Below are positions 1-64,000 of a DNA stretch of 64,000 nt, one piece after another. Numbering within the stretch: position 1 is the stretch's first letter; each line of letters starts with the position of its first letter. Origin of the DNA: an uncultured Candidatus Saccharibacteria bacterium. GTDB lineage: Bacteria; Patescibacteriota; Minisyncoccia; UBA6257; GWB1-50-10. The notes under the pieces were generated by a model. That model worked only from the letters and a program-made list of their open reading frames with translations, did not search any database and was not told the DNA's origin. The stretch is from assembly GCA_964449245.1 (NCBI GenBank), contig CAYUXY010000001.1:66838-130837 (forward strand), in the 5' to 3' direction. A program made the translations under genes and the position numbers.

Positions 1-613
1 TTAACCAAGATTTTGTTTTTGCAAATTCCATAGGGTTGTTATTTTTTTGAGCAGAAGCCGTAACCTCGATTATTTTTTGATTCGAAATGTTTGAGGCGGA
101 CGAATTTAATGAAATTGTATTACTACCGCTTTTTTTGTCGTTATTGATTTGCCAAAAAAAAGATATATCTTTTAACGATGAAATATTAAAAAAGTAAGGT
201 ATTGCCGTGATTGTACTTTCATTTCCGGATGGTATGGTGTTCCCCGGAAACGGTAATTCTATTATTATTGTCTGTTGGCCAACAGGGATGATAATACTTT
301 CTTTTAATTCAGATGAATTTTGAGATATTGAGACCGACAATATATGGAAATCGCCCTTGCTTTTTTGAACATTAAACGTGGCATTTTGCATTCCCGTGCC
401 ACTCGCTAAATATTTATTATCAAGTTTCCATGATATAAGCGATTTTGATATATCTTGTATTTTGCCGTTTTCTACAAAGGATACGCTTGCCTCTACTGGA
501 CTAAACGGTGAAGCGGCGGCCTTACCCGTAAAATCAGCCGGGAAAAAATTAATAGCTCTCCACGAGAGAATAATATCGCCTTGTTTAGTTGATTGTGCAT
601 ATGACGTAGACAT
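1..613 (-). CDS. hypothetical secreted/surface protein; 5'-partial at window edge, N/S/T-rich
   Basis: Minus-strand reading frame runs from ATG (complement of 611-613) to the window edge without a stop, as I translated it. Its composition resembles the other secreted hypotheticals here. The plus-strand ORF 378-674 looks like antisense junk. Confidence 0.35.
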   Translation of the reverse strand, partial: MSTSYAQSTKQGDIILSWRAINFFPADFTGKAAASPFSPVEASVSFVENGKIQDISKSLISWKLDNKYLASGTGMQNATFNVQKSKGDFHILSVSISQNSSELKESIIIPVGQQTIIIELPFPGNTIPSGNESTITAIPYFFNISSLKDISFFWQINNDKKSGSNTISLNSSASNISNQKIIEVTASAQKNNNPMEFAKTKSWL

Positions 614-676
614 TGCCGTCAAACACAAAACTACAGAAAATATAAATAATATTCGAAAATACTTCATTAAATAAAA

Positions 677-1138
677 TTATACACCTTTTCTCGCAACTTT
701 TTTTGCCATTGATACAACTTTTTTACTGATCTTTTGGGCCGAGTCGGAATCATTTTGGGAATCAGACGCTAACTGCGCTATTTTAGGATGATTGTGTATG
801 TAGGCGTCTATCCAAAAATTTATCAATAATGTCGGGAAAAAAGGAACCGTATTCATTAAGAGCTTCTGCAATATTTTTTTTGTTTGCATAGCGTTTTTGC
901 TTTCCTTACTACTTTCCATCCATTTTTCCATTGCTATTGTCGCGAAACCTTGAAAAATAGGCGTGATTGCAACGCCAACTCCCGTAAGATCAAGAACCGC
1001 GCATGTTGTATCGGCACCTAAGAGTAGAAAACTAAAAACGATAATTTCAGACTCTGTAACTTTATTAATATTTTCATCCCCATCAACCTTCCCCGTATTA
1101 TCTTCCGTTATTTCGTCGGTGCCTATATTTGCATCCAT
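677..1138 (-). CDS. hypothetical protein (T4SS-like cluster member)
   Basis: ORF of 153 aa lying 8 nt upstream of the VirB4-like gene on the same strand. No motif recognised. Confidence 0.45.
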   Translation of the reverse strand: MDANIGTDEITEDNTGKVDGDENINKVTESEIIVFSFLLLGADTTCAVLDLTGVGVAITPIFQGFATIAMEKWMESSKESKNAMQTKKILQKLLMNTVPFFPTLLINFWIDAYIHNHPKIAQLASDSQNDSDSAQKISKKVVSMAKKVARKGV

Positions 1139-1146
1139 GATATTTA

Positions 1147-2898
1147 TTAACGATTACGCAATCCTTTAATTGCAAGCATCTGTTCCGGATCGGTCGTGAT
1201 AATTTGATCCTCCGTATAAGATGGGATTATCTTAATTGCAATATGTTTTAAACCGGCAAAAAAGAGGCCCTCCCCTACGCCACACTCAACCAAAAACGCT
1301 TTCTCGCCCTCCGTGAGATTAAATGTCGCGCCGACCGACTCTATACTTGTCGTGGACTGCTTTAAAAGAATTTGCATAGAAGAATTGGATATTATTGGTT
1401 TCCCATAATTGGATTTTAAAAAGTCATCTATATCTTGCGTGATGCAAATAACGCCAAGATAATATTTGCGAGCTCGCTTTACGAGTCCAAAAAGGAAAGA
1501 CGCGCTATCTTCGTTTTTCATCATAAGCCACGCCTCGTCTACTACGAGAACACGTTGCCTTAATTCAGAACGAATGAGATTCCAAACAAAGTTCAGAATA
1601 ATATACATTGCTATAGGTCGAAGCTCTTCTTCGAGGTCTCTTATTGAAAAAACAATAAGTCTGTTTTTTATATCTACATTAGTCGGGACATTCGTAAATC
1701 CGGCGTAAGATCCACGAGTGAATTTTTCGAGTCTTTTCGCCATCATTTCACCTCCATTTGTATTTTCAAGAACGACCTGCAAATCTTCCAAGAGCGGAGG
1801 ATTTAGATTTTCCATAGTTCCAAAATTCTCGGCGGTTATGTCTCTCGATGCATATGTTTCAATTATTACTCTATCTAATATTGCGTCTTCTTCCGGCGTA
1901 ATACCCTTTAACATTATTTTTAATAATCCCGTGAGATTCAAAACGTGGGACTTAAAGACGTCTGCCGGATCGTCGCCTTCCGGAATAATTGGAATATCAA
2001 ACGGATTAATATGATTTTCTGATGTGAGGGATATTTTAAAGTAGCTTCCTCCTATAGCATCCGCTAAATTTTTATATTCATTTTCGGGGTCTATAACTAT
2101 GATATTTGTCCCGATCATAAGAGAGCGTAGTATTTGCAGTTTTGTGGAGTATGATTTTCCGGATCCTGATTTTGCGAAAATGACGGAGTTCGCATTTTCG
2201 AGTGAAAACCTGTCGAAAATAATCAGGCTGTTATTATGCATATTAATGCCGTACAAAATACCTTTCTCCGATGTTAAATCGGGAGAAACAAACGGGAAAA
2301 ACGATGACGCTGGACCGGAGTTTAACTGATTTAAAACCATAAGCTCGTCTCTCGCAATAGGTAGCACGGAATTTAATCCCTCCATTTGTCGGAATAATGC
2401 AGGCTTGATGTAAATTAATTTACTCTCAAGCAAGGACTCAATTTTATTTTTAAGTTTTTCTAGATTAACTAAATCAGTGCTGTATATTGTGATATAAGCT
2501 CCCACCTGAAAAAGCTTTTCTCTTGATTGTTGCAAGGCGTCGCGCAAAGATTCGACATCCTCGTGGGCTGTTTCAAGTATAGGGTCTCTAACTATCCCCT
2601 TTTCTTCTTTCTCGGACATCTCAGCTTCAATTTGCGCAACCTTTTTAGTGAGTTTTCTTAAGGTTGATCCCGTATCCATCGGGTGCATAAAAATGGAAAT
2701 ATCCATCATTTCCGCGAGATTTATAATAGGAGAAAACCATCCACTTGAAACAAAGCGCGGATATGCGGATATGAAAAAAGTTTTTGCATAATAATCCCCA
2801 ATCTTCAAATGATTTGAATCTATGGAGACGCCGGCCGGAGCAAGTATGCTGGGCATATCATTTTCCGGCGGAACCGCGCTGTTTAATGGTTGTTCCAT
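1147..2898 (-). CDS. virB4: VirB4/TrbE/CagE-family type IV secretion ATPase (PrgJ/TraE-like)
   Basis: Walker A FAKSGSGKSYSTK. Downstream motifs RLIVFSIRDLEE, VLVVDEAW and GVICITQDIDDF are typical of VirB4/TraC conjugative ATPases. 583 aa. Confidence 0.8.
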   Translation of the reverse strand: MEQPLNSAVPPENDMPSILAPAGVSIDSNHLKIGDYYAKTFFISAYPRFVSSGWFSPIINLAEMMDISIFMHPMDTGSTLRKLTKKVAQIEAEMSEKEEKGIVRDPILETAHEDVESLRDALQQSREKLFQVGAYITIYSTDLVNLEKLKNKIESLLESKLIYIKPALFRQMEGLNSVLPIARDELMVLNQLNSGPASSFFPFVSPDLTSEKGILYGINMHNNSLIIFDRFSLENANSVIFAKSGSGKSYSTKLQILRSLMIGTNIIVIDPENEYKNLADAIGGSYFKISLTSENHINPFDIPIIPEGDDPADVFKSHVLNLTGLLKIMLKGITPEEDAILDRVIIETYASRDITAENFGTMENLNPPLLEDLQVVLENTNGGEMMAKRLEKFTRGSYAGFTNVPTNVDIKNRLIVFSIRDLEEELRPIAMYIILNFVWNLIRSELRQRVLVVDEAWLMMKNEDSASFLFGLVKRARKYYLGVICITQDIDDFLKSNYGKPIISNSSMQILLKQSTTSIESVGATFNLTEGEKAFLVECGVGEGLFFAGLKHIAIKIIPSYTEDQIITTDPEQMLAIKGLRNR

Positions 2899-2903
2899 AA
2901 AAA

Positions 2904-3551
2904 TTAAAATTTTTGCGTAGGAGAAACACCTTTTTTCTCTATTAATTGCGGATTATACATATTATAAAATAATTCGATAAGTTCCTCGTCTTCTAATGGA
3001 ATTGCGCGCAGGCCCATTTGACCTAAGCCGGACGTAACTTGGTCAACACGATGGCCGAGTTGTTCAATGTTGTCCTGCATTGGTGTTGTTGTAGAGTCGG
3101 ATGTTTTTTTCTGCAAGAAAGAAAAGACATTATTTTTCCCAGATAAGAAAATAGGCTCATATGGCACGACCGTGAAAAATGATTTGGTAACTATATCGTT
3201 TTGTTCGACAAACGAACGTATGAAATTGATGTATTCATCAATTTGTATTTTTAACAACTCATTCGGCTCTTTTTCATATAGGTCAGACATTTGTTTTAAA
3301 TAGGCGTCAATATTCACTTTTCTTGAGTGTATGAAAAATTGGACTGAAAAATCGAGTGTGTTTATAAAATCCTGAAAACCGGAAAGAATTAAATTTTGTT
3401 CGGCGTCCGATTTCAGGTCAAAATTTAACCCCCCGACTATAAGTATTCGGCACATTCCGCCATTTTTTAGAAAAACTACGCCGTCTTTTATTGATTTTAC
3501 GGCTACAAAATCCTGAGATGGTTTAGAAGGCGATTTTGCTGTTTGTTGCAT
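2904..3551 (-). CDS. hypothetical protein, possibly a detached VirB4 N-terminal domain
   Basis: 215-aa ORF overlaps the VirB4-like start by 7 nt. Its size plus the 583 aa of VirB4 roughly matches a full-length VirB4. Confidence 0.5.
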   Translation of the reverse strand: MQQTAKSPSKPSQDFVAVKSIKDGVVFLKNGGMCRILIVGGLNFDLKSDAEQNLILSGFQDFINTLDFSVQFFIHSRKVNIDAYLKQMSDLYEKEPNELLKIQIDEYINFIRSFVEQNDIVTKSFFTVVPYEPIFLSGKNNVFSFLQKKTSDSTTTPMQDNIEQLGHRVDQVTSGLGQMGLRAIPLEDEELIELFYNMYNPQLIEKKGVSPTQKF

Positions 3552-3592
3552 AACAATATTATTGTAGATGATTGCGCTCTGTCTTACTAATA

Positions 3593-4114
3593 CTAACTAT
3601 AATCAACACGTTTCACATCTCTGCTTTCTCCGGTTGAAAATACTGCTTTTTGATAATTTTTGCCTTTAGTGTCGCTATTTACAGTGGTGGAAGATGTTTT
3701 CTTGCCGGTAGACGCGCTAAGCATAATAGATTGTAATTTTTTTTGTATACTCAAAAGACCACGAGATTCTTCTATGGATTTTTCTGCGTCTTCTACTTGG
3801 ACTTTTTGCCATATAAAAAGACGCGGTTTCATTAAGAAAGAAAAAAGGGATTTAATAACCGCAGGCGCATCCTGCCCGTTTATTTTGCCGAAGGCAAAGA
3901 GGACGCCAATAGCTTCAATAAAAAGAGAAAAAATAATCCAAAGGAAAAATTCGAATGTATAGTATGTCAGAAAACACAAAAACGAAGCTCCGGCTATGAA
4001 GAGAAATTGCTGCAACGTTAACGGCCCGACTATCTTGGGCTTTTTTTCTATAAATTGTGGAATTTGAAATGTTGCCACGTTATAACTATAGCTTATTAGA
4101 GAGTATTCTATCAA
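3593..4114 (-). CDS. PrgI-family (VirB3-like) small membrane protein
   Basis: The N-terminal motif KPKIVGPLTLQQFLFIAGASFLCFLTYY is followed by two TM helices. This matches the PrgI/TcpE family pattern (P..I.G.FT.RQ). Confidence 0.55.
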   Translation of the reverse strand: MIEYSLISYSYNVATFQIPQFIEKKPKIVGPLTLQQFLFIAGASFLCFLTYYTFEFFLWIIFSLFIEAIGVLFAFGKINGQDAPAVIKSLFSFLMKPRLFIWQKVQVEDAEKSIEESRGLLSIQKKLQSIMLSASTGKKTSSTTVNSDTKGKNYQKAVFSTGESRDVKRVDYS

Positions 4115-4145
4115 TAAAAAACAATAAACCCGAAAAGTAATAAGC

Positions 4146-5663
4146 TTAATTTCGCAGATTTATTGTGTTTCCGTCAGTTTCCGGTCCGAGAGGCGCGCTT
4201 TTTTCTTCGGTAATTTTATTTTTTTCAACCCCCTTTTTGAAAGGAAAGAAAAATCCGGTGCCGGCGAGGTTGGGATCATTTTTCTGTTCGGTGGTTTTTT
4301 TAAGAGGTTGGTTTCCTTTTTTAACTTCCGTAGGTTGTTGTCTTTCCGCAATAAATTGGGAAATAGACGCCATAGCATTATTTATTTTTTCCCTGTCTTT
4401 GTTTTTATTTGTGATAATCTCGTGATTAATATTTATTTCTCTGGCATCTTTTTTATCTGTCGCAACGTCTTTAATTGGAGCGTTCGGGCGTGCTTGATTA
4501 TCGACAAATAACACATCTTTTTGAAACGGCGCAATGGGAGTTCTGAGTTCGCTATAGTGCACCGCCTTATCTTTTTTCTGTACTGTAGGAAATTCAATTG
4601 TCGCTTTCGTGGGATTTATAGTTTGTTTTTTACTCGCTTTTTTTGAAAACCAGAAGGATTGAGGAAATCCTTTTGATGGAGTTTGCTTGTCTCTGATATT
4701 TGGAGCAGTTTGCTTTTCTGTATGTAAAATAAGCGGCGCAGAATCGGCGCTAATATTTCCTGCATCTTGTTTAATTGAAACTCTTGATGGTGAAGTTGGG
4801 GCTGGTTGACCGAATATCTCGAGCGATATTCCTTCGTTTGGAGTGGTAACTGGCTTTTTTGTGCCCTCGAATATTTCTTTAATTTCCTGCAGGTGTTTCG
4901 AAAGGATTGAATCTTTTATTGATTTGGCAAAAAACTCCGCATCGTTGGAATCAAGCTTTGAAACAGTTTGTATTGTTTCAGGTAGATTATCGATAGAAAT
5001 TATCCCAAGTATTACGGCGCCAACGGTATGCCCTATTCCGCTTACTACATCATCCCCGAACTTTTTACCAGAGCATAAATTATATATTATATTTGCGGTG
5101 TCAAAAGAAAAAAATATTTTTTTAAGGTCTGCAGATAAAAATCCAAGCTGATAAAAAGGGTCTTTATCTTTTTTCTCCGATATTACGCTTGGGGATTCAA
5201 GCAGGTCGTTATTTATAATCTGTGAAGGACTGCTTAGAAAATATATATAAAGAGATGACGCAAATGTTTTAAGTTTAGATATTTTTTCAATCCCAGATTC
5301 TCCCGGTATAGAGTCGCTTATAAGTCCGAAGAAATATTTTGAAATAGATTTTTCGGTTCTTTCAAACACCCTTCCTGCCGACTCTCCGTCGGCGAAGTTT
5401 ACGAAAACTGCGGCAACGAGCGGTAAGAAAGAATCGCGCCACTCGTCTTCTGAAACGACTCCCCTTATAGCCGGCGCGCCTTCTATAATGCCTTTCCAGA
5501 ATATCAAACGAAGGCCGTCATTTGTGAAATATTCAAGTGTGTCTTGTAGGTTGAGCGCCGCGTCCAAAAATTTTTTATTCTGTAATGCCGTCCAAACACT
5601 TTCCTCCCAAATGGGAATCTGGATAATCATCTCTTCTAACGCTGTATTATTTTCTATATCCAT
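4146..5663 (-). CDS. hypothetical protein (505 aa, Lys/Pro/Thr-rich C-terminal half)
   Basis: Long ORF inside the T4SS-like operon. No recognisable catalytic motif and no TM. Confidence 0.5.
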   Translation of the reverse strand: MDIENNTALEEMIIQIPIWEESVWTALQNKKFLDAALNLQDTLEYFTNDGLRLIFWKGIIEGAPAIRGVVSEDEWRDSFLPLVAAVFVNFADGESAGRVFERTEKSISKYFFGLISDSIPGESGIEKISKLKTFASSLYIYFLSSPSQIINNDLLESPSVISEKKDKDPFYQLGFLSADLKKIFFSFDTANIIYNLCSGKKFGDDVVSGIGHTVGAVILGIISIDNLPETIQTVSKLDSNDAEFFAKSIKDSILSKHLQEIKEIFEGTKKPVTTPNEGISLEIFGQPAPTSPSRVSIKQDAGNISADSAPLILHTEKQTAPNIRDKQTPSKGFPQSFWFSKKASKKQTINPTKATIEFPTVQKKDKAVHYSELRTPIAPFQKDVLFVDNQARPNAPIKDVATDKKDAREININHEIITNKNKDREKINNAMASISQFIAERQQPTEVKKGNQPLKKTTEQKNDPNLAGTGFFFPFKKGVEKNKITEEKSAPLGPETDGNTINLRN

Positions 5664-5668
5664 ATTTT

Positions 5669-7714
5669 TTATTTTCCTGCCCTATGTTCAAATTTTCTGC
5701 GGCCTGTCTTTTTATCCTCGATAGTTGCAATATATCTGCGGGCTTTTTTATTTCTGTATGTCGCAATTCCATTTTCTCTTGTCACGATGTTTGCTATATC
5801 AAACGCGGATACCGGTGTAGCTAATAATTGAGCTCTCGCTTGGTCAAGCTGGTTGGTTAATCCATCTATCGTTGCTTGTGATGCATTTCTACTTCTGGCG
5901 CCGTTTAGGTGGCGCTCTATTCTTCCTACTCTTCTGCGCGCGACATCTCTATCTGTTGATTGTTGTAGAAATTCATTAATTGTTCCACCGGCAGCGGCAT
6001 TACCTCCAGCTAATCCGCTACGTACACCCGGTGGAAGATTTGCTACAGCATCCTCAAACATACTTTGTTTATCTTGAACTACAGCCTTACTTTCTATAGC
6101 TCTGTTTTTCCTTTCTTCGGCGGCATTTATAGCAACCTGATCGCCATTGGTTCTAGCGGCCAGAAGAGCTTTATTGGCTCTTGCAATTTCAACATCGGCC
6201 GAGACAAGCTCTTTTGCTATATTTTTTCCTTCTTCTGCGATGTTAGAAACTACAGCAGCTTTGCCTGCGTCGTCTAAATCGCGGTATCGCCCGGCCTGCT
6301 CGTCAATAGATTGTTTACCTAACTCATCTTTTTTCTTTTGAAAATCCGCCTTTGATTTTCCGGAGAATTTTGAAAGTATATTGCCAAGAGCATTGACTCC
6401 GGCGCCTCTCGCAATAGACTGGGACGCTCCGGGACTCAATTCATTTAGCCTATTTGCAAGCCCGGTGCCCCTAAGCCCCGGAATATTATTGAAATTAAAT
6501 CCCTTGTTGCCGGCATTTTGGAGCGCTCGTATCGCTTTTTGACCAGTGTCACTTCTAAGCGGTGCTGTTGCAGCGCGAGTCGCGGCCTCTTTCGATCGTT
6601 GTTGCATCCATTGCTTCCCCTTTCTGACATTGTCAGAGAGCATTTTATGCGCGCCGGCAGCGCCCGTGATAGACATCTGTTGGGCTACAATAAGGCCTCC
6701 AACAAGCAAACCGACTAATATAATCATTCGCACGCCCTGTTGCATAAGTGCCGCGACCATTCCGTTTTTAAAGAATGTGGTCGAGGAAACCGCCGCTGTA
6801 CCGGAGCTGACCTGTCTTATACTTACGAGCGCGAGATAGAAAAAGAAAGAAACGGCTGGAGCGAAAAATACCCACTGCATAAAGGTTTTCCACCATTTAG
6901 TAAACATTCCTTGCGCTGAAGGAATGACCCAGAAAAGCCACGATAGAGGTGCGAGAACGAGTAAAATAGAAAGATATATATATCGGATGAGCATCATAAA
7001 CGCGAATGCGAAGAGTACGAATGTCGCTATAAATATAAATATCACGACAAAAAACAAACTTGTTACTCCTAAAATCGCACTCGTCCCGAATTTTGTTAAT
7101 CCGCCGACCTCTTCTTCTGGGTCAACCGGTTCTGGTTCGGTGGGTTCCGTAAAGAGTGCTTGCGGATCGAAAGCTCCAGAGAGAGTTTGAGTAAATTCCG
7201 TAGACAAAAATCCAGCTCCGGAACTCGAACCGCTTTCTGTAACAGCTTTGAAAAAATATCGCGTGATAATATGAGAAAATCCTATAAGCGTGCCGGCTAT
7301 TGTAAGGCTGAAGTTAACGAGTATCGCGGCCCCGATTAATTTCGGAAGTAATTTTTTCGCGCCATAGCTCTGATATCTGAAAATTGTTGCAAGCGCTATA
7401 ACGATAATGATAAGTACAAAGCCGAGATTGGCGACATCGCGCGTGATTTCCCATCCGATACCAACGATAGCATTTGTCGGGTCGAGTACTTGAAAATTAA
7501 AATTCAAGGCGATGCTCACGAGATATCCCGCGAGGCTGAAGAGCAGAGACCCGATAAATTGCAGAAGATAAAGCACAACATAAACAACTACAGTAACAAC
7601 CATCGGACCTATCAATGCTATTGCATGCGCAGGTTCAGGTATGAAAAAGAAAACTGCGGATACGAGTAACGCTGCTATTAATAGATTCTTCGATTTGAGT
7701 TTTTTATTTTCCAT
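5669..7714 (-). CDS. polytopic membrane protein, VirB6/TrbL-like
   Basis: At least 8 hydrophobic helices sit in the N-terminal 330 aa. A long hydrophilic coiled C-terminal tail follows. Position is next to VirB4/PrgI-like genes. Confidence 0.55.
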   Translation of the reverse strand: MENKKLKSKNLLIAALLVSAVFFFIPEPAHAIALIGPMVVTVVVYVVLYLLQFIGSLLFSLAGYLVSIALNFNFQVLDPTNAIVGIGWEITRDVANLGFVLIIIVIALATIFRYQSYGAKKLLPKLIGAAILVNFSLTIAGTLIGFSHIITRYFFKAVTESGSSSGAGFLSTEFTQTLSGAFDPQALFTEPTEPEPVDPEEEVGGLTKFGTSAILGVTSLFFVVIFIFIATFVLFAFAFMMLIRYIYLSILLVLAPLSWLFWVIPSAQGMFTKWWKTFMQWVFFAPAVSFFFYLALVSIRQVSSGTAAVSSTTFFKNGMVAALMQQGVRMIILVGLLVGGLIVAQQMSITGAAGAHKMLSDNVRKGKQWMQQRSKEAATRAATAPLRSDTGQKAIRALQNAGNKGFNFNNIPGLRGTGLANRLNELSPGASQSIARGAGVNALGNILSKFSGKSKADFQKKKDELGKQSIDEQAGRYRDLDDAGKAAVVSNIAEEGKNIAKELVSADVEIARANKALLAARTNGDQVAINAAEERKNRAIESKAVVQDKQSMFEDAVANLPPGVRSGLAGGNAAAGGTINEFLQQSTDRDVARRRVGRIERHLNGARSRNASQATIDGLTNQLDQARAQLLATPVSAFDIANIVTRENGIATYRNKKARRYIATIEDKKTGRRKFEHRAGK

Positions 7715-9424
7715 TTATTCTCCCATATTGCACCTGTCCCTGTTTTTTTCGGCTACGCTTACAAGCGCCGTCACGTCAGAAAGTGTGCCGTCGATTATGG
7801 CTGTTTCTGTGTTGATGTCGCTCTGTATTGTAAAAAGCATAGGGCTAAGAAGCGATATATCATAAGCTTCTCCCTGTAATTTTGTCACAAGAGTAGATGT
7901 ATCGTCTCTGAGTTTTTTAAGCACTTCTATTTGTTCTGGAATCCACACATCTCGTCTCGATTCAGATTGTATAAGCGTCTGTGTTGCCGAGAATGATTCC
8001 GGATCCATAACATATGAGCTGTAAGCGGAGAGACATTGTGTAAGTCCTCTTATCGCGCCATTTTGCAGGTTTGCATTATCGAGCGCAAGTATTAATTTTT
8101 TATTAGTTGTTATAACCGAATTAAGTGTAGTTGACGCTTGATTAATCAAATTCAAAAAACCACTTGCCTGTTGTCTCATTTGACCTCTTGCTCCAGTTTC
8201 CGCACCCTCTCTTATAGTTTCCCCCTTTACCGCACTGCTGTATGAACTCTTAACATTATTAATTGCAGTTATGCGATCTGTTTCGGATTTTGTTGTGAGT
8301 CCGATTAATCCACTTACCGCGTTTTTCGTCATTCTGTTTATCGCGGCATCTAAAATAGCGCTTGCGTATGCCTCAAGTTCGTCAGCGCTTAGAATATAAT
8401 CAATGTCAGCATTTATAGCTTTCGAAACAGTATCGCCGACCGTTTTGGATGGAGTAACAGCTTTCGATCCTAATGTCTTGTCGCATTCCCAATGCGCGGT
8501 TACGCCCTCGGGTATGTTCGCAGGAAGTGCCGGAGGATCCGTTGGTTTTCGCGCCGGATCAGAAAATTCGTAAATTCGTCCGCCATCGCTTCCCTGAACT
8601 GCCCGTCCAAGCTCATCAAGCAAAACCCATGCGGTACAGACTTCCTGCGGTAAATATCCTCCACCGCCTGCAATTTTAGCTTGGGCTATTTTATCCTGCC
8701 TCTCGGCCTCGTTTATAGTTTCTTCCATCGCAAGTAGATAAATGCCGTGTCGGTTGTTTTCTGGCGCGGCGGCAGATTGTATTCCGATCCACCCGCCATT
8801 TTTAAAGTTGTCTTTAAATGCGGCAATATTACCTACTACATCGTCAAGCGTACACGATGCGGCTTTGTGAAATTTGGGCGGAGCCTGAAGATTTATTTCT
8901 ATTCGGGCTTTTACCGGACTGTCGCAAAAATCACCGAGGCCTATTTCACGGATTGTTTCGCCGACTCCGGCGTTTACCGCGTCATCAAAGAATTCTCCAA
9001 AATTTTCAACGAATTTTGGTTGTGTCCCGTCCTGTATCCATGTGATAGTTTGATCTACGATTTGATCAAGTAATTGTTTTTTTAATACCTCCCGCGCCAT
9101 TCTTACGGCAATCTCTTTTACAGAAAGCAAACATCGTTCTATGGAAGATTTTTTAACCTCCTTCTGTGTCTCTGAATCGTCGACCGGAACCTTGCCCACC
9201 CCAAGTCCAACGGCGCTTTTAGCCGAATCAAGTGCGCCATCTATTACACCCATAATTTCATCTCCTGCAATCATTTTTATAAACCCACCTACGCAGGCGG
9301 ATGCAAGTTCAGTAACAATTTGAGCCTCCGCTTTTTTGGTATTTATAGGCAAAACAACTCCCATAGCAATCGTGGATAATATGAGAATGTAGGTCGTTAA
9401 TTTTTTTATATTTTTTTGATTCAT
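7715..9424 (-). CDS. secreted hypothetical protein (569 aa)
   Basis: N-terminal signal peptide (LILSTIAMGVVLPINTKKAEA). Stop abuts the VirB6-like start and the start overlaps the next ORF by 4 nt. Confidence 0.55.
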   Translation of the reverse strand: MNQKNIKKLTTYILILSTIAMGVVLPINTKKAEAQIVTELASACVGGFIKMIAGDEIMGVIDGALDSAKSAVGLGVGKVPVDDSETQKEVKKSSIERCLLSVKEIAVRMAREVLKKQLLDQIVDQTITWIQDGTQPKFVENFGEFFDDAVNAGVGETIREIGLGDFCDSPVKARIEINLQAPPKFHKAASCTLDDVVGNIAAFKDNFKNGGWIGIQSAAAPENNRHGIYLLAMEETINEAERQDKIAQAKIAGGGGYLPQEVCTAWVLLDELGRAVQGSDGGRIYEFSDPARKPTDPPALPANIPEGVTAHWECDKTLGSKAVTPSKTVGDTVSKAINADIDYILSADELEAYASAILDAAINRMTKNAVSGLIGLTTKSETDRITAINNVKSSYSSAVKGETIREGAETGARGQMRQQASGFLNLINQASTTLNSVITTNKKLILALDNANLQNGAIRGLTQCLSAYSSYVMDPESFSATQTLIQSESRRDVWIPEQIEVLKKLRDDTSTLVTKLQGEAYDISLLSPMLFTIQSDINTETAIIDGTLSDVTALVSVAEKNRDRCNMGE

Positions 9425-10251
9425 TTTATTGTTGAATCGAGTTTTTCTTTAAGAAGTCTCGCAATCGTTTCCTCGTCGTTATTTAATTCGTTCAAAGTAT
9501 CAATTGCGGCAAGCGCCATAATTGGATCTGTTCCGATATTTAAAACGGCTTTTGCTATGGCAAGTTTTTTCTGCTGATAATTCAGGAGCGATAAATGAAA
9601 ACTTTTCCATGAGGACGGCGTTGGTATTGCAAGAAGTGACGTAATAAGTGAATTGATGCCATCGGAATATTCCGTGAGAAATGAAGGATCGTTATTTTGT
9701 ACAAGTTGATAGACGGCTCGCGTAATGTCCGCGTCAGTTTCCGAAGAAATATTTGCATTTGCGGAACGTATGGCGGCAAGATATTCAATCACCGCTTTTT
9801 CTGACGAATCGTCAATCTGCCTTATGTCACTTTCTTTTGTAGCTTCTATTTGGATACCTTTTCCTATCGCCTCTTCGATGATTGTTTCGATTGTCGCGCC
9901 GGAAGGTATGGTAACCATTTTTTCTCCATTTACATTTAACGGCCCATCCGGATTTTTTTGTACAAGCGTCAATGCATATTGGTTAAGAAATGTCTGCGTG
10001 AGGTTAGTCTCGGGCTGACCGCTATTATTCGAAACTTCCTGAGCGTCTTTCTGATAATCTATAGATGATTTTACATTGTTTTCAAGCCCGACATTCAATG
10101 CAAATCCGCCATTTCCGTGTTTTGGAGCAATGATTAAATATGATGCAAATACGCCCACAATAATGATGGCAATTGCTATTTTTTTTCTTTTAAATAGGTG
10201 CATATTGTGATACGCGGAAAAAACACTTACTCGAATATTTGTGCGTCGCAA
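9421..10251 (-). CDS. bitopic membrane protein (VirB8-like topology, speculative)
   Basis: Single N-terminal TM (IAIAIIIVGVFASYLIIAP) followed by a ~240-aa extracytoplasmic domain. Overlaps the upstream gene by 4 nt. Confidence 0.45.
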   Translation of the reverse strand: MRRTNIRVSVFSAYHNMHLFKRKKIAIAIIIVGVFASYLIIAPKHGNGGFALNVGLENNVKSSIDYQKDAQEVSNNSGQPETNLTQTFLNQYALTLVQKNPDGPLNVNGEKMVTIPSGATIETIIEEAIGKGIQIEATKESDIRQIDDSSEKAVIEYLAAIRSANANISSETDADITRAVYQLVQNNDPSFLTEYSDGINSLITSLLAIPTPSSWKSFHLSLLNYQQKKLAIAKAVLNIGTDPIMALAAIDTLNELNNDEETIARLLKEKLDSTIK

Positions 10252-10398
10252 ACCGCGATTGATTTTGTTTTATTATACAACATTATTAACCTTTTTATAT
10301 AATCATCGCGCGCAATTATATTCGACAAATGTCTTTAGAAACAAAAATATATCACAGTTTTCATTTTGTGATTCAATAATCAACAATATGACAGGCAT

Positions 10399-10782
10399 TT
10401 ATTGTATTGATGGAAGAGAAACCCCGAACATTTTTATTGGAAATGCCATAACGGGTATTGGGGCCCCCGGTGGAGGCACGGGAATCCAGCATACAGGCAC
10501 CATAATTGGAGAATAAAACCCTATTATCCAAGATTTGGGAAAGATTGACTTAAAAAGATAGCGTTGCGTCGCCGGTACCACTGCGTATGGCCCCGTGGGA
10601 GACGCGCCCGTTGGAATTAAGGTTATGGGGCCTTCACCCGGGCAAACCGTAGGAGGGGCGTATGCGGTCACCACTTTTCCAGCGAACGGGAGAAATATTG
10701 CCTCTGCTCTATCTAAGTGTACAAAATAAACAGTTAAGATGATTGAAATAATTGCAATCGTTTTTATAAGGGGAGCCTTCAT
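10399..10782 (-). CDS. small secreted Pro-rich protein
   Basis: Signal peptide followed by a PVPPPGAPIPV tract. Overlaps rsmA by 4 nt. Confidence 0.4.
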   Translation of the reverse strand: MKAPLIKTIAIISIILTVYFVHLDRAEAIFLPFAGKVVTAYAPPTVCPGEGPITLIPTGASPTGPYAVVPATQRYLFKSIFPKSWIIGFYSPIMVPVCWIPVPPPGAPIPVMAFPIKMFGVSLPSIQ

Positions 10783-11564
10783 ACGCTGTCATTATATAGT
10801 ATGTACGTCATTTTGATAATGTTTTGTACGGAGAAATCCTGCGGACGGGCATTTTCGGGCATATTAATTGATTTCAAAAGCTGGTATGCGAGGTCTTTGT
10901 TAAAATTTTCAGAAATATTATTTATAGCCATTTTTCTCGGATGGGCAAAAAGCGTTTTTGCCATTTCAAAATATTTTTGAGGTATGCAATCGCATTTCTT
11001 TTGTATAGATATTAATGCCGAATCCACTTTGGGCGGTGGCGAAAATTCATTTTTTTTAATAGTGCGCAGAATTTTTACATCTCCCCATGCCTGTACGCAG
11101 GCGGCGAGCAGATTCATTTTCGGCTCCGTGCTCGACATTCTAACGGCCACTTCTTTTTGAATTACAAGATGGACGGTGTCCGGAATCCGTCCGGCTGTTC
11201 CGATGACGCGCAATAGATGTCCCGTAATATAATAAGGAATGTTACCTACGATGATTAATTTTCCTGTGCGTTCTATTGCATCACCCAGATACTTTTGAAG
11301 ATAAGCAATTGCATCATCGTGTATTATTTTAATATTTTTGTCGGAGTATTTTTCAGACAGTTTTTTAAATAATTCAATATCTCTTTCGATAAGTATAAGG
11401 GACAAATTTTCGTTTTTCGCTCTTTCATATAAAAATTTTGTAAGCTCTCCATGCCCCGGACCTATTTCAATGACAGTATCGCCGGAAGTGGCAAAGAAAG
11501 ACGAAGATATTTCTCTTAATATCTCCTGATTTTTTAAAAAATGTTGGCCGAGCTTTTGTCTCAT
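10779..11564 (-). CDS. rsmA: 16S rRNA (adenine1518/1519-N6)-dimethyltransferase
   Basis: Carries the KsgA signature LGQHFL and the SAM motif IEIGPGHGELT. Confidence 0.9.
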   Translation of the reverse strand: MRQKLGQHFLKNQEILREISSSFFATSGDTVIEIGPGHGELTKFLYERAKNENLSLILIERDIELFKKLSEKYSDKNIKIIHDDAIAYLQKYLGDAIERTGKLIIVGNIPYYITGHLLRVIGTAGRIPDTVHLVIQKEVAVRMSSTEPKMNLLAACVQAWGDVKILRTIKKNEFSPPPKVDSALISIQKKCDCIPQKYFEMAKTLFAHPRKMAINNISENFNKDLAYQLLKSINMPENARPQDFSVQNIIKMTYILYNDSV

Positions 11565-11575
11565 ATTATTTATTT

Positions 11576-13111
11576 TTATTCCTCAACTTTCATTCTGTAA
11601 TGAAATGCCTCTGCAATATGATTTTTATTGATTTTTTCACACCCATCCAAATCTGCAATTGTACGCGCAATTTTAAGAATACGATAGTAACCACGCGGAG
11701 AAACAAAAGATTTTTCAAGTGCTTTTTTCAAGAAAGATTCAGCATCGTTATCGAATATGCAAAACAATTCCGTTTCTTTGGAATTCATTTCTGAGTTCGT
11801 ATCGAGCAGATGTTCATTTTTGGAAAACCTGATCTTTTGCACTTCCCTTGCGAGCGATATCTTTTTTTCAAGCATTTTTTTGCCTTGCGGTTGTTCGGAA
11901 TTGCGCAGTTCGTCTATGGAAATTCTTGGCACATGGATTTGAATATCCATTCTGTCCAATAATGGCCCTGATATTTTTTTCTGATATCGCAATATTTCGT
12001 TTGCTGTGCACGTACACTCTTTCGACTGATCTTCAAAATATCCACATGGGCAAGGGTTCATTGTTCCTACAAGAGTAAATCTTGCCGGAAAAGTTATCGA
12101 ATTTTTTGCTCTCGCAATCCGTATCAGTCCGTCTTCGAGCGGTTGCCTAAGACTTTCGAGCACGTCGCGATGAAATTCCGGCATTTCATCCAAAAATAGA
12201 ATACCCTTGTGGGCAAGGCTGACTTCACCCGGCTTTGGATTTGTCCCGCCACCTATAACGGCAACAGCCGATGCCGTGTGATGAGGAGATCTAAACGGTC
12301 TCGATAGAATCTGTGCGTTTGAAATGAGTCCGGCGGCGCTGTATATTCTTGCAACATCGATCATCTCGTTTTTCGACAGCGGTGGCAACAAAGAGACGAG
12401 AGCATTGGCGAGCATCGTTTTTCCTGTTCCCGGAGGACCGGACATCATTAAATTGTGTCCCCCTGCTGCGGCAATCGCGAGGGCTCTCTTTGCATTTTCT
12501 TGCCCCTTTATATCAGAAAGCGATGGGCCAAAAGTTGGATTATTGACCGAATTATCTTCATCGGCAACAAATGGCGATATTTTTGATCTGCTTTCAAGAT
12601 GCATTATCGCATCGCGTAGCGATCGTGTTGGATAAATATTTATGCCTTGCACCATCGACGCTTCGTACGCATTTTCGACCGGAACAAAAAGCTCGTCTAT
12701 CCCATTTTGTTTGCAAAAAAGCGCTATGTTTAACGCGCCGGAAACGGGACGCAAATTCCCATTTAAAGAAAGTTCGCCGACAAACATTTTTTTATACGGA
12801 TCAAATTCTGACATTTGTTTGCTTGCCAATATATAGGCGAGGGCTATTGGAAGATCAAACCTTGTACCTTCTTTTTTAATGTTTGCCGGAGCGAGATTGA
12901 TGGTAATTCTTTTATTTTCTCTTGTTGGCGGACGGACGTCCGAATTTTTAAGTGCCGAATTAACTCTTTCTTTTGCCTCGCTTATGGCCTTATCGGCTAA
13001 GCCAACAATGTTAAAAGAATGAAGGCCGACATTCAGGTCGGCCTCAATTTCCACCAATTCCGCATCAATTCCCACTACTTCCGCAGAAAATACCTTTGCA
13101 ACTGCACTCAT
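11576..13111 (-). CDS. comM: YifB/ComM family Mg-chelatase-like AAA+ ATPase
   Basis: N-terminal Lon-like domain (GIDAELVEIEADL) is followed by Walker A MSGPPGTGKTMLA. The C-terminal stretch is the ChlI-like region. Confidence 0.85.
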   Translation of the reverse strand: MSAVAKVFSAEVVGIDAELVEIEADLNVGLHSFNIVGLADKAISEAKERVNSALKNSDVRPPTRENKRITINLAPANIKKEGTRFDLPIALAYILASKQMSEFDPYKKMFVGELSLNGNLRPVSGALNIALFCKQNGIDELFVPVENAYEASMVQGINIYPTRSLRDAIMHLESRSKISPFVADEDNSVNNPTFGPSLSDIKGQENAKRALAIAAAGGHNLMMSGPPGTGKTMLANALVSLLPPLSKNEMIDVARIYSAAGLISNAQILSRPFRSPHHTASAVAVIGGGTNPKPGEVSLAHKGILFLDEMPEFHRDVLESLRQPLEDGLIRIARAKNSITFPARFTLVGTMNPCPCGYFEDQSKECTCTANEILRYQKKISGPLLDRMDIQIHVPRISIDELRNSEQPQGKKMLEKKISLAREVQKIRFSKNEHLLDTNSEMNSKETELFCIFDNDAESFLKKALEKSFVSPRGYYRILKIARTIADLDGCEKINKNHIAEAFHYRMKVEE

Positions 13112-13118
13112 CGCAAAA

Positions 13119-13487
13119 TTATCCTTTTTTACAATTTTTACAAAACTGGGATTCGGGGCTTATATCAAAAATTTCAGGTTCTATTTCTTTTCCGCATTCT
13201 ATACATATTCCATATGATCCGTCTTCTATCAATTCAAGCGCTCGCACGATTCTCTGCAGTTTATTATCAAAAGCATCTTCAAGTCCTTTTTCGCGGACAA
13301 ACTCTTCCGTTTCGTCAGCCTCTTCGTCGAGTCCATCAATATCATCGCCAAAGTCTGAAGATTTTTTTAATTCCGAAATTCTCGTGGTCATTTCATCGCG
13401 CTCTTTTTCAAGAAGAGCTTTCCATTTATTTAATTGTTCTTTTGAATATGGCATATATTTAATATCCGAGTCTTTTTGCTGCCTCAT
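13119..13487 (-). CDS. DksA/TraR C4-type zinc-finger protein
   Basis: C-terminal motif CIECGKEIEPEIF...CKNCK with an acidic coiled-coil N-terminal region. Confidence 0.7.
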   Translation of the reverse strand: MRQQKDSDIKYMPYSKEQLNKWKALLEKERDEMTTRISELKKSSDFGDDIDGLDEEADETEEFVREKGLEDAFDNKLQRIVRALELIEDGSYGICIECGKEIEPEIFDISPESQFCKNCKKG

Positions 13488-14583
13488 TTGACCCGTCTAT
13501 ATTAGAGCCTATCAAGAGATATTTATCAAACCAAGCATATCCAAAAACTGCTCCAGTGTTTGAAAAACGAACCAACGAGGCGGGCTTTCCTGCGATTTTT
13601 CCATCTTCCCATGCTCCAATTGTTCCCGGATCGGACAAAAATGCATTGATTAAGTCAGGGCTTGACTGTAAAGTAGCCATCTCATTTTGCATAGCTGATA
13701 TATCTCCCGTATCTTTGAATTTTGCAATAAACCCGAGCCATGTTCCGGCGGTATTGGTATACGCGAATATTGTTCCATCGCTCTCGAATTTATTTGTAAT
13801 TTCGTTTGTGAAGAATGACGGGAAGAAGGAATTAAGTATGTAAGAAAATGCCATCGGCTTGTTTGAGTTTGTTTTAAATACAACTTCTTTGAATACCGGC
13901 AGAGACGTTGATGTAAATGTAAGCGCGGATTTCATATCCGCATAGCTGAATCCCGGAAGAGGAACATCAAAAACTAAGTCTGCCGGAGATTGAAGGAGTG
14001 ATGAGTGAATTTCGAGCGTTGAGCCAATCGGCGGTTCGATTACTTCAGGCACCGTTTCGATCGGTTCGTTATTGACCGGTACGATTTCATTATTAAGCTC
14101 TTGGTTTATGTCGGCCGGGCTTTCTTCTGAGAGCATCGGCAAGACAAAGAAATATCCAATAGCAAGAATGCCGGCAATGATAATAATGGCGAGTATCCAC
14201 CCAAAAGCGCTTTTTTTCTTCTTCGCCGGCTTTGAACCTTCTCCCCATTCGGGAGTTTGCGGAGTAGATTTCGCGGTCACGGGCGGTATTTTTGGAATGT
14301 TTGTGTTTGGAGTTGATGAAACAGCGTTTGTTGTTTCAAACCCGTCGTTTATATTTTGTGGCGAAAAAGACGGCCCACCCGCATCTACGCGATTGTTATT
14401 GATGCCGGTCGTCGACGGATTGTATGCGTGAGGCATATTCCCGCCAGTTTCTTGCATAGACGCGATGTCGGAAGACATGGTTCTAACGTCTATTTTTTCT
14501 GTCGGCTGTTTTGCGAGAGGGACTTCTCCCTCCCCATCCCCTATTGCAGGGGGAAAATTTTGCTCTTCGTTCATTAATCCCAA
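13459..14583 (-). CDS. membrane-anchored hypothetical protein
   Basis: Internal TM (GWILAIIIIAGILAIGYFFVLP) preceded by a K-rich stretch. The C-terminal domain is extracytoplasmic. The start may be the MNEEQ Met at 14574. Confidence 0.5.
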   Translation of the reverse strand: MGLMNEEQNFPPAIGDGEGEVPLAKQPTEKIDVRTMSSDIASMQETGGNMPHAYNPSTTGINNNRVDAGGPSFSPQNINDGFETTNAVSSTPNTNIPKIPPVTAKSTPQTPEWGEGSKPAKKKKSAFGWILAIIIIAGILAIGYFFVLPMLSEESPADINQELNNEIVPVNNEPIETVPEVIEPPIGSTLEIHSSLLQSPADLVFDVPLPGFSYADMKSALTFTSTSLPVFKEVVFKTNSNKPMAFSYILNSFFPSFFTNEITNKFESDGTIFAYTNTAGTWLGFIAKFKDTGDISAMQNEMATLQSSPDLINAFLSDPGTIGAWEDGKIAGKPASLVRFSNTGAVFGYAWFDKYLLIGSNIDGSNEAAKRLGY

Positions 14584-14621
14584 TTATACACTATTTGGTT
14601 TTATGAACCAACGAATTAGTG

Positions 14622-16667
14622 CTAAATAAGCTGTTTTAGTGAAAGGCCTATTTTTCCGTCGCGGTCTGCTTTGATTACTTTTGCTATTACTTCATCGCCA
14701 ACGTGCACGACTTCTTCGACGGTTTTTACAAAACCTTCTTTTAATTCAGAGACGTGAATCATCCCATCTTTGTTCCCGCCGAGGTCTACAATAGCGCCAA
14801 ATTCCAGTATTCTTACAACTTTTCCGTTAACTATATCGCCAACCTTATATTCGCGGACAATGGCCCTTATGGCGTCACAGGCTTTTTCTACGAGAGATTG
14901 TTCGGTGCCGGCGACGTATACCGTGCCGTCATCGTCTATGTCTATCGTGACCTTATCCATGCTGGCGGCGATTATGGCGTTTATATTTTTCCCGCCTGGT
15001 CCGATAATTTCTCCAATCTTATCCTGTGGCACGGAAATTTTTACTATTTTAGGAGCATAAGGCGAAAGCTCTGGCCGTGCGGACGGAAGAGTATTTTTCA
15101 TAACATCGATAATTTGGAATCGCGCTTTTTTCGCTGAAGCAAGCGCGTCTTCAAAAATTTTCTTTGTGATTCCCTGAACCTTTACGTCCATTTGAATGGC
15201 TGTGATGCCGTCAACTGTTCCGGCAACTTTGAAATCCATATCTCCATAATGGTCTTCCGGCCCTTGGATGTCGGTAAGTATTTTATATTCACCGTTTTTA
15301 TCAAGCATTAGCCCGATAGCGATGCCTGCGACGTGTTTTTGTATCGGAACTCCGGCGTCCATTAACGATAGACACGCTGCGCACGTTGATGCCATAGAAG
15401 AAGAGCCATTTGATGACAATGTTTCGGCGACAACTCTCATCGTGTAAGGAAAGTCTTCTTTTTTCGGAATCATAGCGGACAAGGCTTTTGCGGCAAGTGT
15501 GCCGTGCCCGATTTCCCTTCTTCCCGGCCCTCTTGACCTTCCGGTTTCTCCAACGGAGAAGCTCGGGAAATTATAATGCAACATAAATCGTTTTTTGCCG
15601 GACATCTCCATAGTTTCAATCATTTGTTCGGCAGAAGAAGATGCGAGTGTTGTAACCGCGAGAACTTGAGTGGCGCCACGGGTAAAAAGTCCTGAGCCGT
15701 GTGTAAGAGAAAAGAGTCCAACTTCTGAATACAGCGGACGTATCTCGTCGAATTTTCTGTCGTCAACGCGCCTGCCTGATTCGAGCGCTTCGCGATGCAC
15801 AAAATTATCGGTTTCTTCCTCGAGAATTCCGAGAGCCTGACCGACTTTTCCGGAATATTCTTCGCTTGACGCGCAAAACTCGATTACTTTATTTTTCAAA
15901 TCGCCTTCCGTTTTGTTTTTAAGGGCGTCTTTGATTTCGGGATCTATAATATTTTTTATTTCTTTTATGAGCTGTTTGTCGGGTTCGGAAAAATCAATGG
16001 CTATTTTCGGTTTCCCGATTTCTTTGCGTATTTTGTTTTGAAATTCGACGAGCGTTTTGATTTTTTTGTGGGAATCTTCGAATATTTTTATCGCTTCATT
16101 TTCTTCTATCTCTTTTCCTTCGAGCTCGATCATATTTACGCATTCGTCCGGTCCCGCAATATATGATTTATATATAAGCGTCCCGTCTTCCGCTGTTTTT
16201 ACAAATTGGATGCCGGCAACAGGGCCGTTCCATGGTATGTCGGAAATGTGTAGCGCTGTCGAAGCGGAAAGAAGGCCTATAATATCCGGATCGTGCATTT
16301 CATCGTATGAAAGTATTGTAACGACAACCTGAACCTCTCTGCGAAGACGATTGTCAAAAAGAGGCCTGATTGTTCGGTCTATCAATCTTGCGGAAAGCGT
16401 AGCTTCGTCAGATGGGCGTCCTTCGCGCCTTATAAATCTACTGCCGATTATTTTTCCCGCCGCATAAAATCTTTCCTCATAGTCAACCGTAAGCGGGAAA
16501 AAATCACCTGATTTGTTTTCTTTCCCCATTACTACAGTTGCGAGAACTACGGTGTTTCCGTGTTTGCCGATGACGGATGCGTTTGTTTGTCCGGCGAGCT
16601 TTGATGTTTCTATAGATATTTCTTCGCCATCAAGCTCGGTTTTAAAAACTTTTCTTTCTAAGTCCAT
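14622..16667 (-). CDS. pnp: polyribonucleotide nucleotidyltransferase (PNPase)
   Basis: Two RNase PH-like domains with C-terminal KH and S1 domains. The N-terminal sequence is typical of PNPase. Confidence 0.9.
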   Translation of the reverse strand: MDLERKVFKTELDGEEISIETSKLAGQTNASVIGKHGNTVVLATVVMGKENKSGDFFPLTVDYEERFYAAGKIIGSRFIRREGRPSDEATLSARLIDRTIRPLFDNRLRREVQVVVTILSYDEMHDPDIIGLLSASTALHISDIPWNGPVAGIQFVKTAEDGTLIYKSYIAGPDECVNMIELEGKEIEENEAIKIFEDSHKKIKTLVEFQNKIRKEIGKPKIAIDFSEPDKQLIKEIKNIIDPEIKDALKNKTEGDLKNKVIEFCASSEEYSGKVGQALGILEEETDNFVHREALESGRRVDDRKFDEIRPLYSEVGLFSLTHGSGLFTRGATQVLAVTTLASSSAEQMIETMEMSGKKRFMLHYNFPSFSVGETGRSRGPGRREIGHGTLAAKALSAMIPKKEDFPYTMRVVAETLSSNGSSSMASTCAACLSLMDAGVPIQKHVAGIAIGLMLDKNGEYKILTDIQGPEDHYGDMDFKVAGTVDGITAIQMDVKVQGITKKIFEDALASAKKARFQIIDVMKNTLPSARPELSPYAPKIVKISVPQDKIGEIIGPGGKNINAIIAASMDKVTIDIDDDGTVYVAGTEQSLVEKACDAIRAIVREYKVGDIVNGKVVRILEFGAIVDLGGNKDGMIHVSELKEGFVKTVEEVVHVGDEVIAKVIKADRDGKIGLSLKQLI

Positions 16668-16676
16668 ATATTTATT

Positions 16677-17246
16677 TTATTTTTTATTTTTTGAACGACT
16701 GTCTCTTCCTTTTGGCGATGCATCGCGCATTCGGAGTAATATTTTCGGCATAGTTTCTATTTCCGAAAAAACATCAGCGACCTCCTTGAGTTTTGCCGAA
16801 GTTGTTCGCGAAAAAGCTGCGACTTCAACTTGTTTGCCGAGTCCCCACTTCAGATATTCGACGAGAGGAACGAAATCCCCGTCGCCTGTTATAAGAATAA
16901 TTGCATCAAGCGAGTTGCCCATTCGTATGGCGTCAACCGCAAGTCCTACGTCCCAATCGGCTTTTTTCGCGCCACCGGGATATATTTGCAAATCTTTAAG
17001 ACGAAGTTCAATGCCCGTTTTTCTAAGCGCGTCGAAAAACATTTCTTCTCCGCGTCCGTCCGTGTGCTCGTGAGGAACTATCCCCTCACTTTTCACTACG
17101 TAGGCTATTTTTCTTATCACCGGACGATTTCCGGCAACTATTTTTACAAGCTGTTCGAAATTAACGCGCGCTTGATAAAGATTTTTGGCGGAATGGTAAA
17201 TGTTCTGGACATCAATGAAAATTCCTACTCGTTGTTCGGGATACAT
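16677..17246 (-). CDS. NYN-domain (LabA-like) nuclease
   Basis: N-terminal sequence VGIFIDVQNIYHSAKNL follows the LabA/NYN pattern. It sits between rpsO and pnp. Confidence 0.65.
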   Translation of the reverse strand: MYPEQRVGIFIDVQNIYHSAKNLYQARVNFEQLVKIVAGNRPVIRKIAYVVKSEGIVPHEHTDGRGEEMFFDALRKTGIELRLKDLQIYPGGAKKADWDVGLAVDAIRMGNSLDAIILITGDGDFVPLVEYLKWGLGKQVEVAAFSRTTSAKLKEVADVFSEIETMPKILLRMRDASPKGRDSRSKNKK

Positions 17247-17318
17247 ATTTTAAATTTATTGTCTAAATAAAAACTTTTACTTCCCGCGCTTTTGGGGGAA
17301 GTAAAATTTGAAATACTG

Positions 17319-17579
17319 TTATAATTCAAGCTTTTTGACCAGCGCATTATATTTTTTCTCATCATTTTTCTCGAGATATTGGAGAAACCTTCTCCGTTTT
17401 CCAACCATCATGAGAAGTCCGCGTCTCGAGTGATGATCTTTCGGATTTTTCTTCAAATGACCGGCTAAAACCTTGATTTGTTTTGTCAGAAGGGCGATTT
17501 GCACCGATGCGGAGCCCGTATCGGTATCGTGTTTCTTAAAATCCTTTATCGCCGTCTGTTTTTTCTGTTTCGAAAGCAT
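17319..17579 (-). CDS. rpsO: 30S ribosomal protein S15
   Basis: 86 aa with the S15 motifs GSASVQIALLT and HSRRGLLMMVGKRRR. Confidence 0.9.
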   Translation of the reverse strand: MLSKQKKQTAIKDFKKHDTDTGSASVQIALLTKQIKVLAGHLKKNPKDHHSRRGLLMMVGKRRRFLQYLEKNDEKKYNALVKKLEL

Positions 17580-17599
17580 ATTTCGATAGTAATATATAT

Positions 17600-17876
17600 T
17601 TGGGTTTGTGTCAAAAAATACAGTTTTTAGTGGTTAGTTGTTAGTTTTTAGAGAAAATTTGTGGTGAGCGTAGTCGAACCATCTTTTAACTAACCTTATA
17701 AATAAACGACATTAAAACCCCGATGCTTTGATCGGGGCTCGCGACCCCCAAAGGAGCGTCGGAGTTAGATAATTAGAAATTATTTCTCCTATATTCTACA
17801 TACAATATTCTATATACTTCTGATCTAACAACTAATAACTAAAAACTAACAACTGCTCCTATGCTATAGTACATAT
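17600..17876. repeat. intergenic repeat element, copy 1 (GC-rich hairpin core 17714-17771 flanked by inverted TTAGTT-type short repeats)
   Basis: Core aaaaccccgatgctttgatcggggctcgcgacccccaaaggagcgtcggagttagata recurs at 25527-25584. Flanking arms cagtttttagtggttagttgttagttttt (17622-17650) and ctaacaactaataactaaaaactaacaactg (17825-17855) are inverted relative to each other. Confidence 0.7.
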
Positions 17877-18770
17877 ATGCCAAAGGATGCCACAAAATAC
17901 TTAGATCAATATCTTGACTATCTCGAGATAGAAAAAAATAAATCAAGGAAAACTCGCGAGAATTATGGTAGGTATCTTTCCTCTTTCCTTGAAAACAGGG
18001 ATATAAAAAACATTTCCGATATAAATACTGAAAATGTGCGTAAATTCAGGGTATGGCTTTCTGAAAAGAATCTTAAAAAAAATACGCAAGGGTATTATGT
18101 GATAGCCATCCGAAATTTCTTGAAATATCTAATAAAGCAGGGAGAAGAAGTCCTTTCTCCGGATATGATAGAGCTTCCAAAAGTTTCAAGACGCGACATA
18201 GAAACGCTCGACTATAAAGAGCTTGAGCGCCTTATGAGCGCGCCGGAAGGAAATGACGTAAAAACTCTTCGAGATAAAGCGATACTCGAAACTTTTTTTT
18301 CGACCGGACTTAGGCTTTCCGAGCTCTGCTCTCTTCCGCGATATATAGATTTAGAACGAGGGGAAGTTTCGGTAAGAGGCAAGGGAGACAAACTAAGAGT
18401 TGTTTTCCTTGCGGATAGTACCCGCAAATCGATTAAAGAATATCTTGCTAAGAGAACCGACCCAGAAGAAGCTCTTTTTGTAAGCGTCAGCAAATCCGGA
18501 AAAATTCTCGGGAAAATAACTCCGCGCTCCGTCGAAAGACTCGTGGATTTTTATGCGAGAAAAGCCGGAATTCCAAAAAAAATACATCCGCATCAGCTTC
18601 GCCACTCGTTTGCCACGGATCTTTTGATAAACGGCGCAGACCTGCGCTCAGTGCAGGAACTCTTAGGTCACGCAAATATATCAACAACTCAAATTTATAC
18701 GCACCTTACAAACAAAGAGCTTCGCGATGTGCACGAAGCCTTTCACGGACGCCGGAGAAAAAAAGAGTAG
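17877..18770 (+). CDS. xerD: tyrosine site-specific recombinase XerC/XerD family
   Basis: N-terminal SAM-like domain followed by catalytic motifs HQLRHSFATDLL and LLGHANISTTQIYTH. 297 aa. Confidence 0.85.
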   Translation: MPKDATKYLDQYLDYLEIEKNKSRKTRENYGRYLSSFLENRDIKNISDINTENVRKFRVWLSEKNLKKNTQGYYVIAIRNFLKYLIKQGEEVLSPDMIELPKVSRRDIETLDYKELERLMSAPEGNDVKTLRDKAILETFFSTGLRLSELCSLPRYIDLERGEVSVRGKGDKLRVVFLADSTRKSIKEYLAKRTDPEEALFVSVSKSGKILGKITPRSVERLVDFYARKAGIPKKIHPHQLRHSFATDLLINGADLRSVQELLGHANISTTQIYTHLTNKELRDVHEAFHGRRRKKE

Positions 18771-18772
18771 TG

Positions 18773-18856
18773 TGCTGGGGGGGAGACTTGAACTCCCAAG
18801 AGGTTGCCCTCACAAGGTCCTAAGCCTTGCGCGTCTGCCAATTTCGCCACCCCAGC
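18773..18856 (-). tRNA. tRNA-Leu (anticodon TAG), class II with long variable arm
   Basis: Hand-folded from the minus strand. Acceptor GCTGGGG/CCCCAGC, anticodon loop CTTAGGA and T-loop TTCAAGT. Confidence 0.8.
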
Positions 18857-18877
18857 AATAACCAAAATTCTACAAAT

Positions 18878-18908
18878 CAAAAACCCGCCTTTATAAAAGC
18901 GGGTTTTT
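18878..18908 (-). terminator. rho-independent terminator hairpin downstream of the pilin-like array
   Basis: 8-bp stem aaacccgc/gcgggttt with an A/T-rich loop and T-run on the minus strand. Confidence 0.5.
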
Positions 18909-18913
18909 GATTG

Positions 18914-19231
18914 TTATGCAAGTGCAAATTTTACTAACTCAATGATTGATTTCGCAAGTATTGCGACAGCAACCGCAATAACAGTTCCAAACAGTTGCTG
19001 TCTCGCAGTTTTCACCCTCGCTTCATCACCTCCGCTAAAAAGAAAATTATATGCGGAAAGGATGATAAATATAACTGCTAGAGCGAGAAGTATGCCGTAC
19101 ATCCAATTGCCTATTTTATCCATCAACTCCAATACCTTTGTTGGCGTGTTAATGGAGCTTTCTGCTTGGGCAATATAAGGTAAAATTAATAGTCCTATAA
19201 TTGTCCAAAAATTAGTGAAGACTTTTTTCAT
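18914..19231 (-). CDS. VirB2/TrbC-like pilin candidate (paralog 1)
   Basis: Signal peptide (..YIAQA|ES) followed by TM helix, short charged loop SGGDEARVKTARQQ and second TM helix. 105 aa. Confidence 0.55.
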   Translation of the reverse strand: MKKVFTNFWTIIGLLILPYIAQAESSINTPTKVLELMDKIGNWMYGILLALAVIFIILSAYNFLFSGGDEARVKTARQQLFGTVIAVAVAILAKSIIELVKFALA

Positions 19232-19240
19232 AGCCCAATT

Positions 19241-19594
19241 TTATCTAACTATGGAACTAATGACAATTACGATACCTTGCGCAAGAAGGCCAATTGCGAC
19301 TGCGACAATCGCGTATATCAAATAATTTTTTGCTTTTGTAACAGACTTCTCTTCCCCGCCTGATGTGAGGTAGTAGAACGCTGCCACAATTAAGAATATT
19401 ACGGCAAGAGCCAATAAAATTCCTAACATGTATTTTGCAATCAATTGAACTCTCGTCATTAATGAGCTGTAGTTTGTAATGTCAGACTCTAGGGTCGGTT
19501 CGGTGCCACTAAATGGATCGGTAATTTGCCCGATTGCAAATGCAGGAGCAAGAAGTATTGCTGCGAGTATTCCTGCTGTAATAATTTTTTTCAT
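19241..19594 (-). CDS. VirB2/TrbC-like pilin candidate (paralog 2)
   Basis: Same architecture. The motif MLGILLALAVIFLIV...TSGGEEKSVTKAKN is shared with paralog 1. Confidence 0.55.
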   Translation of the reverse strand: MKKIITAGILAAILLAPAFAIGQITDPFSGTEPTLESDITNYSSLMTRVQLIAKYMLGILLALAVIFLIVAAFYYLTSGGEEKSVTKAKNYLIYAIVAVAIGLLAQGIVIVISSIVR

Positions 19595-19643
19595 TTTTAA
19601 TAATTAATATAATACGACCTTTTCTTTTTGTGACGCATCGGAA

Positions 19644-19973
19644 TTATTCAAGAACTCCTTCAATAATGCCAACGATGCCCCATCCGATAAAAATTATACC
19701 ATAGCCCAAAGCGGCGTACAAAATGGTATTTTTGCCCGTCGTAAATTTTTTTGGGTCGCCTTGAGCGGTCATTATCTGAAATGCTCCGATTATAATCATT
19801 ATGGTTGCTATCGGCGCGCCGGCAGCTATGAGCCAGCTTATAATAGTCTGAATAAGCTCGAAAACATCGCCGGAGTTCAACGGATTTTGGAGTTCTATTG
19901 CTGCGCCTCTTGCGACAAACGGAACAGCCGTTAATGTGACACAAAGCGCCGTAACGCGTTTAAAAAATTTCAT
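19644..19973 (-). CDS. VirB2/TrbC-like pilin candidate (paralog 3)
   Basis: Signal peptide followed by TM, loop TAQGDPKKFTTGKN and second TM. 109 aa. Confidence 0.5.
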   Translation of the reverse strand: MKFFKRVTALCVTLTAVPFVARGAAIELQNPLNSGDVFELIQTIISWLIAAGAPIATIMIIIGAFQIMTAQGDPKKFTTGKNTILYAALGYGIIFIGWGIVGIIEGVLE

Positions 19974-20009
19974 ATAAATATTATACCAATTTTTACTTGA
20001 TAATGAATA

Positions 20010-20492
20010 TTATTCGCACTCTATCCTATTCCATATCCGCAAATCCCTCGTTTCGCCAGTTGTCGTACGGAAGCTCGAATTCGCGATAAGTTTAACGATC
20101 GTATTTATCATGAGCCATGATGCAAGTCCGATAGCGAGGCCGACCGCGGCGTTTGTCATAAAAGCGCGGGCGGTTTTCAGTCTCGATTCGGATCCGCCGG
20201 AAGTCATCATAATTATTGCCCCTATGATTATAAATATTACCGCAACTGGGATTGCGACTTGAAAAAGAATGGCAATCGCGTTTTGAACCACTATAAGCGC
20301 GTGGCAAAATGTGCAGGCTCCCGAAACGTTGCACGTAGACGTTGAAGAATAAAGCAGAGTTCCGCTTGTAAATGAGTTCGTCGTTTCCGTGCCTTCCCAG
20401 AGATTGAAAGAAAGCGCACTTGTCGTAAATGGCAATGCAAAAAATATAAAAGCTACGACAATCAAAGCCGTTTTCTTAAAAAATTTGTTCAT
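20010..20492 (-). CDS. VirB2/TrbC-like pilin candidate (paralog 4, with Cys-rich insert)
   Basis: Signal peptide, then Cys-rich segment CNVSGACTFC, TM, loop TSGGSESRLKTARA and second TM. 160 aa. Overlaps the SBP gene stop by 17 nt. Confidence 0.5.
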   Translation of the reverse strand: MNKFFKKTALIVVAFIFFALPFTTSALSFNLWEGTETTNSFTSGTLLYSSTSTCNVSGACTFCHALIVVQNAIAILFQVAIPVAVIFIIIGAIIMMTSGGSESRLKTARAFMTNAAVGLAIGLASWLMINTIVKLIANSSFRTTTGETRDLRIWNRIECE

Positions 20493-21804
20493 CGAATATT
20501 TTATTTATGTTGTCTTCGGCTTGTTTTATGGCAACGCGTATATCCGCGCCACGCAAGGTTATCGCGTCTATCATATCCGAAAATGATTTTGATATGGCTT
20601 CTCTGTCCGGTTGAGCCCATGATCTTGCGATTAACGCCTGACGCGCTTCAGCGCTGAAGTCGGGCGAGTTGCCGACCTTCCCGATTAATGAACGCAACGC
20701 GGGAGAATTACCCGTTTTTGTCATATACGATTCCGCGGTATTTTTTTGTGTCGTCATGGAAACGATTAAATTCCACGCAACCAATGGTAATTTGCTTTGT
20801 CTTGATACCGTATATCCGTAATAACGGGCATACGCCGCGCGACAGTCATATTCGTTCTGGCAAGTCGCTTCCGCCGGATATGGAATAGGAGCTATGCCGA
20901 CATTCAGCCATTGATTTTTGGCATGAATATTTTGAATCGTTTGTTTGTAATCGAAAATCATCGCAACTGAACCGTTGGCAAACGCATCGAGCGAGTTTGG
21001 CATAGAGCTATTCCACGTATAAGCGTCGTTTCGTGGGTTGGAAAATCCGGAATAAAAACGTACCGCCTCCTCGCCTTCAGAAGACGCAAAAGTCGCTTCG
21101 CTGTTTTTATCGTCCGTCATTTGAGTGCCGGATTGCATCATAAGGAGCTCAACTAAATTGCTCGCATTATTTATGTTGCTTCCCGATCCTCCGATTGCCG
21201 CTCCTGCGCGTATAAGCCTATCTGATGAATCGGTTTTTACGAGACGAGGAATAATTAATTTGAATTCTTCCCATGTTACCGGCACCTCCGCAATGCCCTC
21301 GGCATCAAATATGTCTTTGTTGTAGAGCATTACGAGAGTGTTTATAGAAAGGGGCAGGCCGAATATGTAACCGTCATTTACAAAATCTTTTTCAACGATG
21401 CGCGGGAAAAGATTTTGAATTTGCACAAGAGACAGGGTGTTTGTTGAAAGCGGATATATTTTATTTTTGTCCTTGATGACGCTCGCATTGTCTATCATAA
21501 AAATGTCCGGTCCTTGATTGGTCGCGAGCGCTTCCAAAAGAGCTTTTTTGTAAGTTGCTTCGTTCGTGAAACTTCGGAAATTAACTTTTACATTCGGATA
21601 TGATGCGCGGAAACTCGCAATTGCCGTGGCATAATCTTCTTCTGTATCGTATAAAACCCAAACGGACATATCCCCCTGAACGGCAGGAGCGCCGGTATTA
21701 TTTTTTTTGAGTCCGGGAATAACGCCTGTAAAAATTAAAACAATCAACAGAACGATTATCCCTATTATGGAGAAGACAATAGTTTTTGGATTGAGGCTGT
21801 TCAT
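20476..21804 (-). CDS. extracellular solute-binding protein (ABC transporter SBP family 1-like), N-terminally membrane-anchored
   Basis: N-terminal TM followed by a ~410-aa domain of size and layout typical of sugar-type SBPs. Confidence 0.6.
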   Translation of the reverse strand: MNSLNPKTIVFSIIGIIVLLIVLIFTGVIPGLKKNNTGAPAVQGDMSVWVLYDTEEDYATAIASFRASYPNVKVNFRSFTNEATYKKALLEALATNQGPDIFMIDNASVIKDKNKIYPLSTNTLSLVQIQNLFPRIVEKDFVNDGYIFGLPLSINTLVMLYNKDIFDAEGIAEVPVTWEEFKLIIPRLVKTDSSDRLIRAGAAIGGSGSNINNASNLVELLMMQSGTQMTDDKNSEATFASSEGEEAVRFYSGFSNPRNDAYTWNSSMPNSLDAFANGSVAMIFDYKQTIQNIHAKNQWLNVGIAPIPYPAEATCQNEYDCRAAYARYYGYTVSRQSKLPLVAWNLIVSMTTQKNTAESYMTKTGNSPALRSLIGKVGNSPDFSAEARQALIARSWAQPDREAISKSFSDMIDAITLRGADIRVAIKQAEDNINKIFDEQIF

Positions 21805-21822
21805 TATATATGTAGTGTACCA

Positions 21823-24294
21823 CTACAAGCACACAACTCCCATCAGCTTATCCCCGTCATCGAGATTCATAATTCGCACTCCCTGCGTCGCTCGCCCTGA
21901 AGTTCTGACGTCGCTTATTTTTGTGCGCAACGCCTGACCCTTTTTTGAGAAGGCAAGAATTTCTTCCGCATCAAGCACTACGTAGGTAGATATAACTACG
22001 CCAGTCTTATCGGTAATCTTTGCGGTCTTGATTCCAGAGCCTCCCCTTTTCTGTGTTTTGTATTCGGCAATGGGAGTTTGTTTTGCAAACCCCTTGTCCA
22101 TCACGGCGAGCAATCTCGTATCTTTCATAGCCGTACCTCCTTTTATTATATCAAGTCCGGCGACGGAATCTCCCTTTTTAAGCGCTATTCCCTTTACTCC
22201 GGCGGCGGACCTTCCCATAGGTCTTATGTCTTTTTCTTTAAACCTTATAGCCTGTCCGTTGGACGTGGAAAGGACTATCTCGTCATTGCCGGATGATATT
22301 TGCACCCAGCGAAGCAAATCGTTTTTGAGTTTTAACGCAATAATTCCGGTTCTTCGAACGTTTGCGAAATCCTTGAGGGCTGTTTTTTTGATGATGCCGT
22401 TCTTTGTTGCCATTACTAAATATTGTTTTATGTCCTCCGAGTCAGGGTACGCGATTATTGCGCTCACATTTTCATCTTGCGGAATTTCGAGATAGTTATG
22501 AATTAATTTTCCTTTTGATGTGCGCGAAGCCGCCGGAATTTCGTACACTTTTGTTTGAAACACTTTGCCTTTGTCGGTAAAGAACAAAATATTATCGTGC
22601 GTACTCGAGGAAATGATCTGGTCTATAAAATCCTCTTCTTTCAGGTCGAACCCTATTAACCCTTTTCCTCCGCGTCTTTGCGCGCGAAAATCGGTTGGCG
22701 GCAATCTCTTTATGTATCCGCCGAGAGTAAATGTGATAACCGCTTCTTCGTTAGGAATCAGATCTTCCTCTCTGAATTCTTTTAAGCTCGCCGCCACAAC
22801 TTTTGTGCGTCTTCCTTCCGGAAAATTCTTTTTTAATGTTTCGAGCTCGTCGTTTATGATATCAACCATTCTCTTTGGATTTTTGAGGATGAGTGTGAGC
22901 TCTTTTATTAATTTCCTTTTTTCTTCGAGCTCGTCTTCGAGTTTTTGTCTTTCGAGCGCGGCGAGGGTTTGAAGTTTCATTTCCAAAATAGCCTGCGCTT
23001 GTATGGGAGTAAGTTTGAAATTTTTAATGAGGTTTACGGCTGCGGCGTCCTTATCTTTTGATTTTTTGATTGTCGCGATAATTTTATCAATCACATCAAG
23101 CGCTTTGACGAGCCCTTCGAGTATGTGTGCACGCTCCTCGGCTTTTTTGAGATCGAATTCGGTGCGTCTGCGCACGATTGTTTTCCTGTGGGCTATATAT
23201 ATGAGAAGTATTTCTCGTAGCGAAAGTATTTGCGGTTGGATACCGTCGACCAACGCAAGCATGTTGAAATAAAAGTTTTTCTGAAGCTCCGTATACTGAT
23301 ACAGCTGATTTAAAATCTTTTGAGGGGATGCATCGTTTTTAAGTTCGACAACAATGCGCAAACCTTCCCTGTCTGATTCATCGCGCAAGTCTTTTATGCC
23401 CTCTATTCTTTTTTCTTGGACAAGCTCGGCGATTTTTTCAAGTAGGGTGGATTTGTTAACTTGATACGGAATCTCGGTGATGATGATATGAAAGCTCCCG
23501 CTTTTCTTTTCTTCTATTTGGGCCACAGCGCGCATAGTTACAGCACCCTTGCCCGTTGAATAAGCGTCCTCAACAGCTTTTTTGTCGTAAATGATTCCTC
23601 CTGTTGGAAAATCAGGACCCGGAATAAATTTCATCAAATCTTTTGTTCCGGCATCGGGGAATGAATTCAAATGGATTATCGCATCAGCGAGTTCGCATAA
23701 ATTGTGCGGAGGAATGTTTGTCGCCATTCCTACGGCTATACCTACTGTTCCGTTTAATAGGAGGTTCGGCAATTTTGCCGGCAGGAATTTTGGCTCCGTA
23801 CGCGAATTGTCATAGTTGGGATCCCAGTCAACGGTTTCTTTTTCTATGTCTATGATGAGCTCCTCGGAAATTTTAGAAAGTCTGGCTTCCGTATAACGCA
23901 TGGCGGCTGGCGCATCTCCGTCAATGGAGCCCCAGTTTCCTTGCCCTTGTACTAATGGATAACGGAGAGAAAAGTCTTGTGCCATGCGCGCAATGGAATC
24001 GTAAATCGCGGAATCTCCGTGAGGATGGTAGTGAGCCATAACTCCTCCGACAACGTTTGCGGACTTTCTAAATTTCGTAGTGTGCTTTAATCCCGCTTCC
24101 CACATACTCCAGAGGATTCGTCTTTGTACGGGTTTCAGTCCGTCTCTTGCATCGGGAAGCGCGCGCGCAACAATAACAGACATCGCATAATTTAAATACG
24201 AGTCTTTTAGCTCTTGCGTAATTTCTTGTGGTCTTATTTTTCCTCCTACTGGAGTTGGCTCTTCTTCAATTTTTTTATCAGTTTCTTTTTTCAT
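21823..24294 (-). CDS. gyrA: DNA gyrase subunit A
   Basis: Carries [26 protein letters not shown] and the active-site Tyr region. The C-terminal beta-pinwheel contains a GyrA box QRRGGKG, which argues for GyrA rather than ParC. Confidence 0.9.
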
Positions 24295-24309
24295 ATCGGT
24301 GGTCCTGTC

Positions 24310-24702
24310 TTATGGTAGCGGAGTCGGGGGTATGTTTTCAAGGCTTTGAGTCGAAAACTCAGGAGACTCGCCTTCTATATTAATGACATTTGGTTCCGTA
24401 ATTTGTTCTTTTATCACTCCTATATTTTGATCAATGCTTTTTTTCAGCACCTCGTATCGCTTGCCGAGGTCGTTCGAAAGATTGTCTATTCCACGTTTGA
24501 ACGTTTCACTAAATGAGTTTTCGTCTTTTTGTTTATTAGAGGAAAAAAATAGAGGTTCGGCGGTTATATTATTGATATAAATTATCCAAAGTCCGATTAC
24601 TAACGCCATTATGACTATCGTACTCCCTATAAACCATCTTCGCTTTGTACTCTCGTCCGACCTGCGAAGTTTATTTAAATATTGTTTAAATTGCAGACTC
24701 AT
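24310..24702 (-). CDS. hypothetical membrane protein
   Basis: 130 aa with a single TM (STIVIMALVIGLWIIYI). Confidence 0.45.
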   Translation of the reverse strand: MSLQFKQYLNKLRRSDESTKRRWFIGSTIVIMALVIGLWIIYINNITAEPLFFSSNKQKDENSFSETFKRGIDNLSNDLGKRYEVLKKSIDQNIGVIKEQITEPNVINIEGESPEFSTQSLENIPPTPLP

Positions 24703-24729
24703 ATTAGATTGTAACGCTAAACCAAAAAA

Positions 24730-25311
24730 TTATTTTTTTTCTTCGAGACACCTTATCTGCATGGCATTCTGAACAATATCCTTTTTCTTGAACACAAGTT
24801 TTTCTTCTTTGGCGCAGTCGGCATTGTTAAATTCTTTTAAGAATAGCGACAAATTTTTTGAAGAAGACGGAACTACCATCCCCGGTTCAATTTGCCGGAC
24901 GAGTCTCGCGATGTTTTCCGGCGAAACAAGAGGCTTTCCGCCAGCCGGAACTATTGCCACGTCAACTTCTTCGAAGTATTCAATGAAATCTTTGGAAAAT
25001 TCTTCCGGCAAATCTCCAAAAACGGCAAATTTAATTTCGTCAAAATCTATGAGATAAACTGTTTTTTCGACGCCATCAACGTTTCCTACGCTCCATCCGC
25101 GAATATGTATATCTTTTATTTCAAATTCTCCTTGATGGTCTATCCAAAAGCACTCGCTATCGTTTGAGGCCTTTTCTGTTGAGGATGGCCTCGATGTGTT
25201 TATTGCCGCAATCGCGCCTTTGAAAGAGCGCTGGTTTGTCGGGTCGATTAAGAGAGTCGCATCGCCAGATTGTAATTTAAAATAATTTTCGCCGTAAAAT
25301 GTAATTATCAT
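24730..25311 (-). CDS. hypothetical protein, MBL-fold-like hydrolase resemblance (degenerate)
   Basis: N-terminal sequence MIITFYGENYFKLQSGDATLLIDP resembles UPF0173-type MBL-fold proteins. No HxHxDH motif was seen. Confidence 0.35.
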   Translation of the reverse strand: MIITFYGENYFKLQSGDATLLIDPTNQRSFKGAIAAINTSRPSSTEKASNDSECFWIDHQGEFEIKDIHIRGWSVGNVDGVEKTVYLIDFDEIKFAVFGDLPEEFSKDFIEYFEEVDVAIVPAGGKPLVSPENIARLVRQIEPGMVVPSSSKNLSLFLKEFNNADCAKEEKLVFKKKDIVQNAMQIRCLEEKK

Positions 25312-25439
25312 ATATGTGTGAGTATATGCGATTTTCGCCTTTTTTTCAATTTATTAAGCGTTTTCAGAAGAATGCAATGTATGCCGGTTGTAGAGGAAGA
25401 TAACAGGGAAATGTGGAATACGGCACAGAAGAGTTTATT

Positions 25440-25700
25440 CGGGCATTTGATCGTTCAGTAATTTATTCGAAATTCCCGCCCGAACGACTGATTCGTTCAG
25501 TCGGGCAGGCGAAACAGGACGAGGTCAAAACCCCGATGCTTTGATCGGGGCTCGCGACCCCCAAAGGGGCGTCGGAGTTAGATAAATCGAAATTTGCGTT
25601 ACTTTCTACTTTTATCTTTCGTCTTTTAACTTATTCCCTACATACTATATACAATATTCTATATACCTTTTGCTTTTCGCTACTGTTAATGGTTGTTTTT
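25440..25700. repeat. intergenic repeat element, copy 2 (core 25527-25584)
   Basis: A 58-nt core near-identical to 17714-17771 (one mismatch). The 17-mer tacaatattctatatac recurs downstream, as in copy 1. Confidence 0.7.
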
Positions 25701-25718
25701 TTGTTAATTTACGCAGGG

Positions 25719-25747
25719 TTGACACAATCAGCCATTTTCCATATCTT
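25719..25747 (+). promoter_or_regulatory. candidate sigma70-type promoter for the S1 gene
   Basis: TTGACA at 25719-25724, 17-nt spacer and TATCTT at 25742-25747. Recognised by eye only. Confidence 0.3.
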
Positions 25748-25808
25748 TAGTATTGTCTTCTCTGCCGTCTCGGTTTTTATGAGACGGACCGAAAGTAGGC
25801 TTATATAT

Positions 25809-26906
25809 ATGGAAACAACTCAAATACAAAATAAAGAGGAAGAGCAAAATCTCGCATCGCTTATAAAAACAGAAATTAGCTCGCTCGCGCTTATGCGTGT
25901 TGGTGATTTAGTTGAAGGAACTGTGCTCGAAAAAGGAAGCAGGATGATAACGGTAGACTTGGGAGCTAATGGTACCGGAGTCATATATCGCACGGAGATA
26001 CAAAATGCTCGGGAAATTGTACGTGGATTATTGCCCGGCTCTAAGGTAAATGGAAAAATTATAGACGTAGATAATGACGAGGGGCTTATAGAGCTCTCGC
26101 TCTCTCACGCCGATAAGCAGAAATCGTGGGAAATTGTTCAGGAATTGAAGGAGCAGGAAGAGATTATAAAAATAAAGCCATCCGGATTTAATAAAGGCGG
26201 ATTGGTTGCCGATTTACACGGACTCTCGGCATTTTTGCCGATTTCTCAAGTTCTTCAGGGTTTTGAAGGGAAAGATGATGTAAACAACAAAGAAGAAATT
26301 CCGGGTATTCTTGAAAAGTTAGTTGGCGTGGAAATTGATGTGAGAATTATAGATGCAAATCCACGGACTACGAAATTAATAGTATCTGAAAGAGCGGCCA
26401 AAGCGGAAAGTATGAAAGAAATTGTTCAGAAATATTCCGTTGGGCAGACAATAGAGGGTGTTGTGTCCGGCATTGCCGATTTTGGAGTGTTCGTTAAATT
26501 TACCGACAATCCGGCAGTTGAGGGTTTAATACACATTTCCGAGCTCGGATATAAGGTAGTTGAAAATCCAAAGGATATCGTGAAATTAGACGATGTCATA
26601 AAAGTAAAGATTACCGAAATTAAAGATGGGAAAATTTCTCTTTCTCTTAAGGCGCTAAAGCCGGATCCATGGGCGCGTGTTAATGAAATATACAAAGAAG
26701 GTCAAGGCGTCAAAGGCACTGTTCATAGCTTTCATCCTTTCGGCGCGATTATAAATCTTGACGCCGATATTCAAGGGCAGGTTCACGTTGCCTCTTTCGG
26801 CGGAGTTGACGAGATGAAAAAGGCGCTGACTCAAGGAGAGGAATATTCGTTTGAAATAGAATCATTGAACGCAGACGAAAGAAAGATTCTTTTGAAATTA
26901 AAATAA
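25809..26906 (+). CDS. rpsA: S1 RNA-binding domain repeat protein (reduced ribosomal protein S1-like)
   Basis: Four S1-like domains (GDLVEGTV, GGLVADLHG, GQTIEGVV, GQGVKGTV). Start moved to METTQ at 25809 because the upstream part of the listed ORF overlaps the repeat element and promoter. Confidence 0.75.
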   Translation: METTQIQNKEEEQNLASLIKTEISSLALMRVGDLVEGTVLEKGSRMITVDLGANGTGVIYRTEIQNAREIVRGLLPGSKVNGKIIDVDNDEGLIELSLSHADKQKSWEIVQELKEQEEIIKIKPSGFNKGGLVADLHGLSAFLPISQVLQGFEGKDDVNNKEEIPGILEKLVGVEIDVRIIDANPRTTKLIVSERAAKAESMKEIVQKYSVGQTIEGVVSGIADFGVFVKFTDNPAVEGLIHISELGYKVVENPKDIVKLDDVIKVKITEIKDGKISLSLKALKPDPWARVNEIYKEGQGVKGTVHSFHPFGAIINLDADIQGQVHVASFGGVDEMKKALTQGEEYSFEIESLNADERKILLKLK

Positions 26907-26922
26907 TCTTGAATTACATACC

Positions 26923-26956
26923 AAAACGCCCGAATTTCTTCGGGCGTTTTGATTTT
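26923..26956. terminator. bidirectional rho-independent terminator
   Basis: Perfect 12-bp stem aaaacgcccgaa/ttcgggcgtttt with loop tttc. An A-run lies on one side and a T-run on the other. Confidence 0.65.
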
Positions 26957-26964
26957 ATTATTAG

Positions 26965-27057
26965 TTAATCGTCTTCTTTGTTGTTGCCGTAGACGCAGAA
27001 AGCTATGGCAACTAATACGACAACAATCACGATGATAATCACCACGAATGTTCCCAT
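26965..27057 (-). CDS. small hydrophobic peptide (30 aa, single TM, acidic C-terminus)
   Basis: Hand-translated as MGTFVVIIIVIVVVLVAIAFCVYGNNKEDD. An extended -10 TGTGATATAAT lies 6 nt upstream (27064-27074, minus). Sits between the terminator and repeat copy 3. Confidence 0.3.
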   Translation of the reverse strand: MGTFVVIIIVIVVVLVAIAFCVYGNNKEDD

Positions 27058-27063
27058 ATCTAT

Positions 27064-27074
27064 ATTATATCACA
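27064..27074 (-). promoter_or_regulatory. extended -10 element (TGnTATAAT) upstream of small peptide ORF
   Basis: Minus-strand tgtgatataat 6 nt upstream of the ATG. Would give a leaderless or near-leaderless transcript. Confidence 0.3.
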
Positions 27075-27084
27075 ATAAAGGCGG

Positions 27085-27270
27085 TATGGTAATGGTAGTT
27101 TTTAGTAGATAGTTGTTAGGGCAAAAAGTATATAGGAAAAATAATTTCTAATTATCTAATTTCGATTTAATGAATCAATGATTGAATGGATGAAGTATAA
27201 AGTCGAAAGACGAAAGTTTAAAGTAAAAATACAAGTATTTTTCTCTATTTCTTTATTCTTTCAGCTTTTT
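27085..27270. repeat. intergenic repeat element, copy 3 (inverted, AT-rich modules only)
   Basis: tagtttttagtagatagttgttag (27097-27120) matches the copy-1 left arm. aataatttctaattatctaa (27140-27159) is the reverse complement of 17766-17785. cgaaagacgaaagtttaaagt resembles the reverse complement of 25615-25640. Confidence 0.55.
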
Positions 27271-27281
27271 ACTTTTGTCTT

Positions 27282-27698
27282 TTATTTAATCGCTTCTTTA
27301 ATCTGTTTCAGATGATGCTCATAGTGTCCCTCGTGGCCATCTTTACTTTCATCGAATACCCACTCCATATCCGGTCGCGCCCGTAATATGTCCTCCCCTA
27401 TATTTTTTATTAACATTTCTAACTCATTTTGTAGCTTTTCCCATTCGGCGAGCAGTTGTTCTGGTGAATACTCGCTGTAAAAAAGAACGGCGCCGTCATT
27501 AAACTCCGTATAGTCGGCGTCTTTTTTCATAAACCACGGATTGTCCGTGCCGTTTTCTTTAAATTCCCGAAGTGTTTTTACGCTTTCCTTTTCCCAACCA
27601 ACCATATGAGCGACCACATCTTTCACCGTCCACTTTGATGTGGCTCGTACACCCCACATCTCCGGTTCAATTTTTCTCAAAAATTCAATAAAATCCAT
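27282..27698 (-). CDS. DinB/YfiT-like (DinB_2 superfamily) metal-dependent protein
   Basis: Carries WTVKDVVAHMVGWE and the C-terminal HEGHYEHHLKQI histidine cluster. Start set to MDFIEF at 27698 because the longer ORF would overlap tRNA-His. Confidence 0.55.
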   Translation of the reverse strand: MDFIEFLRKIEPEMWGVRATSKWTVKDVVAHMVGWEKESVKTLREFKENGTDNPWFMKKDADYTEFNDGAVLFYSEYSPEQLLAEWEKLQNELEMLIKNIGEDILRARPDMEWVFDESKDGHEGHYEHHLKQIKEAIK

Positions 27699-27767
27699 AA
27701 TTAAATTATACCAAAAAATACAAGAAGTGCTTTTGTATACACATCTCGTCCCTCGACGCGCTCGGGA

Positions 27768-27805
27768 CAAAACACAAAAAGCCCAAAAGGGCTCTTTGTG
27801 TTTTG
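27768..27805 (-). terminator. hairpin immediately 3' of tRNA-His
   Basis: Imperfect palindrome aaacacaaaaagccc-aaaa-gggctctttgtgttt with a stem of about 14 bp. Confidence 0.4.
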
Positions 27806-27877
27806 GGTGCCTAACGGGAGTCGGACCCGTATCAAGGGCTCCACAGGCCCTTGTGTTACCGTTACACCATAGGCACC
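27806..27877 (-). tRNA. tRNA-His (anticodon GTG) with encoded G-1
   Basis: Hand-folded from the minus strand. G-1 pairs with C73, acceptor GTGCCTA/TAGGCAC and anticodon loop CTGTGGA. The T-loop TCCGACT has C at position 55. Confidence 0.75.
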
Positions 27878-27920
27878 ATACTGTGCTAAAAACTACATTG
27901 AGAGGATACAATTATTTTTC

Positions 27921-28340
27921 TTATTCTTCAACTTTTGACACGCCATTATTTCTCCTCGATTGTTTTTTCTGATATCGCATTCGTTTATGGCGCAATCTTT
28001 CCTCATCCGACCCTCGGCTTGGCTCTGTCGGAATTCGAGGCGGATTTTTCTTTAATGCTTCCGCAATTAACTCGTTTATCTTTTGAATCGCATTTTCTTT
28101 GTTGTATATCTGATTACGTTCTTCTTCGTTTTCAACTACGAGTTCATCTTCTTGATTGATGCGATTCGCGAGTTTTTCTCGAATTAATTTTTTATCTTTT
28201 TCCGCATAGGGAAGAGATCCGATTTTAACCCACGCTTGGATTTTTGTTGATCGCCTATTTACGCGCTGTCCTCCGGGGCCGCCTGCGCGAGATGCCTTAA
28301 AGGTAATATATTCTTCCCCAATTTGTATTATTTTCGTCAC
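27921..28340 (-). CDS. arfB: peptidyl-tRNA hydrolase ArfB (alternative ribosome-rescue factor B, RF-1 domain)
   Basis: GGQ motif SRAGGPGGQRVNRRSTK and a basic C-terminal tail. Confidence 0.75.
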   Translation of the reverse strand: MTKIIQIGEEYITFKASRAGGPGGQRVNRRSTKIQAWVKIGSLPYAEKDKKLIREKLANRINQEDELVVENEEERNQIYNKENAIQKINELIAEALKKNPPRIPTEPSRGSDEERLRHKRMRYQKKQSRRNNGVSKVEE

Positions 28341-28370
28341 AATATATAAATTTTACGGTATAATAAGAAA

Positions 28371-29057
28371 ATGGACAATGAATTATTGCGAACAATAGGA
28401 AGCTGGATAATAGAACACCAAGCATGGACCGACGTTATACTTGCCGGAGGCATAATTTTACAAGGTAGCATTACGATTCTCGTAGCAGTTTATCTCGCCA
28501 TTAATGACAACATAGAATGGACGAGGTTTTTTGTGGTTACACTCGGGGCTCTTATTATAGAAGATTTTACCGTATATGCCGTTGGTAAAATGTTTCGCAT
28601 GGGACGGAGCGGATGGAAATTTCATAGAAAAAACAAATCCAATAAAAAAATACAAATGTACCTCTTCTATTTGAAGAAAAATATGGGTAAGCTCGCTATT
28701 GTTTCGCGTTTTATACCGTGGGCTACGATGACCGTCATGTTTTTAATCGGATGGTCAAAGACAAAGCTGAATACTTTTGCAAAAGTATACTTCCCATCCC
28801 TATTTATATGGTTTGGAAGTATGACAATCGTTGCGTATTTGCTTATGTCGGGTTTGCACTATTTGCATTCTACGCATGCGTTCCGGAATGCGGAAATAAG
28901 TATAGCCGTAGTTGTTGTAATTTTCTTATTCGGCGGGCAGATTATAAGGAAGCTCTTTGGAAAGTATGCGGCTTTTGATAAAAAGGCTACCGAAATTGGC
29001 GAAGTTGTAGAGGAGTTAAGCTTAGAAGATAAAAAAGACGCAGAGCAAAAAATATGA
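28371..29057 (+). CDS. integral membrane protein, DedA/TVP38-like
   Basis: Multiple TM helices. The SRFIPWATMTV segment resembles the DedA R(F/Y)IP..RT motif. Confidence 0.45.
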   Translation: MDNELLRTIGSWIIEHQAWTDVILAGGIILQGSITILVAVYLAINDNIEWTRFFVVTLGALIIEDFTVYAVGKMFRMGRSGWKFHRKNKSNKKIQMYLFYLKKNMGKLAIVSRFIPWATMTVMFLIGWSKTKLNTFAKVYFPSLFIWFGSMTIVAYLLMSGLHYLHSTHAFRNAEISIAVVVVIFLFGGQIIRKLFGKYAAFDKKATEIGEVVEELSLEDKKDAEQKI

Positions 29058-29112
29058 AGCCTTTGCATTCCGAGCTTTTTTTGGTAGGATAATTGCGTTA
29101 TTTATTTGACGC

Positions 29113-29184
29113 GCCTGGATAGCTCAGTGGTAGAGCGAAGGTCTGAAGAACCTTGCGTCGGGGGTCCAATTCCCTCTCCAGGCA
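29113..29184 (+). tRNA. tRNA-Phe (anticodon GAA)
   Basis: Hand-folded. Acceptor GCCTGGA/TCCAGGC, D-arm GCTC-AGTGGTA-GAGC, anticodon stem AAGGT/ACCTT with loop CTGAAGA, T-arm GGGGG-TCCAATT-CCCTC and discriminator A. No encoded CCA. Confidence 0.7.
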
Positions 29185-29582
29185 CACGAATGTGTGCATG
29201 AGAGCGAGCAAATCTACTTTGCTCGCGTAGGGAATTGGACGCCGGAGCATGTGTGAGTCAGTAGACGAGCACGCGAGGCGGTGACCAGTTCTATCTGCCG
29301 AAGGCAGACCCGAAAGTGAGCGTCGGCGAGCTTGAGAGGCGAGGGATATTCCCTCTCCAGGCACACGAATGTGTGCATGAGAGCGAGCAAATCTACTTTG
29401 CTCGCGTAGGGAATTGGACGCCGGAGCATGTGTGAGTCAGTAGACGAGCACGCGAGGCGGTGACCAGTTCTATCTGCCGAAGGCAGACCCGAAAGTGAGC
29501 GTCGGCGAGCTTGAGAGGCGAGGGATATTCCCTCTCCAGGCACACGAATGTGTGCATGAGAGCGCTTGTCTCGCCGAAGCTT
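29172..29582 (+). repeat. GC-rich tandem repeat: two identical 180-bp units (29172-29351, 29352-29531) plus a ~50-bp partial third, beginning inside the tRNA-Phe T-arm
   Basis: Exact duplication is visible in the sequence. Each unit ends gagggatatt|ccctctccaggcaca, the same 15 nt as the tRNA-Phe 3' end. Units carry multiple perfect hairpins (gcacac-gaat-gtgtgc, gcgagcaaa-tctac-tttgctcgc, tctgcc-gaa-ggcaga). Confidence 0.9.
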
Positions 29583-29630
29583 ATTGTTTTCAATAAGCGT
29601 AGGCGGAAGATGGATATTTGCTCGCGTGAA

Positions 29631-30200
29631 CTAATACGACGGATTTTTCTCTTCTACTTTGTTTATAAAGTTTGAATATCGAGCGAGAGCGAATAACGCT
29701 CCAGAAAGTCGATTCAAAAACTGAAGCATAGCGGAGGAAATTTCAAGCTCTTTAGCCGTTTCAACAGCGAGCCGTTCAACTCTTCTCGCGAATGAACGAG
29801 CTATGTCTATTCTCGAAGATATTTCAGAACCACCGGGTATTATAAATTTTTTGAGTGGCGGTAATATTTCATCTATTTTAAAAACCATTTTTTCAAGTTG
29901 TTCGGTGTGAGAATGCGTGATGGCATTTTTTATTTCTTGTTTGAACGCTATAGCCCCGAATTCTGCTTGAGCCACAAAAAGCATTTCTTGGATTTCTAAT
30001 AGCATTTCAGAAATACCGATTATGTTGCTCTCGTTAATCCTTTTGTCTCGCTCGGCTTCGCTACGGCACCACCCGAGAGTAGAATTCAACTCATCTATAG
30101 TTCCGAGGAGTCGTATAATTGGATGGTCTTTTGATATTTTTGTACTTCCGATTGTGCATTCTCCGTTGTCTCCATTTCCAGTGAAAAAAGGTGTATTCAT
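29631..30200 (-). CDS. PduO-type ATP:cob(I)alamin adenosyltransferase-like protein
   Basis: N-terminal motifs FFTGNGDNGECTIGS and IIRLLGTIDELNSTLGW match the TG-GD.G.T and R..A.G..DEL.S..G pattern. 189 aa. Confidence 0.7.
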   Translation of the reverse strand: MNTPFFTGNGDNGECTIGSTKISKDHPIIRLLGTIDELNSTLGWCRSEAERDKRINESNIIGISEMLLEIQEMLFVAQAEFGAIAFKQEIKNAITHSHTEQLEKMVFKIDEILPPLKKFIIPGGSEISSRIDIARSFARRVERLAVETAKELEISSAMLQFLNRLSGALFALARYSNFINKVEEKNPSY

Positions 30201-30237
30201 ACATTCATAATATCATTTTTTTGCTTTTAAAAAACAA

Positions 30238-30265
30238 GTCCCGCCCATTTTAAAATGGGCGGGAC
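30238..30265 (-). terminator. rho-independent terminator (perfect 28-nt palindrome)
   Basis: gtcccgcccatttt|aaaatgggcgggac followed by a T-run on the minus strand. Lies downstream of the 30290-30580 gene. Confidence 0.6.
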
Positions 30266-30289
30266 AACATGCAAAATTACGAAGTGTTA

Positions 30290-30580
30290 TTAAAGATTTT
30301 CTATATCTTTATCAAGGTTTTTGAACTCCTGTTCTAAATCGTTGATGTTTATGCTATCGATTTCTTCGTTTATGACTGGTGTAGTGTCTTCCAAGGAATC
30401 TGTGGGCACATCCCCAATTTCGTTAGTATCCGCGCTCTCCTCTTTGAATGGTGTTTTGGCATTTTGCCATACGGATACCGCGATGATTATCGCAAGAATA
30501 ATTATTGCTGAAATAATCCACGCAACACTCTTCTTTTGCTTTGATGGAGACGATGCGGTCATTTGTGATTGTTCGTCCAT
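30290..30580 (-). CDS. small membrane protein, hypothetical
   Basis: 96 aa with one TM (VAWIISAIIILAIIIAV) and an acidic C-terminus. Confidence 0.45.
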   Translation of the reverse strand: MDEQSQMTASSPSKQKKSVAWIISAIIILAIIIAVSVWQNAKTPFKEESADTNEIGDVPTDSLEDTTPVINEEIDSININDLEQEFKNLDKDIENL

Positions 30581-30617
30581 ATTTCTAAACCAAAATTTAT
30601 GTGTCGACTTTTTATAA

Positions 30618-31550
30618 TTAATACTCGTTTATGTTCGGAATAGTTGCGAGCTCATCCGCGATCTCTTTAATTGCCTGCTTGATTGTTTGGATAGATTCAC
30701 GTATTTTCTGGAGGTCGTCAACGAGCTGATTTTTTACAACCTGAATATTAGATTTCGCCGTATCTTCCGATTCGATTGTAATCCCATATGTTTTGCCGGT
30801 TTGTATACGAAGCGCTTCTCTGGCTGAAGAGATTAGGTCCGTGACCGTTTGGATTTTTGCTCTTATTTCGCTCGTATTTGCGCCTGTTATGGAAACTTTG
30901 TCGGCTCGAGTGGCAATGTTTGCGAGTATCACTTCCATTTTTTCAATCGCAGTCGCAAAATTGCTTGTAATGCGCTCGTTCAAGGAGTTCATATTTTCAT
31001 CTATTCTGGTTATTATCTGTTGTTTCTTTTCGTCTTTGATGTTTTGCAACTTTGTTTGAAGCTCTTCTCTTTTGCGTTCGCGAATTACGGCCGCCTCCTC
31101 TTTGGTGGCACTAATGGCACTCGCAAACTGCGCACGCTTTTCTTTGATTTCCATCGCAAACTCTTGTCGCATCGTTTGTAGGATAGCTTTATTATCATCT
31201 GTAACCGATGCTTCATTTTCATTAACATTTCCGTTCGACACCGAGTCGTCATTTGCGGACGATGTTCCGTCTTCGTTAAGTTTACCGGAATATGATGAGG
31301 AATCGCTTGTCATTTCCGATCCGTCCTCATTTTTAATGAAATTTTGTATTTTGCGTACGGTTGCACGCTGTTTTAAAAATTCATTACCTGTAGAAATCGC
31401 TTTATCTTCGGAAGGTGCAATGGAATAATTTTGCATCATAGCTTGTTCTTGCGCTCGCAAAATATCCATCTCACTCGGTTGCTCTTTGGCGGAAGAAATC
31501 GAAGTCAGCATAAAACAAAAAATTATAGTTAAGATTAATTTATTTTTCAT
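30618..31550 (-). CDS. secreted coiled-coil hypothetical protein
   Basis: Signal peptide (LTSISSA) followed by long heptad-like charged regions. Confidence 0.5.
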   Translation of the reverse strand: MKNKLILTIIFCFMLTSISSAKEQPSEMDILRAQEQAMMQNYSIAPSEDKAISTGNEFLKQRATVRKIQNFIKNEDGSEMTSDSSSYSGKLNEDGTSSANDDSVSNGNVNENEASVTDDNKAILQTMRQEFAMEIKEKRAQFASAISATKEEAAVIRERKREELQTKLQNIKDEKKQQIITRIDENMNSLNERITSNFATAIEKMEVILANIATRADKVSITGANTSEIRAKIQTVTDLISSAREALRIQTGKTYGITIESEDTAKSNIQVVKNQLVDDLQKIRESIQTIKQAIKEIADELATIPNINEY

Positions 31551-31676
31551 ATATGTTATATATTGGTATCGCGACCTTTTGCTTATATTATATCAGAAAC
31601 TGAACGAATTTTATTTTCAATCAAGTTTTTACATATTAAGTCCAATGGGATAATATGATATGTAATAAATATTTTT

Positions 31677-33515
31677 ATGAAACACCTAAGCAAAAATCTG
31701 ATTATTACAATACTTCTTTTGTTTTTGATAACGATGGCATTTTCAACCATCTTGGGAGATGGAACAAATACCACTCAAGCGTTCACTCTGAACGAGCTTG
31801 CGTCCAAAATAACAAACAACGAAGTTTCCGGAATAATTGTTAGCGGAGAAAAATTGGATATTTCTATGATTGATGGGACAAAAGCGACAACGAGAAAAGA
31901 AAGCGAAACAAGTGTTTCTCAAACTTTGTCTAACTATGGAGTGTCAGAGGAAGCTTTGAGGTCCGTGAAACTCGAAATAAAAGAGCCGAGCGGGTTATCA
32001 TATTGGATGAGTATTTTATTGCCGGCATTTTTGCCGGTCGTTCTGATGTTATTTGTCTTTTGGTTTATTTTCAGGCAGGCAAAAACTGGCGCAAACCAAG
32101 CGTTAAGTTTTGGCAAGGTAAATTTGAGAATCTTTAGCGGAAAAAAGAATAAAGTGACCTTTAAAGATGTTGCCGGATTAAAGGAGGCGAAAGAAGAATT
32201 GGAAGAGGTGGTGGATTTTCTTAAAAATCCGAAAAAATTTCTCGATATGGGGGCGAAGATTCCGAGAGGAGTTTTGCTTATGGGCCAACCGGGAACGGGA
32301 AAGACCCTTCTCGCTCGCGCGGTTGCCGGCGAAGGAAATGTGCCGTTTTTTCATCTTTCCGCCTCCGAGTTTGTTGAAATGTTCGTCGGTGTAGGGGCTT
32401 CCAGAGTTCGCGATCTTTTTGAAACTGCGAAGAAAGCATCGCCATCAATAATATTTATAGATGAAATCGACGCTGTTGGTCGCGAGAGAGGAACGGGGCT
32501 TGGCGGTGGCCACGACGAAAGAGAACAGACGCTTAATCAGATTCTTGTTGAAATGGACGGATTTGAACGTGATACGAATGTGATAGTGATGGCGGCAACA
32601 AATAGGCCCGACGTACTTGATCAGGCGTTGCTTCGTCCGGGAAGATTCGACAGACGCGTCGTGCTTGATATGCCGGATATGAATGACAGAGAAGAAATTT
32701 TGAAAATTCATTCAGATGGTAAACCGCTCGATAATGTAGATTTGAAGCCTATCGCGGTCAGAACGCCGGGATTTGCGGGTGCCGATTTGGCCAATCTTGC
32801 AAACGAAGCGGCAATACTTGCCGCAAGATCAAACAGGAAAAAAATAACACAGGAAGATTTTTTCAACTCAATAGAAAAAGTGCTTCTTGGTCCGGCACGC
32901 AAGTCGCGTCTTATTTCCGATAATGAAAAACGGATAACGGCGTATCACGAAGCCGGACACGCGCTCGTAGCCGCAGGACTTAAAGAAAGCGATCCGGTAC
33001 ATAAGGTTACGATAATAAGTCGCGGACTAGCCGGAGGATATACACTTAAGCTTCCAATAGAAGAAAGGAGGCTTCATACAAAAGCGCAATTTATCGCCGA
33101 CTTGGCGGTTTCTCTGGGCGGATATGTTGCTGAATCAACTGTATGCGGAGATGTGAGCACGGGGTCATCGAGTGATTTGAAATATGCGACTGAAATAGCG
33201 AATAGGATTGTAACTCAATACGGAATGAGCGAAAAGTTAGGAGCTCGCACACTCGGGAAAACACACGAAATGGTCTTTTTGGGGAGAGAAATGACCTCAG
33301 AAAAAGATTATTCGGAAAAAACCGGAGAAATTATAGACGAAGAAATATCGCGGTTTATAAAAAAAGCGCTTGATGCCGCGAAAAAAATTATTGTTTCGAA
33401 TAAGGCAGCTCTGGATGCGATTGCAAAAGAACTAATTGAAAAAGAATCCATAGAGCAGGAGGCATTTAACGCGCTTATAAAATCTTTCGGAGTTAAACAA
33501 ATAAAAATAGCGTAA
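31677..33515 (+). CDS. ftsH: ATP-dependent zinc metalloprotease FtsH
   Basis: N-terminal TMs followed by AAA+ Walker [14 protein letters not shown]. The SRH region is present and the zinc-binding motif is HEAGHAL. Confidence 0.9.
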
Positions 33516-33524
33516 AAAAACTAT

Positions 33525-35369
33525 TTATTCGTATCCCTTTGCCTGCATTTTGAACAATCGCGCGTATGTTTTTCCGTTTTTGAGCAAATTTTTGTGTGAA
33601 TCGAATTCCCTCAATTCCCCGTTTTCTATGACGCCGATTTTATCAGCTCTTCTCACGGTTGAAAATCTGTGCGATATAAGTATAACAGTACGATCTTCCG
33701 GCAATTTTTCTAATTTTTCAAAAATTTTTGTTTCAGCTTCCGCGTCTATGGATGAAGTCGGCTCATCCAATATAAATATATTGGGCTCTCTATAGAACGT
33801 TCTCGCGAGAGCAAGTTTTTGCCATTGGCCTATTGATGGCTCCACCCCTTCAGAAAATTCTTTCCCGAGCATTTGTTCATATTTTTTGTCCCAATCGTTA
33901 ATAAAAGTCTCCGCCTCGCTGTTTTTAGCCGCGTCCTCTATTTTTTTCTTCGTTGATTTTTGGTTTGTATTGCCAAGCGCGATAGCCTCTTTTACGAGAA
34001 TGTGATATTTTGCGTAATCCTGAAATAGAGCTCCTATTTTTGAATACCAGCTTTCTATGTCGACTTCTTTTAAGTCTCTCCCGTCGATAAGAATGCGTCC
34101 TTTGTCTGGATCATAAAAGCGACACAAAAGCTTTACCAGCGTTGTTTTGCCGGCGCCATTTACCCCTACAAGAGCTATTTTTTCTCCAGGCGATATTTTC
34201 ATCGAAAAATTTTTTAGTACGCATTTTTTAGTGTCCGGATAAGCAAATGAAACATTCTCGAAAATTATTTCCGGCGTCTTTTTTGGAGCGAGTATCATTC
34301 CGTTTGCCGGTTGTTTTACCGCGGTTTCGAGTTCAAGAAGACGGAACATGTCGGAAACGAACAGACTGTCCTGATATTGATGCCCTATGTTTGAAAAAAG
34401 TCCTGATAGGGCCTGCCTCAAATCCCCTATGGAGGCCAATACGAAAGTAAGTGTTCCTATAAGGAGGTTTCCGTGAATGACTTGCATCGTAAAATATACA
34501 ATAGCGAACGCTATTACGAATTGTGAGAAGCATAACGATAAAAGATTGTATGCAAGTCGTTTTTTCTCGTTCTTTTTTTCTTCCGTCTGAAATTCTTTGA
34601 ACAGGTCTTTTATGGATAAAAAGAAATATTTGAGATTTTGAAATAGTTTAAGTTCTATAAGCGAAGATGTTGTATTGAAATGACCCTGAAATTCCCAGAA
34701 TTTTCTACGAGTTTGTGATCTTCCAAAATGTATACTCCACGTATCTTGTCCATAAATAATCTCTATAATAAGTTCAGGAAATGTTCCGACGAGTATTATT
34801 AAAAACACCCACCACTCCGAGAAAATAAGTATGATGGAAGCTATAATGACTTCTATTATGTTTTGAAATACGAAATATTGTCTGTCTACGAAATTTCTTG
34901 TCCGCCACGTTCCGTTTTCGTTTACTCTGTTAAATAAATCTTGATATTGCGGATTTTCGTGAGTCGCTATATCCAGATCGCCCTTCTTTTTTGTTACAAG
35001 AGTTTCAAATTTTTCTTCAAGAAAAAATCCAAATATTTTTGAAAGATATCCTTGTATGGAATATAAAAAAGAAGGTATGAAAGTTGCGGCAATAAGTCCG
35101 CCTATTATTAGAAATAATTCAATATTCGGGGAATATCCGTCAGATATCGGTATTAGTTTATTAATAAGAAGTCCGCGAAAACCGGACTGCAAAAAAGGAG
35201 CGCCCGACACTATAAGAAATATGATTCCCAAAAGAATCATGGAATTTCTTTTTTCTCTCCATAGTAATTTACTTAGTTTCAGACTGTTTTTGAACATATC
35301 AAAAAACAATGAAGTCGAAAAACTTCTGATATCCGAAGCATTATTTTGTTCGTCATTTATAGTGCTCAT
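33525..35369 (-). CDS. ABC transporter, fused permease/ATP-binding subunit (exporter type)
   Basis: Six N-terminal TMs, Walker A GVNGAGKTTL and ABC signature LSEGQWQ. A Walker B motif ILDEPTSSID is also present. Confidence 0.85.
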   Translation of the reverse strand: MSTINDEQNNASDIRSFSTSLFFDMFKNSLKLSKLLWREKRNSMILLGIIFLIVSGAPFLQSGFRGLLINKLIPISDGYSPNIELFLIIGGLIAATFIPSFLYSIQGYLSKIFGFFLEEKFETLVTKKKGDLDIATHENPQYQDLFNRVNENGTWRTRNFVDRQYFVFQNIIEVIIASIILIFSEWWVFLIILVGTFPELIIEIIYGQDTWSIHFGRSQTRRKFWEFQGHFNTTSSLIELKLFQNLKYFFLSIKDLFKEFQTEEKKNEKKRLAYNLLSLCFSQFVIAFAIVYFTMQVIHGNLLIGTLTFVLASIGDLRQALSGLFSNIGHQYQDSLFVSDMFRLLELETAVKQPANGMILAPKKTPEIIFENVSFAYPDTKKCVLKNFSMKISPGEKIALVGVNGAGKTTLVKLLCRFYDPDKGRILIDGRDLKEVDIESWYSKIGALFQDYAKYHILVKEAIALGNTNQKSTKKKIEDAAKNSEAETFINDWDKKYEQMLGKEFSEGVEPSIGQWQKLALARTFYREPNIFILDEPTSSIDAEAETKIFEKLEKLPEDRTVILISHRFSTVRRADKIGVIENGELREFDSHKNLLKNGKTYARLFKMQAKGYE

Positions 35370-35427
35370 TTTTTATAAATATTAAAAACGACTATTTTAA
35401 TGTCGATCGGCAAGAAAAGAATCTTTG

Positions 35428-35499
35428 TGCGCGTGCCAGGACTCGAACCTGGAACCGACCGTGTATAAGACGGTTGCTCTACCATTGAGCTACACGCGC
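35428..35499 (-). tRNA. tRNA-Ile (anticodon TAT)
   Basis: Hand-folded from the minus strand. Acceptor GCGCGTG/CACGCGC, D-arm GCTC-AATGGTA-GAGC, anticodon stem ACCGT/ACGGT with loop CTTATAC and T-loop TTCGAGT. Confidence 0.65.
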
Positions 35500-35627
35500 C
35501 CCCGCATTTTTAGAGTGTATCACTGATATTGCGTGAGTGACAAGATGCGCGAGACGGTACTTTATTTACGCATATTTTTATTATAGGATTATACGCGGTA
35601 TTTAATATGTGAAAGTTTGCGGGTAAT

Positions 35628-35701
35628 GGGCGGTTAGCTCAGTTGGTTAGAGCGACTCGTTTACACCGAGTAGGCCCGGGGTTCGAATCCTCGACCGCCC
35701 A
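35628..35701 (+). tRNA. tRNA-Val (anticodon TAC)
   Basis: Hand-folded. Acceptor GGGCGGT/ACCGCCC, anticodon stem ACTCG/CGAGT with loop TTTACAC and T-loop TTCGAAT. Confidence 0.8.
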
Positions 35702-35803
35702 CTAAAATCTTTTATATTTAAACGACAATATTCGTTGTTTAAATATATTTGACAGCGTCGGTATATAATCGTACCGTGAAAAAATGCGCTTACCGCATAC
35801 ATT

Positions 35804-36373
35804 ATGGATAAAATAGTATTCGATATAGAAACGCAAAATACATTCGCCGATGTCGGAGGAGAGGAAAATATGGATAAATTCAAGATATCCGTAGTCTGCG
35901 CGTATTCTTATGACAATAATAAATATTATTGTTTTGAAGAGAACGAATTAGAGGGGCTTGGAGAAATGATGAAAAACGCCGGACTCATCGTTGGTTTTTG
36001 GAGTAAGCGTTTTGATGTGCCTATTTTAAACAATTATTTCAAATTTAATCTTGCCGCGATTCCTCATTACGATATTTTAGACGAAATAGTAAAAGCTTGG
36101 GGCAGACGCATCAGTTTAGATTTACTTGGCGAAGCAAATCTTGGAATACGAAAAACAGGACACGGCCTCGATGCGATTGATTGGTATAAAAATGGCGAGA
36201 TGCAGAAGTTAAAAGATTATTGTACCCAAGATGTAAAAATTACCAAACAGATATTCGATCTTATCAGAACGCAAAAATATTTATGGATACCTCAGAGAAA
36301 TACGCCGGAAATGGCTAAAGTTGAACTCGAATATCAAGAACCGGAAGTTCCTCCGCAGACGACCCTTTTTTAA
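35804..36373 (+). CDS. RNase H-fold 3'-5' exonuclease (PolB-exonuclease-like / DnaQ-like)
   Basis: Exo motifs FDIET, FWSKRFDVPIL and YCTQDV. 189 aa. Confidence 0.5.
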   Translation: MDKIVFDIETQNTFADVGGEENMDKFKISVVCAYSYDNNKYYCFEENELEGLGEMMKNAGLIVGFWSKRFDVPILNNYFKFNLAAIPHYDILDEIVKAWGRRISLDLLGEANLGIRKTGHGLDAIDWYKNGEMQKLKDYCTQDVKITKQIFDLIRTQKYLWIPQRNTPEMAKVELEYQEPEVPPQTTLF

Positions 36374-36594
36374 TTAAGGCAAAAAGTTTGTATAGTAAAT
36401 ATATGTTTATGAATCCAAAAAAACATAAAATACTTGTCTCAATTGTGGTTGCGTTTTTGGCCCTGATGCTCGTATTAATGTATATGCCGATGTTCTTTTA
36501 GTTATTGGCAAGCGCGTTTAAGTTGACCGGTGTCTTTATAAAAATATAGTTACTGTCTGTGGCGGTTTTTTTGTTTTTGCGATACATTATTCAT

Positions 36595-37818
36595 ATGAAG
36601 GATAAAGAGATTTCAGCGTTAATTAAGCAGGAAGAAAAAAGACAATCGGAAACGATTGATTTGATTGCCTCTGAAAACTTTGTATCTCCGGATGTGCGCG
36701 AAGCTCTTGGTAGCGTATTTACCAATAAATATTCCGAGGGATACCCGCATTCCCGATATTATGCCGGAAATGAGAATGTCGATAAGGTAGAAGAATTGGC
36801 CCAGTCGAGAGCTCTCAAGTTGTTCAAATTATCAAAAAAAGACTGGAGCGTGAATGTTCAGCCGTATTCCGGATCGCCGGCAAATCTCGCAATACTTCTG
36901 GGGCTCATTCCGATAGGCGAAAAAATAATGGGAATGTCTCTTAATATGGGAGGTCATTTAACGCACGGGCATCCCGTTAGTGCGACAGGAAAATTATGGA
37001 ATCAGGTTCCTTACGGAGTAGATAGAATAACAGGCGAAATTGATTACGGAGAACTATTAAATATTGCGCTTATTGAACGGCCAAAATGCATAATAGGAGG
37101 AGGGACCGCGTATTCGCGTATAGTAAGTTGGAAAAAGCTTAGAACTGTCGCTGATGAAGTAGGCGCAATTCTCTGTGCTGATATGTCTCATTTTTCAGGA
37201 TTGGTAGCTGGAGGCGTATATCCGTCACCGTTTCAATATGCGGATGTTGTAATGACAACAATGCACAAGACTCTTCGTGGCCCGAGAGCCGGAATTATTT
37301 TTTCGAAATCGGATTTGTCGGTAAATATAAATAAGGCGGTATTCCCCGGACTTCAGGGCGGTCCGCACATCAATCAGATTGCCGCTATCGCAGTTGCGCT
37401 CAAGGAGGCTATGGAACCGTCTTTTAAAAAATATACGGAGCAGGTTGTAAAAAATGCTAAATCTTTATCAGAAGAACTGGAAAAATTCGGATTTCGAATA
37501 ATTTCCGGAGGTACCGATACTCATTTGTTTTTGGTGGATACAATGGCTCTTGGCGCATCTGGAAAAACGGCGAGTGAAAAACTTGAAAAAATAGGAATTA
37601 TCACAAATAAAAATGCCATACCATTTGACGAAAGAAAGCCGGCAGACCCATCCGGAATTCGTATAGGTACTCCTTCCGTAACAACGAGAGGCATGAAGGA
37701 AAAAGAAATGAAACAGATTGCTGATATTATAATGTGTGCGATACTTCATAAAAATACGATTTCGGCGCTCTCTGATCGCGTCAAAAAATTGACCGCAAAA
37801 TTTAAGGTTAAATTATGA
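36595..37818 (+). CDS. glyA: serine hydroxymethyltransferase
   Basis: Carries DLIASENFVSPDVREALGSVFTNKYSEGYP and the PLP-site region TTMHKTLRGPR. Start set to MKDKEIS at 36595. Confidence 0.9.
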   Translation: MKDKEISALIKQEEKRQSETIDLIASENFVSPDVREALGSVFTNKYSEGYPHSRYYAGNENVDKVEELAQSRALKLFKLSKKDWSVNVQPYSGSPANLAILLGLIPIGEKIMGMSLNMGGHLTHGHPVSATGKLWNQVPYGVDRITGEIDYGELLNIALIERPKCIIGGGTAYSRIVSWKKLRTVADEVGAILCADMSHFSGLVAGGVYPSPFQYADVVMTTMHKTLRGPRAGIIFSKSDLSVNINKAVFPGLQGGPHINQIAAIAVALKEAMEPSFKKYTEQVVKNAKSLSEELEKFGFRIISGGTDTHLFLVDTMALGASGKTASEKLEKIGIITNKNAIPFDERKPADPSGIRIGTPSVTTRGMKEKEMKQIADIIMCAILHKNTISALSDRVKKLTAKFKVKL

Positions 37819-38645
37819 AAATTGATGGAAGGCAAATAGCGGGAGAAATAATAGAAAGAGTTTTGACGAATGCAAAACATTCCGGAAGCAGGAAATTTTT
37901 TGCTGTATTTTATGTTGGAAACGATAAATCTACGGAAAGTTTTTTAAATCAAAAAGAAAAAACGGCGAAACAGATGCTCGTTGATTTTCGCCGTTATCAT
38001 TTTTTATCTTCAATAAGTCAGGACGAACTTCGTAAGGAAATATATAAAATTACGAAACATAGTAATTGCGGAGGCGCCATTGTTCAGTTGCCTTTGCCGG
38101 AGCATATCGATTTTCAATATGTGATGAACGTAATACCTCGTGAAAAAGATGCAGACGTTTTGGGAGAAAGATCCATCGGAGCTTTCTCTGCGGGGAGAAA
38201 TTCAGTTATTCCTCCGGCTGCGGGAGTGTGTGAAGAAATATGTTTACGCCACAATATTAACATTGAAAAATCCGTCGTTCTTATAATTGGGCGAGGGAGC
38301 TTAGTCGGGAAACCCGTTGCTATTTGGCTTTTGAATCGCGCGAAAGAATTAATTGTTTTAGGGAGAGAGAGCGATAAATCAATTTTGAAAGATGCGGATA
38401 TTGTGATTTGCGGAGCCGGCGCGCCGAAAATCGTTTCTCCGGAAATGTTGAAAAATGGAGCGTGTGTCATAGATTTCGGATATGGAGAAAAGGATGGAAA
38501 AATGCACGGAGATTTTGATTCGACAGACGAAGCAACCATCGAGCAAAAAAATATTATCTTTACGCCGACGCCCGGAGGAACTGGGCCGATTCTCGTGGCA
38601 AAAGTTTTCGAAAATTTTTTCAATTTAATTGAATTGCAAAAGTAA
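37815..38645 (+). CDS. folD: bifunctional methylenetetrahydrofolate dehydrogenase/cyclohydrolase
   Basis: N-terminal sequence MKIDGRQIAGEI is followed by an NAD(P)-binding region GRGSLVGKP. Overlaps glyA by 4 nt, consistent with an operon. Confidence 0.85.
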   Translation: MKIDGRQIAGEIIERVLTNAKHSGSRKFFAVFYVGNDKSTESFLNQKEKTAKQMLVDFRRYHFLSSISQDELRKEIYKITKHSNCGGAIVQLPLPEHIDFQYVMNVIPREKDADVLGERSIGAFSAGRNSVIPPAAGVCEEICLRHNINIEKSVVLIIGRGSLVGKPVAIWLLNRAKELIVLGRESDKSILKDADIVICGAGAPKIVSPEMLKNGACVIDFGYGEKDGKMHGDFDSTDEATIEQKNIIFTPTPGGTGPILVAKVFENFFNLIELQK

Positions 38646-38647
38646 AC

Positions 38648-38684
38648 AAAAATCCCGCCTCTCTATAGAGAGGCGGGATTTTCT
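38648..38684. terminator. bidirectional rho-independent terminator between folD and recA
   Basis: Perfect 14-bp stem aatcccgcctctc/gagaggcgggatt with loop tata. A-run and T-run flank it. Confidence 0.7.
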
Positions 38685-38687
38685 AAT

Positions 38688-39719
38688 TTATTCTTCGCTT
38701 GATATCGAGCCCTGCTCTTCAGACGCGATTTGGGTTTTCTTGCGTATTTCTGCGGTAAGTTTTTTGTCTTCTTTCATTTTTAATCTCACGTTGTCAAAAC
38801 CAACCCCGAGCTTTTCTTCTCCGAACGAAAAACTTGCTCCGGATTTTTTAACAACATTATATTTAAGAGCGGTATTTAAAATGTCCGCCTCATAAGAGAT
38901 TCCTTCGCCGTACATAATATCAAACTCGGCAATTTTAAACGGAGGAGCAACTTTGTTTTTTACAACTTTTGCTTTTGTTCTGTTTCCGACTATGTCCTCG
39001 CCTTTTTTGACTTGCGCAATTCTTCGAACATCAATTCTGACAGACGCATAAAATTTTAGAGCCATTCCGCCGGGGGTTGTTTCCGGATTGCCAAACATTA
39101 TTCCGATTTTCATTCGTAACTGATTTATAAAAATAATTATTGTTCCGGTTTTTGCCGCAATAGCGGTAAGTTTTCTTAATGCTTGCGAAAGTAATCGTGC
39201 CTGAAGTCCTATATGCATTGAGCCCATTTCCCCTTCTATTTCCGCTCGAGGAGTAAGGGCTGCGACAGAATCAACAACAACAATATTAATTATTCCGGAG
39301 CGAACAAGGCTTTCTAAAATATTTAATGCCTCTTCGCCGTTATCTGGTTGCGAAATAATTAAATCTTTTACTCGAACGCCGATTTTCGCGGCATATTCGG
39401 GATCAAGCGCGTGTTCTGCGTCGATGAACGCAGCTCTTCCTCCGTGTTTTTGTATTTCAGAAACCGCATGCAGGGCAAGGGTTGTTTTTCCGGAACTTTC
39501 CGGACCGAATATTTCTATTATTCTTCCTTTTGGAAATCCGCCACCAAGAGCGATATCAAGCGAGAATGAACCCGAAGGGATTGTTTCAACTTTTGCGCGG
39601 GAATGTTCGCCCAATGTCATAACCGAACCTTCTCCAAAACGAGACTGTAAAGATTCCATTAAAGAATCAATGTCGCTAATTGTACCGACGTCTTCTTTTG
39701 TTTTCTTTTTTGTTGTCAT
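38688..39719 (-). CDS. recA: recombinase RecA
   Basis: Walker [21 protein letters not shown] with the L1/L2 regions. 343 aa. Confidence 0.95.
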
Positions 39720-39728
39720 ATGCGGATA

Positions 39729-40442
39729 TTATAATCCCTCCGGAGTGCCTGTGCTATATATGCTTTCCGGAATCGTTTGCCCGCTCTGCGCAGGATTGGT
39801 TACGACAGGCTCAAAAAATATTTGTTTTTCTATGGTATATTTTTTACCAAGAAATTTTTTAATTTCGAATTTTAATGTGTTGAATCCCGGCGAAAGAGTT
39901 AGTTCTTTTTCAAACGTTCCGTCCTCTGACGGATATATTTGTTCGCCGTTTAAGATAAGGGAATCTTTGACTTCTATTTTCCCGTTTAATTTAAACAGTG
40001 GCTCCGACACGACGGTGTTATCCCCTATTCCGCGAATAGAGAGTTCGGGAGTTTTAAAATATTCATAAAGACGAAAAAGAATATATATTGCAATTATTGT
40101 CGCGACAATTAAAAGCAATGATATTTTTTTATATTTTTTTATGCCGGCGAGAGATTTTCCGGGAAGTGAATCGTTCGCTCCGGATTTTCTTACCACGTTA
40201 GCTTCCTTGAAAAATTCTTTCCACACATTTTCTCCGTCAAAATCCAAAGTTTCGGAAATCTTAACGATGTATCCGTGTAGATATGGCGCCGGAGGAAGTT
40301 TTTCAAATTGTTCTTCCAAGAGAAGCAAGATAAACCGATCTGAAATACCGGTCGCGTTTGCCAGTTGTTCTATGGAAATTCCCTTGATTTTCATACCCTC
40401 CCTAAGAAGATCTGAAAATCTTTTATTGTTTTCTGATGGCAT
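39729..40442 (-). CDS. HTH (XRE-type) domain membrane protein, RodZ-like
   Basis: N-terminal HTH (GISIEQLANATGISDRFI) followed by TM (LLLIVATIIAIYILF) and an extracytoplasmic C-terminal domain. Confidence 0.5.
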   Translation of the reverse strand: MPSENNKRFSDLLREGMKIKGISIEQLANATGISDRFILLLLEEQFEKLPPAPYLHGYIVKISETLDFDGENVWKEFFKEANVVRKSGANDSLPGKSLAGIKKYKKISLLLIVATIIAIYILFRLYEYFKTPELSIRGIGDNTVVSEPLFKLNGKIEVKDSLILNGEQIYPSEDGTFEKELTLSPGFNTLKFEIKKFLGKKYTIEKQIFFEPVVTNPAQSGQTIPESIYSTGTPEGL

Positions 40443-40485
40443 CGGTTTTATATTACCGCGTCACCGATTGTTCCACAAGAAAGAA

Positions 40486-42579
40486 TTAAAGAAGAATTTC
40501 TCTCGGTTTTGCTCCATCTCCGGGACCTACGACACCGCGTTCTTCCATAATATCCAAAAGTCTGGCTGCGCGGGCGTAGCCGACTTTGAGTCTTCTTTGA
40601 AGCAGAGATGCCGATGCTTTACCAGCCGATCGTACGGTTTCTACAGCGTCCTCATATAAATCATCATCATCGGCCTTATCTTCAAATTCGTCGATATTTA
40701 AAGACGGGCGGTCATTAGCCTCCTCTATTGAGGCGGTGTTGATGTGTTCTGACGAGAGCGACGTATTATTGTCTTTAATAAAATTCACCACAGATTTTAT
40801 TTCTTCCTCGGTTATAAACGCTCCTTGTACACGTCGCGGTTTTGAAAGTTCTGAAGAAAGGAAAAGTAAATCTCCGCGTCCAAGCAATTTTTCTGCTCCG
40901 GCGGAATCAAGTATTGTACGCGAATCAATCTGACTCGCAACTTGTAGTGCGATGCGTGTAGTTATGTTTGCTTTTATAAGTCCGGTAATAACTTCAACGG
41001 ACGGTCGTTGAGTTGAAACAATCAAATGGATGCCGGTCGCGCGCGCCATTTGGGCAAGACGTATAATTGCACCTTCAACTTCTCGGCCGAATGAAGACAT
41101 AAGATCAGCGAGCTCGTCTATAACGATAATAATATACGGCAGGTCGTTGTGGTCTTTGTGATAACTCTTAATGTCTCGACATCCGGAATCGAGAAGCAAC
41201 TGATATCTTCTGTCCATTTCTTCTATCGCCCATCGAAGAGCTCCGAGCGCCTTTTTGTTTTCGGTAATGACGGGAGTTAAAAGATGCGGAATGCCACTAT
41301 ATATTGAAAGCTCAACGCGTTTTGGATCAACCATAATAAAACGAAGCATATCCGGAGAATTTTTAAAAAGCATTGAAAGAAGAATGGCGTGAAGCGTAAT
41401 TGATTTTCCGCTACCCGTAGCTCCGGCGACGAGAAGATGGGGCATCTTACTTATATCCTGAAACACCGGTTCACCGCTCACGTTTCTTCCGAGTCCGAAA
41501 GAAAGCGCGCCGGATTTCTGAAACTCTGGATATAAAAGAATGCTTCCGAGTCTGACTGTTGCCGCGGAGCGATTAGGAACTTCAATGCCAACGAGCGACT
41601 TGCCCGGAATCGGAGCCTCTATTCGTATTGGATGCGCGGCTAACGAAAGAGCAAGGTCTTGTCCCAATGCTGTAATTCGAGATAGTCGGACTCCCTCCGC
41701 AGGCTTAAGCGTATATCTCGTTACCGTTGGACCTACATTTACTTCGCCCATCTCGACAGAAATACCAAAACTCTCAAGAGTTCTTTTGATAACGTTTGCG
41801 TTTGCGCGTAAATCTCCGATTGTCGGTTTTTCAACAACGGATGACAGTAAAGAAATCGGAGGGGCTATATAATTTTTTATTGGTTTAAATTTCGGTTCGG
41901 GCATATTTGTGTCCATCGAAGAAGCTGCCGCGACCACATCGGTTTTTTCGCGCGTATCTTTTTTGTCGTTCTTCTTTTTTTCTTGAGTCGCTTGAACGGG
42001 TTCTGAAATCACAACTTCATTTTCGACTGCTTCGCCCTCAACTTTCTCTGTTCGTTTTTTAAGAAAATTAAATTCAGGCAAACGAAGATTTAGCGGTTTA
42101 TTAAGTATGATGAGAAAAGAGATTGTCAGAATTACAAGCATAATGACAAGCGCCGCGGGAATTCCAAACGGGATTTTTAGCGACCCTATGAGATGCCCTA
42201 CAAGCCCTCCCCTGCCACCGGCGATAATATCAATACATCCAAGCCCCGATAAAAATATTAAAATACTCGTTACGACTGTAATGCCAACCGTTCTCCTTCT
42301 TTCCTGTTCTTCTTCTGATATGAAAGAAAATGCGATTATAAAAAATATAAGAGGAAATAAAAAATATCCGAGTCCAAAAAGTTTTGAGAGACCGTGATAG
42401 ATTGATTTGCCGAGTGGACCGGCTTGACCTATTCCGGCTAAGAGAAAAATAATTGCTATGCCCAAGAAAAAAACAACGAGAACGGTTTTCAAAATATCTG
42501 GATGTAAAACTTCGGAGAGTTTCAGTTTGGTATTTTCAATTGTAGCAGGTGCGAATTTTTTCTTTTTGGTGCGTGACAT
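40486..42579 (-). CDS. ftsK: DNA translocase FtsK/SpoIIIE
   Basis: N-terminal TMs with Walker A LVAGATGSGKS. The C-terminal region is a gamma domain (RLKVGYARAARLLD). Confidence 0.9.
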   Translation of the reverse strand: MSRTKKKKFAPATIENTKLKLSEVLHPDILKTVLVVFFLGIAIIFLLAGIGQAGPLGKSIYHGLSKLFGLGYFLFPLIFFIIAFSFISEEEQERRRTVGITVVTSILIFLSGLGCIDIIAGGRGGLVGHLIGSLKIPFGIPAALVIMLVILTISFLIILNKPLNLRLPEFNFLKKRTEKVEGEAVENEVVISEPVQATQEKKKNDKKDTREKTDVVAAASSMDTNMPEPKFKPIKNYIAPPISLLSSVVEKPTIGDLRANANVIKRTLESFGISVEMGEVNVGPTVTRYTLKPAEGVRLSRITALGQDLALSLAAHPIRIEAPIPGKSLVGIEVPNRSAATVRLGSILLYPEFQKSGALSFGLGRNVSGEPVFQDISKMPHLLVAGATGSGKSITLHAILLSMLFKNSPDMLRFIMVDPKRVELSIYSGIPHLLTPVITENKKALGALRWAIEEMDRRYQLLLDSGCRDIKSYHKDHNDLPYIIIVIDELADLMSSFGREVEGAIIRLAQMARATGIHLIVSTQRPSVEVITGLIKANITTRIALQVASQIDSRTILDSAGAEKLLGRGDLLFLSSELSKPRRVQGAFITEEEIKSVVNFIKDNNTSLSSEHINTASIEEANDRPSLNIDEFEDKADDDDLYEDAVETVRSAGKASASLLQRRLKVGYARAARLLDIMEERGVVGPGDGAKPREILL

Positions 42580-42631
42580 AAATAAATTTTATACCATTTC
42601 ATTAAAGTTCAATTCGGAATAAAATTCAATT

Positions 42632-43951
42632 ATGGACTACAGCATCTTTAAGCCGTATGACATTCGCGGTATTTATCCAAGCTCTATTAATGAAGAAGTC
42701 GCGGCTATTGTGGCGAGAGCGGCGCTAAAGCTTTTCCCCAAGGGTAAGGTTGTTATAGCAAGAGATTCTCGCTTGAGCTCATTGGCTCTGTTTAATGCGC
42801 TAAAAAACGAGGCGGAAAGAATAGGCACGCATACTATTTTGGATATAGGAGAATCAACCACTCCGATGTTTTATTTTGCGGTCAGTCATTTACGGGCTAC
42901 AGGAGGCGTTATTGTGACCGCATCTCATAATCCAAAAGAATGGAATGGATTTAAAGTTGTCCGCGAAAATGCGCGTATGGTACAGGGGTTAGAAGTTGGA
43001 AATGCAGTTAAGCATATTCTTAGCGAAAAGGCATCGAATAAAATTGAAAAAACAAAAAGAAAAGAAGCCAAAAAAACAACGATTCTGGAAGAATACGCGA
43101 CTTTTTTAAGTAAAAATGCAGATTTTAAAAAACCTATGAAGGTCGTGTTTGATGGGTCAAACGGTCCGGCGGGTATAGTGCTTTCAAAATTATTGCCAAA
43201 TCTTATAAATCTAAAAGCTAATTCAATTTTTACAAAATCGGACGGTAACTTTCCGGGGCATGGGCCAAATCCGCTTGTAAGCGATGCGTTCAGTATATTG
43301 GCAAAAGAAGTGGTACGCCGAAAAGCGGATATCGGAATAGTCTTTGATGCCGATGCGGACAGGGCATTCTTTGTTGATGAAAAAGGAAGGGCAGTCCCCT
43401 TTTATGCAATATTAAAACTTTTCTCCATATTATATAAAGGAGCGTGCGTTGCAGATATTCATGCGTTTTATTCTCTTAGGGCTATAGGTGTAACAAAAAA
43501 TATTTGGGAAGCGCCGGTGGGCACTTATTTTATGAAAGCCGAAATGATTAAAAGAAATGCTGATTTTGCCGGAGAATATTCCGGACACTATTATTTCAAG
43601 GATTTCTTTTTTACGGACTCCGGAATACTTGCCGCAATTAATGTAATAAACGCGGTTTCAATGCTCCCCTACTCGTTGGGCGTGTTCTTAGATATGTTAC
43701 CTGCTGTCTATACTAATATGACAAATATAGAGACATCGTCCCCAATTAAACAACTTCTTGTCATAGAAAAATTTTACAAAGATAAGTGCCTATTGGTAGA
43801 TCGTACGGATGGAATCACAATAGTGTTCAAAAATATTGTTGTGACCGCACGTGCCTCCAACACAGAGCCATTGATACGTATATTTGTAATAGCTGGTACA
43901 GAGAAAGAGGGAAAAGCTTTAACACAGGAAATTAGATCTCTTATATCGTAA
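42632..43951 (+). CDS. phosphomannomutase/phosphoglucomutase family protein
   Basis: Active-site motif TASHNPKEWNGFK with metal-binding FDADADR. Confidence 0.8.
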   Translation: MDYSIFKPYDIRGIYPSSINEEVAAIVARAALKLFPKGKVVIARDSRLSSLALFNALKNEAERIGTHTILDIGESTTPMFYFAVSHLRATGGVIVTASHNPKEWNGFKVVRENARMVQGLEVGNAVKHILSEKASNKIEKTKRKEAKKTTILEEYATFLSKNADFKKPMKVVFDGSNGPAGIVLSKLLPNLINLKANSIFTKSDGNFPGHGPNPLVSDAFSILAKEVVRRKADIGIVFDADADRAFFVDEKGRAVPFYAILKLFSILYKGACVADIHAFYSLRAIGVTKNIWEAPVGTYFMKAEMIKRNADFAGEYSGHYYFKDFFFTDSGILAAINVINAVSMLPYSLGVFLDMLPAVYTNMTNIETSSPIKQLLVIEKFYKDKCLLVDRTDGITIVFKNIVVTARASNTEPLIRIFVIAGTEKEGKALTQEIRSLIS

Positions 43952-44159
43952 TGATTCCTCTTGCTGCTGGCATTGCGATTAATCGTTGAGAGTGAGTATA
44001 AGCCAGTTTAATCTCTATATTAAAACTGGCGATGCGTCTTTTAAAAGAGCTTAACTAAGAAAATCAGTTTTTATTGAAAAATCAAAAAAACCAGCTTCAA
44101 AATGTCACGGAAGCTGATAATGCGATGAAACCTACATTTTTCAAAAAATATGCAAAAAG

Positions 44160-44175
44160 TGTTTGTCGACAAACA
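44160..44175. promoter_or_regulatory. candidate operator palindrome TGTTTGTCGACAAACA (distal copy)
   Basis: Perfect 16-bp inverted repeat. Confidence 0.4.
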
Positions 44176-44237
44176 TTTTTATTAGAGAAGCGAGTAGTGC
44201 GATGAAACCTACATTTTTGCCAAAAACGCAAAAAAAG

Positions 44238-44253
44238 TGTTTGTCGACAAACA
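44238..44253. promoter_or_regulatory. candidate operator palindrome TGTTTGTCGACAAACA (proximal copy, ~20 bp upstream of yraN ATG)
   Basis: Perfect 16-bp inverted repeat that extends to 18 bp as GTGTTTGTCGACAAACAC. Confidence 0.4.
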
Positions 44254-44269
44254 CTTTATAACAAAAAAA

Positions 44270-44638
44270 ATGAGTAAAAAAGAATTAGGAAAAATTGGAG
44301 AAAAATATGCCTGTGATTTTTTAATAAAAGAAGGGTATAACATTTTGGAGAAAAACATCCGACTTTGTATTGGGGAAATAGATATAGTGGCTAAAGAAAA
44401 GAATAATATGATAGTTTTTGTAGAAGTTAAAACGTTAAGCGGATTTTATCCGAATGGTTTCTGTCCGGAAGATCATATGACCACTGCAAAAATGAATAAA
44501 TATTCAAAAATGGCATTGTTGTATGCAAATATGCATCCGGAGCTAATTATGAACGAGGTTGGTTATAGAATAGATTTAATTGCGCTGTCCGCGGTTGGGA
44601 ATGATTTTATCGCGCACCATTATAAAAATATTTGTTGA
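44270..44638 (+). CDS. yraN: YraN/UPF0102 family endonuclease
   Basis: Carries LGKIGEKYACDFLIKEGYNIL and IDIVAKEKNNMIVFVEVK. Start moved to the ATG at 44270 because the listed ORF begins at a GTG inside the palindrome. Confidence 0.7.
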   Translation: MSKKELGKIGEKYACDFLIKEGYNILEKNIRLCIGEIDIVAKEKNNMIVFVEVKTLSGFYPNGFCPEDHMTTAKMNKYSKMALLYANMHPELIMNEVGYRIDLIALSAVGNDFIAHHYKNIC

Positions 44639-44745
44639 CAGCAAGGTTTGTGCATAGTAAAATATATATGTTAATGACCGCTCCTTCGTGAGCGGAAATT
44701 TATTAAAGGTCATCTAATAATAAAAGGTCAATAAAAATTAATATT

Positions 44746-45945
44746 ATGGATATAAAGTCATTAGGTGCGGCGATTGAACAAATTGCTGCAGAAAAAGGTA
44801 TTTCTCCGGACAGGGTGAAAGAAGCGGTTGAGTCGGCTATAGCGGTAGCATACAAAAGAGAGTATCGAAAAAAAGCGGAAGTCATTCGATCAAAATTTGA
44901 TTTTAAAACAGGAGAGATAAAATTCTGGCAGGTTAAAACCGTAGTTAGTCCTGACGAGGTTCGTATTGTAGAGGAAGAAGAAATGGAACCGGATCAAACT
45001 TTAAACGTAGATCAGGAAGGCGATGAAAATATTTTACCAAGATATAACGAAGATCGGCACATTTTTATTGAAGATGCAAAAAAAATAAAAAAAGACGCAA
45101 AGTCTGGTGATGAATTGGAATTTCCATTGGAGGCGCACGCAGACTTTGGAAGAATCGCGGCGCAAACCGCGAAGCAGGTAATATTGCAAAGTATTCGTGA
45201 GGCGGAAAGGAAATCTATTCAACAAGAATTTGCAGACAAGGAAGGGGAAATCGTAAGCGGTGTTATACAAAGATTTGAAAGGGGAAATGTGTTTGTTGAT
45301 TTAGGTCGAGCAGTCGGAATAATTTTTCCAAACGAATGTATTCCAAGTGAGCACTATCGGGTCGGACAGAGAATGAGATTTTATGTACTCGCGGTTCAAG
45401 ACGATCCGCGTCGTCCGGGCATTGTTTTATCGCGCGCGCATCCGAATTTTGTATTGAAACTTTTTGAGCTTGAAATTCCGGAAATGATTGACGGGATAGT
45501 TGAAATTAAAAACATTGCGCGAGAACCAGGGAGCAGAACCAAAATATCTGTCGCATCAAATCAAGAAGGTGTTGACCCCGTAGGATCTGCGGTTGGCCAG
45601 AGAGGAATGCGTGTTATGGCGGTTACTAACGAACTCGGAAATGAAAAGATAGATATTGTGGAATGGTCTGAGGATGTAGAAAAATTTATTGCGAATTCTC
45701 TTTCTCCTGCAAAAGTAAAACTTGTTGAGATACTCCCGCGTAGAGAAGCGAGAGTGCTCGTTGCGGAAGATCAGTTGTCGCTCGCTATAGGAAAGGGAGG
45801 ACAAAACGTTCGTCTTGCGGCAAAACTTACCGGATGGAAAATAGATGTTCGTTCGCAATCCAATCCGGATGAAGTGCAGGAGGGAGGAATAGCTACGGTT
45901 GAAGTCGATGCGACAACCGATAATAAAAACGTCGAAGATAAATAA
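44746..45945 (+). CDS. nusA: transcription termination/antitermination factor NusA
   Basis: N-terminal domain followed by S1 and two KH domains (GQRGMRVMAV, IGKGGQNVRLA). Confidence 0.85.
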   Translation: MDIKSLGAAIEQIAAEKGISPDRVKEAVESAIAVAYKREYRKKAEVIRSKFDFKTGEIKFWQVKTVVSPDEVRIVEEEEMEPDQTLNVDQEGDENILPRYNEDRHIFIEDAKKIKKDAKSGDELEFPLEAHADFGRIAAQTAKQVILQSIREAERKSIQQEFADKEGEIVSGVIQRFERGNVFVDLGRAVGIIFPNECIPSEHYRVGQRMRFYVLAVQDDPRRPGIVLSRAHPNFVLKLFELEIPEMIDGIVEIKNIAREPGSRTKISVASNQEGVDPVGSAVGQRGMRVMAVTNELGNEKIDIVEWSEDVEKFIANSLSPAKVKLVEILPRREARVLVAEDQLSLAIGKGGQNVRLAAKLTGWKIDVRSQSNPDEVQEGGIATVEVDATTDNKNVEDK

Positions 45946-45978
45946 CAACACAAAAATATCAATTAGTCAATTATATAT

Positions 45979-47955
45979 ATGTATTACGCAATTTTTATTC
46001 CAATAGCATTAGCATTAGCTTATGCAGCATATCTCATCGGATGGCTTTCAAAACAACCGTCCGGAAATGAGAAAATGGTTTCTATATCAAAAGCAATTCA
46101 AGACGGATCAAAAGCGTATTTGAATCGCCAATATAAAACAGTGGGAATAGTTTCAGTTATAGTATTTTTTGTTATAGGTTTTTCTTTGGGTTGGTTAACC
46201 GCGCTCGGGTTTTTAATAGGTGCTTTTATTTCCGCGCTTGCGGGATACATCGGAATGAATGTGTCGGTAAGAGCAAATACGAAAACGGCCGAAGCCGCAA
46301 GAAAAGGATTGAGTCCCGCGTTGTCTTTGGCTTTTAAAGCCGGATCCGTAACCGGATTACTTGTCGTAGCACTTGGTTTACTTGCGGTTGCCGGATTTTA
46401 TATGTTGTCGGGAATGGATGTGAGATCACTTATAGGGCTCGGTTTTGGCGCGAGTTTGATTTCGATATTCGCGAGACTTGGAGGAGGAATTTTTACGAAA
46501 GCCGCTGACGTTGGAACGGATTTGGTTGGTAAAGTTGAAGCGGGAATTCCGGAAGATGATCCGAGAAACCCCGGCGTGATAGCCGACAACGTTGGAGATA
46601 ACGTAGGGGATTGCGCAGGTATGGCGGCCGATCTTTTTGAAACATACGCGGTTACTTTAACTGCGGCTGTAATATTGGGAACCGCGCTTGCATATTCCGG
46701 AGTACAATTACTCTTTCCTTTCGTGCTCGGAGGACTGGCCATAATCGCATCTATTATAGGAGCGTTTTTTGTTAAGATAGGTAAGAGTCAAAATATAATG
46801 AACGCTCTATATAAAGGTTTGACTGCCGCATTGATAGCATCGGCGATTTTATTTTTCGGAGCGTCAAAAATTTATTTTGGTAATCACTATCTTCTCGCTT
46901 TCGTTCCGGCATTAATAGGATTGGCCGTGACAGCATTAATGGTTGTAATAACAGACTATTATACTGCGAAGAAATATAGGCCGGTAAAAAGTATCGCAGA
47001 AGCGTCAAAGTCGGGACATGGCACGAATATTATTATTGGACTGTCTGTAGGAATGGAAGCGACTTTTCTTCCTATCGTTGTAATCGTTCTTGGAATACTT
47101 GGCGCGTATGCAATTTCAGGCATCTACGGAATTTCGATTGCCGCAGTTTCCATGCTTTCTGTCGCCGGTATTGTTGTCGCGATCGATTCTTTTGGTCCTG
47201 TAACTGATAACGCCGGAGGAATTGCAGAAATGAGCGAAGCTCCGGAGGAAGTCAGAAAAATTACGGACGCGCTTGATTCAGTTGGAAATACGACAAAAGC
47301 TGTAACAAAAGGATATGCAATAGCATCGGCCGGATTAGCGGCACTCGTACTTTTCGCCGGATATGCGGAAGAAATTGCCGCGAGAACCGGCAACGCGGTA
47401 AGCTTTGATATTCAGAACCACTTAGTAATCGTTGGACTGTTTATCGGCGGAGCCATCCCGTATCTCTTTGGTTCTATCGCAATGAAGTCTGTAGGAAAAG
47501 CGGCTGGCGCGATAGTCGAAGAAATTCGCAGGCAGTTCCGCGAAATCAAAGGTATTATGGATGGCACAGGAAAGCCGGAATACGGCAAGGCTGTTGACAT
47601 AGTAACGCGCGCCGCATTGAAAGAAATGATTGTTCCGGCAATATTGCCAATAGTCGCGGTTCTGATTGTGGGATTTGCGCTCGGCGAGCAAGCGCTCGGC
47701 GGAATGTTGATAGGCGCTATAATTTCCGGACTTTTTATAGCGTTGTCTATGACGTCGGGTGGAGCTGCTTGGGATAACGCAAAGAAATATATTGAAGATG
47801 GAAATTTTGGAGGTAAGGGGTCTGATGCTCACAAGGCAGCCGTGACGGGGGATACTGTAGGAGATCCATATAAAGATACGGCGGGTCCGGCGATTAATCC
47901 TCTTATTAAGGTTATGAATATTGTCGCTTTGCTTATTATTCCGTTTCTTCTTTAG
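45979..47955 (+). CDS. hppA: membrane-bound H+/Na+-translocating pyrophosphatase
   Basis: Sixteen-TM-type protein with motifs [16 protein letters not shown] and [13 protein letters not shown]. Confidence 0.9.
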
Positions 47956-47974
47956 TCACGAACGTTGTTATTGT

Positions 47975-48025
47975 CTCCCCAGCCGTTTTTTGTGAGAAAA
48001 CGGCTGGGGAGAATTGTTTTATTTG
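47975..48025 (+). terminator. rho-independent terminator after hppA
   Basis: Perfect 15-bp stem ctccccagccgtttt/aaaacggctggggag with loop ttgtgag followed by a T-rich tail. Confidence 0.7.
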
Positions 48026-48060
48026 CGACTCTTTGTTATTGTTGTCGTAAAGTTGGTATT

Positions 48061-48531
48061 ATGACAAAAGAAAAAATCAGAGAAAAAATTATTGCGAAAC
48101 TCTCAAAAGAAATTGCGGATTTGGAAGACGCGCAAAAGAACATAACTAACGATGATTCAGATTCGGGAAAATCAAGAGAGAAGAATTTAAAATTCGCCGA
48201 CAGAGTTGCCGAAGAAAGAATAGGTTCAATTTTAAACGAGAGGAAAAGTTTTCTGGATGAAGCAAAAAAGGTTTTACTTCCTGAAAAATTAGAAAGCATA
48301 CAGGTTGGAGCTTGTTTTGTTGTCTCAGAGAATGACGTAGATAAGAAATACATAATGTTTGCCACTGGTTTTGGCGTAGAGATATGGGACGATGAAACGC
48401 TCGATTCATATACCATAGCAATTCCAGAGAGCACGCTCGGACGGATTCTTGTTGGCAAAAAGAGGGGACAGTCCGCTGTTCTCCGCATAGGTCAAAAAAC
48501 CAAAAACCTCCTTGTGAAGGAGGTTTGGTAA
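48061..48531 (+). CDS. GreA/GreB-family transcription elongation factor-like protein
   Basis: Coiled-coil N-terminal region. The C-terminal ESTLGRILVGKKRGQSAVL resembles the GreA FKBP-like domain. Start set at MTKEK. Confidence 0.55.
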   Translation: MTKEKIREKIIAKLSKEIADLEDAQKNITNDDSDSGKSREKNLKFADRVAEERIGSILNERKSFLDEAKKVLLPEKLESIQVGACFVVSENDVDKKYIMFATGFGVEIWDDETLDSYTIAIPESTLGRILVGKKRGQSAVLRIGQKTKNLLVKEVW

Positions 48532-48549
48532 ATTTCCGCGCGTATCTGA

Positions 48550-48996
48550 TTAATCCATTTTAACTTTCAACTTTTTGGCTTTCTTTCTGTCGAGTTTTGG
48601 CATAATAACGGTTAACACCCCGTTCTTTAATGATGCGGTCGATTGTTCCGGATCAACTTCTGCAGGCAGGATAATTGATCTGGAAAATTTTCCCCAAAAG
48701 CATTCCTGATAAAAATAATCTTTCTCTTCCACTTCTTCCGTTCTTTCTCTCCGTCCATGTATGGTGATTGATTCATTTGTGATATTCACCTCTAAATCGT
48801 TCGAATCGACTCCGGCGACGGTAGATTGTACGATGATACTATCTTCGTTTTGATACACATCAACAGTCAGCTGTCCTTCCGCTTCTTCTTCAGCGTCAAA
48901 AGAATTTTCTTCTGACAAAACGGACACCGGCATCGGTTTTGTTTTTGCTTTCGCAAGCTCCATAAAAATATTATTGTTGTTTTCTTCGTTAATCAT
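48550..48996 (-). CDS. Hsp20/alpha-crystallin family small heat-shock protein
   Basis: Alpha-crystallin domain with LTVDVYQNEDSIIV, ITIHGRRE and ASLKNGVLTVIMPK. Confidence 0.8.
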   Translation of the reverse strand: MINEENNNNIFMELAKAKTKPMPVSVLSEENSFDAEEEAEGQLTVDVYQNEDSIIVQSTVAGVDSNDLEVNITNESITIHGRRERTEEVEEKDYFYQECFWGKFSRSIILPAEVDPEQSTASLKNGVLTVIMPKLDRKKAKKLKVKMD

Positions 48997-49014
48997 ACTT
49001 TTAGTATATCATAA

Positions 49015-49728
49015 TTATTTTTGAGAGAACGGTATTTTCATTGACCTAAGTTTTTCAAATTCGATTAAGACTATAAGTGCAACTGCAATTAAGAAAAGAC
49101 TCGGATATATGAGTAGATTTTGATTTTGAAAAATTACTATAAGTCTGTTAAACGCGGTATGAATCAATGTCGCGGTAATAATTCCAATCGGAATAAAAAT
49201 AATGTTTTTCTTCGATATGTGTCCTTTTGCCCAATAATATCCGACAAGCGCGGAAGCGAGGGTGTGTAAAAGCGAGGCCCCTATGAATCTGATTACTGCG
49301 AGTTCAAATATTTCCGATACCGAAATGACGGAATAAATATCGAGAAAAAAGTTTGCAAATACAAAAATGTTTTCAACCGTCGCAAAGCCAAGCGCCGCAA
49401 CTACCATATAAATCATAGCGTCTACGGGTTCATCAAACGACGCATCTTTTCTGACGGATGCATATGTCGCAATGAATTTAAACAACTCTTCTATAAAAGC
49501 AAAAGAGACGAGGGCAATAAGCCCGTTTTTCTGCGATACGAAAGCGGAATTTTGCAGTATGAATTGCAAAAGCAGTACTATCGCGCTTATGAATACGCCG
49601 GAACTGAATATATAAATGAGGAGCCTTCTTGGCTCTGGGTTGGCGTCTTCTTTTAAAAAAAACGTAAGCCATACAATGGCAGGAATACACGCAATTATGA
49701 GAGCTACAAAGATCGTTAGTATGTCCAT
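49015..49728 (-). CDS. PrsW-like intramembrane metalloprotease
   Basis: Multi-TM protein with FAFIEELFKF (EExxK), a FATVEN motif and an LLHTLASALVGYYW histidine motif. Confidence 0.5.
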   Translation of the reverse strand: MDILTIFVALIIACIPAIVWLTFFLKEDANPEPRRLLIYIFSSGVFISAIVLLLQFILQNSAFVSQKNGLIALVSFAFIEELFKFIATYASVRKDASFDEPVDAMIYMVVAALGFATVENIFVFANFFLDIYSVISVSEIFELAVIRFIGASLLHTLASALVGYYWAKGHISKKNIIFIPIGIITATLIHTAFNRLIVIFQNQNLLIYPSLFLIAVALIVLIEFEKLRSMKIPFSQK

Positions 49729-49737
49729 ATATATCGG

Positions 49738-51903
49738 TTACTCTATATTTTCAATCATCAGAAATTCAGCTTTATTTTCAAAGGGGAACCTGGAATAAAT
49801 TTCTTCAGTAACAAATGGCATAAAAGGATGAAGCAGTTTAAGCGACTCGCGTAAAACGTTGGTTAAAATTTCGATTGTAGAGCCGACGCTTGTTTCGTTG
49901 TCCATCTGTTTCTTTGATGCTTCGAGGTATATGTCGCAAAAATCATGCCAGAAGAAATCATATAAATTGTGCAGTGCTCTGCTGAATTCAAACGCAGTTA
50001 TATCTTCTTCCGTACCTTTTTTAATTTTTGCCAACGCTGTTAGTATATTTGCATCAGCCTCCGTCTTCGGGGCAGAAACGCTTTTACCATTAGGATATTT
50101 TTCAATTTGCATTTCGATATACTTTCCGGCATTCCATATTTTATTTGCAAACTTTTTTCCCGCTTGAACCGCAGACTCATCCCATCTGATGTCCTGTCCT
50201 GTCGCTTGCCAGACAATTCCAAACCTTGTTGCGTCGGCGCCGAATTCATCGACATATTTTAAAGGATCAATTCCGGTGCCGAGGCTTTTAGACATTCTTT
50301 TGCCGTCTTTAGTAAGGATTGTTCCGTGAATCAATACCTTTTGGAATGGTTCTGTTTTATGAAATTCAATTCCGGAATATATCATCCTTGCCACCCAAAG
50401 ATTTAAAATGTCGCGAGCAGTTATAAGCGCAGTCCCAGGGTAATATTTTTCTATATCTTTTTCCGATAGTCCCGCAAAAGGCCAAAGAGCGGAGGAAAAC
50501 CACGTATCTAAAACGTCAGGCGATTGTTCCATTTCGCATTTTTTACAGAACGGACACGTATCCGGTTTTTCCGTAGCAACGACAAAATTGTCGGAGTATG
50601 AAGAATCTATTTCCGGATTATTTTTACAAAAATACACAGGGAGCCGGTGTCCCCACCATATTTGTCTTGATATCGTCCAATCGCGTATGTTTTCGAGCCA
50701 TGCCGAATAAGTTTTTTCAAAATTGTCCGGCGTTATGCTGATTCTATTTTCTTTTACTGATTCCAATGCTCTTTTTGCTAATGCATCCATTTTTAAAAAC
50801 CACTGTACGGACGGGATTGGTTCTATCGTTTGTCCGCATCTGTAACATACGGCAACGTTGTGATTATAATCTTCAATTTTTTCTAATAAGTGAACGGCAG
50901 ATAAGTCCTCAATTATTTTTTCTCTCGCTTCCTTTGTTTTCATTCCGGCATATTTTCCGGCAAGGTCATTCATTACTCCACGCGCGTCGATAACCTGAAC
51001 AGTCGGAAGATTGTGTCTTTGCCCGATTTCAAAGTCGAGTATGTCGTGAGCCGGCGTAACTTTAACTGCTCCGGTGCCAAAGTCCCGATCTACGGATTCG
51101 TCTCCAACAACGTGGATTACGGTATGTTTTTTTTGCGGAACATCCAAAGTTCCCTCTGTAGAGAGGCCCTCAATCTCAATTTCTTTGCCTATCAAGTGTT
51201 TATATCGCGTATCGTCCGGATGAACGGCGATTCCCGTATCTCCAAATTTTGTTTCCGGTCTTGTTGTCGCGAGTGTAAACGGCCCGTACTTTATGTAATA
51301 CAATTTCCCTTCTTCTTCTTTGTATTCGAGTTCGAGATCGGAAAGGCTCGTCGCGCATCTCGGACACCAGTTTATCGTTCTTTGCCCGCGGTACAGAAAA
51401 CCTTTTTCATAATAGTGAATGAACGCTTTTTCTACATCTTTCGCATAATTAGGGTCCATTGTGAACCGCGTGCGCGACCAATCGCACGAAACCCCGATTT
51501 TTTTAAGCTGGTCGTAAATTATATTGCCGTACTCATTTTTCCATTTCCAAACCTCTTCAATAAATTTTTCTCGTCCAAGGTCAAACCGCGTCTTGCCCTC
51601 CTTTTTCAGTTTTTTCTCGACCACATATTGCGTCGCTATGCCCGCATGATCTGTGCCCGGAAGATATAAAGTTTTATATCCGCGCATTCTGTGGAATCGA
51701 ATGACTATATCCTGAAAGGAGTTGTTTAATGTGTGTCCCATATGCAGTGTGCCGGTTACGTTTGGAAGAGGCATATATACCACGTAATTTTTGTCACGCT
51801 TGCCCGGAAGGTTGTCCGGATTAAAATATCCGGATTTTTCCCAATTGGCGTATATTTTACCCTCGGTTTCAAGCGGATTATATGCTCCATCAATTTTATT
51901 CAT
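49738..51903 (-). CDS. valS: valyl-tRNA synthetase (short form)
   Basis: HIGH region PLPNVTGTLHMGH and KMSKS region GKRMSKSLG. The editing-domain region is present. 721 aa, so it lacks the C-terminal coiled coil. Confidence 0.8.
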   Translation of the reverse strand: MNKIDGAYNPLETEGKIYANWEKSGYFNPDNLPGKRDKNYVVYMPLPNVTGTLHMGHTLNNSFQDIVIRFHRMRGYKTLYLPGTDHAGIATQYVVEKKLKKEGKTRFDLGREKFIEEVWKWKNEYGNIIYDQLKKIGVSCDWSRTRFTMDPNYAKDVEKAFIHYYEKGFLYRGQRTINWCPRCATSLSDLELEYKEEEGKLYYIKYGPFTLATTRPETKFGDTGIAVHPDDTRYKHLIGKEIEIEGLSTEGTLDVPQKKHTVIHVVGDESVDRDFGTGAVKVTPAHDILDFEIGQRHNLPTVQVIDARGVMNDLAGKYAGMKTKEAREKIIEDLSAVHLLEKIEDYNHNVAVCYRCGQTIEPIPSVQWFLKMDALAKRALESVKENRISITPDNFEKTYSAWLENIRDWTISRQIWWGHRLPVYFCKNNPEIDSSYSDNFVVATEKPDTCPFCKKCEMEQSPDVLDTWFSSALWPFAGLSEKDIEKYYPGTALITARDILNLWVARMIYSGIEFHKTEPFQKVLIHGTILTKDGKRMSKSLGTGIDPLKYVDEFGADATRFGIVWQATGQDIRWDESAVQAGKKFANKIWNAGKYIEMQIEKYPNGKSVSAPKTEADANILTALAKIKKGTEEDITAFEFSRALHNLYDFFWHDFCDIYLEASKKQMDNETSVGSTIEILTNVLRESLKLLHPFMPFVTEEIYSRFPFENKAEFLMIENIE

Positions 51904-51931
51904 AATGTTTTGATTATACAGATTTTTCTGA

Positions 51932-52987
51932 TTAAATTCCCAGCCCCGCCTTTGCTACGAGCTTACGATTTTTTTTCTTTAAAAAAGATATATATCCGGC
52001 GATTCCTATCATAACAGCATTATCCATATTGTTGTTAATTGGCGGGACAAAAAAATCAATCGCATTAAGTTTCGCCAGTTGTTTTATTTTTGATCGGAGT
52101 AATGCATTTGATGCGACTCCGCCGGAAACGAGTATTGATTTCGCATTATATCTGTCAATCGCCATCTTGGTTTTTTTGATGAGAACATCTATGGCGGCCT
52201 GTTCAAAAGAAGCGGCTATGTCAGCTTTATTGGTGTTAGGATTGTTACGCAAATAATAAAGCACGGAAGTTTTGAGTCCGGAATAGCTAAAATCGAAATT
52301 GTCCGAATGTATCATAGGTCTTGGAAACTCTATTGCTTGAGAGTTGCCTTTTTTTGCTAATTTTTGTATTTCGGGTCCTCCCGGATATGGAAGTCCGAGC
52401 ATTTTCGCCACTTTATCAAATGACTCGCCAACGGCGTCATCCCGAGTTTCTCCAAGTATCCGCCATTTTGAAAGAGATGTCATTAATAATAGAATCGTGT
52501 GCCCCCCGCTTACTATAAGAGCAATTGCGGGAAAAATGTTTTTTAAATTTTTTGCCCCAATCTTTTTGTCGAGAAAGAAACTCATTAAGTGTCCTTCAAG
52601 ATGGTTGACTCCAATTGTTTTCAGTTTCGGATTTTTTTGTCTTAATTTCTTTTTCAGTTCAAGCGCGAAATTTATGCCGGTCCATAAAGAAGGTTCGAGT
52701 CCTGGGCCCACTGTTACGCAAAGCATATCTATCTTGGAAACGGCCTTTTTTTTGTCGTCTATTATTTGCTCGAGAACAATAGGGAGATTTGCCATATGCT
52801 CTCTTTTGGCAAGATTAGGGACAACTCCTCCCCAAGGGCGGTGAATCTCATTTTGGGACGATATACGGCTTTTCAGTACTTTAAAGACTGGCTTGTTTAT
52901 TGTGCCGGACGCCTCTAATAGAGCAATTGCCGTATCGTCGCAGGATGTTTCTATAGAAAGAATTTTCATACAGTCTAAATATTTCAT
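51932..52987 (-). CDS. tsaD: tRNA N6-adenosine threonylcarbamoyltransferase TsaD (Kae1/YgjD)
   Basis: N-terminal motif MKILSIETSCDDTAIAL and an HxxGH-like metal site region. Confidence 0.9.
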   Translation of the reverse strand: MKYLDCMKILSIETSCDDTAIALLEASGTINKPVFKVLKSRISSQNEIHRPWGGVVPNLAKREHMANLPIVLEQIIDDKKKAVSKIDMLCVTVGPGLEPSLWTGINFALELKKKLRQKNPKLKTIGVNHLEGHLMSFFLDKKIGAKNLKNIFPAIALIVSGGHTILLLMTSLSKWRILGETRDDAVGESFDKVAKMLGLPYPGGPEIQKLAKKGNSQAIEFPRPMIHSDNFDFSYSGLKTSVLYYLRNNPNTNKADIAASFEQAAIDVLIKKTKMAIDRYNAKSILVSGGVASNALLRSKIKQLAKLNAIDFFVPPINNNMDNAVMIGIAGYISFLKKKNRKLVAKAGLGI

Positions 52988-53040
52988 TTCCGGCGATTCT
53001 TTGCAATTCGTACGGTTATCGTTATAGTGAAGGTAATTTT

Positions 53041-53409
53041 ATGATTCAACCTTTTTTCATATTCAGTGATTTGGCATTTTTTGCCTTGAGGCTTGTTCTT
53101 GGAATTGTTGGAATAAGGCACGGTATATCGAATTTGTCTGATCACGAAAGGCAAAACGCAAAAATATGTAAAGCGCTTGCTTACGCGGATATTGTTTTTG
53201 GTTTGTGTTTGCTCACAGGATTTTTAACGCAAATAACTTCGCTTTTTTTTATTTTCCGTTTTGCGGGCGACATAATTTCAGGATACAAAAAAAATAATTT
53301 AGAGCGGAAAGAATTTTTTATCCTTGCTATTACGGGGATGTTTGTGCTTCTAACAGTTGGAGGAGGATTGTTTTCCGCGGATAAGATATTTCGAATTTTG
53401 GTTTATTAA
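53041..53409 (+). CDS. DoxX-family small membrane protein
   Basis: 122 aa with 3-4 TMs. The N-terminal layout is DoxX-like. Confidence 0.5.
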   Translation: MIQPFFIFSDLAFFALRLVLGIVGIRHGISNLSDHERQNAKICKALAYADIVFGLCLLTGFLTQITSLFFIFRFAGDIISGYKKNNLERKEFFILAITGMFVLLTVGGGLFSADKIFRILVY

Positions 53410-54923
53410 TGAAAAAAGTTTTTAGAAAAATTGTTGAAAGGTGTACGAGTCGCCGATTTTTTGAGGCCATACCCGGAATATTCGCATGGATTATTTTAGC
53501 AAGCCTCATTTTTTTCTCTTGGAGACTGCCCATCTGGGTAGTCTTTTTTATGGTGCTCTATGACTTATATTGGCTTTTGAAAACCATATATCTTTCTTTT
53601 TATCTTAGGCACACATTTCAGAAAATGAGACGTTATCTAAAAATCGACTGGCTTGAAAAACTAAAGACGGAACACAAGGAAAAATGGGAAGACGTTTATC
53701 ATTTAATAATTATTCCCGTATATCATGAGCCGTATGCCGTCGTACGAAGATGTATAAAAAATCTTTCGGAAATGCAGTATCCTCTTGAAAAATTTTTAAT
53801 AACTTTTGCAATCGAAGAAAGAGGAGGGGAGAAAGATCGTGAAATAAGCGAACGGATGTATGAAGAATTCAAAAACGTTTTTGGCGGAATGATTGTCACA
53901 GTCCATCCGCACGGAATTTCAGGGGAATTGCCGGGGAAGGGTTCAAACACCGCTTGGAGCGCAAAAAGAGCGCAAGAACAATTTATCGATGCGCGCAAAA
54001 TCCCGCACGAAGATGTGCTCGTCTCTGTTTTTGATGTGGACACTCTTCCGGCGCGCGGATATTTTGCAACTCTTGCGCATTCATTTCTGTCTAATTGCGA
54101 TGGGCATAAGCGGAGTTATCAGCCGATTCCTGTATATACTAACAATTTTCACAAAGTTTCTGCTTTTTCGAGACTGGTTGGATTCTCGGCGACGTTTTGG
54201 CAGATGATGCAACAGTCGAGGCCGGAGCAAAATGTTTCTTTTTCTTCGCACACAACTCCGCTTAAGGCGCTGATAGACGTCGGATACTGGCACACGGATA
54301 TAGTGTCCGAAGATTCACGCATCTTTTTTCAATGCCTCGTGCATTATAAAGGCGATTGGAAGGTAGAGCCTCTTTTTTACCCTGTATATATGGACGCTGT
54401 TGATGGAAATGGATTTTGGGATTCTCTTAAAAATTTATACAAACAACAAAGGCGATGGGCTTGGGGTGTCGAAAATTTCGGATACATCATGGAAGAGTTT
54501 TTAAAAAGAAAGAAAATTCCTCTCAAAACAAAATTATTTTGGATATGGCAGAATCTCGACGGAAAAGTTTCTTGGGCGACAAGCTCATTTATCATATTTC
54601 TTTTCGGATGGATGCCAAATGCGCTTGGCGGAGATGCGTTCAATATGACCGTTTTTTCATATAATCTTCCCCGCGTCACGGAGTTGCTTATCCGTGTTGC
54701 GACGATCGGTATTGCCTCATCGGCGTTTTTAAGCACATTTTTAATTCCGGCTAATTCGACAGAAAAGAAAAAAACACCGATGATCCTCTATTTATTGCAG
54801 TGGATATTAACCCCTTTTACTTTGATAGTGTTTAGCAGTCTTCCTGCGCTTGATGCATTGACGAGGGCCATAATCGGAGGTAAATATCGTCTCGGTTTTT
54901 GGAGAACGCCGAAAGTAGGATAA
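53409..54923 (+). CDS. family 2 glycosyltransferase, membrane-embedded processive type (cellulose-synthase-like)
   Basis: N-terminal TMs with D/DxD (VSVFDVDT) and QxxRW (QQRRWAWG) motifs. C-terminal TMs follow. Confidence 0.7.
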   Translation: MKKVFRKIVERCTSRRFFEAIPGIFAWIILASLIFFSWRLPIWVVFFMVLYDLYWLLKTIYLSFYLRHTFQKMRRYLKIDWLEKLKTEHKEKWEDVYHLIIIPVYHEPYAVVRRCIKNLSEMQYPLEKFLITFAIEERGGEKDREISERMYEEFKNVFGGMIVTVHPHGISGELPGKGSNTAWSAKRAQEQFIDARKIPHEDVLVSVFDVDTLPARGYFATLAHSFLSNCDGHKRSYQPIPVYTNNFHKVSAFSRLVGFSATFWQMMQQSRPEQNVSFSSHTTPLKALIDVGYWHTDIVSEDSRIFFQCLVHYKGDWKVEPLFYPVYMDAVDGNGFWDSLKNLYKQQRRWAWGVENFGYIMEEFLKRKKIPLKTKLFWIWQNLDGKVSWATSSFIIFLFGWMPNALGGDAFNMTVFSYNLPRVTELLIRVATIGIASSAFLSTFLIPANSTEKKKTPMILYLLQWILTPFTLIVFSSLPALDALTRAIIGGKYRLGFWRTPKVG

Positions 54924-54974
54924 ACGCGTTGTCGTAGTGCTTGAGGATGTTTATTTTGGGTTTGTCGAAGAAAA

Positions 54975-55002
54975 ATAGCCTTGTGGATAACAGGCTATTT
55001 TA
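54975..55002 (+). terminator. hairpin after the GT2 gene
   Basis: 8-bp stem aatagcct/aggctatt. The loop tgtggataac contains a DnaA-box-like 9-mer. Followed by ttttat. Confidence 0.35.
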
Positions 55003-55202
55003 TATAGCTTGTTATGATATAATACAAATGTAAGGTCTTGTGTGTGAGCAAGACTTTATAAGCGGAAGTCCGGCCGACTTCCACCAAATAGAACCTTAAA
55101 ATACTAGAGCCCTTATGGGCCATAATATATGTAAAGGGCGTCTTCTTGTAAGACGCTCTAACCTTTTTTATTTCCGCAACAATGGCGTGTATTATGTAAT
55201 AA

Positions 55203-55739
55203 ATGAAAGAATTTGTAACAGATGTATTTATTCTCGCCGTCTATCCGCGAGGGGAGTATGACACGGAGGCGGTATTTTTTTCTCCGGATTTTGGTAAATT
55301 TCACGCAGTGCTTGTGAGCGGAAGAAAACCGACGTCAAAATTTTCTCCGCATTGTGTTCTCGGAAATTTTGCGATAGTCCGCGCAGTTTATAAAAACAGA
55401 TTTACGGTTACCGATATAGTGTCTAAAAAGCCCTTATTTCAAAATGCGAAAGATGCCCAGTTTTTGAAACGTATGTTCCTTCTTACGGATTTTCTAAATA
55501 AAAATTTACCGGACTTAGAGCCAAACACAGAGTTATGGGAAAAAATAAACGAAGATTTTTCAAAGGGTGCGATAGAATTTTTTCCGTATTTGTCTCAGCT
55601 CGGGTACGATTCGTCGCTTTCCGCGTGCGCATTCTGCGGAAACAAAAATATATATGCGTTTATGTTTAAAAATCAGGAATTTTTATGCAAGAGTTGTCTT
55701 TCCAAAACAGGCAAAAATGAATTATCATTAATTATATAA
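55203..55739 (+). CDS. recO: DNA repair protein RecO (short form)
   Basis: N-terminal OB-fold region followed by a C-terminal Cys4 finger CAFCGN...CKSC. 178 aa. Confidence 0.65.
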   Translation: MKEFVTDVFILAVYPRGEYDTEAVFFSPDFGKFHAVLVSGRKPTSKFSPHCVLGNFAIVRAVYKNRFTVTDIVSKKPLFQNAKDAQFLKRMFLLTDFLNKNLPDLEPNTELWEKINEDFSKGAIEFFPYLSQLGYDSSLSACAFCGNKNIYAFMFKNQEFLCKSCLSKTGKNELSLII

Positions 55740-55749
55740 AATATAAATT

Positions 55750-57624
55750 ATGTCACTCGACGATTTGGAAAAAGAATTATATGAATTTAACGAAAGCAAA
55801 AAACCGGAGAAAGATGCCGATAAAAACGCCGACGTTTCAACTAAAAAACCGCAAGAATTCGGTGGATGGGAAAACGACGACGATGCGATAGCGAACAAAA
55901 AATCCGGAAAAGCGAAAAATGCCATAAAAATAGCTTATGCTATTTTAGGTATCGCGATAATTGCTACGGTAAGTGTGGTTTTTTTGAGATATGGAGGAGA
56001 TTCGAGCGGAATAGTGGTAGAGATACAATCGCCAGATTCGGTGAGTAGAGGAGTGCCGTTTGAGGTTGTAGTGCAGATTGCAAACGGAATAGATAATTTT
56101 ACAGAAGAGGGCGTTGTATCTATTAACACTACGAGCGGTCTTCTAAATGCGGAAAATCTTTCAGGTAAAACGATTATAACCGAAGAAGTTGGCGACTTAG
56201 GAGGCGGAAGCCTTGTCAGAAAAACGTTTAAACTGTTTCCTCTGGGAGACATAAATTCAGCGCAAAAAATAAATGTTAGATTCTCTTTTGTTTCGTCAAA
56301 AACAAAATACGAAATCGAAAAAGACAAAAGTATTTCAATAGGCGATCCCGCCATAAAATTAACGGTGGAAAAACCGGAACAGGTTATGTCAGGCTCGGAT
56401 TTCAAAATGATTATAGGTTACGAAAATGGTTCGGATTCGGATTTCTCCGATATGGCACTGAAGATTGAATATCCGTCCGGATACACATTTAAAGAAGCGA
56501 CGTACAATCCGGCATCGCTCAATAATTATTGGAAGCTCGGAGAAGTGAAAGCCGGAACAAAAGGAAGTATACAAATAACGGGCTCGATTGACGCAACTGA
56601 CGCGAGTTCGTTCGATTTTCCTGTCTCGGCGTTCGTGGCTTTTTTGGGAGAAGACAGACTCGTCGCGGAGAAGACTGTAAATGTATTTATTGCGCCGTCC
56701 CCGATTGCTATGAGAATTATTGCAAACGGGAATGAAAACTTTATAGCTCATGCAGGGAGTCAGATAAAATATTCAATAAGGTATGAAAACAAAAGCGGAA
56801 TATCACTTGCGGATGCCGTCATTAAGGCGGAACTTGATGGAGATATGTTTGATTTGAAAACTCTCGTATCAAACGGAAGCTTTGACTCGCGGACGAATAC
56901 GATTACGTGGACCGCTTCAAAGGTTTCGGAACTGACACTGCTTGATCCGGGTGCGACGGGGGAAGTAAATTTCACGGTTAAATTATTATCAGAATTACCG
57001 GTTAAGCGATCCAGCGATAAGAATTTTATTTTAAAAGTAAATTCGTCTATGGAATCTCCCTCCGTACCGTATTATATTTCCGGAGATAAAACTACGGGTT
57101 TTGCGTTACTCGAAACAAAAGTTGCCGGAACGGTGTCGTTTGACGCAAAGGCTTTTTATCGCGATTCGCTCGCGCAAATAATTAATTCGGGAGTTCTTCC
57201 TCCGAAGGTCAATCAAGCAGTTCAATATACTATACATTGGAACATTTCTAACTATGGAAGCGAGCTCCGCGATGTTACCGTGAAAGCTTCGCTTGAATCA
57301 GGCGTCAGATGGACGGGAGTTGTAAAAAGCAATATGAGCGTACTGCCTACGTATGATTCAAGAACGAATGAAGTGACGTGGAAAGTTGAAAAAATACAGG
57401 CAAATAGGGGTCTTTTTGATGATCCAGCGGAAGCCGTCTTTCAGGTAGAAGTTATTCCGAATATAACGCAAGTCGGACGGGCGATACCAATTTTAAGCAC
57501 ATCCGTTTTCTCGGGTACGGATAACTTCACAGACTCTTCCGTATCCGATACGGACACCGCAATTACGACTCTTTTGCCGGATGACAAAACTGTTGGCAGA
57601 AACGATGGAATCGTGGTTCAATAG
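55750..57624 (+). CDS. large membrane-anchored surface protein with internal repeat domains
   Basis: N-terminal TM (AIKIAYAILGIAIIATVSVVFL). Repeated ~100-aa modules share NTITW/NEVTW and EVNFTV/QVEVIP segments. Confidence 0.5.
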   Translation: MSLDDLEKELYEFNESKKPEKDADKNADVSTKKPQEFGGWENDDDAIANKKSGKAKNAIKIAYAILGIAIIATVSVVFLRYGGDSSGIVVEIQSPDSVSRGVPFEVVVQIANGIDNFTEEGVVSINTTSGLLNAENLSGKTIITEEVGDLGGGSLVRKTFKLFPLGDINSAQKINVRFSFVSSKTKYEIEKDKSISIGDPAIKLTVEKPEQVMSGSDFKMIIGYENGSDSDFSDMALKIEYPSGYTFKEATYNPASLNNYWKLGEVKAGTKGSIQITGSIDATDASSFDFPVSAFVAFLGEDRLVAEKTVNVFIAPSPIAMRIIANGNENFIAHAGSQIKYSIRYENKSGISLADAVIKAELDGDMFDLKTLVSNGSFDSRTNTITWTASKVSELTLLDPGATGEVNFTVKLLSELPVKRSSDKNFILKVNSSMESPSVPYYISGDKTTGFALLETKVAGTVSFDAKAFYRDSLAQIINSGVLPPKVNQAVQYTIHWNISNYGSELRDVTVKASLESGVRWTGVVKSNMSVLPTYDSRTNEVTWKVEKIQANRGLFDDPAEAVFQVEVIPNITQVGRAIPILSTSVFSGTDNFTDSSVSDTDTAITTLLPDDKTVGRNDGIVVQ

Positions 57625-58949
57625 TGGATATGGATATTTTTGAAAAAGTTTACAGTCTCGCAAAAAGAAGGGGATTCGTATATCCAGGATCGGAAATATA
57701 CGGAGGGATATCCGGAATGTGGGACTACGGTCCTCTCGGGGTTGAGCTAAAACGAAATATAAAAGAAGCATTTTGGAATTTTGCCGTGCGTGGGCACGAT
57801 AATGTAGTTGGTATCGATTCGGCGATTATTATGCATTCCAAAGTGTGGGAGGCGTCAGGCCATCTCGATTCATTTTCCGATCCGCTAGTGGAGTGTAAAA
57901 AATGTCACCACAGATTTCGCGCGGACAAAATCGAAACAAGCGTGTGTCCGGATTGTGGCGGAGAATTTACCGAGGCAAAACAATTTAATCTTATGGTTGA
58001 AACATATCTCGGCGTCGTTGAAGGCGAAAAACAGAAGGCGTACCTTCGCGGAGAAATTACGCAGGGAGTTCATATAAATTTTAAAAATGTTTTGTCTTCA
58101 ACGAGGGTTCAATTGCCATTTGGAATCGCGCAAGTCGGAAAGGCGTTTAGAAATGAAATTACTCCCGGTCAATTTACATTTCGCTCACGCGAATTCGAGC
58201 AAATGGAAATTCAGTTTTATGTGAAACCCGAAGAAAAAGAATCGGAGAAGTGGTTTGAATATTGGAAAGAAGCTCGGAGAGATTGGTATGTCTCTCTTGG
58301 AATTAAAAAAGATAATCTTCATTTTAAAGAGCACGAAAAAGACGAACTGGCGCACTATGCCAGAAAAGCTTTTGACATCGAATATAATACCGGACGGGAT
58401 GGCAATGAAGATTGGAAAGAAGTCGAGGGCATTCATCATAGGGGAGATTGGGATTTAAGACGTCATAGCGAATATTCAAAAGAAGATTTCACATATTTTG
58501 ACGAAGAGACAAAAGAACGCTATCTACCGTGGATAATAGAAACATCGGGCGGAGTTGACCGCGCAGCGCTCTTTTTCTTGATGGATGCGTATACCGAAGA
58601 AACTACGGAAGGTGGCGATGAACGCGTTGTGTTGAAATTACATCCAAAAATAGCTCCGTTTAAAGCGGCTGTTTTCCCACTTCTTGCAAATAAACCGGAA
58701 CTCGTCTCGAAAGCAAGGGAAATATATAACGAACTCAAGCGCGATATGATGATCGCGTGGGATGACAGAGGAAATATAGGAAAGCGGTATCGCGCGCAAG
58801 ATGAGGCGGGAACGCCATATTGTATTACGGTTGATTTTGATAGTTTGGAAAAAGGAGATGTCACAGTCCGCGACCGCGACACGATGAAGCAAGAGAGAGT
58901 CAAAATCAGTGAAATCGGCGAATTTTTGAAAAGAAAAACAAATACATAA
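57624..58949 (+). CDS. glyQS: glycyl-tRNA synthetase (class II, dimeric GlyQS type)
   Basis: N-terminal sequence FVYPGSEIYGGISGMWDYGPLG with class II motifs and a C-terminal anticodon-binding domain. Confidence 0.9.
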   Translation: MDMDIFEKVYSLAKRRGFVYPGSEIYGGISGMWDYGPLGVELKRNIKEAFWNFAVRGHDNVVGIDSAIIMHSKVWEASGHLDSFSDPLVECKKCHHRFRADKIETSVCPDCGGEFTEAKQFNLMVETYLGVVEGEKQKAYLRGEITQGVHINFKNVLSSTRVQLPFGIAQVGKAFRNEITPGQFTFRSREFEQMEIQFYVKPEEKESEKWFEYWKEARRDWYVSLGIKKDNLHFKEHEKDELAHYARKAFDIEYNTGRDGNEDWKEVEGIHHRGDWDLRRHSEYSKEDFTYFDEETKERYLPWIIETSGGVDRAALFFLMDAYTEETTEGGDERVVLKLHPKIAPFKAAVFPLLANKPELVSKAREIYNELKRDMMIAWDDRGNIGKRYRAQDEAGTPYCITVDFDSLEKGDVTVRDRDTMKQERVKISEIGEFLKRKTNT

Positions 58950-58990
58950 AATTTGCCGTTCAAGTATTCGAGTAGTATTGTTGAATACAA

Positions 58991-60259
58991 ATGGCAAAGA
59001 TAACGAGAGTAAAATTTAAAAACGGACTTAGACTCATAATTATTCCGGAAAAAGAAGCGCTGACGACAACGGTGGCTATTTTGGTTTCAGCAGGTTCCAA
59101 ATACGAATCTAAAAATATAAGTGGTGTATCTCATTTTCTTGAACACATATGTTTTAAGGGAACTTCAAAATATCCGAATCCGGAGGATATATCAGGTGAG
59201 CTTGACGGGCTTGGCGCGCATTATAATGCGATGACCGGATACGAACATACGTCGTATTATGCGAAAGTTAGGAACAAAACCTTTAAGGAAGTTTTTGATG
59301 TTGTATCAGATATCTATTTAAATCCGATTATTAGAGATAAAGATGTTGATACTGAGCGAGGAGTGATTATTGAAGAAATAAATATGTATGAGGACGTGCC
59401 GAGACAAAAAGTATCCGACGTGTTTATGGAGTTGCTTTACGGAAATCAGCCCGCAGGTCGTAATATTTTGGGAACAAAGGATACTGTCGGTAAATTAAAA
59501 AAGGAAGATATAGTAGCGTATAGAAATGCTAATTATCTTCCGGAATCAACGGTAGTTGTCGTATCCGGCGGTATTCAAGCTCCAACCGCGCTCTCGTCCG
59601 TAAGTAAAAGTTTTTCTAAATTGCAAAGCGGAGCGAAAATGAAAAAGGAGAGGGTAGAAGAATTTCAAACATCTCCCGCAGAAAAATGTTTGTATCAAAA
59701 ATCAGAACAAACGCATGTTATACTCGGCGTCCGTACGTTCGGCATAAATGATAAGAGGAAATATGCGCTTGAGGTGCTATCGGAAATTCTGGGAGGTGGA
59801 ATGAGTTCAAGACTTTTTATAAAAGTCAGAGAAAAGTTAGGCGCGGCGTATTATATCGATGCATCTTCAGATATGCTTTCCGACCACGGGATGCTGACTG
59901 TTTCTGCGGGCATAGATCACAAAAAAATTGATATTGTGATAGGCGCAATAGTCGATGAATTTAAAAGAATGAAGAAGGAAAAAGTGGGGGCAAAGGAGCT
60001 GGAAAAAGCTAAAGAGCATTTAATAGGAAATCTGTTTATGTCTATTGAAACTACGGACGCACTCGGATATTTTTATGGGCTTCAGGAAATAATGGATGAG
60101 AAGCTGGTTTCTCCTAATGAAATGGCAAAAAAGATAAAAGCCGTAACGGCAGACGATATTATAAAAGTTGCCAAAGACGTGATTAAAAACAATAATTTAA
60201 ACCTTGCTCTCGTTGGTCCTTTCAAAAACAGAAGTTTTCTTGATATATTAAAGGTATAG
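58991..60259 (+). CDS. M16-family (insulinase-like) zinc peptidase
   Basis: Inverted zinc motif HFLEHICFKG (HxxEH) with a downstream E. Confidence 0.8.
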   Translation: MAKITRVKFKNGLRLIIIPEKEALTTTVAILVSAGSKYESKNISGVSHFLEHICFKGTSKYPNPEDISGELDGLGAHYNAMTGYEHTSYYAKVRNKTFKEVFDVVSDIYLNPIIRDKDVDTERGVIIEEINMYEDVPRQKVSDVFMELLYGNQPAGRNILGTKDTVGKLKKEDIVAYRNANYLPESTVVVVSGGIQAPTALSSVSKSFSKLQSGAKMKKERVEEFQTSPAEKCLYQKSEQTHVILGVRTFGINDKRKYALEVLSEILGGGMSSRLFIKVREKLGAAYYIDASSDMLSDHGMLTVSAGIDHKKIDIVIGAIVDEFKRMKKEKVGAKELEKAKEHLIGNLFMSIETTDALGYFYGLQEIMDEKLVSPNEMAKKIKAVTADDIIKVAKDVIKNNNLNLALVGPFKNRSFLDILKV

Positions 60260-60264
60260 AGATT

Positions 60265-61287
60265 ATGCTAAAAAATACTTTTAACTTAGAAGTCAGCTGG
60301 CACACCCTTTGGAGAGTGTTGATTTTTGGCGCCGTAGTCTCTGTTTTATATCTCGCGAGAGGAGTTCTCGGAGTATTATTCGCATCAGTCGTGATATCTC
60401 TCGGGATAGACCCGATTGTTTCATATCTCGAAAAGAAGAGAGTGCATAGAATATTAGGCACGTTAATAGTTTTCATCATGGCATTTTTAATACTCGGAAT
60501 CGGAATATATTTTATAATTCCTATATTTGCCGTAGAAATGAGCTCTTTTCTTGAGCATTTCCATGAATTTATGTCCGCAACGTTTGGCATAGGTTTTCCG
60601 GATAATGTAGTTGATGCCCTTACTTTCGGGAAAGAAAAATTATTTGATTATCTTTCTGTCGCGGACATTTCGGTTGCGGCTACGTTTTCTAAATTTTTGG
60701 AAACAGCCATATATTTAGTCGTAACGGTGCTTACTACGTTTTATCTCTCGGTGGAGAAAAACGGCACAGAAAGATTATTCCGCGTAGTATTGCCGGATGT
60801 ATATGAAGCGCCGGTTTTAAAAGTATTTAACAGATTTAAATTAAAGATAAGGCGATGGATGGCTGCTCAGCTTAGCCTGAGCATAATTGTCGGAATTATT
60901 TCCGGAATAGGGCTTATGGCGCTCGGTGTCCGCTACGGTTTTATATTGGGAATTTTAGCGGCAATATTTGAAATCGTTCCGATTATAGGGCCGATTATGG
61001 TTGGCATCATAGCGTTTCTCGTCGCCGTATCTGATTCGTTGTTGCTCGGAGTGTACGCGCTCTTGTTTTGCTTTATCGTTCAACAGCTCGAAAATAATAT
61101 TTTGACTCCGCTTATAATGGGGAAAAGTATGAAGATTCATCCTGTAGTTGTGCTTATGGCCCTTCTTGCCGGAGGCAAACTTGCCGGATTCGTCGGAATC
61201 GTACTTGCTGTGCCAATCGCCGTTATCGCGCAAGAAATTTTCAATTATCTCGCGGAGGCAAAAGATCGACGCACATATCTCGTATAA
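60265..61287 (+). CDS. AI-2E family transporter (PerM/UPF0118)
   Basis: Eight-TM layout with a conserved C-terminal region LGILAAIFEIVPIIGPIM. Confidence 0.75.
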   Translation: MLKNTFNLEVSWHTLWRVLIFGAVVSVLYLARGVLGVLFASVVISLGIDPIVSYLEKKRVHRILGTLIVFIMAFLILGIGIYFIIPIFAVEMSSFLEHFHEFMSATFGIGFPDNVVDALTFGKEKLFDYLSVADISVAATFSKFLETAIYLVVTVLTTFYLSVEKNGTERLFRVVLPDVYEAPVLKVFNRFKLKIRRWMAAQLSLSIIVGIISGIGLMALGVRYGFILGILAAIFEIVPIIGPIMVGIIAFLVAVSDSLLLGVYALLFCFIVQQLENNILTPLIMGKSMKIHPVVVLMALLAGGKLAGFVGIVLAVPIAVIAQEIFNYLAEAKDRRTYLV

Positions 61288-61294
61288 TTGAATT

Positions 61295-62776
61295 ATGGAA
61301 AAGAAAAAGTGTTACGTAACAACGACTCTGCCGTACGTTAACGCCGTGCCTCATATGGGCCACGCGCTCGAATGTGTAGAGGCCGATGCGTTCGCACGCG
61401 CTCGTAAAATATTCGGCGATGAAGTTTTTTTCAACGTTGGGACCGACGAACACGGGCTGAAGATTTATAGGCGCGCGCTGGAAGACGGGCTTTCGCCGAA
61501 AGAATATACCGACAGCTATGCAGAAAAATTTAAAGATTTTTTCAGGTTGTTAAATATAGAATATACGGCGTTTGTACGGACGACAGACGAGTACCACATA
61601 AAAGCCGCGCAAGGATTTTGGAAAAGATGCGCGGAGAACGGCGATATTTATAAAGGTACATATAAAGCGAAGTATTGTGTCGGTTGCGAACTTGAAAAAA
61701 CAGATTCGGAGTTGGAAAACGGGAAATGCCCGTTTCATATAAATCAGAACATAGAAGAAATAGAAGAAGAAAATTATTTTTTCAGATATTCAAAATATAC
61801 GGAACGTCTGTCGGAGTTATACGAAAAAAATCCTGAATTTGTCGTACCGGCGCATAGACTGAAAGAAATAAAAACATTTGTATTGAGTGGGCTTAAAGAT
61901 TTCAGTATTTCTCGTTTAAAATCAAAAATGCCATGGGGAATTCCTGTTCCGGAAGATGAAGATCACGTTATGTATGTCTGGTTTGATGCTCTCGTAAATT
62001 ATATTTCAACATTAGGATGGGGAACCGACGATGGCAAAAAATTTTCAGACTTCTGGGGCACTAAAGATACGCCCAACGCAATTCAATTTGCCGGCAAGGA
62101 CAATTTGAGACAGCAATCGGCGATGTGGCAGGCAATGCTTATGTCGGCCGATTTGCCGTTATCAAAGCAGATTTTTATACACGGATATATAAACGGCAAA
62201 GGCGGACAAAAAATGTCAAAAAGTCTCGGTAATGTTGTCGATCCCGTTTTAATCGCGCAAAAATTTGGAACTGACGCCCTAAGATATTTTCTGCTTCGCG
62301 AAATAAGGCCGTTCGAGGACGGAGAATTTTCGTTGGAAAGGTTTACGGAGTCGTATAATGCAGGGCTATCCAAGGGATTGGGAAATATGGTAAGCAGGGT
62401 TTTGAAAATGGCGAGGAACGCGGGAGTCGAATTTATTTCAGAAGGGAAAGATATTCAAAATATAGGCAGGATAAAAGAATATGAATCGGCAATTTTAAAC
62501 TTTGAATTCCAAGTCGCAATGGATATGATTTGGGAAAAAATACAAATTGCGGACAGATTTATAGAGGAAAAAGAGCCGTTTAAGCTTATCAAAACAGACG
62601 AAGTTTCTGCAAAAAAAGACATATCTGAACTCCTTGAGTCTGTGTGGGAAATTGCGGAGTTACTGCGACCATTTATGCCCGAAACAAGTAAAAAGATATT
62701 AAGTCTTTTGTTTTCCAAAGAACAAGAAATAGCGCCATTATTTCCGAGAATTGAAACATTGCCCGCAGAAAAATAA
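61295..62776 (+). CDS. metG: methionyl-tRNA synthetase (minimal form)
   Basis: HIGH region PYVNAVPHMGH, Zn knuckle CxxC...CPFH and KMSKS. 493 aa, so no C-terminal tRNA-binding domain. Confidence 0.9.
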   Translation: MEKKKCYVTTTLPYVNAVPHMGHALECVEADAFARARKIFGDEVFFNVGTDEHGLKIYRRALEDGLSPKEYTDSYAEKFKDFFRLLNIEYTAFVRTTDEYHIKAAQGFWKRCAENGDIYKGTYKAKYCVGCELEKTDSELENGKCPFHINQNIEEIEEENYFFRYSKYTERLSELYEKNPEFVVPAHRLKEIKTFVLSGLKDFSISRLKSKMPWGIPVPEDEDHVMYVWFDALVNYISTLGWGTDDGKKFSDFWGTKDTPNAIQFAGKDNLRQQSAMWQAMLMSADLPLSKQIFIHGYINGKGGQKMSKSLGNVVDPVLIAQKFGTDALRYFLLREIRPFEDGEFSLERFTESYNAGLSKGLGNMVSRVLKMARNAGVEFISEGKDIQNIGRIKEYESAILNFEFQVAMDMIWEKIQIADRFIEEKEPFKLIKTDEVSAKKDISELLESVWEIAELLRPFMPETSKKILSLLFSKEQEIAPLFPRIETLPAEK

Positions 62777-63648
62777 TGTCGGAATATAAAATAAAATATT
62801 TTGATTCTCATACGCATCCGAATTTTAAAGCGTATGAAGAAGATTTAGATATTGTTATGGAAAGAACGCTTATAAATGGCGTTGGTTTTGTAGTTGCGGG
62901 CTCCAAAGCGACGACATCGGAAAGCGCCGTCAGACTTGCGGAAAAATATGCCGATTTGCCGATCTTCGCCGCAGTGGGTCTCCATCCGATTCATACGGCG
63001 CCATCGTTTCACGATGACGACGAAGATGGCGTCGCGGATAATTCAGGAGAGAAATTCGACGAAAGTTTTTATGGCAATCTACTAAAATCAAAAAAAGTCA
63101 TTGCAATAGGTGAGTGCGGACTCGATTATTTTCATTTGCCGGATGACGAAAAGGATGCGGAACACAGAAAAAAAATACAGATGGAAGAATTTATGCATCA
63201 AATCGAGTTTGCGAAAAAAAATAAAAAACCGCTCGTTATTCATTGTAGGGATGCATATAAAGATCTCGCCGAAATTCTTTCAAAATTTCCTCCGTCTTCG
63301 GATAACTCGCATTACATAATTCACTGCTTTTGCGGAACAGTTTCCGAAGCCGATATGTTTATGGAGATGAATTGTTTTTTCACTTTTGGCGGGGCGATAA
63401 CATACGCTCCAAAAAAAGGCGGAGCGGATTATGCGGAGACGATAAAGCACGTTCCGTTTAACCGAATTTTAAGCGAAACCGACGCTCCGTATCTTGCTCC
63501 AATTCCGTATAGAGGAAAGAGGAATGAACCTGTTTTTATGTCTGAAACGGTTAAAAAAATGGCGGAAATAAGGGGTGTGAGTTTGGAAGAAATGCGAGTG
63601 CAGATATTAAAAAATTCCGAAGAGGCGTTTCATATCAATCTCTCATAA
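62776..63648 (+). CDS. tatD: TatD-family metal-dependent hydrolase/DNase
   Basis: Carries FDSHTHPNF, GECGLDY and the VIHCRDA metal ligands. Start overlaps the metG stop. Confidence 0.85.
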   Translation: MSEYKIKYFDSHTHPNFKAYEEDLDIVMERTLINGVGFVVAGSKATTSESAVRLAEKYADLPIFAAVGLHPIHTAPSFHDDDEDGVADNSGEKFDESFYGNLLKSKKVIAIGECGLDYFHLPDDEKDAEHRKKIQMEEFMHQIEFAKKNKKPLVIHCRDAYKDLAEILSKFPPSSDNSHYIIHCFCGTVSEADMFMEMNCFFTFGGAITYAPKKGGADYAETIKHVPFNRILSETDAPYLAPIPYRGKRNEPVFMSETVKKMAEIRGVSLEEMRVQILKNSEEAFHINLS

Positions 63649-63698
63649 TTTGAGAAAAAGAGAGGCTCGCTGTAGAATTGAATTCATACGCATCGAGT

Positions 63699-64000
63699 AT
63701 GAAAAAATATGATTTTTCCGGCATAGAGAAAAAATGGAGTAGGGTCTGGAGCGAACGCAAGACATACGAACCGGAATTTAACGGTGAAAAAACGAAAAAA
63801 TTTTATAATTTAATGATGTTCCCGTATCCTTCTGCGGAGGGTCTTCATGTCGGGAATATGTATGCATTTACGGGTACGGATATATTCGGAAGATACAAAA
63901 GAATGCACGGTTATGACGTATTTGAACCAATAGGGCTTGATGGATTCGGTATTCATTCGGAAAACTATGCGATGAAAATAGGGACGCATCCGGTAAAGCA
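63699..64000 (+). CDS. leuS: leucyl-tRNA synthetase, N-terminal fragment (continues beyond window)
   Basis: Carries FPYPSAEGLHVGNMYAFTGTDIFGRYKRMHGYDV (HIGH-type region). No stop codon before the window end. Confidence 0.8.
   Translation, partial: MKKYDFSGIEKKWSRVWSERKTYEPEFNGEKTKKFYNLMMFPYPSAEGLHVGNMYAFTGTDIFGRYKRMHGYDVFEPIGLDGFGIHSENYAMKIGTHPVK

Follow-up and report, generated by a model that had tools for sequence, protein, structure and literature searches.

A tandem module behind tRNA-Phe in a Saccharibacteria genome with the architecture of Escherichia coli tRNA-linked repeats

In the 64,000-nucleotide stretch of Candidatus Saccharibacteria DNA analysed here (the window), an array of GC-rich repeats begins inside a tRNA-Phe gene and regenerates the 3' end of that tRNA in every unit, which raises the question of what kind of element this is. 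A first-pass annotation had offered three readings: a structured RNA that shares a transcript with the tRNA and is freed from it by RNase P or RNase Z-like cuts, the serial site-specific insertion of a non-coding element, and a tRNA-derived satellite. Our analysis indicates that the element is probably a tRNA-linked repeat (TLR) of the kind found behind tyrT in E. coli, namely a non-coding, highly folded trailer module on the strand of its tRNA gene.

The tandem array and its setting

The tRNA-Phe(GAA) gene lies on the plus strand at 29113-29184/5 (ARAGORN; Rfam tRNA model RF00005, 65.4 bits); it does not encode CCA, and its T-arm reads GGGGG-TCCAATT-CCCTC. On the same strand, Tandem Repeats Finder reported an array at 29169-29564 with a period of 179 bp, 2.2 copies, 100% matches and no indels. 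Its first base is A58 in the T-loop of the tRNA, in agreement with the earlier placement of the start inside the T-arm. A 38-nt block (ATTCCCTCTCCAGGCACACGAATGTGTGCATGAGAGCG), composed of the terminal 16 nt of the tRNA (A58 through the discriminator A73), one further base and 21 nt of trailer, occurs three times, at 29169, 29348 and 29527. When phased on the tRNA 3' end, from the first base past A73 to the copied discriminator, unit 1 spans 29185-29363 and unit 2 spans 29364-29542 (blastn against the window); their sequences are the same, and both score 107 bits with our covariance model R1, which was built on the window and one homologue. The third unit consists of a 22-nt start (CACGAATGTGTGCATGAGAGCG, 29543-29564), beyond which the sequence is unrelated. 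The idea that the 3' flank is a decayed third unit was rejected, as past the identical 22 nt (29543-29564) its score of 29.5 is at the level of chance (26.4 +/- 5.0 in shuffles). The two exact tandem units of the first-pass annotation are therefore 100% identical as described, although the period is 179 rather than 180 bp and the partial third copy extends over 38 nt rather than about 50 bp. Likewise, the tRNA 3' end is directly repeated three times, but over 17 rather than 15 nt, and the copies that had been placed at 29352 and 29532 were off by 1-2 positions because of the difference between a period of 179 and one of 180.

The units have a GC content of 57.5%, compared to 40.6% for the window, which bears out the contrast with the surroundings noted earlier. 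On the plus strand a unit folds with -78.1 kcal/mol (z = -4.5 against shuffles), while the minus strand is weaker (z = -3.2). Stop codons abound in the plus-strand frames of the window unit, and the open frames of its homologue in the relative L026 are not conserved. The minus-strand ORFs had been taken to be spurious, and indeed none of them, including one of 109 aa, has a homologue among 5.8 billion proteins.

The neighbours of the array are housekeeping genes (DedA/VTT, PduO-type adenosyltransferase, FtsH, S1 and ArfB). A DedA/VTT-domain membrane protein (VTT protein, 28371-29057) flanks the element, and the gene downstream of the array is convergent and encodes a cobalamin adenosyltransferase. 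Prediction around the window copy returned neither a promoter nor a terminator, and a terminator-like hairpin after the tRNA-Phe gene of the window is absent.

Anatomy, homologues and tracking of the tRNA

Each module runs from two segments antisense to the tRNA, A1 and A2, which are split by the hairpin P2, through a conserved hairpin core (P3, CGGTGNCCAG and P5) to a terminal copy of the tRNA end; all features are on the plus strand. A1 (GTGTGCATGAGAG, 29192-29204, again at 29371-29383 and 29550-29562) is imperfectly antisense to tRNA positions ~63-74, and in folds it forms a junction hairpin with the preceding tRNA end or its copy (GCACAC-GAAT-GTGTGC plus UG/CA plus AGAG/CUCU). P2 is a 9-bp hairpin, GCGAGCAAA-TCTAC-TTTGCTCGC, at 29204-29226 and 29383-29405. 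A2 (AGGGAATTGGAC, 29229-29240 and 29408-29419) is the perfect reverse complement of tRNA-Phe positions 53-64 (GTCCAATTCCCT, 29164-29175). It is followed by the long hairpin P3 (29240-29281 and 29419-29460), with a variable tip and conserved CGGAGC / CGCGAG sides that possibly form a tandem G.A internal loop, and by A3 (GGTGACCAG, 29280-29288), which is conserved as CGGTGNCCAG and whose GTGNCC is complementary to GGCAC of the tRNA end or its copy. The hairpin TCTGCC-GAA-GGCAGA and then hairpin P5 (ACCCGAAAGTGAGCGTCGGCGAGCTTGAGAGG) occupy 29294-29339. The unit closes with a T-arm-like hairpin, GAGGG-ATATT-CCCTC (29341-29355 and 29520-29534), the 3' strand of which opens the direct copy of the tRNA 3' end, X (ATTCCCTCTCCAGGCAC, tRNA 58-73 plus 1 nt). 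X lies at 29348-29364; the same 17 nt are found in the tRNA at 29169-29185 and again at 29527-29543.

The T-arm-like hairpin at the unit ends and the other hairpins named in the first-pass annotation are all present, and its description of the element as a tRNA-derived satellite fits the ends of the units but not the rest. Absent from it were the antisense copy of the T-arm in each unit, the homologues and the TLR/RtT class. Extra tRNA-like halves, which it had thought might be called in each unit, were found neither by ARAGORN nor by the Rfam tRNA model. Across the known families of Rfam, the tRNA alone was matched at the gathering threshold or at E <= 10, so no confident hit to a known family, which that annotation would have counted against its own account, appeared. 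A motif that it saw as common to the unit and the intergenic repeats at 17714 and 25527 (the 17706/25519 family) amounts to a weak 18-nt local match, which 7/1000 and 64/1000 shuffles reach for the two copies, and does not occur in the homologue of L026.

Similar elements do exist in related genomes, where the first-pass annotation had suggested looking for them, and they stand behind two tRNA species. A distant relative (L026) carries a single copy behind tRNA-Phe (local alignment z = 14.9; 108 bits with R1, of which it is the second source), and in L031 a partial copy, cut by the contig end, stands behind tRNA-His (R1 26.3 bits, E = 3e-4). A third locus, L029, probably holds the start of a module behind tRNA-His. 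A terminator-like hairpin lies between tRNA and element in all three, and in L026 a terminator directly follows the element. Two further relatives have a bare tRNA-Phe without the module, and most contigs of the other relatives (P0004-P0009) end ahead of the tRNA. The element is missing from L027, although this is closely related to L026, with 87% identity between their VTT proteins, and the tRNA-Phe genes of these two differ strongly. This patchy presence hints at mobility, which a trailer model leaves unexplained. More than one tRNA species is followed by a member of the family while close relatives lack it, so modules must have been gained, lost or spread in some way.

Searches further afield added no copies. 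Exact patterns for the junction and the tRNA 3' end had zero matches in JGI metagenomes. A scan of species-representative contigs for exact peptides, seeded with the adenosyltransferase, returned one locus, which was non-syntenic and 44% identical, and no close relative. An exact-protein look-up for the window genes at 29631-30200 and 30618-31550 found nothing on record.

Comparison of the homologues showed that the helices are conserved in their pairing. The 9-bp helix of P2 is kept with a different sequence (GCAAAACAA-CTGC-TTGTTTTGC in L031), and between the window and L026 four of its nine pairs are altered on both sides. A further five pairs are altered on both sides in P3 (RNAalifold, pair table), so that the pairing of P2 and P3 survives 9 double-sided changes in 21 pairs. 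The hairpin TCTGCC-GAA-GGCAGA is specific to the window and is not found in L026. With only three homologues, one of them truncated, the structure is under-determined.

The antisense segments, by comparison, change together with the upstream tRNA. In the window, L026 and L031, A2 occupies a common alignment position just ahead of the conserved GCCGGAGC. At this position L026 has GGTGAATCGAAC, which matches its own tRNA-Phe (GTTCGATTCACC) at 12/12 positions even though 4 of the 12 target positions differ between the two tRNA-Phe genes, and L031 has GGGTCGAAC, which matches 9 nt of its own tRNA-His (GTTCGACCC, tRNA positions 53-61). The counterparts of A1 also match their own tRNAs (GCGGG in L026, GGGTG..CTG in L031). 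Measured from the tRNA, the inverted and direct matches are 12 nt at +43 and 17 nt at +162 in the window, and 12 nt at +59 and 13 nt at +163 in L026; eight control tRNAs gave at most 7 nt. In addition, A2 fits the genuine tRNA better than the terminal copy, with, as counted by eye, 12 versus 7 contiguous pairs in the window and 12 pairs versus 9 with a bulge in L026, so that a role purely as a closing helix fails to account for it.

Comparison with the tRNA-linked repeats of E. coli

TLRs have been known in E. coli since 1978, when they were first seen behind tyrT, and they number 22 copies at ten loci. To our knowledge, there is no accepted account of their function and origin, the Hfq/CsrA binding of the 5S-linked ones aside. 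The class is defined by architecture (Egan & Landy 1978; Rudd 1999; as summarised in PMC8144298): TLRs are located in tRNA/rRNA operons, on the same strand and right after the stable-RNA gene, their 3' end is the last 18-19 bp of the upstream gene, and an E. coli locus holds 1-5 tandem units, with different loci following many different stable-RNA genes (PMC8144298). Processing of these E. coli counterparts is documented, and for the 5S-linked rrA, rrB and rrF, read-through transcription, processing and binding of Hfq and CsrA have been shown experimentally (PMC8144298).

Set beside the TLRs of tyrT and tyrV (rtT RNA, rttR, RF00391), the new family has an identical geometry. The module lies directly behind its tRNA gene and on the same strand in the window, L026 and L031. 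Units are tandem in the window (179 bp, 2.2 copies) and at tyrT (178 bp, 3.1 copies), with one unit in L026. Each tyrT unit matches the Rfam RtT model at 133-137 bits and ends in 19 nt of tRNA-Tyr, so that across the two systems a unit ends in the last 17-19 nt of the upstream tRNA; the copy is 17 nt in the window and 13 nt in L026, against at most 7 nt in controls, and in L031 the 3' end of the module is beyond the contig. The copied end lacks CCA and is slightly shorter than in E. coli because the tRNA genes here do not encode CCA. Between tRNA and copy, both systems have a GC-rich core filled with hairpins and an internal antisense to the T-stem/acceptor junction at +43 to +59. At tyrV the inverted match is 10 nt at +59 and the direct match 19 nt at +159, and the closing helix of the Rfam RtT consensus is formed by the antisense segment and the terminal copy. 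The antisense changes with the tRNA in both, being GGGGAAGGAT for tRNA-Tyr and GGGAGGAT in the argV/Z/Q TLRs, where it fits tRNA-Arg, and 12, 12 and 9 nt matching Phe, Phe and His in the window, L026 and L031. Finally, in each of the three systems compared, the minimum-free-energy structure predicted for the precursor has the 3' half of the tRNA swapped to the trailer, with -12.6, -9.2 and -12.0 kcal/mol relative to independent folds. An arrangement similar to that of rrA, rrB and rrF, which lie between T1 and T2 of rrnA, rrnB and rrnD, is seen in L026, whose element stands between the first terminator-like hairpin and a second terminator; the first hairpin is also present in L031 and L029. 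Each of the three E. coli elements ends with 18 nt of the 3' end of its upstream gene.

There are also clear differences. The window module resides in a host of 40% GC, it is linked in its family to tRNA-Phe and tRNA-His rather than Tyr, Arg or 5S, its antisense spans the whole T-loop to G53 and fits the real tRNA better than the terminal copy, and it has no tpr-like ORF. Besides, rrA, rrB and rrF follow 5S rRNA and their transcripts are established by experiment, whereas a transcript of the window array is predicted from sequence. At the level of sequence the two families could not be connected. RF00391 (gathering threshold 45 bits) had no match at E <= 10 on window positions 29000-29750 or L026 positions 6950-7550, an nhmmer profile of eight E. 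coli TLRs did not match the element, and model R1 did not match the E. coli loci L035-L037. A pairwise local match to E. coli RtT, in the hairpin region at 29294-29339, covers 19/21 nt (TGCCG.AGGCA..GACCCGAA; z = 4.5, reached by 2/500 shuffles) and is confined to the window. Thus, the element falls below the score threshold of RF00391 and shows no detectable sequence homology to the E. coli family, and its place among TLRs is a matter of architecture. However, rrB itself scores 17 bits against RF00391, so accepted TLRs may be very divergent.

Alternative explanations and a trailer-RNA model

Direct repeats of a tRNA 3' end also flank integrative elements in tRNA genes, and the locus could be the remnant or miniature form of one whose tyrosine recombinase targeted the T-loop and 3' end of tRNA-Phe, with the 17-38-bp repeats as attL/attR, the T-arm-like hairpin as a symmetric core and the units as serial integrations or an accreted array. 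The repeats do begin in the T-loop, as in attL/attR of the T-loop class, with a symmetric stem adjoining, an imperfect inverted repeat surrounds GAAT within the repeated block, and the distribution among relatives is patchy, with very different tRNA-Phe genes in L026 and L027. We nevertheless consider this origin quite unlikely. No integrase adjoins either repeat or occurs within some 10 kb of the array; annotation of the middle of the window (about 16.7-49.7 kb) shows a single recombinase, a 297-aa protein of Xer type at 17877-18770, ~10 kb off. The 162-bp non-coding insert is not decaying: it is conserved, and its helices show compensatory changes, between genomes that share 52-55% identity in the flanking VTT protein; its antisense segment, for which att sites have no need, tracks the tRNA; and the family is found behind tRNA-His too. 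Phage and plasmid collections gave no blastn match to the element, and the pattern matches in IMG/VR came down to a 16-mer occurring by chance in the coding sequence of one phage and to a phage tRNA that is unrelated. Nor is the serial site-specific insertion of the first-pass annotation needed for two 100% identical units without an integrase nearby, since unequal recombination between the 38-bp repeats is simpler; the units would be a recent product of such recombination or of slippage between these repeats.

The tracking of the tRNA could instead mean that the 12-nt antisense is a guide, comparable to IS110 bridge RNAs, group II intron EBS or CAST homing guides, by which a protein encoded elsewhere inserts a non-autonomous mobile element at a specific tRNA end. 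We regard this as very unlikely. The antisense does differ according to the tRNA in front of it (Phe, Phe, His), in contrast to the conserved core on its flank, the L031 contig breaks exactly 30 nt past the tRNA-specific segment, as expected if its genome held a second copy of the core with another guide, and E. coli TLRs stand behind many stable-RNA genes (PMC8144298). However, neither a recombinase nor a reverse transcriptase nor a transposase is associated with any locus seen (window neighbourhood, L026, L031), Rfam searches returned no bridge, omega or group II RNA, such systems do not leave direct repeats of 13-38 bp as their footprint, and the matching could also result from selection to pair with a terminal copy whose sequence is homogenised with that of the tRNA. 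It is also quite unlikely that the 2.2 copies are an artefact of assembly, through collapse or expansion of a locus with one unit, as in L026, or with many. The units are 100% identical, short-read contigs of the same strain break at the repeat, and the sole complete homologue is single-copy. Those contigs, which come from other sequencing runs (Logan L002 and L003, from SRR8925737 and SRR8925738), stop exactly 30 nt past the first base of the repeat, and a k=31 graph must break at a block with two left contexts, which supports a real repeat while leaving the copy number unfixed. The break points prove at least two left contexts of the 38-nt block, and hence the copied tRNA end, and with it the module, is real. 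Arrays of 1-5 units are normal among E. coli TLRs (PMC8144298), and in any case such an artefact would affect the number of units alone, not the nature of the element.

Several other candidates were set aside. A type III toxin-antitoxin (ToxI-like) array needs an endoribonuclease toxin gene right downstream, where we find the convergent cobalamin adenosyltransferase. The defining partner gene or RNA motif was absent for a group I or BHB intron in the T-loop, a permuted or split tRNA, a tmRNA piece and a T-box, and likewise for a Y-RNA-like RNA, a retron, an integron attC or CTX-type folded att site, and PATE/REP elements.

Of the three first-pass readings, a structured RNA that is co-transcribed with tRNA-Phe and freed by tRNA-processing cuts thus appears the best supported, by structure and by analogy. 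The structure is evident from conserved helices with compensatory changes, whereas co-transcription and release are suggested by analogy with E. coli; the tRNA strand, the terminator of L026 and the processing of the E. coli counterparts (PMC8144298) point the same way. A comparable case is 3'ETS-leuZ, which RNase processing sets free as a functional RNA from the trailer of a tRNA precursor (PMC8144298). The module would likewise be a trailer RNA of a tRNA precursor, although this external transcribed spacer of a tRNA operon is short, unrepeated and without a copy or antisense of its own tRNA.

From these lines of evidence we infer transcription and processing of the module, and any cellular role it may have, along the following course. 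Starting at the tRNA promoter, the TLR-type module would be transcribed as a 3' trailer, and maturation of the tRNA 3' end would free its 5' end. Since the T-arm/acceptor-like determinant of the tRNA recurs at the end of the module, the machinery that trims the tRNA could also cut there to form the 3' end of the module. Pairing of the antisense segments with the terminal copy would then close the RNA into a compact body. Since sense and antisense pieces of the tRNA are both present, the unprocessed precursor might alternatively adopt the swapped fold, with the tRNA 3' half on the trailer and the spare copy on the tRNA 5' end.

A bolder idea, which we think unlikely, is that TLR-type modules are a general class of stable-RNA trailers, repeatedly invented or very old, whose essential part is a pair of programmable pieces: a 'guide' that is antisense to the 3' third of the upstream tRNA, and a spare 3' end. 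This could allow the precursor to alternate between the ordinary tRNA and another form, with the original 3' half sequestered and replaced by the spare copy; such a switch could control, proof-read or repair 3' halves, and the guide could let the module copy itself to other tRNA ends (Phe and His here; Tyr, Arg, 5S and others in E. coli).

Taken together, our comparisons suggest a TLR-type family without detectable sequence homology to that of E. coli, a known design in a different sequence and an unrelated bacterium. In practical terms, such modules break short-read assemblies at tRNA genes, yield spurious ORFs and are open to confusion with the att sites of integrated elements. In the literature that we searched, TLRs are treated as an enterobacterial peculiarity. 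The recurrence of the same design without recognisable sequence similarity, in a distant uncultured lineage and behind two tRNAs, suggests that the design itself is what matters: an antisense segment, a spare tRNA 3' end and placement directly behind the gene. The family may thereby offer an independent comparative handle on how TLRs act and spread.

A folded tandem repeat behind tRNA-Phe(GAA)

The tRNA-Phe(GAA) gene (29113-29184, plus strand), called by ARAGORN and by the Rfam tRNA model, runs into a plus-strand tandem array that Tandem Repeats Finder reported as a single array at 29169-29564, with a period of 179, 2.2 copies, 100% identity and no indels. A repeat search recovered a 38-nt plus-strand block, ATTCCCTCTCCAGGCACACGAATGTGTGCATGAGAGCG, starting at 29169, 29348 and 29527. 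Since the first 17 nt of this block are tRNA-Phe positions 58-73 plus one base, every unit terminates in the 3' part of the tRNA, comprising the 3' part of the T-loop, the 3' strands of the T-stem and acceptor stem, and the discriminator. The first-pass annotation was right in outline and needed correction only in small figures: the period is 179 instead of 180, the partial third copy is 38 nt long instead of about 50, and the identity to the tRNA end in each unit extends over 17 nt instead of 15. The unit has a GC content of 57.5%, compared to 40.6% for the window, and as plus-strand RNA it is predicted to fold at -78.1 kcal/mol (z = -4.5, compared to z = -3.2 for the minus strand). The plus-strand frames of the unit are closed, the minus-strand ORFs had no homologues, and the Rfam scan proposed at that stage matched only the tRNA, both at gathering thresholds and at E <= 10.

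Each unit also contains a feature that the first-pass annotation overlooked. Segment A2, AGGGAATTGGAC (29229-29240 and 29408-29419, plus strand), is the perfect reverse complement of tRNA-Phe positions 53-64, GTCCAATTCCCT. Just 5' of it on the same strand lies A1, GTGTGCATGAGAG, an imperfect antisense of tRNA positions ~63-74, and the two are separated by a 9-bp hairpin, P2. The layout leads from the 3' part of the tRNA (X) through an interrupted inverted copy (A1-P2-A2) and a hairpin core to X again.

Several other repeats and tRNA features were observed in the window. A proposed kinship of the unit with a second repeat family (17706-17817 and 25519-25666) came down to an 18-nt match of weak significance. 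The two copies of that family share 76 nt at 92% identity, consisting of the hairpin CCCCGAT-GCTTTG-ATCGGGG and then CTCGCGACCCCCAAAGGAGCGTCGGAG, with a 30-nt AT-rich block ~40-80 nt further on, and lie in divergent intergenic regions 5' of the genes for a Xer-like recombinase and the S1 protein. The Xer-type tyrosine recombinase gene (17877-18770; 297 aa) stops 1 nt short of tRNA-Leu (18772-18856, opposite strand), and FtsK is likewise encoded in the window (40486-42579). Upstream of nusA, two ~78-bp tandem copies (44110-44258) each carry the palindrome GTGTTTGTCGACAAACA, which recurs at 12765-12791 and looks like an operator. A T-loop start of TTC is near-universal, with U at position 55 becoming pseudouridine; the T-loops of tRNA-Phe (29164-29171) and tRNA-His (27805-27876) begin with TCC (TCCAATT and TCCGACT), so that position 55 would be C instead of U, while TTC is present in the other three tRNAs of the window and in the tRNA-Phe and tRNA-His of relatives. 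A tRNA-Ile with the anticodon TAT (UAU), uncommon in bacteria, is found at 35427-35499 and adjoins tRNA-Val(TAC).

Homologues in relatives and evidence for constraint

The array is a real feature, correctly described, and is no orphan. Scanning IMG/VR, JGI metagenomes and GTDB genomes for DNA patterns returned nothing useful, and relatives were reached via the flanking DedA/VTT-domain membrane protein (28371-29057), which led to seven protein clusters and their contigs. Contig L026, whose VTT protein is 55% identical to that of the window, carries a single homologous element behind its tRNA-Phe (local alignment with the window unit, z = 14.9), in the order tRNA-Phe, terminator-like hairpin, element and predicted intrinsic terminator. 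Within this element, GGTGAATCGAAC is perfectly complementary to the T-arm of that genome's own tRNA-Phe, GTTCGATTCACC, and the element terminates in ACCCCCGCGGCAC, the 3' end of the same tRNA. The tRNA-Phe genes of L027, whose VTT protein shares 87% identity with that of L026, and of L028 are bare, with no element behind them.

R1, a covariance model built from the core in the window and L026, matched both units of the window and the L026 element. It also picked up a third member behind tRNA-His in L031 (26.3 bits, E = 3e-4), which lies at the end of that contig and is truncated by it. Here tRNA-His is followed by a terminator hairpin and then by GGGTG..CTG, which is antisense to the acceptor end of this tRNA. 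Next come a P2 hairpin of 9 bp, sharing the loop CTGC with L026, then GGGTCGAAC, which complements tRNA-His positions 53-61 perfectly, and finally the conserved GCCGGAGC. The contig breaks exactly 30 nt past the tRNA-specific segment, which suggests that this genome holds an additional copy with a different antisense segment. Contig L029 appears to carry the first 9 nt of a further copy behind its tRNA-His, where it stops; its other end lies within the tRNA-Phe gene (2447-2506), just before the T-loop (…GGCAGGCGTCGGG), and tRNA-linked modules acting as repeats during assembly could account for both breaks.

The tRNA-Phe T-arms of the window and L026 differ at 4 of 12 positions, and tRNA-His differs again, and A2 matches its own tRNA perfectly in the window, L026 and L031 at an identical alignment position. 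Eight control tRNAs from the same loci had inverted or direct matches of at most 7 nt within 250 nt downstream. Between the window and L026, both sides of the pair had changed at four pairs in P2 and five in the hairpin P3; of all 21 pairs, one was broken and none had changed on one side only. CGGAGC/CGCGAG and CGGTGNCCAG are conserved in single-stranded regions or internal loops. These comparisons identify the element as a nucleic acid with a conserved fold; the simplest assumption is an RNA of the same strand as the tRNA. By eye, A2 forms 12 contiguous pairs with the genuine tRNA compared to 7 with the terminal copy in the window, and 12 compared to 9 with a bulge in L026. Since A2 fits the genuine tRNA better, a simple closing helix leaves one fact unaccounted for, and we keep open a conceivable role in which the trailer would pair with the real tRNA or its gene.

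In L026, the first 9 nt of tRNA-Phe and 7 nt upstream (7334-7349) are repeated 84 nt further upstream (7418-7433; 14/16 nt), in a GC-rich leader that also holds CCCTCGAC, to which GTCGAGGG near the 3' end of the element is complementary. The leader may pair with the trailer, or the repeat may be the scar of a second duplication; nothing comparable was found in the window. In addition, although the genomes of L026 and L027 are close, their tRNA-Phe genes (7270-7342 and 5190-5262, respectively) diverge along the whole of the anticodon stem and T-stem. L028 is much more distant, yet its gene and that of L027 are almost the same, so the element-bearing gene of L026 may have been replaced or be fast-evolving.

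Comparison with tRNA-linked repeats of E. coli

The architecture of the window element is that of the E. coli tyrT locus, as checked against the K-12 sequence. At this locus, which is annotated with rttR and tpr, 3.1 units of 178 bp lie behind tyrV; each of them matches the Rfam RtT family (RF00391) at 133-137 bits and has at its end AATCCTTCCCCCACCACCA, identical to the final 19 nt of tRNA-Tyr. K-12 has 22 such tRNA-linked repeats (TLRs) at ten loci, one to five apiece, and their hallmark is a 3' end of 18-19 bp that is shared exactly with the tRNA or 5S gene lying upstream; no function is known for them, an early claim of a stringent-response role having been retracted, while the 5S-linked rrA/B/F are transcribed via T1 read-through, processed, and bind Hfq and CsrA (PMC8144298). 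The inverted and direct matches measure 10 nt at +59 and 19 nt at +159 behind tyrV, 12 nt at +43 and 17 nt at +162 behind the window tRNA-Phe, and 12 nt at +59 and 13 nt at +163 behind that of L026. In the RtT consensus, the antisense segment pairs with the terminal copy, and in the argV/Z/Q repeats this segment becomes GGGAGGAT, which fits tRNA-Arg, indicating that tracking of the upstream gene is a TLR property. In predicted minimum-free-energy structures of tRNA plus trailer, the 3' half of the tRNA moves onto the antisense segments and its 5' end pairs with the spare copy, with predicted gains over independent folds of -12.6 (window), -9.2 (L026) and -12.0 kcal/mol (E. coli).

By architecture, the element shows all testable TLR features. 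By sequence, it did not match RF00391 at E <= 10 or an nhmmer profile of eight E. coli TLRs, R1 did not match the E. coli loci, and the only local similarity, 19/21 nt over a hairpin plus GACCCGAA, is confined to the window copy. The accepted TLR rrB reaches only 17 bits against RF00391, so the negative result is compatible with very distant homology, which we do not claim. The sole sub-threshold profile match (15 bits, E = 0.001), at L026 2237-2289 (minus strand, within a 381-aa ORF), reads ACGTTGCCGCGGCA..ACGCCCTGAAGGGCGA, like the TLR hairpin plus CCCGAAGGGCG motif, and is probably due to chance in a coding region. The host is clearly non-enterobacterial, given its 40% GC, the absence of encoded CCA from all five tRNA genes, and an exact-peptide-seeded scan of GTDB species representatives that found one adenosyltransferase relative only, at 44% identity.

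Nature of the element

We consider it probable that the element is a TLR-type trailer RNA. Such a trailer would share a transcript with the tRNA, which in the relatives would extend past the first hairpin by read-through, as for rrB; maturation of the tRNA 3' end would create its 5' end, and the same enzymes would cut at the terminal tRNA-end copy to create its 3' end. The two identical units would have arisen by unequal recombination between the 38-bp repeats.

The direct copies of the tRNA 3' end could also mark the remnant of an att site, an explanation that we regard as improbable: a decaying insertion scar is ruled out by the conserved helices, the conserved sequence and the tRNA-matching A2, and within the annotated middle of the window (~16.7-49.7 kb) no recombinase is encoded other than the 297-aa Xer-type protein, 10 kb off. 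The neighbours are housekeeping genes encoding S1, a DinB-like protein, ArfB, the VTT protein, a PduO-type adenosyltransferase, FtsH and an ABC transporter. That the antisense segments belong to a guide-bearing mobile element seems very unlikely. An assembly artefact would concern the copy number only, and we hold it to be unlikely. Two Logan contigs from other runs of the same strain end exactly 30 nt inside the 38-nt block, as a k=31 graph does where a genuine repeat has two different sequences to its left; this supports the repeat itself and does not fix the number of copies.

With a TLR-type trailer RNA as the preferred reading, the element is best classed among the tRNA-linked repeats, as a new variant from outside the enterobacteria. 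The TLR class is old and obscure, and the long-standing question of its nature becomes more tractable through an independent family of the same design that is found behind two different tRNAs and tracks each of them exactly.
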